Assembly (NCBI GenBank): GCA_965660855.1
Contig: CBFIBM010000001.1
Coordinates: forward strand, 32,001 to 96,000
Direction: 5' to 3'
Length of the DNA: 64,000 bases
DNA from: an uncultured bacterium
GTDB taxonomy: Bacteria; Fidelibacterota; Marinisomatia; Marinisomatales; UBA1611
Notes under the pieces: model-generated
Seen by the model: the letters and a program-made list of their open reading frames with translations, nothing else
Database searches by the model: none
Told to the model about the DNA's origin: nothing
Position numbers and translations under genes: made by a program
Shown: piece by piece, positions 1 to 64,000 of the stretch
How positions within the stretch are numbered: the first letter of the stretch is position 1
Layout of the letters: every line of letters begins with the position of its first letter

Positions 1-37
1 TTGTTGGGTAACTATTACAAATGATGGCAATTTTCAT
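1..37 (-). CDS. Partial CDS (N-terminus only, runs off the window); probable glycosyltransferase
   Basis: ATG at 37 on the minus strand reads MKIAIICNSYPT, a typical GT-B glycosyltransferase N-terminus. It lies 6 nt after the wzy-like stop, in a polysaccharide operon. Confidence 0.55.
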   Translation of the reverse strand, partial: MKIAIICNSYPT

Positions 38-43
38 GAAATA

Positions 44-1288
44 CTAAGAATTTTTAATTTTTCGATTCTGTGATAGACTTCCAAGGAAGAAAAAGAATAA
101 TGTTCCAGATGTAACAGAGTCTATTACATGACCACCAAAAAATGCATATAATAAAAATAAAGAAAAAACTAAACCATCTCTTGTAAAAATTATTTTAATA
201 TATGTCTGGATATTCCAAAAAATGATTACTAGAAATAAAACAAGGCCAACTATCCCATATTTGAAAAAAAAGTCAAAAAAATCCATTGATGCATGTCTGA
301 AAATAAATTCTCCGCGTTTCTCCCAAAAAATATTTTGACCCGTTAAACTTTTTCCAAATAATGCTGAATTTAAATTTTTATAAGATTCATTCATCTGGAT
401 GTTCATGGATGCATATCTTCTAAAATTAACAGATGCAACGTTATTAATCATTTTATTATCATAAAGTCCACCAACTTTTTCTGCAGCCGCTATTGATTTA
501 CTAATATTGAGCCCAAATCTTTTTTCATAAAGTTCAATAGCTTTTTCTGATATTGTAGAAAAAGATAAAATCATAATAAATGAGGAAAATGTATAGAATA
601 TCAACTTATTCAAACTAAGGTATTTTCTCTTTAAAGCAAAAAAGATTGGTATTATGAATCCAAAAATACTTTTTGATGCTATTATAAAACCGTTAAATAA
701 GGTAAAAGAAATTGGAATAATTTTTCTTCTTAATGTACCATCCATTATAAAAAAAGTGAAGAAAATTAGATTCAAAATTGATACTGGGTTTCCTCCTTGG
801 AACATTCCTTTCGAAGTACCTGAAAAACGATATGCTTCTAAGCCAAATCCAAAAAAATAACCATTGAACAGGTTTAAGGTTAGAACAGTAAAGTTAATAA
901 GCATGATTTTTTGTATCAAGTTTTCAGTAATAAAAAATCTGTTTCTGACATAAACTAGAATGAAAATTAAAAATTGCTGTCTTAAAATATATGGAATGTT
1001 TTCTGAGAACATCCGACCAGAGGGATTAATTATATAATTAAAGAATAAGTTGAAAATAAAATAACATAATATTAAAATTGCAAAAAATTCATCAGCATAT
1101 AATTTTTTTTTTTTTAATTGATAAACGTAATAAAAAATTAATATTAAAACTAGAGGACCTCTTACCCAATATCCAATATTAAATAAAGGGTTTGTAATTC
1201 CGATATAAACTCTTATAAACCCACTAATTGCATCAATAAATAAAAATAAATATAAATAATGCTTAATTAAAAAATTTAGGTTCAGCAT
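44..1288 (-). CDS. O-antigen/polysaccharide polymerase or ligase-like polytopic membrane protein (Wzy/WaaL-like)
   Basis: 414 aa with about 10 hydrophobic segments, a large loop, and a late H-x-D-x-F-D...YGIVG motif of the Wzy_C type; adjacent to wzx/wzz. Confidence 0.7.
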   Translation of the reverse strand: MLNLNFLIKHYLYLFLFIDAISGFIRVYIGITNPLFNIGYWVRGPLVLILIFYYVYQLKKKKLYADEFFAILILCYFIFNLFFNYIINPSGRMFSENIPYILRQQFLIFILVYVRNRFFITENLIQKIMLINFTVLTLNLFNGYFFGFGLEAYRFSGTSKGMFQGGNPVSILNLIFFTFFIMDGTLRRKIIPISFTLFNGFIIASKSIFGFIIPIFFALKRKYLSLNKLIFYTFSSFIMILSFSTISEKAIELYEKRFGLNISKSIAAAEKVGGLYDNKMINNVASVNFRRYASMNIQMNESYKNLNSALFGKSLTGQNIFWEKRGEFIFRHASMDFFDFFFKYGIVGLVLFLVIIFWNIQTYIKIIFTRDGLVFSLFLLYAFFGGHVIDSVTSGTLFFFFLGSLSQNRKIKNS

Positions 1289-2517
1289 ATATTTATTTTT
1301 TTCTTCAATAAATTTATTTTAGTTATTGCAGTAGCTATTTGAAATCCTATTCCAACTAGAATACCAATTGTATAGCCTATAGCTACTCCCAATAACCCTA
1401 AATTGGGGATTAATAACAACCAAGTAGCCAATGACACAGTTAAGATTATAATACCTCCAATATTAGGATAAATAACATATTTTGTTCCTGACAAAAAAGC
1501 AACAAATGGTATTGAGATCATTCGGATAAATACACTCGGAATTAAGATAGTTAATGCTGCGCTTCCAGAAATAAAATTTTCTCCAAATATTCCAAGGATA
1601 TCTTCAGAGAAAACAAAGATTAAAGAACAAATTGAAAAAGACAAAAAAATTAACAATAATGTTGATTTTTTTAATATTCTCAGAATTTCATCAAAATTAT
1701 TTTGACCAAATAACTTGGAAAACTCCGGAAGAAAAACTTGAGTAAATAGTTTAGGTATAAACATTAAAATACTAATAAACGATAAAATAGATGAGTATAT
1801 ACCGGCTTCAGAATTTGTTAAATACATTCCTGTAATAATTACTGATAAATAACCAGTTCCAGTGCTAGCCACAGTACCAATCATACTTGTAAAACCATAT
1901 TTGTAAAATATAGATGAGGTGACCTTACTATTAAATGTTTTATCTTCAATTAAATTGGATATAATTTTTTTATAATTTAGGATAAATGTGATTACAGATA
2001 ATATGATAAAAAATGAATAAGAAATAATAAGAGTTTTAATTAATAATGCATCCAATTTATTTGTACAAACGTACAAAATAGAACAAACCATTATTAATCC
2101 TGAAACTATTTCAATAATTACATATTGTTTGACTAAGTCTATACCGTAGAAGGCTCTTCTAAAAATTATATAAAAAGTTCTAACAAATATATAAACTAAT
2201 ATCGTTATTCTTATGTCGGCAGGTAATGAAAACAAATTATAAAATGAAGACCATCCAAAATAAATAATTATTGAGGATATAATAAGAGATATGAATGATC
2301 CAAAAAATATTAATTTTATTACATGGTTGAATTTATTCAAATTTTGAGATCCTCTGTATTCTGCTAAAAACTTATTGCCAGAACTTCCAAAAAAATTTGT
2401 TATAAAAATTGTGATAATTAATGAAAAGCTTATTGAAATACTAACTGAGCCTAAAACCTCATCACCAAAATTTTTTGCAATAAGGAAATTAAATAGAAAT
2501 GGTACTAGTCCAACCAT
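1282..2517 (-). CDS. wzx: Oligosaccharide flippase (Wzx/MOP family); the frame stays open upstream to 2583, so the true start may be earlier
   Basis: About 12 TM segments with MOP motifs (AGIYSS, VFLPEFSKLF, LIPNLGLLGVAIG); operon context. Confidence 0.8.
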   Translation of the reverse strand: MVGLVPFLFNFLIAKNFGDEVLGSVSISISFSLIITIFITNFFGSSGNKFLAEYRGSQNLNKFNHVIKLIFFGSFISLIISSIIIYFGWSSFYNLFSLPADIRITILVYIFVRTFYIIFRRAFYGIDLVKQYVIIEIVSGLIMVCSILYVCTNKLDALLIKTLIISYSFFIILSVITFILNYKKIISNLIEDKTFNSKVTSSIFYKYGFTSMIGTVASTGTGYLSVIITGMYLTNSEAGIYSSILSFISILMFIPKLFTQVFLPEFSKLFGQNNFDEILRILKKSTLLLIFLSFSICSLIFVFSEDILGIFGENFISGSAALTILIPSVFIRMISIPFVAFLSGTKYVIYPNIGGIIILTVSLATWLLLIPNLGLLGVAIGYTIGILVGIGFQIATAITKINLLKKKINIC

Positions 2518-2583
2518 TACTAGCGCAATAGCTGTATAAAAAGAATTGAGTATTAAACGATTATTTTTAATAACCCTTGTCTC

Positions 2584-3783
2584 TTAATTTTTTCGATCAG
2601 AAAATAACGCAAAAGGGATAGAAAGCATACATCCTGTAAAAAATGATAGTATGACAATAAGAGTTCTCTTAGGCCTAGATTTTTTAACAGCCGGTTCAGC
2701 TAAATCTAGAATATTTATTAGTAGCTTTTCTTTGGCTTCATCAATTTTTGCTATTTCAAGCTGTTGACGAATTGTTATATATACAGTCCTATTCTCTTCA
2801 ACACGACTTTCGAGCCTTTCTCTAATCATTTCCGTGGTAGGAGTATCAAGGCGTAATGGATTATTTTTTCGAAATTTTGTAAGTTTGTCTTCTGAGTTTT
2901 CTGTTTTTAATTTTGCTTCTTCCATTTGCTTCTGCACAAAAATAATATTTCTATTTGCTTCCCTTTTCTGTTCTATAGAAATAAAGTTTTTTACATATTC
3001 TGCTATATAATTTGCAATGTTTGAAGCTAGTATTGGATCCTCCATTTGAACTCGAACAGTTATTAAACCTGAAATTTCTTCTTTTACAGAAATTAAATCA
3101 TCTAACTTTAAAATCGATTCATATGTGTACAAGTCTAATTTATTAAGATTTTGGCTACCTGATGGAAGAATGCTCCGTATTATTTTCATTGGTGAAAACA
3201 TTTTTATTTTATCTATTTCCCAATAGGTAATAAGGTTTGAACCTTTTGGGTATTTTTGTGATTTCCAATCTTTAAGAACAATATCTTTTTTTAACCTTCT
3301 ACTTCTAATAATATCAGGAATATTGTAGGTAGGTGCACTAGAGAGCCCGCCCATGCCAAAAGATTTTGCTAAACCTTGAAAATCTCCTAAAATACCTCCG
3401 CTTTGGCTTAGCTCACCCGCAGGGTATAATGAAATATTTGACTCAAAATAAATGGTAGCAATCAGGGAATAAGTCAAGCCAATAGTTGTGGATATAAGTG
3501 CAAATTTCACAACTAGTTTTTTCTTATACTTTAAAATATTCCAAATTTCTTTCACATTAATTTCATCATTATCCGTAATCAATGAATCTTGTTCAGATTT
3601 AATATTTTTTTTATCTAAATCTATAAATCCTCTTTTACGAAATTCTGCAATCCTATTTCTTAATGTTTTTTCAGTAAGTCCATTTTGTTTTGCTATGAGG
3701 CTCCTTTCCTCGGGACTGTCAATTATTTTTGGATGTTGCTCAATAATTTTTAATATTTTTTCTTCGTGAGGAGTTAGTTTCAT
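2584..3783 (-). CDS. wzz: Polysaccharide chain-length determinant (Wzz/PCP family) with an extra N-terminal HTH-like domain
   Basis: DEINVKEIW before TM1, a coiled-coil middle, and Pro-rich AEPAVKKSRPKR before TM2; no kinase domain. Residues 1-55 are HTH-like. Confidence 0.8.
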   Translation of the reverse strand: MKLTPHEEKILKIIEQHPKIIDSPEERSLIAKQNGLTEKTLRNRIAEFRKRGFIDLDKKNIKSEQDSLITDNDEINVKEIWNILKYKKKLVVKFALISTTIGLTYSLIATIYFESNISLYPAGELSQSGGILGDFQGLAKSFGMGGLSSAPTYNIPDIIRSRRLKKDIVLKDWKSQKYPKGSNLITYWEIDKIKMFSPMKIIRSILPSGSQNLNKLDLYTYESILKLDDLISVKEEISGLITVRVQMEDPILASNIANYIAEYVKNFISIEQKREANRNIIFVQKQMEEAKLKTENSEDKLTKFRKNNPLRLDTPTTEMIRERLESRVEENRTVYITIRQQLEIAKIDEAKEKLLINILDLAEPAVKKSRPKRTLIVILSFFTGCMLSIPFALFSDRKN

Positions 3784-3790
3784 ATTTTTT

Positions 3791-5485
3791 TTAGTTATTT
3801 TCTAAAATTCGTTGAATAACTACAATTGTAGTAATTATTTGAGAAAAAGCAGTGATTGCTTCTCTAGTTATTATCCATTTTTCATAGTCGGGTTTTTCAG
3901 GAATGAATATTATATCAGTATTTTCAATTATTTGATTTTTTTTAAATTTTTTCTTTTGTCCTGTCGAGGATTTTATTAGAAATCTTTTACTACTTCTTCC
4001 TTTAATTAGGCCACCTGATTGATCAATATAATAAGAGATTGATTTATCTTTTATATATGGATACCTACCAGGCTTATTTACGGCACCTATAACTTCAATG
4101 TAAGGATAATAAGTAGGTATATGGATTTCGTCGTTTGCTAAAATTAATTCTTTAGAATTTTTTAAAATATTTAATTTTGTTTCCAAATACCCTTTCTGCG
4201 ACCTAATTCTAGCTTTTGCATATGCATTTTCATCAGTTGTTCTATTCAAATCATTAATTAATAAGATTCTTTCTAACTCTAAATCGGTCTCTTCTCCAAT
4301 CTCTTTATTATAAATTCTAATTTTACTTGTGTCGGCATATTCTGTAAATCCACCTGCACTTTGAATTAATTTATTAAATGAAGTTGTTAATGGATAAATG
4401 CCTGGATAATTAATTTCTCCGGATATTTTTACCATTTTTTTTGATTTCTTGTAATCTAAGTAGGGAATCATTACCTGATCTTCAGGAGATAACTTAAAAG
4501 AATTTTTTTCACCAAGACTTAAGTAAGTAGACTTACTGTCAAACTTATTCGAATGAATGATTTCCACTTTGATCTCTTTTATATCCTTTTTGAGACCTCC
4601 AGATAACTCGATGAGGTCTTCCAGTGTATCACCGTATTTATATTCATAGCTACCTGCATTTTGTATTCCTCCGTAGATATAATTTTTATATTCTATAAAT
4701 GGGATATTAATTATATCTCCTTGATTTATATACGGGTTTTGGGAAATGTCGCCCGTAGATTGAAATCTTTGAAGATCTATATTAATGGTATCATTAGCCC
4801 TAATAACTTTAATGTTTCTTTTAGATAATTTTTTGAAATCTATTAAGTCTTTATTCTCAGGTATCCGATTATTGTACAACTCTTCAATTGAATAACTATT
4901 TTGGTAATTAGAATTTTCCTTGCTGTTTTTTTCAGATTTGTTACTTAGTTCTTCTTGTATTTGCTCCTCATATTTCTGTGTTACATCAGCAAATAAATCC
5001 GATATACGACTGATGGCTGTAGATGAAAAATATCCAGCATTTTTAAAATGACCAGTAACAAGAACTTTAAATTCGCGTATTCCTTCTAATTCAACATTTA
5101 CTTGAGCATCTAGATTCCAAGTCTTTATCTTATTTCTAATAAGTTTAATGAGCTGATCAAGAGTTAATTTGTTAGTTTTGATTATACCAACGGAAGGAAT
5201 TAAAAGTTCACCGGAGGGTGATATGATAAGATTATAATCAAATGTTTCATTGCTAGAAATAACATTTATATGAATTTTATCGCCAGGGCCAACCCTATAA
5301 TCTTCAGGTATCACAGATTTATCTAAAATGAATAAGTCCTTTTTCCCAGAATTTGAAGAATAGTTTGCATTAGAGGTATTTGCCTTTGCCATTCTTTTTT
5401 GTGCCATACGTAGGGAATTAATATCTAAAGTTTGTAATTGTGGCAAGCAGTGAATAGTTAATACTATAACAAGAATTCGTTTCAT
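3791..5485 (-). CDS. Polysaccharide export protein with Poly_export and multiple SLBB domains (Wza/KpsD-like)
   Basis: Signal peptide, DYRVGPGD poly_export motif, repeated G-(E/A)-(I/V)-xxPG-x-Y ... (S/A)GG SLBB units, C-terminal amphipathic helix. Confidence 0.85.
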   Translation of the reverse strand: MKRILVIVLTIHCLPQLQTLDINSLRMAQKRMAKANTSNANYSSNSGKKDLFILDKSVIPEDYRVGPGDKIHINVISSNETFDYNLIISPSGELLIPSVGIIKTNKLTLDQLIKLIRNKIKTWNLDAQVNVELEGIREFKVLVTGHFKNAGYFSSTAISRISDLFADVTQKYEEQIQEELSNKSEKNSKENSNYQNSYSIEELYNNRIPENKDLIDFKKLSKRNIKVIRANDTINIDLQRFQSTGDISQNPYINQGDIINIPFIEYKNYIYGGIQNAGSYEYKYGDTLEDLIELSGGLKKDIKEIKVEIIHSNKFDSKSTYLSLGEKNSFKLSPEDQVMIPYLDYKKSKKMVKISGEINYPGIYPLTTSFNKLIQSAGGFTEYADTSKIRIYNKEIGEETDLELERILLINDLNRTTDENAYAKARIRSQKGYLETKLNILKNSKELILANDEIHIPTYYPYIEVIGAVNKPGRYPYIKDKSISYYIDQSGGLIKGRSSKRFLIKSSTGQKKKFKKNQIIENTDIIFIPEKPDYEKWIITREAITAFSQIITTIVVIQRILENN

Positions 5486-5509
5486 AATTTTAATTTATTT
5501 TTTTTGGAT

Positions 5510-5606
5510 ATGATTACAGGAACGGATCTCTATCCTTTTATATTTTCAGTTATTTTTTATTTGTTAAACTAATAGCAGTTTAAATCGATAGAGTATCCTG
5601 AATCAT
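5510..5606. promoter_or_regulatory. Nested inverted repeats; putative structured leader or small RNA upstream of the polysaccharide operon
   Basis: GGATCTCTATC (5524-5534) pairs with GATAGAG-T-ATCC (5587-5598). Outer pairings ATGATT/AATCAT and CAGGA/TCCTG; inner hairpin TTAAACT/AGTTTAA (5564-5583). Confidence 0.4.
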
Positions 5607-5649
5607 TATTGAAATTATTCCTATTATTAGGGACATGCAAACAAATTAT

Positions 5650-5667
5650 TGCCCGGGCATATGCCCG
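5650..5667. promoter_or_regulatory. GC-rich overlapping palindromes, candidate operator
   Basis: TGCCCGGGCA (5650-5659) and CGGGCATATGCCCG (5654-5667) are both perfect palindromes, set in an AT-rich divergent intergenic region. Confidence 0.35.
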
Positions 5668-5689
5668 ATTTAGATTGGTTTTGTTATTA

Positions 5690-5719
5690 TTGGTTTTATA
5701 CTGAAAAGCCAAATAAATT
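5690..5719 (+). promoter_or_regulatory. Putative housekeeping promoter TTG-N21-TANNTT for serS
   Basis: TTG at 5690-5692, 21-nt spacer, TAAATT at 5714-5719; the same geometry occurs before mltD and nuoA. Confidence 0.35.
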
Positions 5720-5745
5720 AAATAAATAAAATTAGATAAAATAAT

Positions 5746-7014
5746 ATGATTTCAATAAAAGAAATAAGAGAAAAACCAGAGTATATAGAGAAAAAGCTGA
5801 TTTCTAAGAACGATAGATCGGATATTAGTAATCTTTTAAAAATTGATAATGAGCTGAGAAATCTAAAAACTAAATCTAGTGAATTAAGAGCTAGTCGTAA
5901 TTCAGCTTCGGAGAGTATTGCTTTAATTATAAAAAATGGTGAAGATCCATCTCATGTAATAAGTCAAACAAAAAATATTGGTGAAGAATTAAAGTTTGTT
6001 GAAAAAGAATTAGACAGAGTAGAAAAAGAGTTCAGCTATATTATGGAAAGAATTCCAAATACCCCGCATGATTCTGTTCCAGTTGGGGAAAATGAATCTG
6101 AAAATATGTTAGTCAGAGAATGGGGAGAGAAGAAAGAATATGATTTTCCTCTGAAAAACCATTTGGAAATTGGTGAAAGCTTAAATCTTTTTGATTTTAA
6201 AAGAGGAGCAAAATTATCTGGTAGTGGATTTCCACTCTACGTAGGCAAAGGTGCAGAACTGGAAAGGAAATTAATTAATGCTATGCTAGACTATCATATT
6301 CACACCTTTGATTTTAAAGAAGTTTTACCATCAGTATTGATAAATAAAGAATCGATGCAAACAACTGGGCAACTTCCAAAATTTCAAGATGATATGTATC
6401 ATACTGAGGTGGATAATTTATATTTAGCACCTACTGCTGAAGTACCAATAACCAGTTTTCATAGAAATGAAATTTTAAATGAATCTGATCTTCCCCTGAA
6501 ATATGTTGGTTATACACCGTGTTTTCGAAGAGAATCAGGATCTTATGGTAAAGATACAAGAGGCCTACTTCGAGTACATCAATTTAATAAAGTTGAGCTT
6601 GTAGAATTCACCACACCTGAACAGTCATTTGATCGATTAGAAGCATTAACTTTACAAGCTGAAAGTGTGTTGCAAAAATTAGGTCTACATTATAGAGTGA
6701 TAGAGTTATGTTCTGGAGATTTAAGTTTCTCAGCTTCAAAGTGTTATGATATAGAAATATGGGCTCCTGCTGAGAAAAAATGGCTGGAAGTTTCATCTTG
6801 TAGTAATTTTGAAAGTTTTCAAGCCAGAAGAGGTAATATTAAATATCGTTCGGATAAAAATAAAAAAATAAATTTTATACATACTATAAATGGATCGGGA
6901 GTTGCAACTCCAAGGCTTGTGGTTGCATTAATTGAAACATATCAGAATTCGGAGGGTATTGTTCGATTTCCAAAAGAAGTTGCTTCTTTTTTAGGCATTA
7001 AAGAACTTTTATAA
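5746..7014 (+). CDS. serS: Serine--tRNA ligase
   Basis: N-terminal coiled-coil arm; PTAEVP, CFRRESG, GLLRVHQF, EVSSCSN, NGSGVATPR motifs. Confidence 0.98.
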   Translation: MISIKEIREKPEYIEKKLISKNDRSDISNLLKIDNELRNLKTKSSELRASRNSASESIALIIKNGEDPSHVISQTKNIGEELKFVEKELDRVEKEFSYIMERIPNTPHDSVPVGENESENMLVREWGEKKEYDFPLKNHLEIGESLNLFDFKRGAKLSGSGFPLYVGKGAELERKLINAMLDYHIHTFDFKEVLPSVLINKESMQTTGQLPKFQDDMYHTEVDNLYLAPTAEVPITSFHRNEILNESDLPLKYVGYTPCFRRESGSYGKDTRGLLRVHQFNKVELVEFTTPEQSFDRLEALTLQAESVLQKLGLHYRVIELCSGDLSFSASKCYDIEIWAPAEKKWLEVSSCSNFESFQARRGNIKYRSDKNKKINFIHTINGSGVATPRLVVALIETYQNSEGIVRFPKEVASFLGIKELL

Positions 7015-7722
7015 TTGAGGTATTTTTTTCTATGCATTAATGTAGTTCTATGGACAAATGTGTTTGGGCTATTTGGAATTTTTATTTCTTTTTTTGAAAA
7101 AAAAAAGGGTCAGATGCTTGGGAAATGTGCAAGGAAATGGGGGCAAACAATATTATTGCTTTCAGGAATTAAATATTCAGTATCAGGGTTAGATAATATA
7201 CAAACTGAAAACAAATCTTATTTTTTTGCTTCTAACCATGCTTCTGCATTAGATATCCCATTAGCATTCGCAGGAATCCCAATCTGGCTTGTCTCAATTG
7301 CAAAAATTGAATTGAAATCAATACCTATTCTAGGTTGGGTTATGACAACAGCTGGACATGTCTTTGTTGATAGAAAAAATAAGGAAAAAGCATTTTCATC
7401 ATTAGAAATTGCAAAAAAAACATTAAATAAAAATCCGAGATCCATACTTATTTTTCCAGAGGGAACCAGAACAATCAATGGAGAATTAATGGATTTCAAA
7501 ACGGGTGGTTTAAAAATGGCTATCGATCTTGGAATACCCATAGTCCCGATAGCTTGCAGAGGTACTTATGAAATGTTAAAGAAAGGTTCAAAGAAAATTG
7601 GAAATAATAAATTAGAATTAAAAATTGGGAGTCCAATTTTCACTGATATTGACAGAAAATTAGATAAAAAGGATATTGCAATAATACTTAGAAAATCCAT
7701 AGAAAAATTATTAAATGATTAG
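7015..7722 (+). CDS. plsC: 1-acyl-sn-glycerol-3-phosphate acyltransferase (TTG start)
   Basis: SNHASALD (HxxxxD), FVDR and IFPEGTR motifs. Confidence 0.9.
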   Translation: MRYFFLCINVVLWTNVFGLFGIFISFFEKKKGQMLGKCARKWGQTILLLSGIKYSVSGLDNIQTENKSYFFASNHASALDIPLAFAGIPIWLVSIAKIELKSIPILGWVMTTAGHVFVDRKNKEKAFSSLEIAKKTLNKNPRSILIFPEGTRTINGELMDFKTGGLKMAIDLGIPIVPIACRGTYEMLKKGSKKIGNNKLELKIGSPIFTDIDRKLDKKDIAIILRKSIEKLLND

Positions 7723-7731
7723 ACAATTTAG

Positions 7732-8190
7732 ATGATAGATAAAAGAATTTTAATTGAAAAATGCTATGATTTGAGGAAAAAATCTCATTCTGTTGTTTTT
7801 GCTAATGGATGTTTTGATCTATTACATAAAGGGCATATTGACCTGCTTAGTGCAGCCGCAAATTTGGGTGAATATCTTATTGTCGGTCTAAATTCTGATT
7901 CCTCAGTAAGGAGGCTCAAAGGGCCTGATCGACCCATTCAAAAACAAGAAGTTCGAAAGAAAAACTTGCTAAAATTAGAATTTGTAAAAGATGTTTTTAT
8001 TTTCGATGAGGATACGCCTTTAAATCTGATTAATATTTTAAAACCCAAATTTTTAGTTAAAGGTGGAGATTACAAATCAGAAGAAATTGTGGGGTACAAA
8101 GAAGTCAGGAGTTGGGGTGGAGTGGTTAAAACAGTCAAGCTCACACCAGGTTTTAGTACAACAATTTCAATTAATAAAAAAAGACTTTAG
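7732..8190 (+). CDS. rfaE2: D-glycero-beta-D-manno-heptose 1-phosphate adenylyltransferase (RfaE domain II, standalone)
   Basis: NGCFDLLHKGH, VGLNSDSSVRRLKG, LVKGGDY, FSTT motifs. Confidence 0.9.
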   Translation: MIDKRILIEKCYDLRKKSHSVVFANGCFDLLHKGHIDLLSAAANLGEYLIVGLNSDSSVRRLKGPDRPIQKQEVRKKNLLKLEFVKDVFIFDEDTPLNLINILKPKFLVKGGDYKSEEIVGYKEVRSWGGVVKTVKLTPGFSTTISINKKRL

Positions 8191-8193
8191 GGG

Positions 8194-8223
8194 TTGTTGA
8201 ATGTATAATATGAAACTTATATT
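8194..8223 (+). promoter_or_regulatory. Putative promoter TTG-N21-TANNTT for mltD
   Basis: TTG at 8194-8196, 21-nt spacer, TATATT at 8218-8223. Confidence 0.35.
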
Positions 8224-8250
8224 TCATGGCGGAGTTTCGTTTAAATTCAA

Positions 8251-9873
8251 TTGAATATACTATTTAAAGCCATATTAACTTTTCTGTTATCTTTCAATAT
8301 TTTAATGGGAGATAAGAGCAATGTTATCCCTAAACCAATACCCGTTCCTCAAAATTTATTAGTCGAGAGAAAAGTTGATAATCTAAGTATTGATGAAACT
8401 AGAAATCGTCTCCCTGAAATCCTATCAGATGCTAAATTATTGATGTCAGAAATCATTATCTCGGATTTCAATAAAGATACTTTAGAAGTTGCATTTTTGA
8501 TGAGCCGTGTTTTTGAACTTCTCATGGAAGCTGACCAAATTGGAGAAAAAAACCTAGAGGATAAAGAAGAGTTTGATAGATTTAATGGAACCTTTAAAGA
8601 CTTATATACTCAAAAGTTAACCACAGTCCAAAATCCAAATACACCAGTTATGGCCGAAAAAGTATGGACCGAAGTAACCGAAGCAATTGAAATTGAAATG
8701 GGTGAAACTAGTCTTACAATTATTGATGATAGAGATGGCCACATTCCTCTTGTACGAACAAAACAAGTTGACCAATTTATTAATTATTTTCAAACAAAAG
8801 GTCGAAAGCAGTTTCAAATTTGGTTAGAAAGGCATGAAAAATATAAAGGCTTAATACTTCCAATCCTTGCTGAACATGGTATGCCTGAAGAATTTATTTA
8901 TTTAGCAATGATTGAATCAGGGTTAAACCCAAAGGCATATAGTAAGGCTAATGCTTCAGGGATGTGGCAGTTTATTTTAGCGACTGGTAAGCAATATGGA
9001 CTTTCAAGGGACTGGTATAAAGACGAGAGACGAGATCCTGTTAAAGCAACACATGCAGCGTGTAAATACTTAACGGATTTGAATACTAAATTTGATAATT
9101 GGTATCTAGCATTAGCGGCTTATAATTGTGGTGAAGGTAGAGTGTTAAGAGCTTCTAAGCTTCATCAAACTTATGATTTTTGGCAAATGCATTCACTTCC
9201 AAGAGAGACTAAAAATTATATACCATATTTTTTATCAGCTGCAATAATCGCAAGGACACCAGAAGCGTATGGTTTTAAGATTCCTAAAAATGTAAAGCCA
9301 TTTGAGTATGAAACAATAATTTTAAAGAAAAGTGCAGATATTGCAGTTCTAGCAAGAGTAGCAGGACTTAAGCCCAATGTATTAAGAGAGTATAATCCAG
9401 AATTAAGACAATCTGCTACTCCTTCAGATGGTAATTATTCTTTGAAACTTCCGAAAGGTGTAAAAAATAGGTTTTTAGTTGCTTGGAATGCAATACCAGA
9501 AGAAGAGAGATTCGCGCCTCAATTTGTTGTACATAGGGTTAAGTACGGTGAAAGTTTATGGACCATATCAAAGAAATATAGTGTGTCCATACATGACTTA
9601 GCTTCAGTAAATAAAATAAGAAATAGAAATAAAGTTAAAGTTGGCCAAAAATTAAATGTTCCACTGAAAGGCGGCAGAACATGGGGTAGTAGAGATAATG
9701 GAGGACCTCCTGGACATTCTAAAAGGGTATATAAGGTAAAAAGAGGAGATACACTGGGGCAAATTGCTGAAAATTTCAAAACTCGTGCTAGTAAAATCAG
9801 GCGATGGAACAATATGAAATATGGTTCTCATCTTATCAGACCGGGACAGAAACTTGTTATATGGGTCAAATAG
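8251..9873 (+). CDS. mltD: Membrane-bound lytic murein transglycosylase D-like (SLT domain plus LysM repeats)
   Basis: LAMIESG, GMWQF, ALAAYNCG, PRETKNY; C-terminal LysM domains (HRVKYGESL, YKVKRGDTL). Confidence 0.92.
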   Translation: MNILFKAILTFLLSFNILMGDKSNVIPKPIPVPQNLLVERKVDNLSIDETRNRLPEILSDAKLLMSEIIISDFNKDTLEVAFLMSRVFELLMEADQIGEKNLEDKEEFDRFNGTFKDLYTQKLTTVQNPNTPVMAEKVWTEVTEAIEIEMGETSLTIIDDRDGHIPLVRTKQVDQFINYFQTKGRKQFQIWLERHEKYKGLILPILAEHGMPEEFIYLAMIESGLNPKAYSKANASGMWQFILATGKQYGLSRDWYKDERRDPVKATHAACKYLTDLNTKFDNWYLALAAYNCGEGRVLRASKLHQTYDFWQMHSLPRETKNYIPYFLSAAIIARTPEAYGFKIPKNVKPFEYETIILKKSADIAVLARVAGLKPNVLREYNPELRQSATPSDGNYSLKLPKGVKNRFLVAWNAIPEEERFAPQFVVHRVKYGESLWTISKKYSVSIHDLASVNKIRNRNKVKVGQKLNVPLKGGRTWGSRDNGGPPGHSKRVYKVKRGDTLGQIAENFKTRASKIRRWNNMKYGSHLIRPGQKLVIWVK

Positions 9874-9913
9874 ATTCCATAAATTAATACATACCAAATC
9901 AATGTGAGGCAAT

Positions 9914-10201
9914 ATGATAAAACAAGAAATAGTAGATATAGTCTCTGAAGCAACTGGTTTGACAAAAGTTGAAACAGAGATAGTGATAAATGGTGTAATG
10001 GGAACTATAATTGAATCATTGGCTAATAATGAGCGTGTTGAATTAAGAGGTTTTGGAACATTTGGTATAAAACATAGAATGCCCAAAAAAGCTAGAAATC
10101 CCGGTACTGGCGAACCAATATATTTACCAGAAAGGTTTGTTCCAACCTTTAAACCAAGTAAATTAATGCGAAATAAAGTAAATGATTTAATCAATAAATA
10201 A
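9914..10201 (+). CDS. HU/IHF family DNA-binding protein
   Basis: VELRGFGTF, ARNPGTGE, PTFKPS motifs. Confidence 0.95.
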   Translation: MIKQEIVDIVSEATGLTKVETEIVINGVMGTIIESLANNERVELRGFGTFGIKHRMPKKARNPGTGEPIYLPERFVPTFKPSKLMRNKVNDLINK

Positions 10202-10212
10202 ATGGAAACTAA

Positions 10213-10308
10213 ATGCCAAGTGGTAAAAAAAGAAAAAAGAAAAAGATGAATACTCATAAACGTAAAAAACGTTTGAGAGCTAATCGTCACAAGAAAAAAG
10301 ATAATTAA
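10213..10308 (+). CDS. Small basic ribosomal protein bS22 (AURKAIP1/COX24/mS38-like), 31 aa, absent from the ORF track
   Basis: Reads MPSGKKRKKKKMNTHKRKKRLRANRHKKKDN*, matching the Bacteroidetes-type bS22 pattern MPSGKKRK...THKRKKR.R.NRHKKK. Confidence 0.88.
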   Translation: MPSGKKRKKKKMNTHKRKKRLRANRHKKKDN

Positions 10309-10311
10309 TAG

Positions 10312-10350
10312 ATAGAGTTTTGGATTAAAATTCAGAGCTCTATTTATTTT
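10312..10350 (+). terminator. Probable intrinsic terminator after HU-bS22
   Basis: Stem ATAGAGTTTTGGA / TTCAGAGCTCTAT (with G-U pairs), followed by TTATTTT. Confidence 0.55.
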
Positions 10351-10372
10351 ATCACAGTCGAACGCTAGTAAA

Positions 10373-11587
10373 ATGCAAGAAAAAACCTCTTTCTTGACGG
10401 TATCAAGCCTTAATTCTAAAATTAAAAATGTTTTAGAGGGTGATTTTCAAAACATCATGGTTAGAGGTGAAATCTCAAATTTCCATCTTCACCCATCATC
10501 TGGGCATATGTATTTCACACTAAAAGATGTTAAAAGTGAAATTAAATGTGTAATGTTTAAAGGAAATAATCTCAATTTAAAATTTAAACCAGGTAATGGA
10601 ATGAAAGTCCATTTAAGTGGCTCACTAACCATTTATGAACAAAGAGGTCAGATCCAACTGAGAATCATAGACATGAGCCCTGAGGGTGATGGAGATTTAT
10701 TTCTAGCATACGAATTATTGAAAAAAAATCTTTATAAGGAAGGTCTATTTGAGGTTAGTAATAAAAAGATCATTCCAAAATATCCCAGAATCATAGGTAT
10801 TGTAACATCAATTACAAGCGCAGCATTTCAAGATATTCTTAGTATTATTGAGCGCAGAGCACCTCACTTGGAGATTATTGTAAGATCTGTAATTGTACAA
10901 GGAGAATCTGGTTCGAAAAATATTATTTCAGGAATTAAAGATTTTAATAAATATGGCATTGTTGATACTATTATTCTTGCCAGAGGTGGTGGATCTTTAG
11001 AAGATTTATGGTGTTTTAATGAGGAGAGTGTAGCAAGAGCTATTTATAAATCTAAAATTCCTATAATTTCTGGTATAGGGCATGAGACTGACTTTACTAT
11101 TGCCGACTTTGTATCAGATTTAAGAGCACCAACTCCTTCTGCAGCTGCAGAATTAGTTTCTCCTGATAAAGAAAGTATTCTTACTTTATTTCACCAAATA
11201 AAACATCAATTAAAATCTTCTGCATTAAAAAAAATAGAAGGATATTTAATTAGATTAGATTACATAGAAAATAGGGCAAATCTCCAGCAACCCGGTAAGA
11301 AAATTAAGATTCAACTTGATAAAATTACAGAAATTCAAAAAAATTTGATAATGTTCACCAAAAATAAAATAATAAAAAAGAAACAAGAAATTTCATCCAT
11401 AACTCGACAATTATTAAATTTAAGCCCTGAAAATGTTTTAAAACGTGGTTATTCAATTGTCTTTAAAGAAGATGGGAAAACTATTCTGAGTAACTCAGAA
11501 GATGTTGCTTTAAATGAAACATTCAAAGTTAAAATGGCAAAGGGATTAATAATTGCAAAAAAATCTGGTGAACATAAAAATAAATAA
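10373..11587 (+). CDS. xseA: Exodeoxyribonuclease VII large subunit
   Basis: VRGEISN, SGHMYFTLKD, ARGGGSLEDLW, GIGHETD, RAPTPSAAAE. Confidence 0.97.
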   Translation: MQEKTSFLTVSSLNSKIKNVLEGDFQNIMVRGEISNFHLHPSSGHMYFTLKDVKSEIKCVMFKGNNLNLKFKPGNGMKVHLSGSLTIYEQRGQIQLRIIDMSPEGDGDLFLAYELLKKNLYKEGLFEVSNKKIIPKYPRIIGIVTSITSAAFQDILSIIERRAPHLEIIVRSVIVQGESGSKNIISGIKDFNKYGIVDTIILARGGGSLEDLWCFNEESVARAIYKSKIPIISGIGHETDFTIADFVSDLRAPTPSAAAELVSPDKESILTLFHQIKHQLKSSALKKIEGYLIRLDYIENRANLQQPGKKIKIQLDKITEIQKNLIMFTKNKIIKKKQEISSITRQLLNLSPENVLKRGYSIVFKEDGKTILSNSEDVALNETFKVKMAKGLIIAKKSGEHKNK

Positions 11588-11592
11588 ATATC

Positions 11593-11817
11593 ATGAAAAA
11601 CAAAAAGAGCTCAATAGAAAAAACAATATTAAACCTTGAAAAAATAGTTGCTAAAATGGAAATGGGTGAAGGTAGCCTTGAGGATAATATTAAATGGTTT
11701 GATGAAGGGATTAAATTGATCAATGATTGCCGAGATGAATTAGAAAGCTCTGAAAAACGAGTAAAAGAGTTAATCAAGAATAGTGAAGGCTCTTTTGAAT
11801 TAAAAAATATTGAATGA
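11593..11817 (+). CDS. xseB: Exodeoxyribonuclease VII small subunit
   Basis: LEKIVAKME.GE.SLED...F.EG.KL...C pattern; follows xseA. Confidence 0.93.
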   Translation: MKNKKSSIEKTILNLEKIVAKMEMGEGSLEDNIKWFDEGIKLINDCRDELESSEKRVKELIKNSEGSFELKNIE

Positions 11818-12695
11818 AAAATATCTCCACATTTGGTATCTGGGGAAATACTGATAAAAAATCATTTTGGAGAGTTTTTCCTGATATTTTGATATGGTCA
11901 AGAACTAAAAACCTTACCCCCTTAGTAACAAAGCGAATTTTTAAACATCCAAATTTTAATAATAAAAACTTAGATGTAATAAATAGTGTTGATGAGATTA
12001 ATGATCTGGACTTTATTTTAGTGCTTGGTGGGGATGGTACTTTTCTTTCGCTTGCTAGGAATATGAAAAATTGTAAAACGCCCATATTAGGTGTCCATTT
12101 AGGAGATTTAGGTTTTTTAGCTAAAGTTACATTAAGTGATCTTTTTCATCGATTGGATCAAGTAGCAAAAGGAGATTTCATTTTAGAAGATCGTATCTTA
12201 ATACAGTCTATTTTAGAAAAAACAGATATTGATTTAAAGTATTATGCACTAAATGATTTTGTTTTAAGTAATGCAGAATTTCATAGAATGCTTAATACTA
12301 CCGTCATGGTGGATAACCATTTAGTTGGTAATTATAAAGCTGATGGTGTTATTGTTTCAACTCCTACAGGATCAACTGCATATTCATTATCTGCAGGAGG
12401 TCCAATAGTAACACCAGAGGTTGATTCAATAATTATTACTCCAACTGCAGCACACTCTTTAACCTCAAGGCCATTAGTGATTCCCTCAAATGCTAAAATA
12501 ACAATAAAGTTTACCAATAATACTGACCCTGTGTTATTTACTGCAGATGGACAAATTCATGAAACACTAAATCCTGAAAATATTGTTCGAATTACTAAAG
12601 CTGATTTTAAAGTACATTTAATCAGTTTTATTGATAATGATTATTTTCAAAATTTAAGAAAAAAGATGGGATGGGGTAAACGAGGTGAAAATTAA
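11814..12695 (+). CDS. nadK: NAD(+) kinase
   Basis: LGGDGT, GDLGFL, ALND, ADGVIVSTPTGSTAYSLSAGGP, DGQ. Confidence 0.96.
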   Translation: MKNISTFGIWGNTDKKSFWRVFPDILIWSRTKNLTPLVTKRIFKHPNFNNKNLDVINSVDEINDLDFILVLGGDGTFLSLARNMKNCKTPILGVHLGDLGFLAKVTLSDLFHRLDQVAKGDFILEDRILIQSILEKTDIDLKYYALNDFVLSNAEFHRMLNTTVMVDNHLVGNYKADGVIVSTPTGSTAYSLSAGGPIVTPEVDSIIITPTAAHSLTSRPLVIPSNAKITIKFTNNTDPVLFTADGQIHETLNPENIVRITKADFKVHLISFIDNDYFQNLRKKMGWGKRGEN

Positions 12696-12697
12696 AA

Positions 12698-13462
12698 TTA
12701 TTTAAATTCTTTCCATCCATCGAATTTCATATGTATTTGAGAATTAAATTTAGGTTTTTTAATATACTCGTTGTCTCCTTTTTTGCCGGATAAATGTATA
12801 CATTTCCAATTATCTCGAATTACTAAAGTTGATGTTGGAATTATCCTTAAAGTTAGGCCTATCCTCCAGTCACTTGAATAATTAGGATTAGATCCATGTA
12901 TTATATTTGGATTATGAACAGATATATCTCCAGGATTTAAGTTTATGTTTTTTGCATTTCTTGTATTTATGTCTTTCTTATCAATTCCTAAGTCTAAAAC
13001 ATATTTTTCTGGATTTAGTTTCATCATTTTTGATGGGTGAAGAATTTTTTTTTTCTGGGAGCCAGGTATTACTTTCATGCATCCATTATTTTTGTTTGAG
13101 TACGTTCCTGCAACCCATAATGATATTACTTTCATAGGATCTAATGGCCAATATGATCCATCTTGATGCCATCCTACAGGTCGGCCATTGTATGGTTTTT
13201 TTGCGATGTAGTGTGCTCCAAACAGGGCAAAATCTGGTCCCAGATAATGTTTTGAAATTTCAGTTATGCAATCTTGGTTGAGAATATGATGTATGAAAGG
13301 ATCTCCAACAAGCATATCATGATGAAATGCTTCTGGTCTAGTTTGAGGGTAAAGGTTGGATAAGAATTTCACGTGATTTTGCATTTCTTCAGTAATCTTA
13401 TCTGATAATGCATTATGGTAAATAGTATACCCTAGTCTTTCAAAATTTTTGTCGTGGTTCAT
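12698..13462 (-). CDS. Phytanoyl-CoA dioxygenase (PhyH) family Fe(II)/2-oxoglutarate oxygenase
   Basis: WHQD (HxD), NGCMKVIPGS, IHGS..N.S..WR motifs. Confidence 0.88.
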   Translation of the reverse strand: MNHDKNFERLGYTIYHNALSDKITEEMQNHVKFLSNLYPQTRPEAFHHDMLVGDPFIHHILNQDCITEISKHYLGPDFALFGAHYIAKKPYNGRPVGWHQDGSYWPLDPMKVISLWVAGTYSNKNNGCMKVIPGSQKKKILHPSKMMKLNPEKYVLDLGIDKKDINTRNAKNINLNPGDISVHNPNIIHGSNPNYSSDWRIGLTLRIIPTSTLVIRDNWKCIHLSGKKGDNEYIKKPKFNSQIHMKFDGWKEFK

Positions 13463-13465
13463 TTT

Positions 13466-13867
13466 TTATTTATACAGTTCTATATGTCGCCTCATTAAAC
13501 AATCATCCATAATAATCATAATATTTTTATCATTTGCTAGATTAAAAGCCTCGATGGAGTGCACTCCATCTTGCATCCAAATAGCTGCGACATTAATCGA
13601 AATTGCTTCTTCCACAACAGGATAAACAAAATTTGAATTTCTAAATATATTTACTATATCAATCTTTTGTTTTATTTGAGTCAAGTTCTTGTAGCATTTT
13701 TTACCATCTATAGAACTATGGTTGGGGTTAACAGGTATAATATTGTAACCATTCACTTGCATGTACGATGATACATAGTTTGAAGCTCTCTCTTTTTTTG
13801 GGCTAAATCCAACAACTGCAATTGTTTTAAGAGAAAATATTTTTTTATAAATTTCTATATTACTCAT
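13466..13867 (-). CDS. CoA-binding domain protein (YccU-like); start moved to MSNIEIY
   Basis: TIAVVGFS, IIPVNP, DIVNIFR, IWMQDG, DCL motifs. The ATG at 13867 overlaps the end of the proline dehydrogenase gene. Confidence 0.88.
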   Translation of the reverse strand: MSNIEIYKKIFSLKTIAVVGFSPKKERASNYVSSYMQVNGYNIIPVNPNHSSIDGKKCYKNLTQIKQKIDIVNIFRNSNFVYPVVEEAISINVAAIWMQDGVHSIEAFNLANDKNIMIIMDDCLMRRHIELYK

Positions 13868-14765
13868 CCTTGAATAAATTGTATAAAACATAGCTAGCAA
13901 TCTTAGGGTTTTCATTTAATCTTCTAAGGGAATAATCATACCAGTCAGGTCCGAAGGGAACATAGATCCGAACTTTAAATCCATTCTCTTTTAATTTTTC
14001 AAGCATTCCACCCATAGGTACACCATAAAGGCACTGGAATTCAAACAACTCTTTAGATATATTATCATTCTTTATCCATTCTAATAGTTCCTTTATAAGT
14101 TGTTTATCATGAGTGGCATATGCACAAAAAACATTGTTCCTTGCCATTTTTTTTGCTGAAAGAATGAAATTTTTTACTATGTCTTCCTTATTTTTGAAAG
14201 CAATAGTGTCTTTTTCATCATAAATACCTTTGCATAATCTGATATTACTTTCAGGGTATTTATATAATTCATCAAGGTCTGATTGAGTTCGAAATAAATA
14301 AGCCTGTATAACGATACCAATATTTGAATTTTTTGATTTGAAAAATTTATAGATGCTAATTGTATCATCGGTATTTTCTGAGCTTTCCATATCCAATCTT
14401 AAAAAATTATTAGTTTTATCAGCCTTTTCTGTAAGTATTTTTATATTTTTCATTACTTCCGCCTTTGATATATCAAGACCTAAATGTGTTGGTTTAACTG
14501 ATATAGTGCAGTCAAGGTTGTGATCAAAAATCTTATCATAAAGTAGACAATAATCATTGGTTATTTTCCTAGCTTCAGATTTTGTTTTGATATGTTCACC
14601 TAGAATATCAACTGTAGCTAAAAAACCTTTTTTATTTAAGGTTTTAACCTTTTGGATTACTTCTTCAATCGTTTCACCTGCTACATATGGGCTGGCAAAA
14701 GGTTTAGCAAACCACTTTGGTAAAAGAGGAAGTGTTTTAGTTATTAAAAAGTTGAAAATTATCAT
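13860..14765 (-). CDS. Monofunctional proline dehydrogenase (PutB/ProDH); probable start MIIFNF
   Basis: YVAGE, DILGE, SVKPTHLG, RLDME, QAYLFR, RLCKGIY, ATHD, VRIYVPFG, RRLNENP. Confidence 0.93.
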   Translation of the reverse strand: MIIFNFLITKTLPLLPKWFAKPFASPYVAGETIEEVIQKVKTLNKKGFLATVDILGEHIKTKSEARKITNDYCLLYDKIFDHNLDCTISVKPTHLGLDISKAEVMKNIKILTEKADKTNNFLRLDMESSENTDDTISIYKFFKSKNSNIGIVIQAYLFRTQSDLDELYKYPESNIRLCKGIYDEKDTIAFKNKEDIVKNFILSAKKMARNNVFCAYATHDKQLIKELLEWIKNDNISKELFEFQCLYGVPMGGMLEKLKENGFKVRIYVPFGPDWYDYSLRRLNENPKIASYVLYNLFKDE

Positions 14766-14843
14766 ATTACCAATATTAATTAAACACTGTGGTAGAACCA
14801 ATTAGTTTCATTTCAAAATTAATTTTATTTCTTTAAGTTTAAT

Positions 14844-14873
14844 TTGACTCTCCAAAACTTAGGTGAGTAACTT
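14844..14873 (+). promoter_or_regulatory. Putative promoter TTG-N21-TANNTT for the nuo-nqr operon
   Basis: TTG at 14844-14846, 21-nt spacer, TAACTT at 14868-14873. Confidence 0.35.
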
Positions 14874-14905
14874 CATAACTTACTATTAAGGATTTCGTTA
14901 AGAAT

Positions 14906-15322
14906 ATGTATAGAGATTTTGGAACTATTTTATTTGCCACATTGCTAGGAATTATTCTAGTTGCTGCTCCACTAATAATACAATGGCTTATATCACCCTC
15001 AAACAAGACTAGAGAGAAATTAGAAACCTATGAATGTGGGGAAGAAGTGGAAGGCTCTGCATGGCTTCAATTTAATATACGATTTTATGTGATAGCTCTA
15101 ATATTTCTAATTTTTGATGTTGAAGTAGTCTTTTTATTTCCATGGGCTGTAGTTTTTAAGGAAATGGGTTTATTGGCACTAGTTGAAATGGGCATTTTCC
15201 TCGCAATTCTATGTATAGGTCTTGCTTACGTGTGGGTTAAGTCTGATCTTGACTGGGTAAAAAGAAGAGTTCGTTACGGTACCGGAAGATATAAAAATAT
15301 TGCTATAAAAATGGAGAAGTGA
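14906..15322 (+). CDS. nuoA: NADH-quinone oxidoreductase subunit A
   Basis: [27 protein letters not shown]. Confidence 0.97.
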
Positions 15323-15323
15323 A

Positions 15324-15815
15324 TTGGGATTATTAGAAAATAAATTTAATGATAACATCATCGTTGAGAAGCTTGATAAACTCTTAAGTTGGAGTAGATC
15401 AACGTCTCCTTGGTTTTTTCAATTTGGTACAGCTTGTTGTGCTATTGAGATGATGGCTGCTGCTGCAAGTCGCCATGATTTAATGAGGATTGGTATGATT
15501 CCAAGATCATCTCCTAGGCAAGCAGATGTTATGATAGTTGCTGGAACAGTAACTATGAAAATGGCTTTGAGAGTAAAGAAGCTTTACGAGCAAATGGCAG
15601 ACCCTAAATACGTTGTTGCAATGGGATCATGCGCCACAAGCGGAGGTCCATATTGGCAGCATGGATATCATGTTCTTAAAGGTGTTGATATTGTTATACC
15701 TGTTGATGTTTATGTACCTGGTTGTCCACCAAGACCTGAGGCCTTAATTGAAGGTCTATTGAAATTACAAGAGCAAATCCTTGAAGAAAGACCACTTACA
15801 AGAAAAATGGCATGA
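15324..15815 (+). CDS. nuoB: NADH-quinone oxidoreductase subunit B (TTG start)
   Basis: [28 protein letters not shown] (N2 cluster ligands). Confidence 0.97.
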
Positions 15816-16711
15816 GTCCTGATACTGAAAAAATAATAATTGAGCTAGTCTTAAAAGCCCTTAATGGGGATATGGATAGCATTAACAACCTTGATGATCG
15901 CGTTCTGCGTTCTAAAGCAAAAGCTGCACTTTTCAAGGCTAAAAAAGATCCTGATGCCTACAGAGAAAAATATTCAAAGGGCAGTATTCAGAATGATAAT
16001 GAAAACAATCTCAAAAATGATCCAATAACAAACTATGTACTCAAGGGTCTCGATGGAGACATGGATCAAATAAATGCTATAGAAGACCGTGTTTTGAGAG
16101 GGAAGGTTAAAGCTGCACTTGTTAAAGCTAAAAAAGATCCAAAAAGTTTCAAAATGCAGTTAGGCTTGAAAGAAGTAAAGAAGCAAACAATTGAATTAGA
16201 TGAAGAAAAGGTCGATATTGAGGAATCTACAAATCAAAAAATTAAAAAATTAGCGCTAGAGAAATTTCCTCAATCAATTTTGAATGATGATGTTGAAAAA
16301 TTTCTGTTAGTTGATCCAAAAAGTTGGTCAAGCTTGTCCGCTTATTTGAAAACAGAAGAAAGTCTATTTTTTGATTCTCTTCAATGCCAAACTGGGTTTG
16401 ACCTTGGTGAAGGCTTATTGGAAGCAAGGTACAATTTGCATTCAATGAAACATGATCATTACACAGAAATTAGAATTCAAGTAACAAAAGATAATCCTAG
16501 AATACCTTCTGTTGAGGAAGTATGGAGGATTGCAGATTGGTTTGAAAGAGAGACATATGACATGTTAGGAATTCATTTTGATGGGCATAGAGATATGCGG
16601 CGGATTTTATTACCAGATGATTGGGAAGGTTGGCCACTAAGGAAGGACTATGAGGTTCAAGAAACATACCATGGTATTGTTATACCAAAGATGAAGGAAG
16701 GATGGGAGTAA
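15812..16711 (+). CDS. nuoC: NADH-quinone oxidoreductase subunit C with a long N-terminal extension
   Basis: C-terminal [19 protein letters not shown]...[18 protein letters not shown]. The first ~140 aa are not NuoC core and contain a duplicated module. Confidence 0.93.
15848..16141 (+). repeat. Two copies of a 35-aa module within the NuoC N-terminus
   Basis: [35 protein letters not shown] (15848-15952) vs [35 protein letters not shown] (16037-16141); 26 of 35 residues identical by my count. Confidence 0.92.
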
Positions 16712-17823
16712 TTAGAGGCGAAGAAATGGTCCTGAACATTGGGCCCCAGCACCCTGCAACGCATGGTGTTTTAAGATTGCAGGTAAAAACTGATGGAGAA
16801 ATTGTCTCAGAAATTAAACCGTATATTGGTTATTTGCATCGTTGTTTTGAAAAACATTGTGAAAATGTAACTTACGAACAAGTATTGCCATTCACAGATA
16901 GGTGTGACTATTTGGCATCTATGACAATGAATTTCGGTTATGTAGTTGCAATGGAAGAGCTAATGGAAATTAGAGTAAATGACCGCGTCCAGCATATTAG
17001 GGTTGTAATGGCTGAGTTGCAACGCATTGCTAGTCATCTACTCGGGCTTGGAGCATTTGGTTTAGATATTGGTGCATTTACACCTTTTCTTCATATGCTT
17101 AGAGATAGAGAAAGAATCCTTGATTTATTTGAAATGACATGTGGAGCAAGGTTATTATATAATTATATGTGGATTGGTGGTTTGAGCCATGATTTACCTG
17201 TAGGTTTTGTTGAATCAACCTATAAATTTTTAGATTATTTTGAGCCAAAGATTGATGAATTTGTAAATCTATTAGTCCATAACAAGATTTTTGTTGAAAG
17301 AACTGCAGATATTGGAGTTATGCCGCAAGAAGTAGCTATAAGCTATGGTGTTACTGGACCTAACCTTCGCGCATCCGGTCTGAATTGGGATTTGAGAAAG
17401 AATGATCCATATTCAATTTACAATAAATTTGATTTTAATATACCTGTAGGACAAGGTGGAAAAGGAACTGTTGGAGATTGTTGGGATCGATTTTATGTGC
17501 GAGTTCTTGAAATGAAAGAAAGTATAAAAATTGTCCGTCAAGCATTAGCTAGTATGCCAAAAGATGGAGATGTCCACCAATCGCTTCCAAAAAAGATTAA
17601 GCCTCCAATTGGGTCCATTTATAGAAGAACTGAATCACCTCGTGGAGACTTGGGATATTACATTGAAAGCGATGGCTCGAACGTACCATATCGACTAAAA
17701 ATGCGTTCCCCCGCCTTTACTGCTCTCTCTGTAATAGATGAAATTGCAGCGGGTTGGTTATTATCCGATGTTTTAGCTATTTTAGGAAGTTTAGATATTG
17801 TATTAGGTGAGATTGATAGATGA
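16702..17823 (+). CDS. nuoD: NADH-quinone oxidoreductase subunit D
   Basis: NIGPQHPATHGVLRL, GYLHR, ELQRIASH, ESPRG, SLDIVLGEIDR. Confidence 0.97.
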   Translation: MGVIRGEEMVLNIGPQHPATHGVLRLQVKTDGEIVSEIKPYIGYLHRCFEKHCENVTYEQVLPFTDRCDYLASMTMNFGYVVAMEELMEIRVNDRVQHIRVVMAELQRIASHLLGLGAFGLDIGAFTPFLHMLRDRERILDLFEMTCGARLLYNYMWIGGLSHDLPVGFVESTYKFLDYFEPKIDEFVNLLVHNKIFVERTADIGVMPQEVAISYGVTGPNLRASGLNWDLRKNDPYSIYNKFDFNIPVGQGGKGTVGDCWDRFYVRVLEMKESIKIVRQALASMPKDGDVHQSLPKKIKPPIGSIYRRTESPRGDLGYYIESDGSNVPYRLKMRSPAFTALSVIDEIAAGWLLSDVLAILGSLDIVLGEIDR

Positions 17824-18893
17824 CGGTTGATTTTATCTATAATAGTTTAGTTGCATTTTTTCCAGATTGGGCAAATAAAGATCCTTTTTTAATGATATCA
17901 ATGCTATTGCCTTTAGTAGCAACATTTGGTTTTATCACAATTTATGCATTAGTAGTAATCTATGCAGAATTAAAAGTTTCATCTTTTATTCAAGATAAAG
18001 TAGGCCCTATGGGGCAAGGAGTTGGTCTTCACGCTGGAAAATGGGGACTTCTCCAACCAATTGCTGATGCTTTAAAGTTACTTTCTAAAGAAGATATTAT
18101 ACCAAGTAGTGCGAATAAAGTCCTTTTTATCCTTGCTCCATTTATGATTTTCATAGGAGCTTTTATAAGTTTTGTTGCTCTTCCTTTCAATGAATCTATT
18201 ATTGTTTCTGACCTTAATATTGGAATTTTTTATATATTGGGTGTTGGAAGTTTGGCAGTTATAGCGCTGATATTAGCAGGTTGGTCTTCAAATAATAAAT
18301 GGTCTTTATATGGTGGGATGAGGTCTGCGGCACAAATAATAAGCTATGAGATACCCGCTGGCATAAGTCTTATAGTTGTCATAATGCTTGCTGGCAGTCT
18401 AAATATGCAAGAAATTATTCTTTATCAGGAAGGTGGTATAGGTAATTGGATTATTTTTGATAACCCATTTATGCCAATAGCTTTTGTTGTTTATTTTATA
18501 AGTGCACTGGCTGAAACCAATAGAACTCCATTTGATTTACCTGAGTCTGAGTCAGAGCTTGTTGCGGGATTTGTTACAGAATATTCAGGTATGCGTTATG
18601 CTTTTTTCTTTCTGAGTGAATATGCTAACATGTTTGTTGTGAGTGTTGTTGCGGTAACAGGATTTCTTGGCGGATGGCAAAGCCCTTTTGCCAATTATCT
18701 AAATTCTCCTGTAATGGGTTTGTTTTGGATGCTGAGTAAAACTGCTTTTCTTATTTTTATTATGATATGGATCCGATGGACGGTACCTAGGTTAAGGGTA
18801 GATCAGCTGATGCATCTGTGTTGGAAAGTTTTTCTACCAATTGGATTATTTAATATTTTTGCAGTAGCCATTTGGACAGTTTTAATTGGGTAA
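17820..18893 (+). CDS. nuoH: NADH-quinone oxidoreductase subunit H
   Basis: GLLQPIADALKLLSKE, AQIISYE, AETNRTPFDLPESESELVAG, PRLRVDQL. Confidence 0.97.
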   Translation: MTVDFIYNSLVAFFPDWANKDPFLMISMLLPLVATFGFITIYALVVIYAELKVSSFIQDKVGPMGQGVGLHAGKWGLLQPIADALKLLSKEDIIPSSANKVLFILAPFMIFIGAFISFVALPFNESIIVSDLNIGIFYILGVGSLAVIALILAGWSSNNKWSLYGGMRSAAQIISYEIPAGISLIVVIMLAGSLNMQEIILYQEGGIGNWIIFDNPFMPIAFVVYFISALAETNRTPFDLPESESELVAGFVTEYSGMRYAFFFLSEYANMFVVSVVAVTGFLGGWQSPFANYLNSPVMGLFWMLSKTAFLIFIMIWIRWTVPRLRVDQLMHLCWKVFLPIGLFNIFAVAIWTVLIG

Positions 18894-18898
18894 ATAAT

Positions 18899-19480
18899 AT
18901 GATTAAATACTTTACAGGAATTTGGACAAGCGTATCAACTATTGTTGGTGGGATGGGTATTACATTCGTTCACCTAATACGAGCTAGAAAAGATAATGTC
19001 ACTCTGCAGTACCCAGAAGAGCGTTGGCCAAGACCAGAACGAAATATTGGTTTCGACCATGATAGTTATAATGTAATAAGGTCAAGATTACATGTGGATA
19101 TGGATGACTGTATTGGTTGTTTGAAATGTGAAAGAGCATGTCCCGTTGATTGTATCAAGATAGTTACTGAGAAAGCACCAGAAAGAGGAACTGATATTAA
19201 AGAAGTTAGTCATGTTGGAGTTACGTCTAATGGAACTAGAAAAGCTATGGTAGTGACTAGATTTGACATAGATATGTCAGAATGTTGTTATTGTAATTTA
19301 TGTACATATCCATGCCCTGAAGAATGTATTTTTATGACTGGTGGGCCAAACAGTAGCAAGCATCCAATCGATTATGAGTTTTCAGAGCCAGATAGGGATA
19401 ACTTGATATACAAGTTTGCAAAATCAGGCACAAAAGAAGGACTTGAAAAGCTTAGAAATGAAAAAGTTGCTGAGTCTTAG
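18899..19480 (+). CDS. nuoI: NADH-quinone oxidoreductase subunit I (2x[4Fe-4S]); probable start MIKYF
   Basis: VTLQYPEE, CIGCLKCERACP and CCYCNLCTYPCP. Confidence 0.94.
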   Translation: MIKYFTGIWTSVSTIVGGMGITFVHLIRARKDNVTLQYPEERWPRPERNIGFDHDSYNVIRSRLHVDMDDCIGCLKCERACPVDCIKIVTEKAPERGTDIKEVSHVGVTSNGTRKAMVVTRFDIDMSECCYCNLCTYPCPEECIFMTGGPNSSKHPIDYEFSEPDRDNLIYKFAKSGTKEGLEKLRNEKVAES

Positions 19481-19490
19481 AGGTTGATGC

Positions 19491-19979
19491 ATGGCTGATA
19501 TAGTTTTCTGGTTTATTGCTGCATTTACAATAATTTCGGCCCTGTTCGTAGTATTGAATAATCAATTGTTGTACTCTGCAGTTGCATTATTATTTACTCT
19601 TTTTGGAGTGGCTTCTCTTTATGTTTTTCTCTGGGCTGACTTTATCGCTGGAGTTCAACTACTTGTGTATATAGGTGGTATTTTAGTGCTGATAATATTT
19701 GGTATAATGTTAACAAATAGAATTTCATCTGTTAGGCTATCTCAAACTAATGTTCAACAAGGTATTGGAGGAGTTGTTTCGTTTTGGCTTTTGATTTTTT
19801 TGACATTAGTTATTACAAAAACTCCGTGGTTACAAAAGGAAGCGGTTGAACCAGTGACAACTGTTAATGATATTGGTGTTTTACTATTAACGAAGTATTT
19901 ATTACCCTTTGAGGCTGTATCTTTATTGCTTTTAGGAGCTCTCATTGGAGCAGCAATTCTTTCCAGAGAAGCCACATAA
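19491..19979 (+). CDS. nuoJ: NADH-quinone oxidoreductase subunit J
   Basis: QLLVYIGGILVL, YLLPFE motifs. Confidence 0.95.
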   Translation: MADIVFWFIAAFTIISALFVVLNNQLLYSAVALLFTLFGVASLYVFLWADFIAGVQLLVYIGGILVLIIFGIMLTNRISSVRLSQTNVQQGIGGVVSFWLLIFLTLVITKTPWLQKEAVEPVTTVNDIGVLLLTKYLLPFEAVSLLLLGALIGAAILSREAT

Positions 19980-20284
19980 TGGATCATTTAAATAATTATT
20001 TATTTATCTCTTCGGTTTTATTTTCACTCGGTGTTTTTGGTGTTATGACAAGAAGAAATGGCATCGCTGTTCTAATGGGAGTAGAGTTAATACTTAACGC
20101 TGCAAATATTAATTTTGTAGCATTCTCACGATTTGGAGGTATGAATTTAGATGGACATATATTTAGTCTTTTTGTCATAGTCCTCGCGGCTGCAGAAGCG
20201 GCGGTTGCCCTTGCAATCGTCATCAATATTTACAATAATCTAAATACTATCAATATTGATGATGCATCAGAATTGAGGAATTAA
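19979..20284 (+). CDS. nuoK: NADH-quinone oxidoreductase subunit K
   Basis: LMGVELILNAANIN, AAAEAAVALA. Confidence 0.97.
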   Translation: MDHLNNYLFISSVLFSLGVFGVMTRRNGIAVLMGVELILNAANINFVAFSRFGGMNLDGHIFSLFVIVLAAAEAAVALAIVINIYNNLNTINIDDASELRN

Positions 20285-22332
20285 TGGATAATATGTTAAT
20301 TAAATACTCAATTCTCATTCTTTTTCTTCCTCTATTGGCTTTTATAATTCAAATATTTTTTGGTAAAAAGCTTCCGCGTCAGGGAGATTGGGTATCAATC
20401 TTTGCAATTGTGACTACTCTGGTTCTTGCATTGATTATGTTTGTTAATATGATTATTGAATATAATCCTAATTTTAAGAATGAAGCTTCTTTCACATGGT
20501 TAGATATGGGCTCGTTTAAAATAGAGTTGGGGTTTTTAGTAGACAACATAACTATAATAATGCTTTTAGTTGTAGCCTTAATTTCAACATGTACTCATAT
20601 ATTTTCTACTCAATATTTAAAAGGGGATATTCGATATTCAAGATATTTTGCTTATCTAGGTCTTTTTACATTTTCGATGAATGGTATTGTTCTTGCTAAT
20701 AATTTGATGTCGATGTATATGTTTTGGGAACTTGTTGGGGTGAGCTCTTATCTCTTAATTGGACATTGGTTTGAGAAAGATTCAGCAGCAAATGCAAATA
20801 AAAAAGCTTTTTTAACCAACAGGGTAGGTGATATTGGTTTCTTCATAGGAATTATGTTGATTTACACGGCTATTGGTTCGTTTGCTTTTTCTGATATTTT
20901 TTCCGGTGTTTCTGCAGGTTTAATAAAAGGATCTACCTTGACTATAGCAGGAATTGGTTTGTTTCTAGGTGCAATGGGTAAATCATCTCAATTCCCATTA
21001 CATATATGGTTACCAGATGCTATGGAGGGTCCAACCCCAGTTTCTGCTCTGATGCATGCAGCTACTATGGTTGCAGCTGGTGTTTATCTATCTGTTAGAA
21101 TATTCCCAATTCTAACACCCGATGCACTTCTTGTTGTTGCCTATGTTGGCGGAATTACTGCAATTTTTGCTGCAACTATTGCTATTACACAAAATGATAT
21201 TAAAAAGGTTCTTGCGTATTCTACGGTTAGTCAATTGGGTTATATGGTTTTAGCAGTTGGAACAGGAGTGTATACTGCTGCATTTTTTCATTTGCTAACG
21301 CATGCAATGTTCAAAGCCAATTTATTTTACGGTTCAGGTTCTGTGATTCACGCGATGCATCATGCTCTTCATGAGAAACATGACCATGAGACAGACCCAC
21401 AAGACATGCGTAATATGGGTGGCTTTAGAAAGAGAATGCCAATTACACATTTGTCAATGATGATTAGTACTTTGGCAATCGCGGGTGTACCATTTTTTTC
21501 TGGCTTTTTATCTAAAGATGCAATTTTAGCTGGAACCTTATCATTTGCGCAGCATCATCCAAAGCATATACTCTTACCTATTTTTGGTTTTTCAGCGGCA
21601 GCAATCACAGCTTTTTACATGTTTAGAATGATGTTTCTCACTTTTTACGGAAATACTAAAACTCCTGATATTATCAATGATATCCATGAATCACCAAAAG
21701 AAATGACTGGGCCATTGGTTCTTCTTGGTACTCTCAGCCTCTTTCTCTGGTATACACTTCCAAATTTTAATCCATTTTCAACCGATGGCTGGTTTACTAA
21801 ATTAGTAGAACCCATCAGTGCTGTTGTTCCAGGAAACCTTACTGCCAAGGAGATAGCAGATGGTGCTCATCATGCTCACTATCTGGCAATGTATATCTCT
21901 ATAGCTGTTGCCTTTTTGGGTATTCTTTTTGCATATTTAATGTACATAAAGAAAGCCTTTATCCCAGAAAATTGGGCAAAGAAATCGGGCTTTCTTTACG
22001 ACTGGAGCTTGAATAAGTATTATTTTGATGAGAATTATAACAAATTCCTTTATCAACCAACTTTACAACTCGCTAAAAAAGTATCATGGATTGACTGGGA
22101 TTTATATGATAAATACTTCATAAATGGCTTTGGTCATTTAACTAATATTGCAAGTAAAATTACGGGAAAATTTGATTTCAATGGTATTGATCAAATTATT
22201 GTAGATGGTAATGGTAAGATTGTTAATTTACTTGGAAAAATTTTTAGAAAAATACAAACAGGTCGTTTACAAAATTATATTTTGTATGTAACAGCAGGAG
22301 TGATCATACTAATGATCATTCAATCATTTTAA
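20284..22332 (+). CDS. nuoL: NADH-quinone oxidoreductase subunit L
   Basis: FWELVG, NRVGD, GKSSQFPLHIWLPDAMEGPTPVSALMHAATMV, DIKKVLAYST. Confidence 0.97.
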   Translation: MDNMLIKYSILILFLPLLAFIIQIFFGKKLPRQGDWVSIFAIVTTLVLALIMFVNMIIEYNPNFKNEASFTWLDMGSFKIELGFLVDNITIIMLLVVALISTCTHIFSTQYLKGDIRYSRYFAYLGLFTFSMNGIVLANNLMSMYMFWELVGVSSYLLIGHWFEKDSAANANKKAFLTNRVGDIGFFIGIMLIYTAIGSFAFSDIFSGVSAGLIKGSTLTIAGIGLFLGAMGKSSQFPLHIWLPDAMEGPTPVSALMHAATMVAAGVYLSVRIFPILTPDALLVVAYVGGITAIFAATIAITQNDIKKVLAYSTVSQLGYMVLAVGTGVYTAAFFHLLTHAMFKANLFYGSGSVIHAMHHALHEKHDHETDPQDMRNMGGFRKRMPITHLSMMISTLAIAGVPFFSGFLSKDAILAGTLSFAQHHPKHILLPIFGFSAAAITAFYMFRMMFLTFYGNTKTPDIINDIHESPKEMTGPLVLLGTLSLFLWYTLPNFNPFSTDGWFTKLVEPISAVVPGNLTAKEIADGAHHAHYLAMYISIAVAFLGILFAYLMYIKKAFIPENWAKKSGFLYDWSLNKYYFDENYNKFLYQPTLQLAKKVSWIDWDLYDKYFINGFGHLTNIASKITGKFDFNGIDQIIVDGNGKIVNLLGKIFRKIQTGRLQNYILYVTAGVIILMIIQSF

Positions 22333-22359
22333 AATAAAAAAGAACGAGTAGGGGAGAGG

Positions 22360-23904
22360 ATGGAAAATATTCTCAGTTTATTAATCTGGTTGCCTATTGT
22401 TGGTATGGGCGTAATTGCATTCGTTCCACGAGATAAAAATGATTTAATTAGAATCATAGCAGCTATAACAACAGGTTTACAATTCATTCTAACAATTGTA
22501 TTGTGGAGTGATTTTGACAAATCTACAGGTACAATGCAATTTATTGAGAGGTTAGAGTGGATACCTTCTCTGAACATAGCATATATATTAGGTGTCGATG
22601 GGCTTAGCCTGCCAATGGTTATTCTAACCGGTTTGTTATTTTTTATAGGGGTCTTTGTTAGTTGGAGTATTGAGAAAGCTGTAAAAGGATATTATGCTCT
22701 GTTTTTATTGTTGAATGCAGGCGTAATGGGTGTTTTTCTAAGTTTAGATTTCTTTTTATTTTATGTTTTTTGGGAAGTTATGTTACTACCAATGTATTTT
22801 TTAATTGGAATGTGGGGAGGTCCTCAGAGAGAATACGCAGCAATTAAATTTTTTCTCTACACGTTATTTGGTTCTGTTTTGATGCTTGTTGGCATACTAG
22901 GTTTATATTTTACATGTGGTAAAACTTTTGATATATTAGAACTCCAAAGAGTTGCTCCTACTGCATTAAATGGTGTTCTCTGGTGGGGAGTTAGTGCGAT
23001 AAAAATTATTTGGGTATTACTCTTTATTGGATTTGCAATCAAGGTTCCTGTATTCCCATTTCACACATGGTTACCTCTCGCTCATGTTGAAGCACCTACG
23101 GCTATTTCTGTATTGCTTGCAGGTATATTATTAAAGCTAGGGGTCTATGGTATTTTAAGAGTCAACTATGGTCTAATGCCGGATGGTGTCTATTGGTTCT
23201 CTGGTGCACTTGCATTTCTAGGGCTCATAAATGTTATTTGGGGAGGATTATGTGCTCTTGCACAAACTGATTTGAAGAAGCTTGTAGCATATTCAAGTGT
23301 TAATCACATGGGTTATTCTTTAATAGGTATGGCAGCTGTGATAGCAGCTGGTGAATCAAATGGCTATAATTTAAAAGCTGCTCAAGCTGGTTTAGGTGGC
23401 GCTGTATTCCAAATGTTTAACCATGGAACAATATCAGCAATGCTATTTATTTTGGTTGGAGTTATTTATGATAGAGCACACCATAGAGAGATTGAGGGCT
23501 TTGGTGGATTGGCAAGCCAAATGCCTGTTTATACTGCAATAACTGCCTTAGCATTTTTCGCAGGTTTAGGTTTACCTGGTTTATCGGGATTTATTAGTGA
23601 GGCTATGTGCTTTATTGGTGCCTTCCCCGTATTTAAGGGTATTGTTATTGCATCTACAATTGGTATTTTGCTAAATGCAGCCTACTTCCTTTGGGCTTTT
23701 CAAAGAGTGTTTTTTGGAAAATTAAATGAAAAGTATGTTGATATATCAGAAATTAATAAAAGAGAGCTATTTACGGTCGTTCCTTTGCTAGTTATCACTC
23801 TTTTCTTTGGAATATATCCTGCTCCCTATTTGGATATTATTTCGAAAACAATGGATGTAATTATAAATCACGTTGTAACATTATCAACTCTAGCCAGCAT
23901 GTAG
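22360..23904 (+). CDS. nuoM: NADH-quinone oxidoreductase subunit M
   Basis: FWEVMLLPM, AIKVPVFPFHTWLPLAHVEAPT, DLKKLVAYSS; strong SD GGGGAGAGG. Confidence 0.97.
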   Translation: MENILSLLIWLPIVGMGVIAFVPRDKNDLIRIIAAITTGLQFILTIVLWSDFDKSTGTMQFIERLEWIPSLNIAYILGVDGLSLPMVILTGLLFFIGVFVSWSIEKAVKGYYALFLLLNAGVMGVFLSLDFFLFYVFWEVMLLPMYFLIGMWGGPQREYAAIKFFLYTLFGSVLMLVGILGLYFTCGKTFDILELQRVAPTALNGVLWWGVSAIKIIWVLLFIGFAIKVPVFPFHTWLPLAHVEAPTAISVLLAGILLKLGVYGILRVNYGLMPDGVYWFSGALAFLGLINVIWGGLCALAQTDLKKLVAYSSVNHMGYSLIGMAAVIAAGESNGYNLKAAQAGLGGAVFQMFNHGTISAMLFILVGVIYDRAHHREIEGFGGLASQMPVYTAITALAFFAGLGLPGLSGFISEAMCFIGAFPVFKGIVIASTIGILLNAAYFLWAFQRVFFGKLNEKYVDISEINKRELFTVVPLLVITLFFGIYPAPYLDIISKTMDVIINHVVTLSTLASM

Positions 23905-23916
23905 GTTATATAAATA

Positions 23917-25407
23917 ATGAATAATCTACAAAGCCTTCAGTTTTATTATCCTGAAATACTATTAACTTTTGTTATTTTAGCTAGTATTTTATACGACTTA
24001 TTTCTTGACAAATTAAAGTCTTACAAGGTTGGGTTCGTATTAATTGCGGGTCTTATCGTTGTAGCTATCTCTATATTTTTACAGGATGATTCTGTTACTT
24101 CTCTTTTTACTGATTCTGTTGCAAAAGACCCCTATTCTCAATTTTTTAAAATTCTAATAATCGCAACTACTATACTTGTGTCAATTGTTAGTTTGAAAAA
24201 CAAAGAATTAGAAATATATCGCAAAGGAGAATACTTTACCTTACTTGGTATAATTACATTTGGTTTATTTTTGATGGTCTCTGCAATTGATCTTATAATG
24301 CTTTATTTGTCAATTGAAATTGTATCAATTATATCTTTTGTTCTAGCGGGCTACTTAAAGCAAAATACCCGTTCTAATGAAGCTGCTCTAAAGTACGTAG
24401 TATATGGTGGATTTTCTTCAGGTGTTATGTTATTTGGACTAAGTTATATCTTCGGATTAACGGGTAGTACAAATTATTTTCAAATTCAAAAAGCTCTCGC
24501 TTCTTTACCTGCGGAGGCAAATACAGCTGTTATAATTTCAATAATTTTAGTCCTTGCTGGATTTGGTTATAAAATTTCTGCTGTACCATTTCATTTCTGG
24601 ACACCAGATGTATATGAAGGTTCGCCTACAACAATTACTGCTTTTCTTTCAGTTGCACCTAAAGCTGGAGCATTTGCTATGATGATTAGGTTTTTTAACC
24701 AAGTTTTTGCTAATGGTGGTGCGATGAACGGATTAGAGGAAATCTCATTAGCATACTTTCCTTGGGCAGAAATTTTAAGCGTACTTGCTATTATTACTAT
24801 GACTATTGGTAACATTGTAGCTATCCAACAAAACAGTATCAAAAGAATGCTAGCATATTCAAGTGTTGCCCACGCAGGGTACATGCTTCTCGCAATGCCT
24901 GTCATGTCGGGAGACAGTACATATGCAATTATGATTTATTTAGTCATGTATTTATTTATGAATTTAGGTGCCTTTTTTACGGTAGTTTTAGTAAAAAATA
25001 AAACTGGAGGAGAGACTTTCAAGGATTTTGAAGGTCTCGGTTGGGAAATGCCATTAGTGGGCGCATTAATGACGCTATTTATGGTGTCGCTTACGGGGCT
25101 ACCACCAACAGCAGGATTCGTTGGTAAATTTTATATTTTTGCTTCTTTGATTCAAGGGGGTGAAGCTTTTTATTATTTGGTTTTTATTGGTGGAATAAAT
25201 AGTGTCATTTCCCTATACTATTATCTAAGAGTTGTCAAAGTCATGTACTTTTCAGGAAGGAAAATAGAAGTATTAAAATCACCTGGTGTAGTTATGAGTA
25301 TCATGCTTTTAGTTACTGGAATTCCCTCATTAATTTTAGGTATATACTGGGTTCCCCTTGCTGAATGGGTTCAAAACTCATTAGTATTTTTTATTCAAAC
25401 TATTTAA
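23917..25407 (+). CDS. nuoN: NADH-quinone oxidoreductase subunit N
   Basis: EAALKY, KISAVPFHFWTPDVYEGSPT, KRMLAYSSVAHAGY, GLPPTAGF. Confidence 0.97.
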   Translation: MNNLQSLQFYYPEILLTFVILASILYDLFLDKLKSYKVGFVLIAGLIVVAISIFLQDDSVTSLFTDSVAKDPYSQFFKILIIATTILVSIVSLKNKELEIYRKGEYFTLLGIITFGLFLMVSAIDLIMLYLSIEIVSIISFVLAGYLKQNTRSNEAALKYVVYGGFSSGVMLFGLSYIFGLTGSTNYFQIQKALASLPAEANTAVIISIILVLAGFGYKISAVPFHFWTPDVYEGSPTTITAFLSVAPKAGAFAMMIRFFNQVFANGGAMNGLEEISLAYFPWAEILSVLAIITMTIGNIVAIQQNSIKRMLAYSSVAHAGYMLLAMPVMSGDSTYAIMIYLVMYLFMNLGAFFTVVLVKNKTGGETFKDFEGLGWEMPLVGALMTLFMVSLTGLPPTAGFVGKFYIFASLIQGGEAFYYLVFIGGINSVISLYYYLRVVKVMYFSGRKIEVLKSPGVVMSIMLLVTGIPSLILGIYWVPLAEWVQNSLVFFIQTI

Positions 25408-25419
25408 AGAAAAATTAAA

Positions 25420-26754
25420 TTGGAAAAAATCGAAATAACAAAAGGACATGATATCAGGATTTCAGGTATTCCGAATTTAGAATCGTATTCTCATATTATG
25501 CCAAAAAAAATTAGTATTTCACCAAAATCATTTAGAAATATTAAGCCGAAATTATTAGTTGCTGAAGGTGAAGTTGTGAAAATAGGTTCCCCTTTATTTT
25601 ATGATAAAACTAAAACAAAAGTGAGATTTGCATCTCCAGCAGCAGGTAAAATAGCTAATATAAAGTTTGGACCCAGAAGAGTTATAGAAAATATTGAGAT
25701 TGAAATAGACGGTTCAGAAGCTCTAAAAAATGATTTTTTACAAGGCAAAAAACTTTCTTCCCTTAAAAGAGATGAAGCACTTCAGTTTATTTTAAAGTCA
25801 AATTTATTTCATTTTTTTAGGGAAAGACCTTTCAATCAAATTCCAAATCCAGATAAAATACCAAGAGATATATTTATTTCTGGCTATAATACTGCTCCAT
25901 TATCTGTTGATTTAGTAAGATTGATTAGAGATAATCATAAAGTTTTTCAAAAAGGTTTGTCCCTTGTATCAAAATTAACTGGCGGTAAGACATTCTTCTC
26001 CAGCAAAGAAAAATTTAATTTCAAGGATGTTGAGAACATACTAATCAATGGACCTCACCCTGCAGGTAATATTGGTATCCAAGTGCATCATATCAAACCT
26101 CTTAAGCCTAATGAATTCATATGGACGATAAATGCACAGCATGTATTGACACTGGGTAAATTGTTTGAAAAGGGTATTTATGATCCTGAAATTATTGTTA
26201 GTATTGGAGGTTCTGGGGCGATTGCTCCATATACAGCAAAAACAATATCTGGCGTACCAATATCAAGCTTAATAGAAAATCAAAATTTAAATAAAAAAAA
26301 TATCAGAATAGTTTCAGGAGATGTTTTAACGGGTAAAAATGTTTCAGAGGAAGGCTATATTGATTTTTATGATTCTACATTATCATTAATTAATGATAAT
26401 GTAGATAGGCCTTTTTTAGGAATGCTTTCAATTGGTAGTAGTTCAACAAAATATAGTCTCACAAGGGTATTTTTCAATATGAAAGAGGTCTTGTTTAACT
26501 TTACAACAGCTCAAAATGGTGAATTGAGGCCAATTGTACCATTAAATACGTGGGAAAAAGTATTACCTATGGATATTTTCCCTAATGAGCTATATAGAGC
26601 TATCCTTGCTAAAGATATAGATGAGATGGAAAAACTTGGTATTTGGGAATGTGACGATGAAGATTTTGCATTGTGTTCATTTTCTTGTCCAAGCAAAATA
26701 GATGTTGGCGAAGTAATTCGAGACGGCTTGGACTTAATATATTTAGAGGGTTAA
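25420..26754 (+). CDS. nqrA: Na+-translocating NADH:quinone reductase subunit A (TTG start)
   Basis: KGHDI, KPKLLV.EG..VKIG.PLF.DK, GPHPAG, SGDVLTG, EDFALCSFSCPSK. Confidence 0.95.
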   Translation: MEKIEITKGHDIRISGIPNLESYSHIMPKKISISPKSFRNIKPKLLVAEGEVVKIGSPLFYDKTKTKVRFASPAAGKIANIKFGPRRVIENIEIEIDGSEALKNDFLQGKKLSSLKRDEALQFILKSNLFHFFRERPFNQIPNPDKIPRDIFISGYNTAPLSVDLVRLIRDNHKVFQKGLSLVSKLTGGKTFFSSKEKFNFKDVENILINGPHPAGNIGIQVHHIKPLKPNEFIWTINAQHVLTLGKLFEKGIYDPEIIVSIGGSGAIAPYTAKTISGVPISSLIENQNLNKKNIRIVSGDVLTGKNVSEEGYIDFYDSTLSLINDNVDRPFLGMLSIGSSSTKYSLTRVFFNMKEVLFNFTTAQNGELRPIVPLNTWEKVLPMDIFPNELYRAILAKDIDEMEKLGIWECDDEDFALCSFSCPSKIDVGEVIRDGLDLIYLEG

Positions 26755-26760
26755 TGATTT

Positions 26761-27945
26761 ATGCAGTGGCTTAGAAATATTTTTGACAATTTAGCTCCAA
26801 TGTTTGAAAAAAATGGGAAATTAGAAAGATTTCATCCCTTATTTGAAGCTACAGATACAATATTATTTAGTACTGATGAAAGAACGGAAAGCGGTCCACA
26901 TATAAGAGATAATATTGATATTAAAAGAGTTATGATTCTTGTCGTTTTATCTTTGGTACCTTGTTATGTTTTTGGAGCAATCAATATCGGGTATCAAGAA
27001 TCTCTAACTTTTGGGTTTGATGCAAATTGGCAAAGAAATTTAATTTCGGGCCTGTATAAAATAGTTCCGATTTTAGCGGTAACATTTGCAACTGGTGCAT
27101 TCTGGGAAATTTTATTCGCAATAGTGAGGAAGCATTCTATCTCCGAAGGCTTTCTTGTGACTTGTGCCTTAATACCTTTAACTCTTCCCGCAACGATTCC
27201 TCTTTGGCAGGTAGCAGTTGGAACCAGCTTTGGAATTGTCATTGGCAAAGAGATATTTGGTGGTGTTGGCATGAATATCTTCAACCCTGCGCTAACAACT
27301 AGAGCCTTTTTATATTTCACATATCCCGCGCAAATATCGGGAGACAAGGTATGGGCAATTGCTCCAGATGGTTATTCAGGGGCTACTGCTCTTAATATTC
27401 CTGCTGGGCAAATAGATTCAGATGCTGTTGCATTATTAAATGAAGCATCAGTAAATACCGTATTTGATTTTTCATGGTTTAATATGTTCATGGGATGGAT
27501 ACCTGGTTCAATTGGTGAAACAAATAAAATTTTAATTATTTTAGCTGCAATATTTTTAATATACACAGGTATTACTTCATGGCGTATAATGCTTGGTTCT
27601 GTTATTGGGTTAGTTCTTACCGCATTACTTACAAATTTATTTGCACCATATTCCTCAAATGCAATGCTTACAATACCTCCTCATTATCATTTGGTCATGG
27701 GAAGTTTCTTATTTGGAACTGTTTTTATGGCAACAGAACCTGTAACCAGTGCACATACAGAAATTGGTAAATGGTATTATGGCTTTTTCATTGGAATGTT
27801 AACGGTCATAATTCGTAGTATTAACCCTGCTTATCCAGAAGGAATTATGTTGGCAATATTATTAATGAATGCATTTGCACCATTAATAGATTACTTTGTA
27901 ATCAAACAAAATATAAAAAAGAGAATGTTAAGATATGCGCAGTAA
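26761..27945 (+). CDS. nqrB: Na+-NQR subunit B
   Basis: HIRD..D.KR.M, KEIFGG.G.N.FNPAL, DGYSGAT (covalent FMN site), FMATEP, YPEG. Confidence 0.97.
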   Translation: MQWLRNIFDNLAPMFEKNGKLERFHPLFEATDTILFSTDERTESGPHIRDNIDIKRVMILVVLSLVPCYVFGAINIGYQESLTFGFDANWQRNLISGLYKIVPILAVTFATGAFWEILFAIVRKHSISEGFLVTCALIPLTLPATIPLWQVAVGTSFGIVIGKEIFGGVGMNIFNPALTTRAFLYFTYPAQISGDKVWAIAPDGYSGATALNIPAGQIDSDAVALLNEASVNTVFDFSWFNMFMGWIPGSIGETNKILIILAAIFLIYTGITSWRIMLGSVIGLVLTALLTNLFAPYSSNAMLTIPPHYHLVMGSFLFGTVFMATEPVTSAHTEIGKWYYGFFIGMLTVIIRSINPAYPEGIMLAILLMNAFAPLIDYFVIKQNIKKRMLRYAQ

Positions 27946-28645
27946 TACATATACATTAGTTTTTACATCGGTCATAACAATATTTTTTGGTTTTCTACTA
28001 TCCGTTGCTGCAACAAGTCTTAAGCCCAGACAAGATATAAATATTGAAATTGATATGAAAAAAAATATTTTAGGTGCTCTAGGGTTAAAGCCTAAATTAT
28101 CTTCAAAGTGGACTATTGAAGAAGTGCAAAATGTTTATAAAAAAAATATTATCGGTATAGTATTAGACAAAAATGGGTCAAAAACTGACAAGAATCCAAA
28201 AGATATAGATACAGATAAAAATGAAGATTTTTTTCCTATTTATATTCATAAAACAAGTGATGAGATAAATGGATATGTGATTCCAATATCAGGTAAAGGT
28301 CTCTGGTCGACATTATACGGATATTTTGCGATTGAGCCTGATTGTGAAACCGCAAAAGGAATTACATTTTATAAACATGGAGAAACTCCTGGTCTAGGTG
28401 GAGAGGTTGAAAAAGATTGGTTCCAAAATAATTTCAAAGGTAAAAAGTTCATAGATGAGAACAATATGTTAGTAGGAATTGAGGTTGTTAAAGGCACTGT
28501 GGATGAATCATCGGATGATGCTTATAGGCAGGTTGATGGTATTTCAGGTGCAACAATAACTAGTAAAGGTCTGGAGGTTTTTTTAAGAGAAGATTTAAGA
28601 AAATATCAGCCATATTTTAAAATACAAAAAGAATTTGCTGGATAA
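27935..28645 (+). CDS. nqrC: Na+-NQR subunit C
   Basis: [28 protein letters not shown] (FMN-Thr). Confidence 0.97.
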
Positions 28646-29271
28646 TGGCTATCTTAAATAAAAAATCTAAGCTTGCATTTACAGATCCTCTAATGGCGAG
28701 TAACCCTATTAGTCTGCAGGTGTTAGGAATTTGTTCTGCACTAGCTGTGACTGTTCAAGTTCAAACTGCTGTAGTGATGACTTTAGCAGTAATTGCTGTC
28801 CTCGCAGCATCGAATACAACAATTTCATTGCTAAGAAATAAGATTCCTGGAAAAGTTCGAATTATCATTCAACTTTCAGTTATAGCAACACTCGTCATTG
28901 TTATTGATCAAATATTAAAAGCATATATGTATGATATGAGTAGACAATTATCAGTTTTTATTGCACTTATAATCACAAACTGCATTGTGATGGGAAGAGC
29001 CGAAGCATTTGCTATGCAAAATAATGTAAAGGATTCTTTTCTAGATGGAGTTGGAAACGGTCTTGGTTATGGAGGAATATTAATTGCAGTTGCAGTTTTT
29101 AGAGAATTTTTAGGCAATGGATCTATTTATGGGATTCAAGTCATTCCAAACGGACTTTATTCAAATGGATATGAAAACATGGGATTAATGGTCTTGGCTC
29201 CGGGTGCATTTGTGATATTAGGATTAATTGTATGGTTACATAGAATTATGGCTGGAATTGAGGAGGAATAA
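28645..29271 (+). CDS. nqrD: Na+-NQR subunit D
   Basis: [27 protein letters not shown]. Confidence 0.97.
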
Positions 29272-29886
29272 ATGAGTGTAGAACATTATGTTAATTTATT
29301 TACACGGTCTGTTTTTATTGATAACATGATATTAGCATACTTTTTAGGTATGTGTTCATTTTTAGCAATTTCAAAAAAAATTGATACCTCCTTAGGGCTA
29401 GGGTTTGCAGTAGTTTTTGTATTAACTGTCACTGCACCTTTGAACTGGGTAGTCCATGAATTTTTCTTAATGGATGGTGCTCTATCATGGGCTGGTTTTC
29501 CTAATGTAGATTTAAGTTTTTTAAATTATATAATTTTTATTGCTGTTATAGCTACAGCAGTACAATTAGTTGAAATGGTGCTTGATAAATTTTCTCCAAC
29601 TCTTTACAACAATCTTGGAATTTTTCTGCCATTGATTGCAGTGAACTGCGCAATTTTAGGCGGTTCTATGTTTATGGTCGAGAGAAAATATACATTTTCA
29701 GAAACAATAGTATACGGATTTGGTTCTGGAGTTGGGTTCCTTTTAGCAATTGCTGCAATGGCAGCGATAAGACATAGATTGAGGTATTCAAATGTACCAA
29801 AAGAATTGAGAGGAGTAGGAATAACAATGCTCTTGACAGGTTTAATTTCAATGGCCTTTATGGCATTTAGTGGGATTGATTTATAA
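29272..29886 (+). CDS. nqrE: Na+-NQR subunit E
   Basis: [25 protein letters not shown]. Confidence 0.97.
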
Positions 29887-31115
29887 TGGAACAAATATTT
29901 TTAGGAGTTACAGTAGTATCGGCAATTATAGTTTCTTTAGTATTGTTAATTAATTTTGCTGAGGGAAAGTTACTCCCTCAAGGAGATATCTCAATCTTGA
30001 TTAATAATGATTCTGAAAATCAGGTAAAAACCCGACCGGGATCAACTCTGCTAAATGTTCTTTCTAATCAAACTATATTTTTACCATCTGCTTGCGGTGG
30101 TGGGGGAACATGTGCAATGTGTAAATGTCAAGTCCTTGATGGAGGGGGAGAAATACTACCAACTGAAACAGGACATATTTCAAGAAGTGAAGCAAAAGAC
30201 AACTGGAGATTAGCATGTCAGGTAAAGGTAAAAGAAGACATGAAAATTCGTGTTCCAGACGAAATATTTAGCATTCAAAAGTGGGAATGTACTGTAGAAT
30301 CAAATACAAATGTTGCAACTTTCATTAAAGAATTAGTTCTAAATCTACCAGAAGGAGAGAATCTTAATTTTGAAGCTGGTGGATATATCCAAATTGACAT
30401 ACCGGAATATCATAATCTAGCATTTAGCGAATTTGATGTAGAGGAAGAATATCATCCTGATTGGGATAAGTTTAAAATATGGGATTTAGTAGCCAATAAC
30501 GAAGAGCCCGTTTTCAGAGCTTACTCAATGGCAAATCATCCAGCAGAAGGAAATAGAGTAATGTTAAATGTTCGTATAGCTACACCACCGCCTCCATTAT
30601 GGAATGAAGCTCCTCCAGGGTTAGCATCTTCATACATATTTAATCTTAAGCCTGGTGATAAAGTAACCGTTTCTGGTCCATATGGAGAGTTTTTTATAAA
30701 AGATACTGATAGAGAGATGGTCTACATTGGAGGAGGTGCAGGTATGGCTCCTATGCGCTCTCATTTATTTCATTTGTTTAATACTTTAAAGTCCGGAAGG
30801 AAAGTTTCTTTTTGGTATGGAGCAAGATCAGTGAGAGAGATGTTCTATGATGACCAATTTAAAGAAATTGCTAAGAAATTTCCAAATTTTACATACAATG
30901 TTGCTTTATCTGAGCCTATGAAAGAAGATAATTGGGAAGGTGCTACTGGTTTTATACATCAGGTATTACATGATGAATATTTGTCTAAACATGAAGATCC
31001 AACTGAGATAGAATATTATATGTGTGGACCACCGCCAATGATTAACGCTTGCGATAACATGTTAGATAGTCTTGGTGTTGAAAAAGAGATGATAGCATAT
31101 GATAGTTTTGGTTAA
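29886..31115 (+). CDS. nqrF: Na+-NQR subunit F
   Basis: [12 protein letters not shown] and RLACQ [2Fe-2S] ligands; [26 protein letters not shown]. Confidence 0.98.
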
Positions 31116-32166
31116 AACTTATATCAAACCGATGTACAAAGAGGCCCATATTATTATGGGCTTCTTTTTTTTATGGTGTAGTTGTTCATCTCCAGATACA
31201 TACATAAATATTAATGGTCAGACTATGGGAACAACTTACTCTATAAAATTAAATATAGAAGATAAAAACTTAGATCATGATGATTTAAAAAATAAAGTAG
31301 ATTCAGTTTTAAATAGATTAAATACAGTTTTCAGCACATGGGATAATGAAAGTGAAATTTCTAATTTTAACAAAGCTCTTGATACTGATGGCATTTTAAT
31401 TTCTGAGGATTTTAAAAATGTTATAAATAGAGCACTCTCAATCTCAAACGCGACAAATGGTTATTTTGATGTTACAGTGTTTGATTTAATGTCATTCTGG
31501 GGTTTTGGACCTAAACCGTATAAAAAACCAATTAAATTAGAGAGGATTGATTCTATATTAAATTTTACTGGTTCTGAATTTTTAGTATTAGAAAAAAATA
31601 TTTTAACTAAAATACATCCTTTTGTAAAAATTGATTTAAACTCTATTGCAAAAGGGTATGGTGTGGATAAAATATTTAATTATCTAGTTGAACAAAACTT
31701 TAAAGATGTATTTGTTGAAATTGGTGGTGAAGTCAGAGCAAGAGGATACAACCCTAAAGGATCATTTTGGAAAATTGGAATAGAATCTCCTTATGAAGAT
31801 GTTAAAACAAAAGAGCCATTTATTGGAATAATTGAACTAAATAATAAATCAATGGCAACTTCAGGTAATTACAGAAATTTTATAAAATATAAAAACAAAG
31901 TACTAGGTCACACCATTGACCCAAGAAAAGGTTACCCCGTAAACTCAAATATTTTATCCGTAACCGTAATTTCGGATTTTGGAATTGTATCAGATGCTTG
32001 GGCAACAGCTATTATGGCTATGGAATATGAGAGTGCATTAAATATTTTAGAAAATACTGATAATATCAATGTTATATGGGTTTTAAATTTAGAAGGGAAA
32101 AATTATATAAGAGTATATGGAGATGTTACTTTATCAAATGAAAAATATGAAATATTAAAAAATTAA
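31099..32166 (+). CDS. apbE: FAD:protein FMN transferase ApbE (exact start uncertain)
   Basis: [54 protein letters not shown]. Confidence 0.95.
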
Positions 32167-32168
32167 TA

Positions 32169-32339
32169 TCATGTTTCAACTAAATCACAATTTTCTTTGA
32201 CTCCACCACATAAGGAACAATTTCCACTTTCATTTAAGCCTCCGCATGATCCAGAGAGAGGCTTTTTACCAAATATGACACCAACTGCCATTCCTAAAAT
32301 TGCCAAACACAAAATAAAAATTCCTAACAATAAATCCAT
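32169..32339 (-). CDS. nqrM: Na+-NQR maturation protein NqrM (DUF539), 56 aa, absent from the ORF track
   Basis: Reads MDLLLGIFILCLAILGMAVGVIFGKKPLSGSCGGLNESGNCSLCGGVKENCDLVET*: one TM helix, MAVGV...GSCGG and further Cys residues; directly next to apbE. Confidence 0.88.
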   Translation of the reverse strand: MDLLLGIFILCLAILGMAVGVIFGKKPLSGSCGGLNESGNCSLCGGVKENCDLVET

Positions 32340-32450
32340 AGATAAACTTAAGATTAATTACCTAAATCCAATAAATAAAAAAAACGATCGTAGTTCCATT
32401 TTTAGTATTTATATATGTAATTTATTGCAACAAATATTAAAATAAATTAA

Positions 32451-33872
32451 ATGAAAAATAAAATTATCTTTTTATCTACAATAGTTTCACAATCATTAAT
32501 TTTTGGTGCAGATGGTTCACATGGAAGTGCACCGCATCTCGCTGGTGAAAATTTAGCAATATTTTGGATTATACCATTTGTTGGTATACTATTATCTATT
32601 GCCATCTTTCCGTTAGTTGCTTCAGATTTTTGGCATCATAACTTTGGTAAGATCTCGCTATTCTGGGGATTAAGTTTAATTTTACCATTCCTTTTTACCT
32701 TTGGATTTCAAATTACTTTGTATGAATTACTACATGTCGGATTACTTGAATATGTACCATTTATCATACTTCTTTTATCTTTATTTACTATTTCAGGTGG
32801 AGTTTGTTTAAAGGGAGCATTAGTTGGTACTCCAATATTAAATACGGGTATTATTTTCATTGGTACTCTTCTCGCAAGTTGGATGGGAACTACTGGTGCG
32901 GCTATGTTGCTAATTAGACCTCTAATCAGAGCAAATTCTTTTAGAAAAAAAAAAGTGCACATAATTGTTTTCTTTATATTTTTAGTAGCTAATATTGGAG
33001 GTTCATTGACCCCTCTGGGTGATCCACCTCTTTTCTTGGGTTTCTTAAAAGGTGTTAACTTTTTTTGGACAACCACAGCAATGTTTTATCCGATGTTATT
33101 TATGGCAAGCTCTTTGTTAATAATTTTTTACTTTTTAGATAATTATTTTTATAATAAGGAAAAATTAAAAGAGCCTAATGAGAAAAATGATGAAAAATTA
33201 AGCATCGAAGGAGCCTTTAATTTATTCCTTTTATTTGGTGTAATCTTAGGTGTTTTGATGTCTGGTTTTTGGAAGCCAGGTATTCAAATTAGTATTTATC
33301 ACGTTGACGTAGAAATTCAAAACATATTTCGAGACATATTACTTTTAACGCTTACATACATAAGTTGGATATATACCTCCAAAAATATTAGAGATTCTAA
33401 TGAGTATACGTGGTTTCCAATTGTAGAAGTTGGGAAACTATTTGCAGGAATTTTTGTTACAATTATACCTGCTATAGCAATATTGAAAGCCGGAACTAAT
33501 GGAGCTTTATCAACGGTTGTTTCATCAGTATCCAATGATTCTGGTGAACCAATAAATTACATGTATTTCTGGCTGACAGGTATTTTATCAAGCTTCCTTG
33601 ATAACGCCCCCACTTATCTTGTTTTTTTTAATACTGCTGGTGGAGATCCATCTGTTTTAATGACAGACCTTTATAATACACTCTTAGCTATTTCAGCAGG
33701 AGCAGTTTTCATGGGTGCTAATACTTACATAGGAAATGCACCTAATTTTATGGTGAAATCAATATCAGAATCGTCTGGAATTGAGATGCCAAGTTTTTTT
33801 GGGTATTTCATAAAGTGGTCAATACCCATTTTACTACCATTATTTATTATTGTTTCTTACCTATTTTTTTAA
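32451..33872 (+). CDS. Putative sodium:proton antiporter (IT superfamily / CitMHS_2-like)
   Basis: Polytopic; GTTGAAMLL, ANIGGSLTPLGDPPLFLG, SSFLDNAPTY, YIGNAPNFMV. Confidence 0.8.
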   Translation: MKNKIIFLSTIVSQSLIFGADGSHGSAPHLAGENLAIFWIIPFVGILLSIAIFPLVASDFWHHNFGKISLFWGLSLILPFLFTFGFQITLYELLHVGLLEYVPFIILLLSLFTISGGVCLKGALVGTPILNTGIIFIGTLLASWMGTTGAAMLLIRPLIRANSFRKKKVHIIVFFIFLVANIGGSLTPLGDPPLFLGFLKGVNFFWTTTAMFYPMLFMASSLLIIFYFLDNYFYNKEKLKEPNEKNDEKLSIEGAFNLFLLFGVILGVLMSGFWKPGIQISIYHVDVEIQNIFRDILLLTLTYISWIYTSKNIRDSNEYTWFPIVEVGKLFAGIFVTIIPAIAILKAGTNGALSTVVSSVSNDSGEPINYMYFWLTGILSSFLDNAPTYLVFFNTAGGDPSVLMTDLYNTLLAISAGAVFMGANTYIGNAPNFMVKSISESSGIEMPSFFGYFIKWSIPILLPLFIIVSYLFF

Positions 33873-34414
33873 TGCGAATTACTAAAGTAACTACAAAAAC
33901 AGGGGATTCAGGCCATACAGGTTTAGGGAATGGTGAACGTATTTCTAAAAGTAGTATTAGAATTAATGCGATAGGCTCAATAGACAAATTAAACTCTGTA
34001 ATTGGTTGGGTAATTAATGCAGTTGATTCAAAATTAGCGAAAGATTTAGAAAGTATTCAGCAAGATTTATTTAACCTTGGTGGAGAACTAGCAGTTCCTG
34101 ATGTCGAGATTAATTTATTGAAAAATGATCGGCTACTGTGGCTAGAAAAAAATATTGATTTGATAAATAGTCAGTTGCCTCCACTTACGGAGTTTATTCT
34201 CCCAGGTGGCTCTGAAGAGTGCTCTAGAATTCATATTGCAAGAGCTGAATGTAGAGAGTCTGAACGAATAATCGTAAGTCTTAGTGAGGTTGAAGCAGTA
34301 CTCGAAATACATAAACAATATTTAAACAGACTTTCAGATTACCTTTTTATTGTAGCTAGAAAGTTAAAGTTAGATCAGGGTAAAGTTGAGAAATCCTGGA
34401 GTTATAAAAAATAA
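33872..34414 (+). CDS. pduO: Cob(I)alamin adenosyltransferase, PduO type; start MRITKV
   Basis: TKTGDSGHT, G.IDKLNS, FILPGG, YLNRLSDYLF; TAATG coupling with the upstream gene. Confidence 0.93.
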   Translation: MRITKVTTKTGDSGHTGLGNGERISKSSIRINAIGSIDKLNSVIGWVINAVDSKLAKDLESIQQDLFNLGGELAVPDVEINLLKNDRLLWLEKNIDLINSQLPPLTEFILPGGSEECSRIHIARAECRESERIIVSLSEVEAVLEIHKQYLNRLSDYLFIVARKLKLDQGKVEKSWSYKK

Positions 34415-34415
34415 T

Positions 34416-35441
34416 ATGGATTTCAATAATATTGGCATTGACTGGAAGAAAGTAAATAATGTCATTTTAAAAGCAGATAAAATTATGCTGACTACTCACG
34501 AAAATCCAGACGGAGATGGTTTAGGATCTGAGTGTGGAATTTATTACCACTTAAAAGAAATGGGTAAAGATGTAAAAATACTTAATTATTCAGACCTTCC
34601 AGCTCAATATCAATTTCTAAATACAGATAATATCTTTGAAACTTTTGATCTAAATGAACATAAGAATTGGATGATCGATTTAGATTTATTAATTGTTTTT
34701 GACGTTGGGGATTTTTCTCGAACTCGGACGGTAGCTGATTTCGTTTTAAAAAATAAAATAAAGGTATTAAACATTGATCATCATCCCCATCCAGAAAGTC
34801 ATAATTTTTCTTATAATTGTGTTGATTTAAAAGCTGCGGCTACCGGTTGTATGGTCTACGATTATTTAAAGATAAACAGGGTGAGCCCGATAAATAAGAA
34901 AAGTTTAGAAGGAATATATACAGCTGTTATGACTGATACCGGAAGTTTTAGATATAGTAATACAACGGGGAAATGTCATAAAATCGCTATAGAATGCTTG
35001 GAGAATAATATTGAAACACATAGAATTTTTCAAAGTATTTACGAAAATAATCCAAAATCTCGAGTAGAATTAATGGGCAAATTTCTTTCTAATATTCAAT
35101 ATGAATTAGATGAAAAGCTTGCCTGGTTCGTTATTACTCAAGATATGTTAATTAAAGCGAATGCAACGCATTCAGATGTCGAAGGATTTTCTGATCTTGT
35201 AAGAAGTATCAAAGGCGTTGAAGTTTCGATAATGATTTTTGAACAAGAAAATTCAACTTGCAGAATAAATTTCAGATCTAAAGGCTCTATTGTAATTAAT
35301 GATATAGCTAAAGAGTTAGGAGGAGGTGGACACCCTTTTGCGGCTGGTGCTAAGGTCGAAGGAAATTTAAGAGAAGTAAAAGATTTAGTAATTACCACAT
35401 CAAAAAAATTTTTGAAAAATAAATTAAAATCAATCAAATGA
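34416..35441 (+). CDS. nrnA: DHH/DHHA1 phosphoesterase (NrnA-like)
   Basis: HENPDGDGLGS, VFD, IDHH, TDTGSF, GGGGHPFAAG. Confidence 0.9.
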   Translation: MDFNNIGIDWKKVNNVILKADKIMLTTHENPDGDGLGSECGIYYHLKEMGKDVKILNYSDLPAQYQFLNTDNIFETFDLNEHKNWMIDLDLLIVFDVGDFSRTRTVADFVLKNKIKVLNIDHHPHPESHNFSYNCVDLKAAATGCMVYDYLKINRVSPINKKSLEGIYTAVMTDTGSFRYSNTTGKCHKIAIECLENNIETHRIFQSIYENNPKSRVELMGKFLSNIQYELDEKLAWFVITQDMLIKANATHSDVEGFSDLVRSIKGVEVSIMIFEQENSTCRINFRSKGSIVINDIAKELGGGGHPFAAGAKVEGNLREVKDLVITTSKKFLKNKLKSIK

Positions 35442-36301
35442 AAATTTATGTAGCAAAAGACGCAGGATATTGTTTTGGAGTTAGAGATGCTGTCAATCTT
35501 GCATATGATACTGCTGATACGCATGGAGAAGTATATATGTTAGGTACAATTGTTCATAATGAACGTGTTATTGACAATTTAGAAAAAGTAGGAACAAAAG
35601 TTGTTTCATCTCTTGAAGATGTACCAGAAAATAAACCCGTATTATTTCGTGCACATGGTACTCCTCCAGAAATTTGGAAAAAAGCAAAAGAGAGAAAATT
35701 AAACCTTATAGATGCTACATGTCCTCTAGTAGTAGACATACATAATGAAATAAAAAAACTTGAAGATGAAGGAAGGAGAACAATAATAATTGGAGATCAT
35801 GGGCATGATGAAGTTTCAGCAATTGCAGCTCAAGTAGAAAAACCGATTATTATTGCTAACCCAGATGAAGCGATGAATTTAAGAAAAATGAAAAAAGCAG
35901 GTGTAGTTAGTCAGTCTACACAGATGATTGAAAATGTTCAAGATATCATGAATATATTAATGGAAAAAGTTTTTGATTTGAGGTTTGTTAATACGATTTG
36001 TTTTCCCACCAGAAGGAATCATAGTCAAATCAAAGATTTAGCAGATAGTTGTGATACCATGATTGTGATTGGATCATTTACTAGTGCAAACTCCAAAAGA
36101 CTCACACAGCTTTCATTGGAAAAAAATAAAAACACATATCAAGTAACTAGTGCAGGTGAACTTAACGATAGTTGGTTCAAAAACTGTGAAAAAGTGGGAA
36201 TATCAGCAGGTGCTAGTACACCAGATGAAATTATAAAAGAAGTTGTTAATAAAATTAAGAAGATCGGTAAGGTAACCGAGGAGGAAATAGTTTATGAATA
36301 A
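35438..36301 (+). CDS. ispH: 4-hydroxy-3-methylbut-2-enyl diphosphate reductase
   Basis: AGYCFGV, IVHN, RAHG, DATCP, HDEV, NTIC, SANS, AGASTP. Confidence 0.97.
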
Positions 36302-37175
36302 AGATTCTTTTGCTATAAAAGTTGGCTTAGCTGAAATGCTGAAAGGTGGCGTGATCATGGACGTTACCAATAAGGAACAAGCAAAAATTGCAGAAGATGC
36401 TGGGGCTTGTGCAGTAATGGCTCTGGAGAGAATTCCTGCCGACATACGAAGGGATGGTGGAATTGCAAGGATGAGTGACCCTGAAATGATACAGGGTATT
36501 CAAAATTCTGTATCTATTCCAGTTATGGCAAAATGCCGAATTGGTCATTTTGCAGAGGCTCAAGTACTAGAATCATTAGAAGTTGATTTCATTGATGAAA
36601 GTGAAGTCCTAACACCTGCTGATGAGCATAATCATGTTTGGAAACATGATTATAAAATTCCATTTGTATGTGGATGTAGAAATCTTGGAGAAGCTCTTCG
36701 CCGTATAAGCGAAGGAGCAGCTATGATTAGAACAAAAGGTGAAGCTGGAAGTGGGAATATTGTTGAAGCAGTGCGTCACATGAGGACAGTTATGACGGAA
36801 ATAAAAAGAGTAACTCGATTAGATATAGAAGAATTAGTTGCAGAGTCAAAACATTTAGGCGCTCCTTTATCTCTACTTCAAGAGGTTGCAAAAACTGGTA
36901 AATTACCTGTTCCTAATTTTGCTGCAGGTGGTATAGCAACCCCAGCGGATGCATCTTTAATGATGCAGCTAGGTGCTGAAACAGTTTTTGTTGGGTCTGG
37001 AATTTTTAAAAGTGATGACCCTATCTCAAGAGCAAAAGCAGTTGTGAAGGCAACTACACACTATAAAGATGCTAAAATAGTTGCTACTGCAAGCACTGGA
37101 CTTAAAAAAGCTATGAAAGGTCTTGACATTTCTGAAATTCCTGAAGATGAAAGAATGCAAGAGAGGGGCTGGTAG
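36294..37175 (+). CDS. pdxS: Pyridoxal 5'-phosphate synthase lyase subunit
   Basis: [47 protein letters not shown]. Confidence 0.98.
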
Positions 37176-37177
37176 CC

Positions 37178-37783
37178 ATTATTGGAGTATTAGAACTTCA
37201 AGGTGGTTTTGATTTACATCATGAGATATTAGATAAATTAGGTTTACCTTCTAGCTCTGTAAAAAGTAAAAATGACCTTGATTTAGTAGATGGATTAATT
37301 ATCCCAGGAGGTGAATCAACCACAATGTCTTTATTGATTAATGATAATGATCTATTTATTCCATTAAAAACATTTGGTGAAAATAAACCGGTTTTAGGTA
37401 CTTGTGCTGGTTTAATATTGATGTCGAAGAGTTGTAATGATACAAAAATTAACCCACTTGGATTTTTAGATATAGATGTTTCAAGAAATGCATATGGTAG
37501 CCAAGTATACTCAAAAGAAGAAATAGTGGATTATAATTTTGGTGATGGTAACCCTATTAAGATATCGACAACCTTGATTCGTGCTCCAAAAATCATTAAA
37601 TACAGTAAAGATTCTATTATTCTAGGTAAGCTTAAATCTGATCCTGTTGCAATCTTATCAAATCACTTTTTAGGGCTTACATTTCATCCTGAATTAAATG
37701 GGATTAAAATATTTCATGAAGTACTTTTTGATACAAAAAGTAAGTACTTTTATAAAAATATAATTAATAATTATGAAACTTAA
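37178..37783 (+). CDS. pdxT: Pyridoxal 5'-phosphate synthase glutaminase subunit; extends 49 codons upstream of the first ATG (probable non-canonical start near 37178)
   Basis: The in-frame upstream sequence reads IIGVLELQGGF...DGLIIPGGESTTM, followed by GTCAG, RNAYG, IRAP, FHPEL. Confidence 0.92.
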   Translation: MIGVLELQGGFDLHHEILDKLGLPSSSVKSKNDLDLVDGLIIPGGESTTMSLLINDNDLFIPLKTFGENKPVLGTCAGLILMSKSCNDTKINPLGFLDIDVSRNAYGSQVYSKEEIVDYNFGDGNPIKISTTLIRAPKIIKYSKDSIILGKLKSDPVAILSNHFLGLTFHPELNGIKIFHEVLFDTKSKYFYKNIINNYET

Positions 37784-39710
37784 ATATTTAAATAAAATTA
37801 ATGAGCCTCAGGACATAAGAGGTTTTAATGATAATCAACTTTTAGAACTCTGCGATGAAATAAGGTCGCATACAATTGAAACTATTACTCAGATTGGTGG
37901 ACATCTCGCACCAACGTTAGGAGTTGTAGAATTGACAGTTGCTCTTCACTATGTTTTCAATACTCCTGAAGATAAATTAGTTTGGGATGTTGGCCATCAA
38001 GGCTATGCGCACAAATTACTAACAGGTAGATATAATGATTTCTCAACAATTAGACAGTATGAGGGGCTAAGTGGTTTTTTAAAAAGATCAGAAAGTAAAT
38101 TTGATGTAATTGGAGCAGGTCACGCGTCAACATCTATTTCTGCTGCCTTGGGTCTTGCTGAAGCTAGAAGACAAAAAAATAAAAATTTTAGAGTTGGAGC
38201 AATTATAGGTGATGGGTCAATGACTGGTGGATTAGCATATGAGGCAATAAACAATGCAGGACATCTTGGTAACCAATTTTTAGTTATCCTCAATGATAAT
38301 GAAATGTCTATTAGCCCGAATGTTGGTGCAATTTCACGATACTTCACAAGATTGATTTCAAATCCTCTTTATAATAGAGTAAGAAATGAATTTTGGGATT
38401 TAACTGGAAAATTACCTATTGCAAGTCAAAAGACTAGATCTCTTATAAAGAAGATAGAAGAAAGCCTAAAAAGTTTATTGGTTCCAGGAATCCTTTTCGA
38501 TGAACTAGGTTTCCGTTATTTTGGTCCTATTGATGGACACGATATAAAAGAAGTGATTAAAACACTCGAAAACATAAAAGACATACAAAACCCTGTTTTA
38601 TTACATATACTGACAAAAAAAGGTAAAGGAATGGTTTCCACAAATTTTCAGAATCAAGAGTACCATGATGATGCTGTAAAATTTCATGCAGTAAAACCAG
38701 AAAAAAAAGATAGTCAAATAAATAACAAAGAAATAATAAACGGTAATATTCCTAGCTTTCAGGATGTATTTGGGAAACTTACTATAGAAATAGCAAAAAA
38801 CAGAAAAGATACTGTATGCATTACTGCTGCAATGCGTGAAGGAACTGGATTAGTTCCTTATTCAAAAGAATTTCCCGATAGGTACTATGATGTAGGCATT
38901 GCTGAAGGGCATGGTGTGACTTTTGCCTCAGGCTTAGCCGCCGAAGGGATTAGACCTATTGCTGCAATTTATTCAACATTTCTTCAAAGAGCATATGATC
39001 ATATTATTCATGATTGTGCCATACAACACCTTCCTGTTATTTTTTGTATGGATAGAGCGGGTATAGCTGGTGAAGATGGTCCAACTCATCATGGTGCACT
39101 TGATATAGCATATTTAAGGTGTATACAAGATTTGATTGTAACTGCGCCAAAAAATGGGAACGAATTTAGAGCATTGTTGTACACTGCATTAAACATTAAA
39201 GATAAACCATTTACAATAAGATATCCGAAGTCTAGCTCTGTAGAATTCGAAGAGTTAGGCCAAAGTGAATTGATTCCTGTTGGTTCATGGGAAACATGTA
39301 TGAAAGGAGAAGACGTAGCAATTCTTGCTGTAGGGCCAATGGTTTATGATGCTATAAATGCAGCTAAAAGATTAATAACAAAAGGTATTTCTTGTGAAAT
39401 AGTTAATTGTCGATTTATCAAACCAATGGACATCTCTAAACTTAAATCTATAAAAAATAAATTCAATAAAATTATAACCATTGAGGAAGGCGTAATAACT
39501 GGAGGCTTTGGAGATGGTGTTGCAAGCTGGTTGCTAGAGGAAGAGTTTAGTGGTAAGCTAAAAAGACTTGGGCTTCCTGATCAATTTGTTGAACATGGAC
39601 CTAGAGATACATTATTGAAAAATCTAGGATTAGATTCTGTTGGAATTGAGAATACTATATGTAAAATACTAGATACCTCAAATAAAGAAAATAATGAAAA
39701 AACAGCTTGA
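37773..39710 (+). CDS. dxs: 1-deoxy-D-xylulose-5-phosphate synthase
   Basis: GGHL, WDVGHQ, GDGSMTGG...LNDN, DVGIAEGH, DGPTHHG. Confidence 0.98.
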   Translation: MKLKYLNKINEPQDIRGFNDNQLLELCDEIRSHTIETITQIGGHLAPTLGVVELTVALHYVFNTPEDKLVWDVGHQGYAHKLLTGRYNDFSTIRQYEGLSGFLKRSESKFDVIGAGHASTSISAALGLAEARRQKNKNFRVGAIIGDGSMTGGLAYEAINNAGHLGNQFLVILNDNEMSISPNVGAISRYFTRLISNPLYNRVRNEFWDLTGKLPIASQKTRSLIKKIEESLKSLLVPGILFDELGFRYFGPIDGHDIKEVIKTLENIKDIQNPVLLHILTKKGKGMVSTNFQNQEYHDDAVKFHAVKPEKKDSQINNKEIINGNIPSFQDVFGKLTIEIAKNRKDTVCITAAMREGTGLVPYSKEFPDRYYDVGIAEGHGVTFASGLAAEGIRPIAAIYSTFLQRAYDHIIHDCAIQHLPVIFCMDRAGIAGEDGPTHHGALDIAYLRCIQDLIVTAPKNGNEFRALLYTALNIKDKPFTIRYPKSSSVEFEELGQSELIPVGSWETCMKGEDVAILAVGPMVYDAINAAKRLITKGISCEIVNCRFIKPMDISKLKSIKNKFNKIITIEEGVITGGFGDGVASWLLEEEFSGKLKRLGLPDQFVEHGPRDTLLKNLGLDSVGIENTICKILDTSNKENNEKTA

Positions 39711-41352
39711 TCTATTTTCTAAATCTCATTTAGAATGGAAAAATCAATTAAATAAATCTGCAGAAAGAAAAATTGATTTTGAAACCCTTTCAGGTGAACC
39801 ATTAAAAGCTTGTTATTTTCCTAAATCTCCTAATGATGATTATAATGAAAAATTGGGATTCCCAGGCCAATTTCCATTCACTAGAGGAGTACATGCTAAT
39901 CTCTATCGAGGTAAATTATGGACTATGAGACAGTTTGCTGGGTTTGGCAGTCCAGAAGAAACAAATAAAAGATTTAAACAACTTTTAAAAAAAGGGCAAA
40001 CAGGATTATCAGTAGCATATGATATGCCTACTTTAATGGGATATGATCCTGACCATTTATTTTCAGATGGTGAAGTCGGAAAATGTGGCGTTAGTGTTTT
40101 CTCATTAGATGAAATGAAAAAACTATTCAAAGATATTTCATTAAGTGAAATTTCAGTCTCTCAAACTATTAACGGACCAGCAATTATCCTTTTGGCATTT
40201 TACATCGCAGTTGCTGAAGAACAGGGAGTCGATTTAAAAAAGATTCAAGGTACATTACAAAATGATATATTAAAAGAGTTTACAGCTCAAAAAGAATGGA
40301 TTTTCCCACCTAAACCATCAATGAGAATTATAACGGATATGATATCTTATTGTGCAAAAAATATGCCCAAATATAATACAATTTCAATTAGTGGATATCA
40401 TATTAGAGAAGCAGGTTCTACAGCTGCACAAGAGTTGGCATTTACACTGGCGGACGGATTCTCATATATTGAGCATGCATTAAAGATAGGTCTTGATATT
40501 GATCAATTTGCTCCAAGACTTTCATTCTTCTTTAATTCTCATTTAGATTTCTTTGAAGAAATTGCAAAATTTCGAGCTGCAAGGAGAATTTGGGCTAAAA
40601 AACTAAAAAATAAATATAATGCTAAAAATGAAAAATCATGGAAGTTACGTTTTCATACTCAGACTGCGGGATGTAGTTTGACCGCTCAACAGCCTGAATT
40701 AAACATAGCTAGAACAGGTTTTCAAGCGTTAGCAGGTGTTCTCGGTGGTACTCAAAGTTTACATACAAATTCTATGGATGAGACTCTAGCATTACCCTCT
40801 GAAAAAGCGGCTGAAATAGCCTTGAGAACACAACAGCTGATAGCTTATGAAACTGGAGTAACAAATGTAGTAGACCCTTTAGGTGGATCATTCTTTATTG
40901 AAAATCTAACTGATAGGATGGAAGAAAAGGCAGAAAATTATTTTTCCACAATTGATGATTTAGGTGGTGTAGTAAATGCAATTGAAGAGGGTTATTTTCA
41001 AAGAGAAATTTCTATTTCGGCCTCTGAATATCAGCAAAAAGTTGATTCGAAAAAAAGAATTGTTGTTGGCGTTAATGAATTTATTAACAAAGATGAGGAT
41101 CTTGACATTCCTATCTTAGAGATAAGTTCATCAATAGAGAAAAAACAAAAAAAAATAATCAAAAATTTTAAAAAAAATCGTAATTCACATGAAGTAAATC
41201 ATGCTTTAGAATTAATTACAGAAGCCTGTAAAAAAGATGTTAATCTTCTAGTGCCAATTATTGATGCTTCAAAAAAAGGAGCAACCCTTGGCGAAATTGT
41301 AATTGCTATGAAAAAAGTATTTGGAGAGTGGCAAGAATCATCTGTTTTTTAA
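39694..41352 (+). CDS. B12-dependent acyl-CoA mutase large (substrate-binding) subunit with isobutyryl-CoA-mutase-type specificity residues
   Basis: PGQFPFTRG, MRQFAGF, QNDILKEFTAQ, SGYHIREAG, SLHTNS.DE; no C-terminal DxH B12-binding domain. Confidence 0.9.
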   Translation: MKKQLDLFSKSHLEWKNQLNKSAERKIDFETLSGEPLKACYFPKSPNDDYNEKLGFPGQFPFTRGVHANLYRGKLWTMRQFAGFGSPEETNKRFKQLLKKGQTGLSVAYDMPTLMGYDPDHLFSDGEVGKCGVSVFSLDEMKKLFKDISLSEISVSQTINGPAIILLAFYIAVAEEQGVDLKKIQGTLQNDILKEFTAQKEWIFPPKPSMRIITDMISYCAKNMPKYNTISISGYHIREAGSTAAQELAFTLADGFSYIEHALKIGLDIDQFAPRLSFFFNSHLDFFEEIAKFRAARRIWAKKLKNKYNAKNEKSWKLRFHTQTAGCSLTAQQPELNIARTGFQALAGVLGGTQSLHTNSMDETLALPSEKAAEIALRTQQLIAYETGVTNVVDPLGGSFFIENLTDRMEEKAENYFSTIDDLGGVVNAIEEGYFQREISISASEYQQKVDSKKRIVVGVNEFINKDEDLDIPILEISSSIEKKQKKIIKNFKKNRNSHEVNHALELITEACKKDVNLLVPIIDASKKGATLGEIVIAMKKVFGEWQESSVF

Positions 41353-41384
41353 AATTCAATCTTTCTCAAAGGAGTTAAATAATT

Positions 41385-42449
41385 ATGGAAAGGAAAATAG
41401 TCCATGTTATTGGAACTGGTACAATTGGAGAGCCCCTAATAGGTTTACTATGTGATTACAAAGATAGGTTGGGCATTGATGAAGTGACCTTCCATAAAAA
41501 TACTGCTCTCAAGGATGATCGATCAAAAATTATTGATTTATTAAATAGAGGAGCACGTCTTTCAGTAGATGATGGTAAACAAAAAGAATTTAAAAAATTA
41601 GGAATAGATCCAGATTTTGAAAGTACAGAATCTATAAAAAGGGCGTCTGTTGTAATTGATTGCACACCTAAAGGTGTTGGCCATTCAAACAAATTAAAAT
41701 ATTATGATAACTTTAAAAATGATGTAAAAGGATTTCTTGCTCAAGGTAGTGAAGATGGATTTGGTAAAAAGTATGCTAGAGGTATCAATGACTCTGCCCT
41801 TAATGGATCTGATCAATTTATCCAAATAGTCTCATGTAATACTCATAATATTTCTTGTATCACTAAAACATTGACCCTTCATGAAGACCCAGATAACTTA
41901 ATCGAAGGAAAGTATTTATGTGTTAGAAGAGCTAATGATTTGAGCCAAGCAAATAGCTTTATCCCATCTCCCCAAGTTGGTGTTCATGATGATCTTATAT
42001 ATGGTTCTCATCATGCAGCAGATGCTGCTGGTCTTTTTTCAACAATTGGAATGGACCTCAACCTTTTTTCATCTGCAATGAAAGTAAATAGTCAGTATAT
42101 GCATATATTGTGGTTTAATTTGAAAGTAAAAGAACCGACTACTCTCACGGCTGTAAAAGAAAAGCTACATAATAATGATCATGTGGCTATAACTAATAAA
42201 GATTTAACAAGTACAGTCTTTTCCTTTGGGCGTGATCATGGACATTATGGAAGAATAATGAATCAAACCGTTGTTGTTGAGCAGTCATTACATATAAGAA
42301 ACGAGCACGAGATTTATGGTTTTTGTTTTACACCACAAGATGGTAACTCAATACTTAGCTCAATATCTGCAGCGGAGTGGTTTTTATATCCTCACTCATA
42401 TGAGGATAAAATTCAATGTTTATCTAAGCTATTTTTTAATATAATTTAA
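41385..42449 (+). CDS. Archaeal-type (class II) glyceraldehyde-3-phosphate dehydrogenase-like protein
   Basis: G-TGTIG Rossmann loop, VIDCTPKG, QGSE, IVSCNT (catalytic Cys), VRRAND, SHHAAD and MH motifs are collinear with archaeal GAPDH. Confidence 0.72.
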   Translation: MERKIVHVIGTGTIGEPLIGLLCDYKDRLGIDEVTFHKNTALKDDRSKIIDLLNRGARLSVDDGKQKEFKKLGIDPDFESTESIKRASVVIDCTPKGVGHSNKLKYYDNFKNDVKGFLAQGSEDGFGKKYARGINDSALNGSDQFIQIVSCNTHNISCITKTLTLHEDPDNLIEGKYLCVRRANDLSQANSFIPSPQVGVHDDLIYGSHHAADAAGLFSTIGMDLNLFSSAMKVNSQYMHILWFNLKVKEPTTLTAVKEKLHNNDHVAITNKDLTSTVFSFGRDHGHYGRIMNQTVVVEQSLHIRNEHEIYGFCFTPQDGNSILSSISAAEWFLYPHSYEDKIQCLSKLFFNII

Positions 42450-42463
42450 TTTCAAAAAAATGA

Positions 42464-43846
42464 ATGAAAGTAGAGTTATCAATTAAGAAGGATCCTTTCT
42501 ACAAAACATTTATAAATACTTTATCGCAAATAAGTGATATCAAAGAAGGTCATAAAATTCTAATTGGAGTTTCTGGTGGTCTTGATTCTGTAGCTTTAAC
42601 CTATTTACTACACTCTACTAAAAAATTCAACTTAATTATTGCGCACGTCAATCATAAATTGCGAAAGGAATGTGACGATGATCAAACATTTGTTAAGGAT
42701 TTTGCTTCAAATCTAAATATCCCCTCTCATTTTAATATACTGGACCCATTAAAAAGAAAAAAAAAGATGAGTATTGAAGAGTGGGGAAGAAAAGAGAGAT
42801 ATTCTTTCTTTAACGATATTTTTATCAAAACAGATGCTGATTTTATAATGACTGCACATCATGGTAATGATCAGATTGAAACTCTTCTTTTAAATTTAAG
42901 TAGAAAAACTGGTAATGCTGGGCTTCGGGGAATTGCACATAAAAGGAAAAATTTATTAAGACCATTACTTAATTTTAGCAAAAAAGAAATTCTGAATTTT
43001 GTTAAAAGAAATAAAATCAATTACATAAATGATTCTTCAAATCAGGACTCTTCATTTACTAGAAATTTTATTAGGAATCGAGTCGTTAAACCATGGGAAA
43101 AAAAAGATATAGATATTGTATACAAAGTTTCTCAATCTATCAAGTTATTTAGCCAGTGGCATTTATCATTAGATTTTTTAATAAATAAATTTGTAATACC
43201 TGAAATAGTAAAATCAAAAGATAATTTTAAAATTGAATTAAGTTTGATTGTTGAAATGCCACTCACTCTACAAGTTAGATTACTAGAAATTTTAATGGGG
43301 AATAAAAATATTAATTTTTCTAAACATCATTATAATATGATTCATCAGTTCATAAATAAACCGAAAATTGGTACAGTGTTTGATATATTTAATTTGTGGG
43401 AGTTAAGACATGAAAGAAAATTTTTAGTTGGTTACAAAATAAAAGATATTATGAATTGTTCTTCTTATAATCTTTTATTCAATGTACCTATATTTGTTAA
43501 CAACCACATATTTGAAGTTGGTTTAGAAAATAGTATAAAATACAAAAAAGAAAATGTCCTAAGTGAAGAATTTGTTGATTTTGATAAATTAAAAGATAAA
43601 AATCTGATACTCAGGTTATGGGAAAAAGGTGATAAGTTCATTCCTTTAGGAATGAATGGTCACCAGAAAGTGAGTGACTTTTTAATAAATCAAAAAGTAG
43701 AACAGAAAAATAAAGAGAAACAATACGTTATGACAGCTGATAATGAAATTATCTGGATTTGTGGAATGAGATTATCAGATTCATTTAAAATTGATGAACA
43801 TACAAAACAGAAAGCATGCCTTATCCAATTAAAGTCAAATGATTAA
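42464..43846 (+). CDS. tilS: tRNA(Ile)-lysidine synthetase
   Basis: VSGGLDS, HVNH, TAHHGNDQIET, LRPLL, DSSN, RNFIR; TilS_C domain. Confidence 0.96.
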   Translation: MKVELSIKKDPFYKTFINTLSQISDIKEGHKILIGVSGGLDSVALTYLLHSTKKFNLIIAHVNHKLRKECDDDQTFVKDFASNLNIPSHFNILDPLKRKKKMSIEEWGRKERYSFFNDIFIKTDADFIMTAHHGNDQIETLLLNLSRKTGNAGLRGIAHKRKNLLRPLLNFSKKEILNFVKRNKINYINDSSNQDSSFTRNFIRNRVVKPWEKKDIDIVYKVSQSIKLFSQWHLSLDFLINKFVIPEIVKSKDNFKIELSLIVEMPLTLQVRLLEILMGNKNINFSKHHYNMIHQFINKPKIGTVFDIFNLWELRHERKFLVGYKIKDIMNCSSYNLLFNVPIFVNNHIFEVGLENSIKYKKENVLSEEFVDFDKLKDKNLILRLWEKGDKFIPLGMNGHQKVSDFLINQKVEQKNKEKQYVMTADNEIIWICGMRLSDSFKIDEHTKQKACLIQLKSND

Positions 43847-44393
43847 ATTACCAAAAAATTTTAAGCTTATTTATAGCGCTGAGGAAATCGATAATAAAGT
43901 AAATCAAATTGCAAAATTAATATCAAATGATTTTGAGGATTCAACTCCAGTACTAATTGGTGTGCTGAATGGTAGTTTTATTTTTCTTGCTGACTTAGTG
44001 CGTAAAATCAAAATTAAAACAGAAATTGAATTTGTAAGACTAAAAAGCTATGAAGGATTCAAATCTAAAGAAGATGTAAAATTAGTTTATAATATTAGAA
44101 AAGATTTAAAAGATAGAGATGTCTTAATTGTTGAAGATATTATTGATACTGGTAAGACATTAACTTTTTTGTACGATAAAATTCAAAAAATGAAACCAAA
44201 ATCAATTTCTGTAGTTTCATTTTTATTAAAACCTGGAAGTAATAATTTTAATAGGAAAATAAAATATGTTGGTTTTGAAATACCATCTGATTTTGTTGTA
44301 GGATATGGTATGGATTTTGATGAAAAATTTAGGAATTTAGATTCTTTATATAAAATAAGTGATGAAACAGAATATAAAGACAATTTGTCATGA
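43839..44393 (+). CDS. hpt: Hypoxanthine phosphoribosyltransferase
   Basis: GVLNGS, LIVEDIIDTGKTL, FVVGYGMD. Confidence 0.96.
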   Translation: MIKLPKNFKLIYSAEEIDNKVNQIAKLISNDFEDSTPVLIGVLNGSFIFLADLVRKIKIKTEIEFVRLKSYEGFKSKEDVKLVYNIRKDLKDRDVLIVEDIIDTGKTLTFLYDKIQKMKPKSISVVSFLLKPGSNNFNRKIKYVGFEIPSDFVVGYGMDFDEKFRNLDSLYKISDETEYKDNLS

Positions 44394-44448
44394 ATCACGT
44401 TGAAAGAATAGTTATTTTCCTGAATGAAACGTTGGTACAATATTTGCT
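44378..44448 (+). promoter_or_regulatory. Putative sigma54 (-24/-12) promoter with upstream palindromic site for ftsH
   Basis: TGGTAC-AATAT-TTGCT (44433-44448) and AGAC-AATTT-GTCA (44378-44390). Confidence 0.55.
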
Positions 44449-44490
44449 ACCATAATGTGTTAATTGCTTTAAAACATTTAAGGGTAAGGT

Positions 44491-46551
44491 ATGATAGATA
44501 ACAAACAAAAATTAAAAAATGACAATAATAAAGATAAAGATAGAAAAAAGAAGGATGATTTTGATTGGAAAAAAGCAGGAAGAACAAGTTTTGTTTGGCT
44601 TTCAATAATTTTTGGAGCTATCTACATATCTGGATTATTGACTGATGTTGGTAAAAAAGAAATAGAGATTGAATATACACAATACAAAAGTTTTCTTGAA
44701 AATGGTGAAATTGAAAAAGCCGTTATTATGGGAGAAAAATTTTATGGTGAATTTAAAACACCTAAATCTCTGCCCAATAGGTTGGGAGGGCAATTAGATG
44801 GCATTACACATTTTAAACTTACTCTACCGTTTATTGATAGAGAAAATACTGAAGAATGGGACTCAGCAGGTCTTCAATATACTTTTAAAGAACAAAAAAT
44901 TGATTGGACTGGTTATCTTTTAAATATGTTACCATGGATTCTTCTATTAGGATTTTGGTTTTTTATGATTAAGAGAATGCAAGGTGGGGCTGGTGGTGTA
45001 GGTGGAATATTTAAGTTCGGTAAGAGCAAGGCTTCCTTGTGGACTTCAGATCAACCAAGAGTTACATTTAAGCAGGTTGCTGGCTGTGAAGAGGCAAAAG
45101 AAGAATTAAAAGAAGTTATCGATTTTTTAAAAAGTCCAAAACGTTTTCAGAAACTTGGCGCAAAAGTTCCAAAAGGAGCCCTGCTAGTAGGCCCTCCTGG
45201 TACCGGGAAAACTCTTCTTGCAAGAGCAGTTGCAGGTGAAGCTGGAGTCCCGTTTTATAGTTTAAGTGGAGCAGATTTTGTAGAAATGTTTGTTGGAGTT
45301 GGAGCTTCAAGAGTAAGAGACTTGTTTGAACAAGCAAAGAAGAGCTCACCTGGAATAGTTTTTATTGATGAGATGGATGCTGTTGGTAGACAACGTGGAG
45401 CAGGAATAGGTGGTGGCCACGATGAAAGAGAACAAACTTTGAATGCACTACTAGTAGAAATGGATGGCTTTGATAATACACATAATGTTATTGTGATTGC
45501 TGCAACTAATAGACCTGATGTCCTTGATCCAGCATTATTAAGACCAGGACGTTTTGATAGGCAGATTGTGGTGGATGCTCCTGATGTAAAAGGAAGATTA
45601 GGCATTTTAAAAGTCCATACAAAAAATGTTGTAATAAACCACAGAAAAGTTGACCTGGAGTCGATTGCTAAAGGAACACCTGGAATGGTTGGAGCTGATT
45701 TAGCAAATATTGTAAATGAAGCTGCATTACTTGCTGCGCGAAAAAGAAAAAGATCCATTGATATGGATGATTTTGAAGAAGCAAAAGATAAAGTTATCAT
45801 GGGTGTCCAAAGAAAAAGTATGATTCTTTCTGATGAAGAGAAAAAAGTGACAGCTTACCATGAGGCTGGACATGCTCTTGTTGCAATAAAAACTAAAGGC
45901 GCTGATCCAGTTCACAAAATAACAATTATTCCAAGAGGTCGAGCTTTGGGAGTTACTATGCAGCTTCCAATGGATGAAAGACATGGATACACCAGAGATT
46001 ATGTTGAAGGTCGTCTAGGAATATTGATGGGTGGAAGAAGTGCAGAAATGCTAATTTTTAATGAAATGACCACTGGTGCTGGAAATGATATTGAACAAGC
46101 GACTCAAATTGCAAAAAAAATGGTAACTGAGTGGGGAATGAGTGATTTACTAGGGCCTATGACTTTTGGTAAAAAAAGTGAAGAAGTCTTCTTAGGACGG
46201 GATATGGGAAGTAGTCGAGATTATAGTGAAACCACTGCCAGGATGATTGATGAAGAGGTGAGTAGAATAGTTAGGGATGCTCAAAGACTTGCTGACGAAA
46301 TTTTAAGGAAAGAAATAGATATTCTACATCATCTCGCTAAAGAATTACTAAAATATGAAACAATTGATACAAAAGATCTTAAAATAATACTCGAAGGGAA
46401 AAAATTAACAAGGCCTCTTAATGGTAAGAAAACATTTAGATCAAAGAGAAAGGTTAATTACACTTCAAAGAGTAATAACTTAAAAAATAAACAGGTAAGA
46501 GATAAAAAAGAAACTCAAGTAAAAATAGATCGTAAAGCAGAAAAAATTTAG
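44491..46551 (+). CDS. ftsH: ATP-dependent zinc metalloprotease FtsH
   Basis: Two TM helices, [26 protein letters not shown]. Confidence 0.98.
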
Positions 46552-46579
46552 AATTTTCTTATACAATTAGGAGGGTAAA

Positions 46580-47413
46580 ATCGACAATTTTGATAAATTA
46601 ATCAAATTAAAAAACCGAACTCTCTTAATGGGGATATTGAATGTAACTCCCGATTCGTTTAGTGATGGTGGGAAGTATCAATCCACAAATGTTGCTGTTG
46701 AAAAAGGAATCCAATTAGTCAAAGATGGTGCCGATGTTTTGGATATCGGAGGTGAATCCACGCGGCCAGAATCCGATGCTGTAACAACAAGCCAAGAATT
46801 AGAAAGAGTGATCCCAGTTATTAGGGAATTACGCGATAAAAAAATTAATATTCCAATTTCGATTGACACAAACAAATCAGAAGTTGCTAAAATTGCGATA
46901 GAATCCGGTGCAAATATTGTAAATGATGTCAGTGGACTAACTATGGATAAGAGAATGGTTGAAGTAGTTGCCTCCAAAAATGTTCCTGTAGTACTAATGC
47001 ACATGAAAGGTCTTCCCAAAACTATGCAAAGAAAACCTCTTTATGATAATATAATTTTAGAAATATATAATTTTTTAAAATCTCAAGCAAATTTTGCAAT
47101 AAACAATGGTGTTAAATCTAAAAATATTATAATTGACCCAGGTATTGGATTTGGAAAAACAGTCAATGACAATTATGAATTATTAGCTAAATTAAAAGAG
47201 TTTACTAAAATGAACTATCCTATATTAATTGGTACCAGTAGGAAATCATTTATTGGGGAAATATTAAAAGACTCTGTAGACAAAAGATTAGAAGGAACTG
47301 CAGCGTCTATAGCTATCTCTATCTTAAATGGAGCAAAAATAGTTAGAGTTCATGATGTTCTAGAAATGAAAAAGGTATGTAAAATTGTAGATAAAACAAT
47401 GGAGATGTGTTGA
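46580..47413 (+). CDS. folP: Dihydropteroate synthase; probable ATC start at 46580 (first ATG at 46628)
   Basis: MGILNVTPDSFSDGG, IGGESTRP, DPGIGFGK, GTSRKSF, RVHDV. AGGAGG lies 5 nt before an in-frame ATC. Confidence 0.95.
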   Translation: MDNFDKLIKLKNRTLLMGILNVTPDSFSDGGKYQSTNVAVEKGIQLVKDGADVLDIGGESTRPESDAVTTSQELERVIPVIRELRDKKINIPISIDTNKSEVAKIAIESGANIVNDVSGLTMDKRMVEVVASKNVPVVLMHMKGLPKTMQRKPLYDNIILEIYNFLKSQANFAINNGVKSKNIIIDPGIGFGKTVNDNYELLAKLKEFTKMNYPILIGTSRKSFIGEILKDSVDKRLEGTAASIAISILNGAKIVRVHDVLEMKKVCKIVDKTMEMC

Positions 47414-48189
47414 CATTATTTAAATTAGGTTTTTTAACAATTACACTCATCGACGTACTTGATTTGCTTCTTGTCACCTGGATATTTTATAAAGTTTATC
47501 AATATTTTCATGAAACTCGCGCTGGTCAAATGTTAGTTGGACTAGTCATATTATTAATTTCTTCATTTGTTTTTAATTCTTTTGGTCTGAGTGCCATGTC
47601 ATGGTTAGTAAACCAATTTCAAACAGTATGGGTTGTTGCTTTTGTAATTCTTTTTCAACCTGAAATAAGAAGACTTTTAATATATATAGGTCAAACAAGA
47701 TTTTTTCAAAAAATTTTTAGAATGAGCACTTCTAGATCACTTGAATCAATAGTGGAATCATCTCTAAAATTATCTGAAAAAAAATGGGGAGCAATCATTG
47801 TAATTCAAAGAGAGACTGGCCTTAGATCTTATAAAGATGCTGCATTACAGTTAAAAGCTGAAGTTTCAACTCCATTGTTATTATCAATATTTAACCCATC
47901 ATCACCAATGCACGATGGCGCTGTCATTATACAAAATACACTTCTTGAAGCAGCTGGTTGTATACTGCCACTCACTGAGAGTCAAATGGTTTTACCAGAG
48001 ATGGGCACTAGACATAGAGCCGCTCTTGGTATAACAGAAGAGTCAGACTCAATTGTAATTGTTGTGTCAGAAGAAAGGGGAACAATTGCAACTGCTGAGA
48101 ATGGTAGGTTTACAAATTTAGATATGGATGAAATGAAGCTAAGACGTTACTTGAATGAACGATTATTTATCAGTTCAGGTGATTTATAA
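47407..48189 (+). CDS. dacA: Diadenylate cyclase CdaA/DacA (c-di-AMP synthase); GTG 47407 or TTG 47410 start
   Basis: Three N-terminal TM helices, FQPEIRR, HDGA, GTRHRAA, VSEE. Confidence 0.93.
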   Translation: MLTLFKLGFLTITLIDVLDLLLVTWIFYKVYQYFHETRAGQMLVGLVILLISSFVFNSFGLSAMSWLVNQFQTVWVVAFVILFQPEIRRLLIYIGQTRFFQKIFRMSTSRSLESIVESSLKLSEKKWGAIIVIQRETGLRSYKDAALQLKAEVSTPLLLSIFNPSSPMHDGAVIIQNTLLEAAGCILPLTESQMVLPEMGTRHRAALGITEESDSIVIVVSEERGTIATAENGRFTNLDMDEMKLRRYLNERLFISSGDL

Positions 48190-48239
48190 AGTTTTAATTC
48201 AGTTCTATAAACACAAATGGTACTGTTGTAAATTTTCTT

Positions 48240-49332
48240 ATGGAATTTTCTGATTTAAAAGAACAATTTAGTCAAATACAAAAAAGAGACAAAAAAATAA
48301 GGGGGTACCTTTGACTTTGATAGAACTTTTAATAAATTAGAAAATCTAAAAAAAGAATCCTTAGATACATCTTTTTGGGATAATAAAGAATATGCTTCAA
48401 AAATTTTAAGAAAAATCTCTAGAATTGAAAAAGAGATCACTACCTGGAATGATTTAAAGAGAAAACATGATGATATTGAGGTTTTATTTGAGTTTGTAGA
48501 AATTGGAGAGGTTGAAGCACAGGAGATTCAAAATGAACTAACCCACTATAAGAAAACATTAGATGATGTAGAAGTTAAATTGATATTAGGTAAATCTGAA
48601 GATCTGCAAAATGCAATCATTACAATTCATCCAGGTGCCGGAGGTACAGAAAGCCAAGATTGGGCACAAATGTTATATAGAATGTATACAAAATGGGCAG
48701 AGAAAGAAGGCTTTAAAATAGAAGTTATTGACTTTCAACCAGGAGAAGAGGCTGGATTAAAAGATATAACATTTGAAATAAAAGGAGATTATGCTTTTGG
48801 GTTTTCAAAAGCGGAAGCGGGGGTACATCGAATGGTTCGAATTTCTCCATTTGACTCCGCAAGTAGAAGACATACATCTTTTGCTTCAGTATTTGTTTAT
48901 CCATCTATTGACGAAGATATAGAAGTTGATATAAATCCTACTGACTTAAGGATAGACACATACAGAGCTAGTGGGGCAGGAGGTCAACATGTAAATAAAA
49001 CAGATTCAGCCGTAAGAATAACGCATTTACCAAGTGGCATAGTTGCACAGTGCCAAAATCAAAGATCTCAACATAAAAATAAAAACCAAGCCATGAAAAT
49101 CCTTAATGCAAGACTTTATCAATTAGAGCTAGAGAAAGAGAAAGAGAAAAATAAAGAATTAGAAGACCAAAAGATGGATATCGGCTGGGGTAGTCAAATT
49201 AGAAGTTATGTGTTTCACCCATATCAAATGGTGAAAGATCATCGTACTAAAGAGGAAAATGGAAATACTCAAGCAGTGATGGACGGGAATATAAATAAAT
49301 TCATTCGTGCCTATTTATTATCTAATATTTAG
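48240..49332 (+). CDS. prfB: Peptide chain release factor 2, expressed via programmed +1 frameshift
   Basis: ATG at 48240, 24 codons ending AGG GGG TAC CTT TGA C; the +1 frame continues to GAGGTE, SPF (RF2 tripeptide), GGQ, QIRSY. Confidence 0.96.
48300..48315 (+). promoter_or_regulatory. prfB +1 frameshift cassette (internal SD plus CTT-TGA-C)
   Basis: AGGGGG-TAC-CTT-TGA-C at 48300-48315. Confidence 0.95.
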
Positions 49333-49346
49333 AATAAAGGAATAAG

Positions 49347-50840
49347 ATGTCAGAAGATCAAAAAAGTCTTAAGCAAATCATAGATTTTAGAATTCAAAAA
49401 TTAAATAAATTAAAAGAATATGGAGTTAACCCATACCCCTCAAAGTTTAATTCAACAAATAATAGTTCAAATATTAAAAATAATTATGAAGCTCTTGAAA
49501 ATACAAATGTGAGTATTGCAGGTAGAATAATGGCAATTAGAAAAATGGGAAAGGCATCATTTGCTCAGATAATGGATTCAGATTCTAAAATTCAGATATT
49601 TGTTAAGAGGGATAATATTGGAGATGAATTTTATGATCATTTTAAACTTTTAGATATTGGGGATCATATTGGTGTAAATGGTAAAGTATTTAAAACAAAA
49701 ACAGGTGAAATATCAATTAATGTGATGCAAATTTCGATCCTTTCGAAGAGTATTAGACCATTACCAATTGTAAAAGAAAAAGATGGTCAACTATATGATG
49801 CCTTTATTGATAAAGAGCAACGTTATAGAAATAGACATTTAGATCTAATATTGAATCCATCTGTGAAAAAAACTTTTATTAAAAGATCAAAAATTCTTAA
49901 AGAAATTCGATTATATCTCGATCAAAAAGAATTCTTGGAAGTAGAGACTCCAATTTTGCAACCAATATATGGTGGAGCAAATGCTAAGCCTTTTACCACT
50001 CATCATAATTCATTAAATCAGAATTTATTTTTAAGAATTGCAGACGAACTGTACTTGAAAAGATTAATAATTGGTGGCTTTGATAAGGTATATGAGATGT
50101 CTAAAGATTTTAGAAATGAGGGAATGGATCGTAGCCATAATCCTGAATTTACAATGCTTGAATTTTATTGGGCTTATGCAGATTATAACGACTGTATGGA
50201 TTTAGTGGAAGATATGATTAGAGTTATTGCAGATAATATTGGTTCATTAATTATAAAATGGGATGGGAAAAAATTTGATTTGTCTGAACCATTTCAAAGA
50301 ATTCCTTTTTTTGAACTATTAGAAAATGAAATTGGACATGATTTGAAAAATAAGAATGAGAGTGAATTAAAAGAAGTTTGCATTGAGAAAGGCTTGGAGG
50401 TAAACCCGAATGCAAACATTGGGCAACTTTTAGATACATTAATGAGTGAATTTGTTGAACCTAAATTGATTAAGCCAACATTTGTTATTGATTACCCGAA
50501 GGCAATATCTCCTTTGGCAAAAATGCATCGTAACGGTGATGATAAAATTGTTGAAAGATTTGAATTGTTTATTGGTGGCTCTGAATTTGCAAATAGTTTC
50601 TCAGAATTAAATGATCCTGTAGACCAAAGGAATAGACTCGAAGAACAAGCAGAGAGAAAAATTAAAGGGGATGAAGAAGCTCACCCAATAGATGAAAACT
50701 TTTTACAGGCAATGGAATGTGGTATGCCTCCAACCGGTGGAGTGGGTATTGGAATTGATAGGCTTACTATGCTCTTAACTGGGAACCGCTGGATAAAAGA
50801 TGTTATTCTTTTCCCTGCTTTAAGGCCAGAGTCAGAATAA
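49347..50840 (+). CDS. lysS: Lysine--tRNA ligase (class II)
   Basis: LEVETP, GGANAKPF, FRNEG..RSHNPEF, GMPPTGG.GIGIDRL. Confidence 0.98.
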   Translation: MSEDQKSLKQIIDFRIQKLNKLKEYGVNPYPSKFNSTNNSSNIKNNYEALENTNVSIAGRIMAIRKMGKASFAQIMDSDSKIQIFVKRDNIGDEFYDHFKLLDIGDHIGVNGKVFKTKTGEISINVMQISILSKSIRPLPIVKEKDGQLYDAFIDKEQRYRNRHLDLILNPSVKKTFIKRSKILKEIRLYLDQKEFLEVETPILQPIYGGANAKPFTTHHNSLNQNLFLRIADELYLKRLIIGGFDKVYEMSKDFRNEGMDRSHNPEFTMLEFYWAYADYNDCMDLVEDMIRVIADNIGSLIIKWDGKKFDLSEPFQRIPFFELLENEIGHDLKNKNESELKEVCIEKGLEVNPNANIGQLLDTLMSEFVEPKLIKPTFVIDYPKAISPLAKMHRNGDDKIVERFELFIGGSEFANSFSELNDPVDQRNRLEEQAERKIKGDEEAHPIDENFLQAMECGMPPTGGVGIGIDRLTMLLTGNRWIKDVILFPALRPESE

Positions 50841-50847
50841 AAGTATT

Positions 50848-52005
50848 TTGCGAAAAACTTTTTTTTTTGCTTTCAGATTAGTTTTTTCAAAAGAAATAGG
50901 TAGCTTTTCTAGGTTTGCAAGTCTCCTTTCTATCGGTGGTCTTAGTATCGGAGTTACTGCTTTAATATTAACAGTGAGTATCATCCAAGGTTTTCAAGAT
51001 GTTATTTCTATTAAACTTTCCTCATTTGAGGGAACTGGAAGAATAAAGCATATTCTCTCAAAACCTATAAATTTAAATAGCAAAGAATTTGCACAATTCT
51101 CCTCAAAAATAGATTCGAAAACAATCACTCCTTATTTTAGAGATATCGCTTTGATAAGAAAAGGAAGAATAGCTGATGGAATCATTATTGAAGGTTCGTC
51201 TCTCATTCCAACATTTATAAAAAGTGATAGTTTAAATTTATTATTAAATAATGAAATTATTATTGGGAAAATATTAGCTAAGAATTTGAAGGTAAAAAAA
51301 GGGGACAAGGTTTTTGTACAATCGCTTAATATAAAAAATGAATCAATAATTAAGCCATTATCAATTAAAGGTGTCTTTTATTCAGGACTACAAGAATTTG
51401 ATAAATCAATGACCTATACAAATCTCTCTACTGCACAGGAAATTTTTGAAATGAATCAGAATCAGATTTCTGGATTAATTTTTAAAAATAAGATAGAGCA
51501 AGAATTAATACAAAATATTACCTATCCATTAATTTATGAAGATTGGAAAAGTAGGCATTCACTTTTATTTGAATGGATTAAATTACAAAGGTGGCCTGCT
51601 TATATAATGTTTGGATTGATAACGCTAGTGGGTTTAGTCAATCTGGTAGCATCATTAAATATGATTATCCAAGAAAAAAAAGCTCAAATTGCAATTCTAT
51701 TTTCACAGGGAATAAATATAAATGATTTAAAGTTTATATTCATGCTTCAAGGTGGTATTATTGGTCTATTTGGAGCAGTGATCGGAGGTTTTTTTTCTGT
51801 CTTTTTAATAATATTAGAAAAAAAAATAAATATTTTTAAAATACCTTCCGATGTTTATTTTATGGACAGAGTTCCGCTTTCATTTGATATGGCTACTTTT
51901 TTATCTATAGTAATAATAATTTTTTTTATATCTCTACTTTTCTCATTAATTCCATTGAAGTATATAAAAAAAATAAATGTAGCTAAAACTTTAAAATACG
52001 AATGA
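50848..52005 (+). CDS. Lipoprotein-releasing ABC permease (LolC/E family; TTG start)
   Basis: MacB/FtsX-type topology, SI.QGF, YFMDRVP; precedes lolD. Confidence 0.85.
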   Translation: MRKTFFFAFRLVFSKEIGSFSRFASLLSIGGLSIGVTALILTVSIIQGFQDVISIKLSSFEGTGRIKHILSKPINLNSKEFAQFSSKIDSKTITPYFRDIALIRKGRIADGIIIEGSSLIPTFIKSDSLNLLLNNEIIIGKILAKNLKVKKGDKVFVQSLNIKNESIIKPLSIKGVFYSGLQEFDKSMTYTNLSTAQEIFEMNQNQISGLIFKNKIEQELIQNITYPLIYEDWKSRHSLLFEWIKLQRWPAYIMFGLITLVGLVNLVASLNMIIQEKKAQIAILFSQGININDLKFIFMLQGGIIGLFGAVIGGFFSVFLIILEKKINIFKIPSDVYFMDRVPLSFDMATFLSIVIIIFFISLLFSLIPLKYIKKINVAKTLKYE

Positions 52006-53168
52006 ACTGGGAAAAAGTAATATCTGAAAGATTTCACATTAATACAGGAAATCAAAATAAGTACTCAAATATTTTATCATTATTTGGAATGAGTTTAGGT
52101 TGCTTTGCAATGGTGATTTCACTTTCCGTAATGAATGGTTTTGAAGTTTCGGTTCATAAAAAATTAATTGATTTTGATGGAGATTATCGTATCTATGGAT
52201 TAAATGATTTATCCCAAATAAGTCAGATAAAAGATGTAAAGTATGTAATGCCTTTTATGGAGAGAAGAGGTGTTGCTGAAACCAACTCCAGTAGAAAAGT
52301 TGTTACATTAAAAGCAGTTAATGAAAGTTTATTTGAGCAATTTTACAACCTAAATATTAATGGCTCAAAAATAAAAAAAAATAACGTTGTTATCGGAAAT
52401 GATTTAGCGATTAGACTCGGGAAAAATATTGGAGATAAGTTGATCCTTTATAGCCCTATAGATCAAAGTTTTGGTTTAGGACTTCCGCACAAAGAAGAAT
52501 TTATAATCAGTGGTCTTTTTTCTACAAAGATTCTTGACTATGATGACCGCTTTATTTTTATGTCTTTGGTAGATGGAGAGAATCTTTTTAAAAGGAAAAA
52601 AAATATTGATGGTGTTGATATAAGAATAAACAAGAACAGTTATTTAGATTCTTTTAAAGATGATATAAAAAAAGGTTTTCTTGAAGATATTGAAATATTT
52701 TCATGGAAAGATTTAAACAGATCATTGGTAGATGCCATGAAAATAGAGCGAATTGCAACGATATTAATATTAAGTTTAATATTTGTGGTTTCAGGGTTTC
52801 ATTTAGCATCATATTTAACACTAGTTTCATATCAAAAAATTAAAGAATTAGGCATTTTGAAAGTTGTTGGTGTATCGAATCAGTCAATTATTAAAATAGT
52901 AATAGGGTATGGATTAAAAAAATCTATAAAAGGCGCATTCTATGGAATAATTTTTGGACTACTAATTATTGTAATTCAAAATAATTTTTCAATAATTAAA
53001 ATTCCATCTCAAATTTATTTTATTCAAGCACTTCCAATGATTATTTCATTAAATGATGTTTTAGTAATTACAATGTTATCGTTTACATTTATATTTTCAG
53101 CCTCTTTTTTGACAGGAGTCAAAATTTCAAGAATAAATATTATTAAGGCATTAAAATGGAACAAATAA
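52002..53168 (+). CDS. Lipoprotein-releasing ABC permease (LolC/E family)
   Basis: LSVMNGF, SWKDLN, KELGILK, YFIQALP. Confidence 0.87.
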   Translation: MNWEKVISERFHINTGNQNKYSNILSLFGMSLGCFAMVISLSVMNGFEVSVHKKLIDFDGDYRIYGLNDLSQISQIKDVKYVMPFMERRGVAETNSSRKVVTLKAVNESLFEQFYNLNINGSKIKKNNVVIGNDLAIRLGKNIGDKLILYSPIDQSFGLGLPHKEEFIISGLFSTKILDYDDRFIFMSLVDGENLFKRKKNIDGVDIRINKNSYLDSFKDDIKKGFLEDIEIFSWKDLNRSLVDAMKIERIATILILSLIFVVSGFHLASYLTLVSYQKIKELGILKVVGVSNQSIIKIVIGYGLKKSIKGAFYGIIFGLLIIVIQNNFSIIKIPSQIYFIQALPMIISLNDVLVITMLSFTFIFSASFLTGVKISRINIIKALKWNK

Positions 53169-53824
53169 TTTTAAAAGCAGAAAATATATATAAATCATTT
53201 TTTAATGGCGATGAAAAATTAAATGTTTTAAAGGGCTTTAATTTTTATTTAAAGGAAAAAGAGATTATCTCAATAATGGGAGATTCAGGTTGCGGTAAGT
53301 CTACAGCATTAAATATACTTGGTACTTTAGATAAACCAGACTCGGGTGATTTAATTTTTAAAGGCGAAAAAATTGATGATTTTAATAATCAAGAATTATC
53401 TAAAATTAGAAATGAAGAAATTGGATTTGTTTTTCAATTTCATTTTCTTTTACCTGAATTCACTGCTTTGGAGAATGTTTTAATACCAACATGGATTAAG
53501 GGTGTCAAAAATAAAGAGAATTATGCAGAAGATTTATTTTTTGATTTAGGTTTGATTAATAAAATTAACTCATATCCTAGTCAATTAAGTGGAGGTGAAA
53601 GATCAAGGGTTGCTTTGATTAGAGGTATTATTAATAAACCTAAAATACTTTTTGCAGATGAGCCCACGGGTAATCTTGATAAAGAAAATTCAGATAAACT
53701 TATTGAACTTTTAATAAAAATTAATAAAAATTACAGTCACTCAATTGTGCTCACAACGCATAATCCAGAGGTCGCTGATGTTGGTGATAAAAAATTTAAA
53801 TTAGAAAATGGCATACTAAAATAG
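53156..53824 (+). CDS. lolD: Lipoprotein-releasing ABC ATPase
   Basis: GDSGCGKS, GFVFQFHFLLPEF, LSGGE, ADEPTGNLD. Confidence 0.93.
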   Translation: MEQIILKAENIYKSFFNGDEKLNVLKGFNFYLKEKEIISIMGDSGCGKSTALNILGTLDKPDSGDLIFKGEKIDDFNNQELSKIRNEEIGFVFQFHFLLPEFTALENVLIPTWIKGVKNKENYAEDLFFDLGLINKINSYPSQLSGGERSRVALIRGIINKPKILFADEPTGNLDKENSDKLIELLIKINKNYSHSIVLTTHNPEVADVGDKKFKLENGILK

Positions 53825-53827
53825 ATT

Positions 53828-56296
53828 ATGAAAGAAAACTTTTCAAAAAGAATACAAGCAATAATAAAGATTTCAAAAGAAGAAGCTATTAGATTAGGAC
53901 ATAGTTATGTTGGCTCAGAGCATTTGTTACTTGGTCTTATTAAATGCGGAACAGGCCTATCTCAAAAAATATTTGAAATATATGATTTAGACTCAAAAAA
54001 GATTATATCTAGCATTGAAGACCTAATCAAAACATCTGGTGGCTCAATGACTTTAGGCCATCTTCCTTTAACTAGGAGAGCCGAAAGAATTTTAAGAAAT
54101 TCTTTTAAAGAATCGATGAAGTTAGATGCCTCTTATGCGGATGATGAGCATTTATTATTAGCAATTTTATCAGAATCAGATGGTATTGCCATTGAAATAT
54201 TAAGATCGCTATCATTTGATTATGACACGGTAAAAGATTTAGTATGTACAAACAATAGTAATTTAATTGATCGTGATGATAGTGAAGCTCAAGTAGATCA
54301 AAGGTTAGGTAGTTCAAAAACTCCAACTTTAAACCATTTTTCTAGAGATTTGACCCTATTGGCAACTAAGGGTAAACTTGATCCAGTCTTAGGTCGAGAA
54401 ATTGAGATTGAGAGATTAGTTCAAATTCTTTCAAGAAGAAAAAAGAATAATCCAGTACTAATTGGCGAACCAGGAGTTGGGAAGACATCAATAATTGAAG
54501 GTTTAGCTCAAAGAATTATTCACAAAACATTACCCAGAGTACTTCATAATCAAAGAATTTTATCTTTAGACATCGCTTCCATAGTTGCTGGAACCAAATA
54601 CAGAGGGCAATTTGAGGAGAGACTCAAAAGCTTAATGCGTGAGATTGAAAATAGTAAAAATATCATTATTTTTATTGATGAATTACATACAATTGTTGGA
54701 GCAGGAGGAGCCGGAGGCTCTTTAGATGCATCAAATATGTTCAAGCCATCTTTAGCAAGAGGTGATATAAATTGTATAGGTGCAACTACTTTAGATGAAT
54801 ATAAGAAAGTTATTGAGAAAGATGGTGCACTTGATCGTAGATTTCAAAAAATTATTATTAACCCACCAACCCTAAAAGAATCCATTGATATCCTAGATGG
54901 CCTTAAATCTAAGTATGAGGAATATCATTTTGTTAAATACACCAAGGAAGCAATTAGTGCATGTGTTTATCTTTCAGATAGATATATTTCGGATATGTTT
55001 TTACCTGATAAAGCAATTGATGTTCTTGATGAGTCAGGTGCTAGGGCACATATGTACAATCATAAAGTCCCTAAAGGTATTATTGCAATTGAAAATAAAT
55101 TAACCAATATAAGAGAGCAGAAAGAAATCAAAGTAAATAACCAGCAATTTGAAGAGGCTGCCATTTTAAGGGATAATGAAAAAAAAATATTAACTAAATT
55201 AAAAAAAGCTCAAAAAAAATGGAATGAAGATGAAAAAAGAGTTATCACTGAAATAACTGCAGATGACGTTGCAGATGTGGTCTCTTCCATAACAGGAATA
55301 CCTTTATCAAAAATATCTGAATCAGAAAATAATAACTTGATTAATTTAGAAGCAGATTTAGGAAAATACATAATTGGGCAAGGTAAAGCAATATTTACTC
55401 TTTCTAAAGCAATCAGAAGATCAAGAGTTGGCTTGAGTAACCCTAATAAACCTAATGGGGTATTCCTCTTCTTAGGGCCCACAGGCGTAGGTAAAACAGA
55501 GTTGGCTAAATCTCTTGCAAAACATTTATTTCCTCATAAGCACTCACTTGTGAAAATTGATATGTCAGAATATAAAGAGCAATTCTCTCTATCAAGGTTA
55601 ATTGGTGCTCCTCCAGGGTATGTTGGGTATGAAGAAGGTGGAGAGCTCACTGAAAAAGTAAGAAAAAGTCCTCATTCATTAATATTGCTAGATGAAATTG
55701 AAAAAGGACATGAGTCAATATATAACATATTGCTTCAAGTTTTCGATGAGGGTATCCTAACGGATGGACTTGGAAGGAAGATAGATTTTAAAAATACAAT
55801 TATCATTATGACCTCAAATATAGGTACTAGATATCTAGAAAATAATGAATATGGCTTTGGAGATGATATCGATTTAAATAAAAAAAATAAGATTAGACAA
55901 ACAATTAAAAAAGAAGTTATGGAGATATTTTCGCCAGAATTGCTCAATAGGATAGACGAATCAATAATTTTTGATTCATTAAACCAAGATGATGTTTTTA
56001 AAATTATTGACATTCAATTACAGGATCTAGTACTTAACTTAGAAAAACACGGAATAAAGATTAAAATCTACAAAACAGCAAAGAAGTTTTTGGCTACAAA
56101 AGGATATAATACTAAATATGGTGTTCGCTCATTGAAAAGAAAAATTCAACAATATTTGGAAGATCCAATCTCTGACATGTTTTTAAAAAAAATAATTAAT
56201 AGTGGTACTACTATTTCTGTAAAATATCAAAAAAATAAAATACAAATTGATACTGTTTTACCAAAAATCAATGAAAATGTAAAAACCTCAAATTAG
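53828..56296 (+). CDS. clpC: ATP-dependent Clp protease ATP-binding subunit ClpC
   Basis: Clp_N repeats, GEPGVGKT, UVR coiled coil (FEEAAILRD), GPTGVGKT, YGF ClpP-binding-type loop. Confidence 0.95.
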   Translation: MKENFSKRIQAIIKISKEEAIRLGHSYVGSEHLLLGLIKCGTGLSQKIFEIYDLDSKKIISSIEDLIKTSGGSMTLGHLPLTRRAERILRNSFKESMKLDASYADDEHLLLAILSESDGIAIEILRSLSFDYDTVKDLVCTNNSNLIDRDDSEAQVDQRLGSSKTPTLNHFSRDLTLLATKGKLDPVLGREIEIERLVQILSRRKKNNPVLIGEPGVGKTSIIEGLAQRIIHKTLPRVLHNQRILSLDIASIVAGTKYRGQFEERLKSLMREIENSKNIIIFIDELHTIVGAGGAGGSLDASNMFKPSLARGDINCIGATTLDEYKKVIEKDGALDRRFQKIIINPPTLKESIDILDGLKSKYEEYHFVKYTKEAISACVYLSDRYISDMFLPDKAIDVLDESGARAHMYNHKVPKGIIAIENKLTNIREQKEIKVNNQQFEEAAILRDNEKKILTKLKKAQKKWNEDEKRVITEITADDVADVVSSITGIPLSKISESENNNLINLEADLGKYIIGQGKAIFTLSKAIRRSRVGLSNPNKPNGVFLFLGPTGVGKTELAKSLAKHLFPHKHSLVKIDMSEYKEQFSLSRLIGAPPGYVGYEEGGELTEKVRKSPHSLILLDEIEKGHESIYNILLQVFDEGILTDGLGRKIDFKNTIIIMTSNIGTRYLENNEYGFGDDIDLNKKNKIRQTIKKEVMEIFSPELLNRIDESIIFDSLNQDDVFKIIDIQLQDLVLNLEKHGIKIKIYKTAKKFLATKGYNTKYGVRSLKRKIQQYLEDPISDMFLKKIINSGTTISVKYQKNKIQIDTVLPKINENVKTSN

Positions 56297-56301
56297 GAGT
56301 A

Positions 56302-56371
56302 TGACAAAAAGTCTTTTAAACTTACTAAGTATGACTCAATGGCTTTTCCAATAATTTGGTATACTACTTGT
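56302..56371 (+). promoter_or_regulatory. Putative sigma54-like promoter with two upstream TGAC-N5-G(T/G)C sites for dnaK
   Basis: TGAC-AAAAA-GTCT (56302-56314), TGAC-TCAAT-GGCT (56332-56344), TGGTAT-ACTAC-TTGT (56357-56371). Confidence 0.5.
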
Positions 56372-56411
56372 TTAATTGTGTTATAAATATTTTTGTAGTA
56401 AAGGAGTACTA

Positions 56412-58319
56412 ATGAGTAAAATTATTGGAATTGATTTGGGAACAACTAATTCTTGTGTGGCTGTTTTGGAAGGTGGTGAGCCAACTGTAATTACTAGCCC
56501 TGAAGGTGGTAGAACTACCCCATCAATCGTCGGCTTTGCAAAAGAAGGTGAAAGATTAGTTGGGCAAGCAGCAAAACGACAGGCAGTTACGAATCCTGAA
56601 AATACCGTATTTTCGATAAAAAGATTTATGGGAAGAATGCAACATGAGGTTAGCAATGAAATTAATGAAGTCCCTTATTCAGTTATTAAAAATTCAAGTG
56701 GTGCATGCGTTGTAAATGCTGGTGGAAAAGAATATACTCCTCCTGAAGTTTCTGCAATGGTACTTCAAAAATTAAAGCAGCAAGCTGAAGAGTACCTAGG
56801 TACTAAAGTTACAGATGCGGTAATCACGGTACCCGCATATTTTAATGATTCTCAAAGGCAAGCTACTAAAGATGCGGGAAAGATTGCTGGATTAAATGTT
56901 AGAAGAATAATTAACGAGCCAACTGCAGCTTCCCTAGCTTATGGACTGGATAAAAAGAAAGATGAAAAAATAGCTGTTTTTGACTTAGGAGGTGGTACTT
57001 TCGATGTCTCAATTCTTGAATTAGGTGATGGCGTCTTTGAAGTTAAATCTTCAAATGGGGATGGACACCTTGGTGGAGATGATTTTGACCAAAAACTAAT
57101 TGATTGGATAGCCGATGAGTTTAATAAAACCGATGGAATTGACCTAAGAAAAGATCCCATGGCCCTACAGAGGCTAAAAGAAGCGGCAGAAACTGCCAAA
57201 AAAGAACTATCTTCTTCAAAAAAAACAGATATTAATTTACCTTTTGTTACTGCTGATGCATCAGGTCCTAAGCACCTTAACATGTCATTATCCCAAGCTA
57301 AATTTGAAGATTTAGTTAGTGATTTAGTCGAAAGAACTATTCAGCCATGTGTTCAAGCAATAAAAGATGCTGGTATGTCGACCTCTGAAATAGACGAAGT
57401 TATACTGGTAGGTGGTTCTACTAGAATCCCTAAAATTCAAGAAAAGGTGAAAGAGATTTTTGGAAAAGAACCAAACAAAAGTGTAAACCCTGATGAAGTT
57501 GTAGCATTAGGAGCTGCTATTCAAGGTGGTGTCTTGTCTGGAGATGTTGATGATATTTTACTATTAGATGTCACGCCCTTATCTTTAGGAATAGAAACTC
57601 TTGGAGGCGTTTCAACGCCTCTAATTGAACGCAATACAACAATACCGACAAAAAAATCACAGGTTTTTAGTACAGCTGCAGATAATCAGACAACCGTTGA
57701 AATCCATGTTCTACAGGGAGAAAGAGAAATGGCCAATGATAATAAAACTATTGGCAGATTTAATCTTGCAGATATACCTTCTGCACCAAGAGGAACACCG
57801 CAGATTGAAGTAACTTTTGATATAGATGCTAATGGAATTCTAAATGTAAATGCAAAAGATAAAACAACAGGAAAAGAACAAAGTATTAGAATTGAGGCTT
57901 CTAGCGGTTTATCAGATTCTGAAATTGAAAAAATGGTTAACGATGCAAAAAAACATGAGTCTGAAGATAAACTCAAAAGAGAGAAGATTGATTTAATTAA
58001 TCAAGCAGAACTAGTTATTTACGAAACTGAAAAAAATATTTCGGAAAATGGAGACAAGTTAGATGAGACTGAAAAAAATAATTTATCAGAAAAATTAAAT
58101 GCTACCAAAAAAGCTAAAGACTCTGGGAATATCGAAGATTTAAAATCCACGATGAATGAATTAAATACTCTTTACAGTACATTAGCACCTAAGATGACAT
58201 CTTCAACTAATTCTGAAGGTCCTGATAATACTAGTAAGTCATCTGCCGAAAGCCAGAATAAATCAAAATCTAGTAAGAAGGATGAGGTTGAAGATGCTGA
58301 TTTTGAAGTTGTAGAATAG
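56412..58319 (+). CDS. dnaK: Chaperone DnaK (start MSKIIG after AAGGAG)
   Basis: [33 protein letters not shown]-terminal DADFEVVE. Confidence 0.99.
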
Positions 58320-58323
58320 TACA

Positions 58324-58365
58324 TTTTTTAAAAAAGGGATGGTGAAATAATACCTTTTTAAAAAA
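58324..58365 (+). terminator. Possible weak terminator hairpin after dnaK
   Basis: AAAAAGG...CCTTTTT inverted repeat flanked by T/A tracts; imperfect inner stem. Confidence 0.3.
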
Positions 58366-58411
58366 CCAAAGAGACTTTCTTAATATCAATTGCTTATGTA
58401 AGCTTTATATA

Positions 58412-61400
58412 ATGATTTTAAGAAAATTTAAATACTATGCTCTGGGAATAATAGCATCAATATTTATCCTAGTTGGATATTTTTCCCGTACTGAATTACA
58501 TAAGAACTTAATAACTAGAGTCTTAAATCAAAAATTAGAACCCATAGGACTGCATCTTACATACGAGAATGCTTCTGGGTTTATATTTTCTACTTTATAT
58601 TTTGAGAATATCTCTATTGTGAATAAAAAAAACAATGCTATTTTAATTGAAGAAATTGCATTTAATATAAATTATTTTTCTACATTTTTTGATTTACTGA
58701 CTTTTGATTTAGTAGTGATTGAAGGTTTACAAGGGGAGATATTTAATCCTGAAAGTAATAATACAAAAGAATATACTGATTTTTTTTTTTTAGAGATTCC
58801 TGTTAATATTAAATCTCTCTTCATTGATGGAAGATTTAATCATACGTTCAATAAAAAATTAAATGAAATGAAATTTTTCGTTAGTGGGTCGTTTAATTCG
58901 GATAAAGAAAAAAAGTTAGATTGTGATATTTTAAAAGTAAAAATAAATGAAGATAATAATTTATCATGTGATTTAAAAAATATCATTATTCAAAGTGATT
59001 CAGAAAAAATCTTTTTTAGAAATATAAAAGGGGAGTTTCTTACTTTACCAGTTAAAGGACAAATAAATTATGACACAAAAAAATCTAGATTAAATGGTGA
59101 ATTAGAATTAGTTGAATTTAGTTTTCCAGAAGATTTTTTTCAAAAAACTCCATTAAAAGATAAATTTTCAAATTTTAGAGGAAGTTTATCATTTGAATCA
59201 AATTTTAAAAATTTTACAGGAAAAATAAAAATTGAAAATAATCTTGACCTAAATGCAATAGGCGAGTTCCATATTTTAAAAGAAGAAGATATATGGTTTT
59301 TGAAAAAATTAAAATTGAATGGTGAGAATTCTGAATTAACGATAAATGGTTTATTAGAAAATAGAGAAAGAATCAATAGTTATATAAATTTGAAAAATTT
59401 AGATTTGAGCAGGTGGATGAATGATCAAAAAGAGACAAACCTTTCTGGACTATTAATATTAGATGCTTCTTTGGCAAACTACAAAACCTTAGACCAAATT
59501 GATTTAACTCTAGAAATATTAGAGGAAAAACTTTTTAATGAAGGCGAAATTTCAATTAATGGACAAATAAGCTACAAAGATAGTTTAATTAATACGGCTG
59601 ACCCAGTTTTAATCTTTGTTGGAGATAGTTATCTTACGATAGACGGAGAAGGAAACCTTAAGAATAATCATGTTAATTTATCAATTGAACTTGAAAAAGC
59701 TGATATTGATCTTATAAACAACTTTATGCCTGGCGATTTCATTTCAGGTGTTGCTACTGGTAAAATGAATGTTAACGGGAACATAAATAACCCTATAGTT
59801 AACTCAGAATTATTATGTGAAAATGTCAAGGTAGACGATTTTTTATTACAAACATTAAACTTAAGTTCAAAAATAGAATGGGATAATAATTTACCATTCG
59901 GTTTTTTAGATATAAAAGCAGGTATTGGTACATGGAGGACCTTCTCTTTTGAAAATGGTACCTTTGAAGCAGCATTTAATAAAAAAGAAATGATTATAGA
60001 GAATTGCCATTTTAAGTCTGGTGGTGATTTTTTTCAAACATCTGGAAGTGTGCAAAATTTTAGAAATTATAATATTGATAGACTGCAAATTGCTTACCAA
60101 GATAACTATCTTGTGAATTCAAAAGAACTTTCGTTCTCTCTTAGTGATTCGACGTTCAGGTTTAAACCATTTGAACTACATATTAATGATGGAACATTGG
60201 AAGGTATATTAGAAAAAGATATTATCACAGAGGGGCATTTTAAAATGTCAAATTTTAATGCAAAAATTTTTACACAATTTATAAATGACAAACGTTTACA
60301 GGTCTCTGGACTAATTTTTGGTGAAATTTATGTAAAATCAAGTTTGGGATCAGATAATTTAGATTTTGATATTTCATTGAAAAACGGATTTTATATGGAC
60401 CAAGAATTTGATGAAATGATTATTTCTTGTTTATTTAGAAATGGAGTTATCCATATAGATGATATTTCAATGACTAAAAAAGGGAAGTCAGGTTTTAATA
60501 TAACAGGTATATATCCTTATGATGTTAAAAAAAGTAGAATGCCTTCTATATCACTCTCATCCAATTTTTCAAATTTCCCCTTATCAATTATTAATCAATA
60601 TTTTCCTAAATTTTTTGATATAAATGGTGATGCAACTGGAACAATTACTATTAGTGGAAACCCAAAAAAAAGTAATTATTCTTATCAAATTGAAGTAGAA
60701 AATATGATTTTTGATTTAGTAGAATTAGGAAAAGTCTATTTAGAAGGATCTTATAAAGATAATAGTCTTTTCATCGAAAAGCTTTTTTCAAAATCCATAA
60801 ATGGTGAAATTATTGTAAGTGGTTATATTCCATATAATTTAAATATTGGTTCAAGTAATTTAGGTAAATATTTCTCTGACGATACATTTGATTTATCAAT
60901 TCATTCAAAGTTAAATAATTTATATTTATTAACCCCTTATATAACTGATCTTGATTCAATTATTGGTGATTTTGATGTAATACTAGAATTAACTGGAAAG
61001 CCCGACGAAATCAAACGCAATGGTAAAATAAATTTAATTAATGGTCAATTATATACTATTCAACTTGGTGATGATATAAATAGAATAAATGGTGAGGCAA
61101 TAGTTAGAGACAATATTTTAAGTATTACTTCCTTAAAAGCCAATATTTTTCATCAAAATTCAAAATATTTAAATAAAGCAAATACAAATACCAAAATAAG
61201 TGGTGAGATAGACATAAGCCAGTTCTTTAAACCTGATTATAATTTAAGAATTGAAGCTATTGAGGCTTCTTATCGGCTATTATTTATCGATATAACTGGC
61301 CAAGCTAATCTAAATCTAGAAATTTCTGGAAGAGATACAATTGAAATATCTGGTGTGATTGAATCTTTAGATGCCAACGTATTTTATGAATTTAATCAGG

Positions 61401-62188
61401 AAGATATTGGTTCTGCGATAGATGAGGAAAATAATATAGTAATGTCATACAACTTAAATATTCCATTGAGATCATCAGCTTTTTTTCAAAATTCACAAAT
61501 TGATGCTGAGATATTAGGTGAGATAAGTTTATCTCAAAAGGGACATCAAGAAGTTGATTTTGGTGGACAAATTATTGTTGAAGATGGTAACATTTTCTCC
61601 TATAAAGATAACTTTGATGGATTACAAGGTATTGTAAATTTTGACAATAAAGGTTTTAATCCTTTTATTGATGTTAATGCTAACACTTTTATTGATGATG
61701 AGAGAATTAGCCTAAGAATTTCAGGTGGAATTGATGATCTTGATATAATTTTAGAATCTGGAAGTGGATTCTCTGAGAGTGATATTTTAGAACTTTTAAC
61801 ATGGGGTAAACGTTTTGAAGATCAAGAAATGACCTCAACCGGATTTGGTAATCAAACAGTTTCAATACTTGGGGCATTACTTGAGAATCAATTAGAGAAA
61901 AATTTAAAAGAATCAAGTTTAGGTATGATGAATTATGTTGATGATATTGATATAAAAGGGGCAGCAGGCCTTCTGCAAGGTGCTGATGAAGATTTCGAAT
62001 TGACTGCAAAAAGGCAAATTGGAAATAAAACATATCTAAATCTTTCATATAAACGCTCATTCTCTTTGAATCAAGATCAATCTCAAATTGGAGTAGAATA
62101 TAAGCTTAATAGACATTTTTCAGTTGTAGGGAATATGGATAAAGAAGGAAATCTAAATTTAAAATATAGATATAGATATGCATATTGA
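58412..62188 (+). CDS. tamB: Translocation and assembly module TamB (AsmA-like, DUF490 C-terminus)
   Basis: N-terminal TM anchor, long beta-rich repeats, C-terminal FNP.IDV.A...ESDILELL...YRYRYAY; adjacent to an Omp85 gene. Confidence 0.8.
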   Translation: MILRKFKYYALGIIASIFILVGYFSRTELHKNLITRVLNQKLEPIGLHLTYENASGFIFSTLYFENISIVNKKNNAILIEEIAFNINYFSTFFDLLTFDLVVIEGLQGEIFNPESNNTKEYTDFFFLEIPVNIKSLFIDGRFNHTFNKKLNEMKFFVSGSFNSDKEKKLDCDILKVKINEDNNLSCDLKNIIIQSDSEKIFFRNIKGEFLTLPVKGQINYDTKKSRLNGELELVEFSFPEDFFQKTPLKDKFSNFRGSLSFESNFKNFTGKIKIENNLDLNAIGEFHILKEEDIWFLKKLKLNGENSELTINGLLENRERINSYINLKNLDLSRWMNDQKETNLSGLLILDASLANYKTLDQIDLTLEILEEKLFNEGEISINGQISYKDSLINTADPVLIFVGDSYLTIDGEGNLKNNHVNLSIELEKADIDLINNFMPGDFISGVATGKMNVNGNINNPIVNSELLCENVKVDDFLLQTLNLSSKIEWDNNLPFGFLDIKAGIGTWRTFSFENGTFEAAFNKKEMIIENCHFKSGGDFFQTSGSVQNFRNYNIDRLQIAYQDNYLVNSKELSFSLSDSTFRFKPFELHINDGTLEGILEKDIITEGHFKMSNFNAKIFTQFINDKRLQVSGLIFGEIYVKSSLGSDNLDFDISLKNGFYMDQEFDEMIISCLFRNGVIHIDDISMTKKGKSGFNITGIYPYDVKKSRMPSISLSSNFSNFPLSIINQYFPKFFDINGDATGTITISGNPKKSNYSYQIEVENMIFDLVELGKVYLEGSYKDNSLFIEKLFSKSINGEIIVSGYIPYNLNIGSSNLGKYFSDDTFDLSIHSKLNNLYLLTPYITDLDSIIGDFDVILELTGKPDEIKRNGKINLINGQLYTIQLGDDINRINGEAIVRDNILSITSLKANIFHQNSKYLNKANTNTKISGEIDISQFFKPDYNLRIEAIEASYRLLFIDITGQANLNLEISGRDTIEISGVIESLDANVFYEFNQEDIGSAIDEENNIVMSYNLNIPLRSSAFFQNSQIDAEILGEISLSQKGHQEVDFGGQIIVEDGNIFSYKDNFDGLQGIVNFDNKGFNPFIDVNANTFIDDERISLRISGGIDDLDIILESGSGFSESDILELLTWGKRFEDQEMTSTGFGNQTVSILGALLENQLEKNLKESSLGMMNYVDDIDIKGAAGLLQGADEDFELTAKRQIGNKTYLNLSYKRSFSLNQDQSQIGVEYKLNRHFSVVGNMDKEGNLNLKYRYRYAY

Positions 62189-63971
62189 CATTTATTGTAA
62201 AATTAGAAGACTTATCTTTACGTTATTATTTTTTAGTTATCTTTATTCTGAAAAAGAAGTCTCCAAAATAAGAAACTTAACGATTGTTGGTAATGATAAT
62301 ATATCAAAAAACGCTATACTTTTTTTATTGAGGCAAAAGCCGCCAAATCTCTTTTTTAAAAAACCAAAATTTGAACCAAGACTTGTAAAACTTGATGCTT
62401 TAACTATTAAGAATTTTTATCATTCTAGAGGCTTCCTAGATGTAAAGATAATTGATACTTTTAAAACAAGCTCAGGATACACCGATATTAATTTTGAAAT
62501 TAATGAAGGGAAACAATATTTTCTTTCCGATATTAAAATTAAGGGAAATAAAATTATCTCAGATGATGAAATTTCTAGACTTTTGGGTTTAATTAAGGGG
62601 AAGCCATATGACCCTGTCGGTGTCAATGATAATATTTATAAAATAGAAAATTTGTATCATGATGAAGCTAAATTATTCTTCAAGATAAAAATTAATGATC
62701 AAATAAATGATTCTGTTAAAGTAAATATTGTTTTGGATGAGGGTGAAGATGTTTTTATAAAGGATGTATTTTTAGAAAAGAATGGGAAGATAGATAGTTC
62801 TTTAATAAATAGGGAAATTTTATTTAAAAAAAGTGATCTATACTCAAAAAATATTATTGATAGAACTTCAAAAAGACTCCGGGAAATGGGTGTTTTTTCA
62901 TCTGTGAATATTATCCCCGTAAAAGTTTCTGAATCTGATTCTTTGGTTAATATTGTAATTGAATTCCGTAAATATAAACAAAGAGAATGGAATTCGTCTG
63001 GGGGATATGACCCTATAAGTTTTGCAGAAGGCGCGCCTGAATTGCCTGCTATAAGTGGTACAATTGAATGGAGAAATAGGTCTTTTTTTAATACGCCAAA
63101 ACAGTTTTCAACAAAATTACTTGCTGGTATTCCTGTAAATGCAAATTATTTAACACCTCGTATTAGATACGATACAAGTTTATCAGGTAATTGGTTCCTT
63201 GGTATAAGATTTCCAACAAAATTTACTGGCTATTATGAACGATTTATTTTATATAACACGAATAAATATGAAGGGGACATTAACAGATTTGGTGCAAATA
63301 TGTCTCAACGAATTGAATTTCAAAAAAGATCATTTATTGAAATGAAAGCCGTATGGGAGTCCTTCAGTGATGAAACTGCAAAAAAAGTTGAAGAAAAATC
63401 TATTTCCCTTAAAATGAATATAGATAAAAGGAATAACCCGCTTTACACAACTAAAGGTTATTTTTTAAAGTTTTTATCTAAATTTGCGGGATTTGGTGGT
63501 GAAAGAGAATATCAAAAAGTTGACTTGTCAACTCATGTTTATTTTCCTTTATATAAAAAATCAATTTTTGCAATTCGTCTTCAAAATGGAAAAATTTGGG
63601 GATGGGATGATAGCAAGAATACTGATTATTCGTATGAGAAATTTTATTTAGGTGGTAGTACCTCAATGAGAGCATGGGATGTTTTAAGATTTAAAGAAAA
63701 TCAGGGAAATCCCTCAGGTTCCCTGATTAGAATTATGACAAATATTGAATTAAGAATGAGTTTATATAAAAATTTTGGTATAACATTTTTTACTGACGGT
63801 GGGTTGCTTGAAGATAATTACAAATATATCAGTATAGATAATATGAAATGGGATGCAGGAGCAGGAATTACGATAAAAACTCCTTTAGGCCCTGCGAGAT
63901 TAGACTATGCATTTCAAATTTCTGAAAATTATATGGGTAAAATTCAATTAGGCGTACAAAGTTTATTCTAA
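62178..63971 (+). CDS. Omp85 family outer-membrane protein (TamA/BamA-like, about 3 POTRA domains)
   Basis: POTRA motifs (GN..IS, YHSRGF, INEG), barrel motif FYLGGSTSMRAW, TPLGPARLDYA, terminal Phe. Confidence 0.88.
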   Translation: MHIDIYCKIRRLIFTLLFFSYLYSEKEVSKIRNLTIVGNDNISKNAILFLLRQKPPNLFFKKPKFEPRLVKLDALTIKNFYHSRGFLDVKIIDTFKTSSGYTDINFEINEGKQYFLSDIKIKGNKIISDDEISRLLGLIKGKPYDPVGVNDNIYKIENLYHDEAKLFFKIKINDQINDSVKVNIVLDEGEDVFIKDVFLEKNGKIDSSLINREILFKKSDLYSKNIIDRTSKRLREMGVFSSVNIIPVKVSESDSLVNIVIEFRKYKQREWNSSGGYDPISFAEGAPELPAISGTIEWRNRSFFNTPKQFSTKLLAGIPVNANYLTPRIRYDTSLSGNWFLGIRFPTKFTGYYERFILYNTNKYEGDINRFGANMSQRIEFQKRSFIEMKAVWESFSDETAKKVEEKSISLKMNIDKRNNPLYTTKGYFLKFLSKFAGFGGEREYQKVDLSTHVYFPLYKKSIFAIRLQNGKIWGWDDSKNTDYSYEKFYLGGSTSMRAWDVLRFKENQGNPSGSLIRIMTNIELRMSLYKNFGITFFTDGGLLEDNYKYISIDNMKWDAGAGITIKTPLGPARLDYAFQISENYMGKIQLGVQSLF

Positions 63972-64000
63972 CTTTATTGAAACATTATTCACAATAGAAT

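Follow-up and report, generated by a model that had tools for sequence, protein, structure and literature searches.

A predicted DNA-binding head on Wzz-type polysaccharide co-polymerases of Marinimicrobia and a candidate operator at the putative wza promoter

Work on polysaccharide co-polymerases (PCPs) has treated them as regulating chain length and export in a purely structural way, their known regulatory link being through tyrosine kinases, and canonical Wzz has only a short N-terminal tail. The protein described here, HTH-Wzz, shares with the Wzz, WzzE and Wzc PCPs (8p3p, 8bhw, 6rbg, 9r6b, 7nhr) the Wzz and GNVR domains, the pair of membrane helices flanking an alpha/beta base and long helical hairpin in the periplasm, and the location of its gene between wza and the wzx/wzy genes. 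It differs from all of them in possessing about 70 extra N-terminal residues with a helix-turn-helix (HTH) domain, and from the PCP-2a proteins (Wzc/Etk) in lacking the C-terminal BY-kinase. The window, a stretch of 64,000 nucleotides from an uncultured bacterium of the Fidelibacterota (Marinimicrobia), contains the following features of this gene and its neighbours:

2584..3783, minus strand: HTH-wzz gene, 399 aa, stop codon within the coordinates
3619..3783, minus strand: three-helix HTH head, N-terminal and predicted to be cytoplasmic, residues 1-55 (conservation, profile search, AF2, Foldseek)
3568..3618, minus strand: variable Lys-rich linker, residues 56-72 (alignments of relatives, AF2 model)
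3460..3522, minus strand: transmembrane helix 1, model helix 88-108, with KYKKK just before it (AF2 model, sequence)
2590..2817, minus strand: GNVR region, residues 323-394, with transmembrane helix 2, model helix 373-398 (Pfam, AF2 model)
3791..5485, minus strand: wza-like outer-membrane polysaccharide export gene (Poly_export and SLBB), 7 nt upstream of the HTH-wzz ATG
1282-2517, minus strand: Wzx-type flippase, downstream of HTH-wzz on the same strand
44-1288, minus strand: O-antigen-ligase/Wzy-like membrane protein, downstream of HTH-wzz on the same strand

The translation of the HTH-wzz frame agrees exactly with the N-terminus quoted in the initial annotation, which had noticed about 55 additional cytoplasmic residues ahead of Wzz. 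The order of parts is an HTH head of about 55 residues, a disordered linker of about 20 residues and a complete Wzz/GNVR PCP, so that some 70 residues precede the usual D-E-I start of Wzz. In a Pfam search, Wzz (PF02706) was matched at residues 73-126 (30.5 bits, cut-off 25.5) and GNVR (PF13807) at residues 323-394 (41.8 bits, cut-off 27.7). The full-length AF2 model (pLDDT 79, falling below 50 at linker residues 57-65) places an alpha/beta base in the periplasm and forms the long hairpin from model helices 250-307 and 315-350, and its best Foldseek matches are Wzc (9r6b_I, E 9e-12) and WzzE (8p3p_A, E 1e-9), both with probability 1.00, and KpsE. The KYKKK ahead of the first membrane helix and the known topology of the family point to an N-in orientation. 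A C-terminal kinase was sought in HTH-Wzz and none was found, the chain stopping right after transmembrane helix 2; the sole TIGR01007 match above cut-off in the genome is a separate classical Wzc with a Tyr-rich tail, on contig C36. By its domains, fold and gene neighbours, HTH-Wzz is a kinase-less PCP of a Wzx/Wzy/Wza pathway, predicted to assemble into a ring and control chain length. A wza-like gene lies directly upstream of HTH-wzz in the related loci examined, and the cluster extends past the window with GT4, DUF354 and Bac_transf genes. Close relatives are forms of about 400 aa adjacent to serS; in the long-form loci, wza follows rml genes.

The head is modelled with helices at residues 5-16, 18-21, 24-33 and 38-51, the third helix bearing EKTLRNR, and with pLDDT above 90 (91-95) across residues ~10-50; the structure prediction proposed in the initial annotation yields a confident three-helix HTH. 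Its nearest fold is the Lrp/AsnC HTH of 1i1g_A (probability 0.99, rmsd 2.2 A over 52 residues, Foldseek E 0.12, all E-values for the head being above 0.1), and most of the structural neighbours listed for it are HTH domains that bind DNA, with Lrp/AsnC first. The HTH_24 profile (PF13412) is matched at E<=0.01 by 31 of 39 N-domains (best 7e-7); the window's own head scores 18.0-18.4 bits, under the Pfam cut-off of 21.9, which a relative (P0269) clears with 23.6 bits. A profile of the head matches the winged HTH of Csa3 at E 1.2e-6, and also LrpA. No Trans_reg_C (OmpR-type) match was found in the head at E<=1, the matches being HTH_24, HTH_28, CggR_N and similar families, and an ESM Atlas search with residues 1-66 gave no usable match. 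After helix 3, no strand of at least 3 residues is predicted in residues 51-76, where the pLDDT of 46-68 makes this weak evidence for absence of a beta wing; no dimerisation element is predicted in the AF2 models; and no RAM domain follows it, linker and PCP coming next. Of the earlier description of an Lrp/AsnC/HTH_24-type winged HTH, the HTH_24 and Lrp/AsnC kinship stands on the N-domain matches, the Csa3 and LrpA profiles and the 1i1g_A fold, but the wing is not predicted. We infer from these likenesses that the head binds DNA; its link to a particular sequence is an indirect one, through GCCCGGGC (below).

The fusion is real, conserved and widespread in the phylum, as a sample of Fidelibacterota genomes, assigned to the phylum by their record titles, made clear: the head profile is present in 105 of 401 genomes, among them 60 of the 190 of high quality, and in 41 of 114 genera, almost always once per genome and within a frame of 390-600 aa. 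The extension was found in 135 of 158 screened loci and is kept in all full-length relatives of two alignments (16/16 and 15/15). Across 39 sequences 44-61% identical to the window's domain, 11 head columns are invariant (E7, P18, R27, A31 and E38-K39-T40-L41-R42-N43-R44), and EKTLRNR in helix 3 is a run of seven consecutive invariant residues. The body is only 25-31% identical in the long forms, and this much better conservation of the head points to one conserved partner. Head matches with fused-length frames contain no stops, the single TAA lying in a marginal match (E 3.7e-6). RNA contigs from four metatranscriptome runs (e.g. 3574-3925 and 3396-3592) span the N-domain, the linker and the wza junction unbroken at 95-100% identity, which together with the conservation of the head in 105 of 401 genomes rules out an assembly artefact or chance fusion. 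Homologs that start at the DEI motif, which had been expected if the fusion were accidental, do exist, the closest relatives without the extension beginning at query residue ~70 (e.g. P0125, 339 aa, 52% identical), yet more than 100 genomes carry the fusion. A search for stand-alone heads returned 72 shorter matches, and all 10 inspected, including the 7 on contigs above 20 kb, look like a truncated or frameshifted fused gene; P0281 (66 aa, on a 20-kb contig) may be a true short form. The same PCP subfamily also occurs with XRE/HTH_3-type heads, some clusters of which are flagged as Phage_CI_repr too by the Atlas, which argues for selection of an HTH, whatever its class, at this position. Our literature searches on the architecture found no description of it, as the initial annotation had supposed, but databases label some members automatically: P0343 is a 'winged helix-turn-helix transcriptional regulator' at NCBI, and the fragment P0202 a 'DNA-binding Lrp family transcriptional regulator' at JGI.

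A DNA site that the head might read was found upstream of wza, together with the following elements:

5651..5667, no strand assigned: GC-rich element GCCCGGGC (5651-5658) overlapping the palindrome CGGGCATATGCCCG (5654-5667), candidate operator (motif counts, spacer alignment)
5282..5289, no strand assigned: one-mismatch copy GCCCTGGC (minus strand) at the G-P-G-D codons of wza, where 50/73 related loci have exact GCCCGGGC
5612..5640, minus strand: putative sigma-70-type promoter of the wza operon, -35 TTGCAT (5635-5640), 17-nt spacer, -10 TAATTT (5612-5617) (conservation)
5501..5600, minus strand: conserved, structured 5' leader, P1 5587-5598 with 5524-5534, hairpin 5577-5582 with 5565-5570 (single-sequence folds, pair counts)

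The 2.09-Mb genome (31% GC) contains four copies of GCCCGGGC, of which only the one in the wza/serS spacer is intergenic, 10-11 nt upstream of the -35 box. All 20 aligned spacers keep the element unchanged and at a constant distance from TTG...TAnnnT boxes; within these boxes the TTG and TA...T positions do not vary across the 20 loci either, and it is this conservation that places the probable promoter. Among 118 non-identical HTH loci, GCCCGGGC has 140 sites in 323 kb of upstream DNA versus 0 in 459 kb downstream, and the next GC-rich palindrome has 9. It is carried by 70 of the 75 HTH loci that have at least 2700 nt of upstream DNA, being absent within 4 kb in the other five, versus 0 of 10 loci with HTH-less Wzz and 0 of 5 loci with XRE-HTH-Wzz in the same phylum, a comparison that tracks phylogeny, kin not being independent. 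Three of the five XRE-HTH-Wzz loci have in common another palindrome, TTGACnnnnnGTCAA, over the -35 box. A metagenome scan for HTH-less close relatives returned mostly HTH-bearing loci, and the only HTH-less one with enough upstream DNA (L149) lacks GCCCGGGC.

Most relatives have a second GCCCGGGC about 390 nt further on, inside wza, where G-P-G is spelt GGC CCG GGC in 50 of 73 genes, versus 0.26% predicted from codon use elsewhere in those genes; the window's second copy has one mismatch. Other clades have GCCCGGGC where the wza signal peptide encodes A-R-A or where ugd encodes E-P-G-L, and in one subgroup (L015, L021, L027, L029) it lies about 70 nt more distant from the best promoter. Several matches in long-form loci, in conserved enzyme motifs of genomes of 36-45% GC, could be partly due to chance. 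As an 8-bp palindrome with 4-bp half-sites, GCCCGGGC would make a small site with unusual spacing for a classical HTH dimer, and no conservation was seen by eye outside the 8-mer in the flanks of the different site classes. It is less likely to be an element of serS, as copies recur at wza where serS is not adjacent. Because EKTLRNR and GCCCGGGC are both invariant, they offer no co-variation of reader and site to compare. From its position and distribution, GCCCGGGC is the candidate binding site of the head. What is new here is the GCCCGGGC palindrome, with its lineage-specific enrichment upstream of HTH-wzz genes and its conservation at synonymous sites.

Between the promoter and wza, close relatives share covariation in the leader, which was seen solely in close (serS-adjacent, ~400 aa) loci; the pairs counted for this structure came from single-sequence folds of the same sequences, which biases the comparison with slid controls in its favour. 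RNAalifold recovered just 2-3 pairs from MAFFT alignments of the leader, because the 3' half of these alignments is misaligned, and the best Rfam match for the spacer and leader had E 0.39, every match being far below its family's gathering score. Two RNA-library contigs from two studies end inside the leader, at 5556 and 5558, a weak hint of the 5' end of the transcript; the library contigs stop short of the palindrome and the serS start (none extends past 5578), a gap that proves nothing.

The reading that we favour, somewhat better than evenly balanced, is that HTH-Wzz is a membrane-tethered autoregulator of the wza-(HTH)wzz-wzx-wzy operon whose head reads GCCCGGGC. The cytoplasmic N-terminus of a PCP would have acquired a small HTH_24/Lrp-like DNA-binding domain on a flexible linker of about 20 residues; the heads of the oligomeric PCP would read the palindrome by the -35 box of the wza operon; and the assembled export machine, through its amount or its state, would govern transcription of its own genes. 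Both the sign of such regulation and any coupling to polymer assembly are conjectural, and GCCCGGGC could be read by another, unseen regulator. A more elaborate version, which we regard as rather unlikely, would make the ring-shaped PCP both sensor and transcription factor, its heads clamping two GCCCGGGC operators into a DNA loop at the membrane as a feedback that needs no kinase; this solution appears to have evolved repeatedly in the phylum with different HTH classes, HTH_24-like and XRE/HTH_3-type. One operator would lie at about -50 and the other ~390 nt downstream inside wza, several flexible heads would hold the looped promoter DNA against the membrane, and when the periplasmic ring engages Wza, Wzy or the polymer being made, head spacing might change and so release or tighten the loop. 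If true, one protein would provide kinase-free feedback from polysaccharide export to transcription.

It is unlikely, though less so than the readings taken up after it, that the head is instead a protein-protein adaptor docking a conserved cytoplasmic partner (a glycosyltransferase, an initiating transferase, or a cytoskeletal or regulatory protein) onto the PCP, with GCCCGGGC read by something else. The topology is that of RodZ, the very high conservation of the head equally fits a conserved protein partner, and the head has no predicted wing or dimer element. The presence of GCCCGGGC, however, follows the presence and type of head (70/75 versus 0/10 and 0/5), and in both sequence and fold almost all of the head's best matches are domains that bind DNA; a swap to the unrelated XRE class of HTH is more easily explained by the reading of DNA than by one fixed protein partner, and no conserved additional cytoplasmic gene was seen next to the wza/HTH-wzz pair in the related loci examined.

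The evidence for DNA reading by the head is shared by a quite improbable reading in which it binds the locus as a tether and not as a switch, holding the transcribed wza operon at the membrane and aiding co-translational insertion with promoter activity unchanged. All products of the operon are envelope proteins, and sites within coding regions (wza, ugd) are odd places for a classical operator; but the best conserved site is fixed at 10-11 nt from the -35 box in all 20 aligned spacers, a typical position for promoter control, and in XRE-type loci the palindrome overlaps the -35 box. Very little probability attaches to the head binding RNA, namely the structured leader of wza mRNA, and so controlling translation or placing the mRNA at the membrane: the leader with its covariation in close relatives and weak profile matches of the head to ribosomal protein eS17 (E 0.004-0.3) favour this, but the leader occurs only in close loci whereas the head is invariant in long-form loci too, the eS17 matches are far weaker than the Csa3 match, and HTH_24-type domains are not known to bind RNA. 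That the head survives merely as a neutral or decaying leftover from some old fusion of genes, functionless today, is scarcely credible, for although close relatives without the HTH look like functional PCPs and hold the same place in the operon, the 11 invariant columns (seven consecutive in helix 3), the freedom from stops in fused-length frames and the conservation of the head beyond that of the body all speak against it.

A PCP that reads DNA as in the favoured autoregulator would, if true, provide a direct route from an envelope machine to its own promoter, and a new class within the small known set of membrane-integrated transcription factors. The idea lends itself unusually well to testing, with a 55-residue domain whose third helix is invariant, a rare 8-bp word at a fixed promoter position, and natural controls within the phylum in HTH-less relatives and in XRE-type relatives with a different palindrome. 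The strict conservation of GCCCGGGC at synonymous positions cleanly illustrates how two codes can overlap. Marinimicrobia (SAR406) are abundant, mostly uncultured ocean bacteria, and control of their surface polysaccharide bears on particle attachment and carbon export.

Among known DNA-binding proteins, the HTH_24/Lrp-AsnC and Csa3 domains (PF13412; 1i1g, 2cg4, 2cyy, 6w11) share with the head a three-helix HTH core, and its region around helix 3, 'AK..GL(T/S)EKTLRNRIAELKK.G', aligns with 'AKMLDKSEKTLINKIAELKKFG' of Csa3; the head differs from these proteins in lacking both an effector domain (RAM or CARF) and a predicted wing, in being membrane-tethered through the PCP, and, for the window's copy, in falling under the Pfam cut-off. 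RodZ, like HTH-Wzz, has a cytoplasmic N-terminal HTH, a membrane anchor and a periplasmic domain, but belongs to the cell-shape machinery and not to polysaccharide export; its HTH is of the XRE type and contacts MreB rather than DNA, and an HTH on a membrane protein can thus be a protein adaptor. Streptococcal CpsA, of the LytR-CpsA-Psr family, is likewise a membrane protein encoded in a polysaccharide locus, that of a Wzy-type capsule, but has an unrelated extracellular LCP domain and no recognisable HTH fold. Binding and regulation of the cps promoter by CpsA have been reported (Hanson et al. 2010, 2012, as cited in passages of PMC11739294), but this role is disputed, the same source stating that it was not confirmed in strain D39 (PMC11739294). 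ToxR and CadC resemble the predicted topology of HTH-Wzz in that a single chain joins an N-terminal DNA-binding-type domain in the cytoplasm, through a membrane anchor, to a periplasmic domain, and CadC is reported to be able to find chromosomal sites (PMC6320335, PMC7888679). They have an OmpR-type winged helix, a single membrane helix and a sensor domain, whereas HTH-Wzz has an HTH_24-like head and two membrane helices, and its periplasmic part is predicted to be itself a working component of the export machine.

The minus-strand open reading frame at 2584-3783 of the window encodes a protein of 399 residues beginning MKLTPHEEKILKIIEQHPKII, and its translation agrees with the coordinates and N-terminal sequence of the initial annotation. 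An N-terminal helix-turn-helix (HTH)-like domain (the head, residues 1-55) precedes a polysaccharide co-polymerase (PCP) part (the body), which matches the Pfam families Wzz (residues 73-126, 30.5 bits versus a cut-off of 25.5) and GNVR (residues 323-394, 41.8 bits versus 27.7). A word-indexed search yielded 495 relatives; the best 120 are almost all of about 400 aa with 99-100% query coverage, and two source names point to Marinimicrobia/Neomarinimicrobiota for this set. Matches from an exhaustive search against 50%-identity representatives (5729) fall in three groups: proteins with the head, in forms of about 400 aa and long forms of 432-502 aa (the latter with 25-31% overall identity); close relatives that lack it and start at the D-E-I motif, such as P0125 (339 aa, 52% identical); and proteins with an N-terminal head of another kind. 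The initial annotation had allowed that the homologs might begin at the DEI motif, which is so for some close relatives, but head-bearing forms are widespread. The head is kept in every full-length protein aligned (16 and 15), with the same start, M-(K/E)-L-T-x-H-E. When each species was represented by a single genome, 259 relatives were found, of which 80 were kept; most come from metagenome-assembled genomes whose titles name Marinimicrobia, Neomarinimicrobiota, Fidelibacterota or the FCB group. Of 401 genomes sampled from the phylum, 105 matched a head-only profile (39 sequences, 66 columns); these include 60 of the 190 of high quality and 35 of the 43 in the window's own family, and they represent 41 of 114 genera. 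A genome nearly always has a single match, lying in an open frame of roughly 390-600 aa. Metatranscriptome contigs from four runs, 95-100% identical, cover the head, linker, membrane helix 1 and wza junction in unbroken stretches. The fused architecture proposed initially is thus upheld by the genome counts, the full-length alignments and these contigs, and the spread of the head together with the continuous contigs rules out an assembly artefact. The same annotation knew of no description of the fusion, and full-text searches on the architecture, with subscription journals mostly outside their coverage, found none; the HTH-Wzz domain architecture is real and conserved, and it appears to be undescribed.

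HTH-wzz genes of typical Marinimicrobia-like form also occur on two short contigs, L014 (2964 nt, 64% identity), binned as Alphaproteobacteria, and L066 (2414 nt, 36% identity), binned as Gammaproteobacteria; mis-binning is a more probable cause than transfer. The A/T run that separates the wza stop from the HTH-wzz ATG (window 3784) varies in length, with one or two additional T, in RNA-library contigs from three runs.

Among 39 heads with only 44-61% identity to that of the window, 11 alignment columns never vary: E7, P18, R27, A31 and E38-K39-T40-L41-R42-N43-R44. Residues 1-60 of the window's protein match HTH families only, all below Pfam thresholds (for HTH_24, a scan of the head by itself gives 18.4 bits against a cut-off of 21.9); 31 of the 39 heads match HTH_24 at E<=0.01 (best 7e-7), the remaining families matched are nearly all HTH DNA-binding families, and one relative, P0269, exceeds the curated HTH_24 cut-off with 23.6 bits. 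The head probably works like the HTH_24 group and belongs there, although the window's own copy scores below the curated cut-off. Profile comparison gave the DNA-binding domain at the C-terminus of Csa3, a CRISPR regulator (E 1.2e-6, striking over helices 2-3), followed by GerE, LrpA, PH1519 and MecI. AlphaFold2 on the head alignment predicted helices at residues 5-16, 18-21, 24-33 and 38-51 (pLDDT 84 overall, 91-95 over residues 11-50), for which the top Foldseek matches are Lrp/AsnC HTH domains (1i1g_A, probability 0.99, rmsd 2.2 Å over 52 residues), with E-values all >0.1, a common outcome for domains of this size. Automatic annotations name some family members wHTH or Lrp-type regulators, and the initial annotation likewise suggested a winged HTH of the Lrp/AsnC/HTH_24 type; the family assignment is probable, but the wing is unsupported, and the head is best described as a predicted three-helix HTH of the HTH_24/Lrp kind rather than a demonstrated winged helix, because neither the head model nor the full-length model predicts a beta wing. 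Shorter proteins searched for a stand-alone head family gave nothing convincing.

The full-length model (pLDDT 79) is arranged as follows.
N-terminal first part: head.
Residues 57-65: disordered stretch.
Between the disordered stretch and the first membrane helix: amphipathic helix.
Residues 88-108: membrane helix 1.
After membrane helix 1: alpha/beta base.
Residues 250-307 and 315-350: long helical hairpin.
Residues 373-398: membrane helix 2.

Structurally the model is closest to Wzc as found in Wza-Wzc complexes (E 9e-12), to WzzE and to KpsE. The features tested place the body in the PCP family but outside its kinase subclass, the protein having no kinase domain. The head should lie on the cytoplasmic side, because KYKKK precedes helix 1 and the known topology of the family is N-in. 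A separate Wzc-type BY-kinase of classical form with a Tyr-rich tail (TIGR01007, 208 bits, tail YGSYYYYYYHQYNNYY) is encoded on contig C36 of the same genome, cut by the contig start; the gene beside it, judged from its translation, resembles a sulfate adenylyltransferase/APS kinase fusion (L081:3-1595 and 1606-3042), which would suggest that the genome has another polysaccharide system, perhaps a sulfated one.

HTH-wzz is the second gene of a minus-strand cluster in the order wza, HTH-wzz, Wzx-type flippase, Wzy/ligase-like, GT4, DUF354, Bac_transf initiating transferase and a 447-aa ORF, after which comes a convergent ugd-rmlC-rmlB-rmlA set. Two ORFs in or beside the polysaccharide cluster are without a Pfam match at E<=1e-5: 447 aa (L002:14200-15543, minus strand) and 696 aa (L002:8306-10396, plus strand). 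In the related loci examined, a wza-like gene is directly upstream of HTH-wzz, itself preceded by a spacer to serS in close ~400-aa forms and by rml/ugd genes in long forms. The 260-nt spacer between the divergent wza and serS genes is strongly conserved and contains, with wza, the following features.
3791-5485, minus strand: wza, first gene of the cluster.
5282-5289: one-mismatch copy of GCCCGGGC, at the Wza G-P-G site.
5651-5658: GCCCGGGC, an 8-bp GC-rich palindrome invariant in 20 aligned loci.
5654-5667: perfect palindrome CGGGCATATGCCCG, overlapping GCCCGGGC in the window.

In the 20 aligned loci, an invariant TTG lies 10-11 nt past GCCCGGGC, and TAAnnT lies 17 nt beyond the hexamer that holds this TTG; we read these as putative -35 (5635-5640) and -10 (5612-5617) boxes. 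The window's genome (2.09 Mb, 31% GC) has four copies of GCCCGGGC, the other three within genes. Over 118 non-identical head-bearing loci, there are 140 copies in the 323 kb upstream of the HTH-wzz start versus none in the 459 kb onward, the runner-up GC-rich 8-bp palindrome having nine upstream copies; GCCCGGGC is present in 70 of the 75 loci whose upstream sequence extends to 2700 nt or more. In most close relatives it recurs ~390 nt downstream, precisely where Wza has the G-P-G of its V-G-P-G-D motif, and 50 of 73 wza genes spell this G-P-G as GGC CCG GGC; 0.26% would be expected from codon usage elsewhere in the same genes (GGC, 15% of Gly codons; CCG, 11.7% of Pro codons). Two other clades have it within A-R-A codons of the Wza signal peptide, and several long-form loci in E-P-G-L or A-R-A of ugd, where some copies could be due to chance in genomes of 36-45% GC. 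At synonymous codon positions of related loci (L003-L164), GCCCGGGC is an overlapping DNA-level code in genes of 28-40% GC genomes.

GCCCGGGC is absent from ten same-phylum loci with a head-less Wzz (open frames of 332-374 aa; ~4.5 kb upstream in most, less in two; GC 23-47%), seven of which have an upstream GPGD-bearing wza-like ORF, from five loci with an XRE-type head on Wzz, and from five low-GC HTH-less loci of other phyla. The palindrome thus tracks the presence and type of head in these sequences, in comparisons that follow phylogeny and samples that are non-independent. HTH_3 (XRE), Wzz and GNVR occur together above Pfam cut-offs in P0164, P0176 and P0175, and ESM Atlas clusters of 55, 260 and 59 members combine Wzz/GNVR with HTH_3 or Phage_CI_repr, Fidelibacterota being the commonest phylum. 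One genome (G237) has both kinds of head; genus g19 has the HTH_24-type head in none of 18 genomes searched, and the XRE type in two. The occurrence of two unrelated classes (HTH_24-like and XRE/HTH_3-type) on the same PCP subfamily argues that an HTH at this position is selected for what HTHs do. Three of the five XRE-type loci (L179-L181) share a TTGACA-17-TAATTT promoter just upstream of wza, with a different palindrome, TTGACnnnnnGTCAA, over the -35 box; their conserved promoter sequence is ACCTTTGACAT(A/C)TCGTCAATAACATGTAATTTT. At a P0164-type locus (L183:2223-2595), the spacer upstream of the wza-like gene has three direct copies of AAAATCG(G/A)TT.

Between the putative promoter and wza is a structured leader.
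5501-5600, minus strand: conserved structured 5' leader.
5587-5598 with 5524-5534, minus strand: long-range helix.
5577-5582 with 5565-5570, minus strand: hairpin.

Pairing is found in 88.5% of cells over 30 sequences versus 22-54% in slid controls, the structure being favored by its derivation from the same sequences, and the covariation score (0.192 versus 0.107) was reached by none of 500 shuffles. A pseudoknot between a GCC loop and a downstream GGC is possible in relatives. No Rfam family matches the leader, a candidate for a new kind of cis-regulatory RNA in the wza operons of Marinimicrobia.

The best-supported reading, which we hold to be somewhat better than an even bet, is that HTH-Wzz is a membrane-tethered autoregulator: heads of the PCP oligomer would occupy the GCCCGGGC copy next to the wza promoter, possibly together with the second copy inside wza, so that transcription of the operon, in whichever direction, would depend on how much of the export machinery is present or on its state. 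This offers a concrete candidate operator that is open to testing. Several points speak against autoregulation: for an HTH dimer, a palindrome of 8 bp is short, no dimer element is visible in the head, GCCCGGGC is missing within 4 kb in five of 75 loci, and the presumed reader and its site are both invariant, leaving no co-variation to compare. Rather unlikely, given the HTH DNA-binding families matched by the heads, is a RodZ-like protein adaptor; a DNA tether leaving promoter activity uncontrolled is a little less likely again, and binding of the head to the leader RNA seems quite improbable. That the head is a relic without function is scarcely credible.

Among known systems, Lrp/AsnC proteins have a wing and a RAM domain, whereas HTH-Wzz has no RAM domain and no predicted wing, and the ToxR/CadC-type membrane-integrated regulators are alike in layout but belong to different domain families. 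HTH-Wzz is also reminiscent of streptococcal CpsA, a membrane protein of a capsule locus that is reported to bind its own promoter (Hanson et al. 2010, 2012, as cited in PMC11739294).
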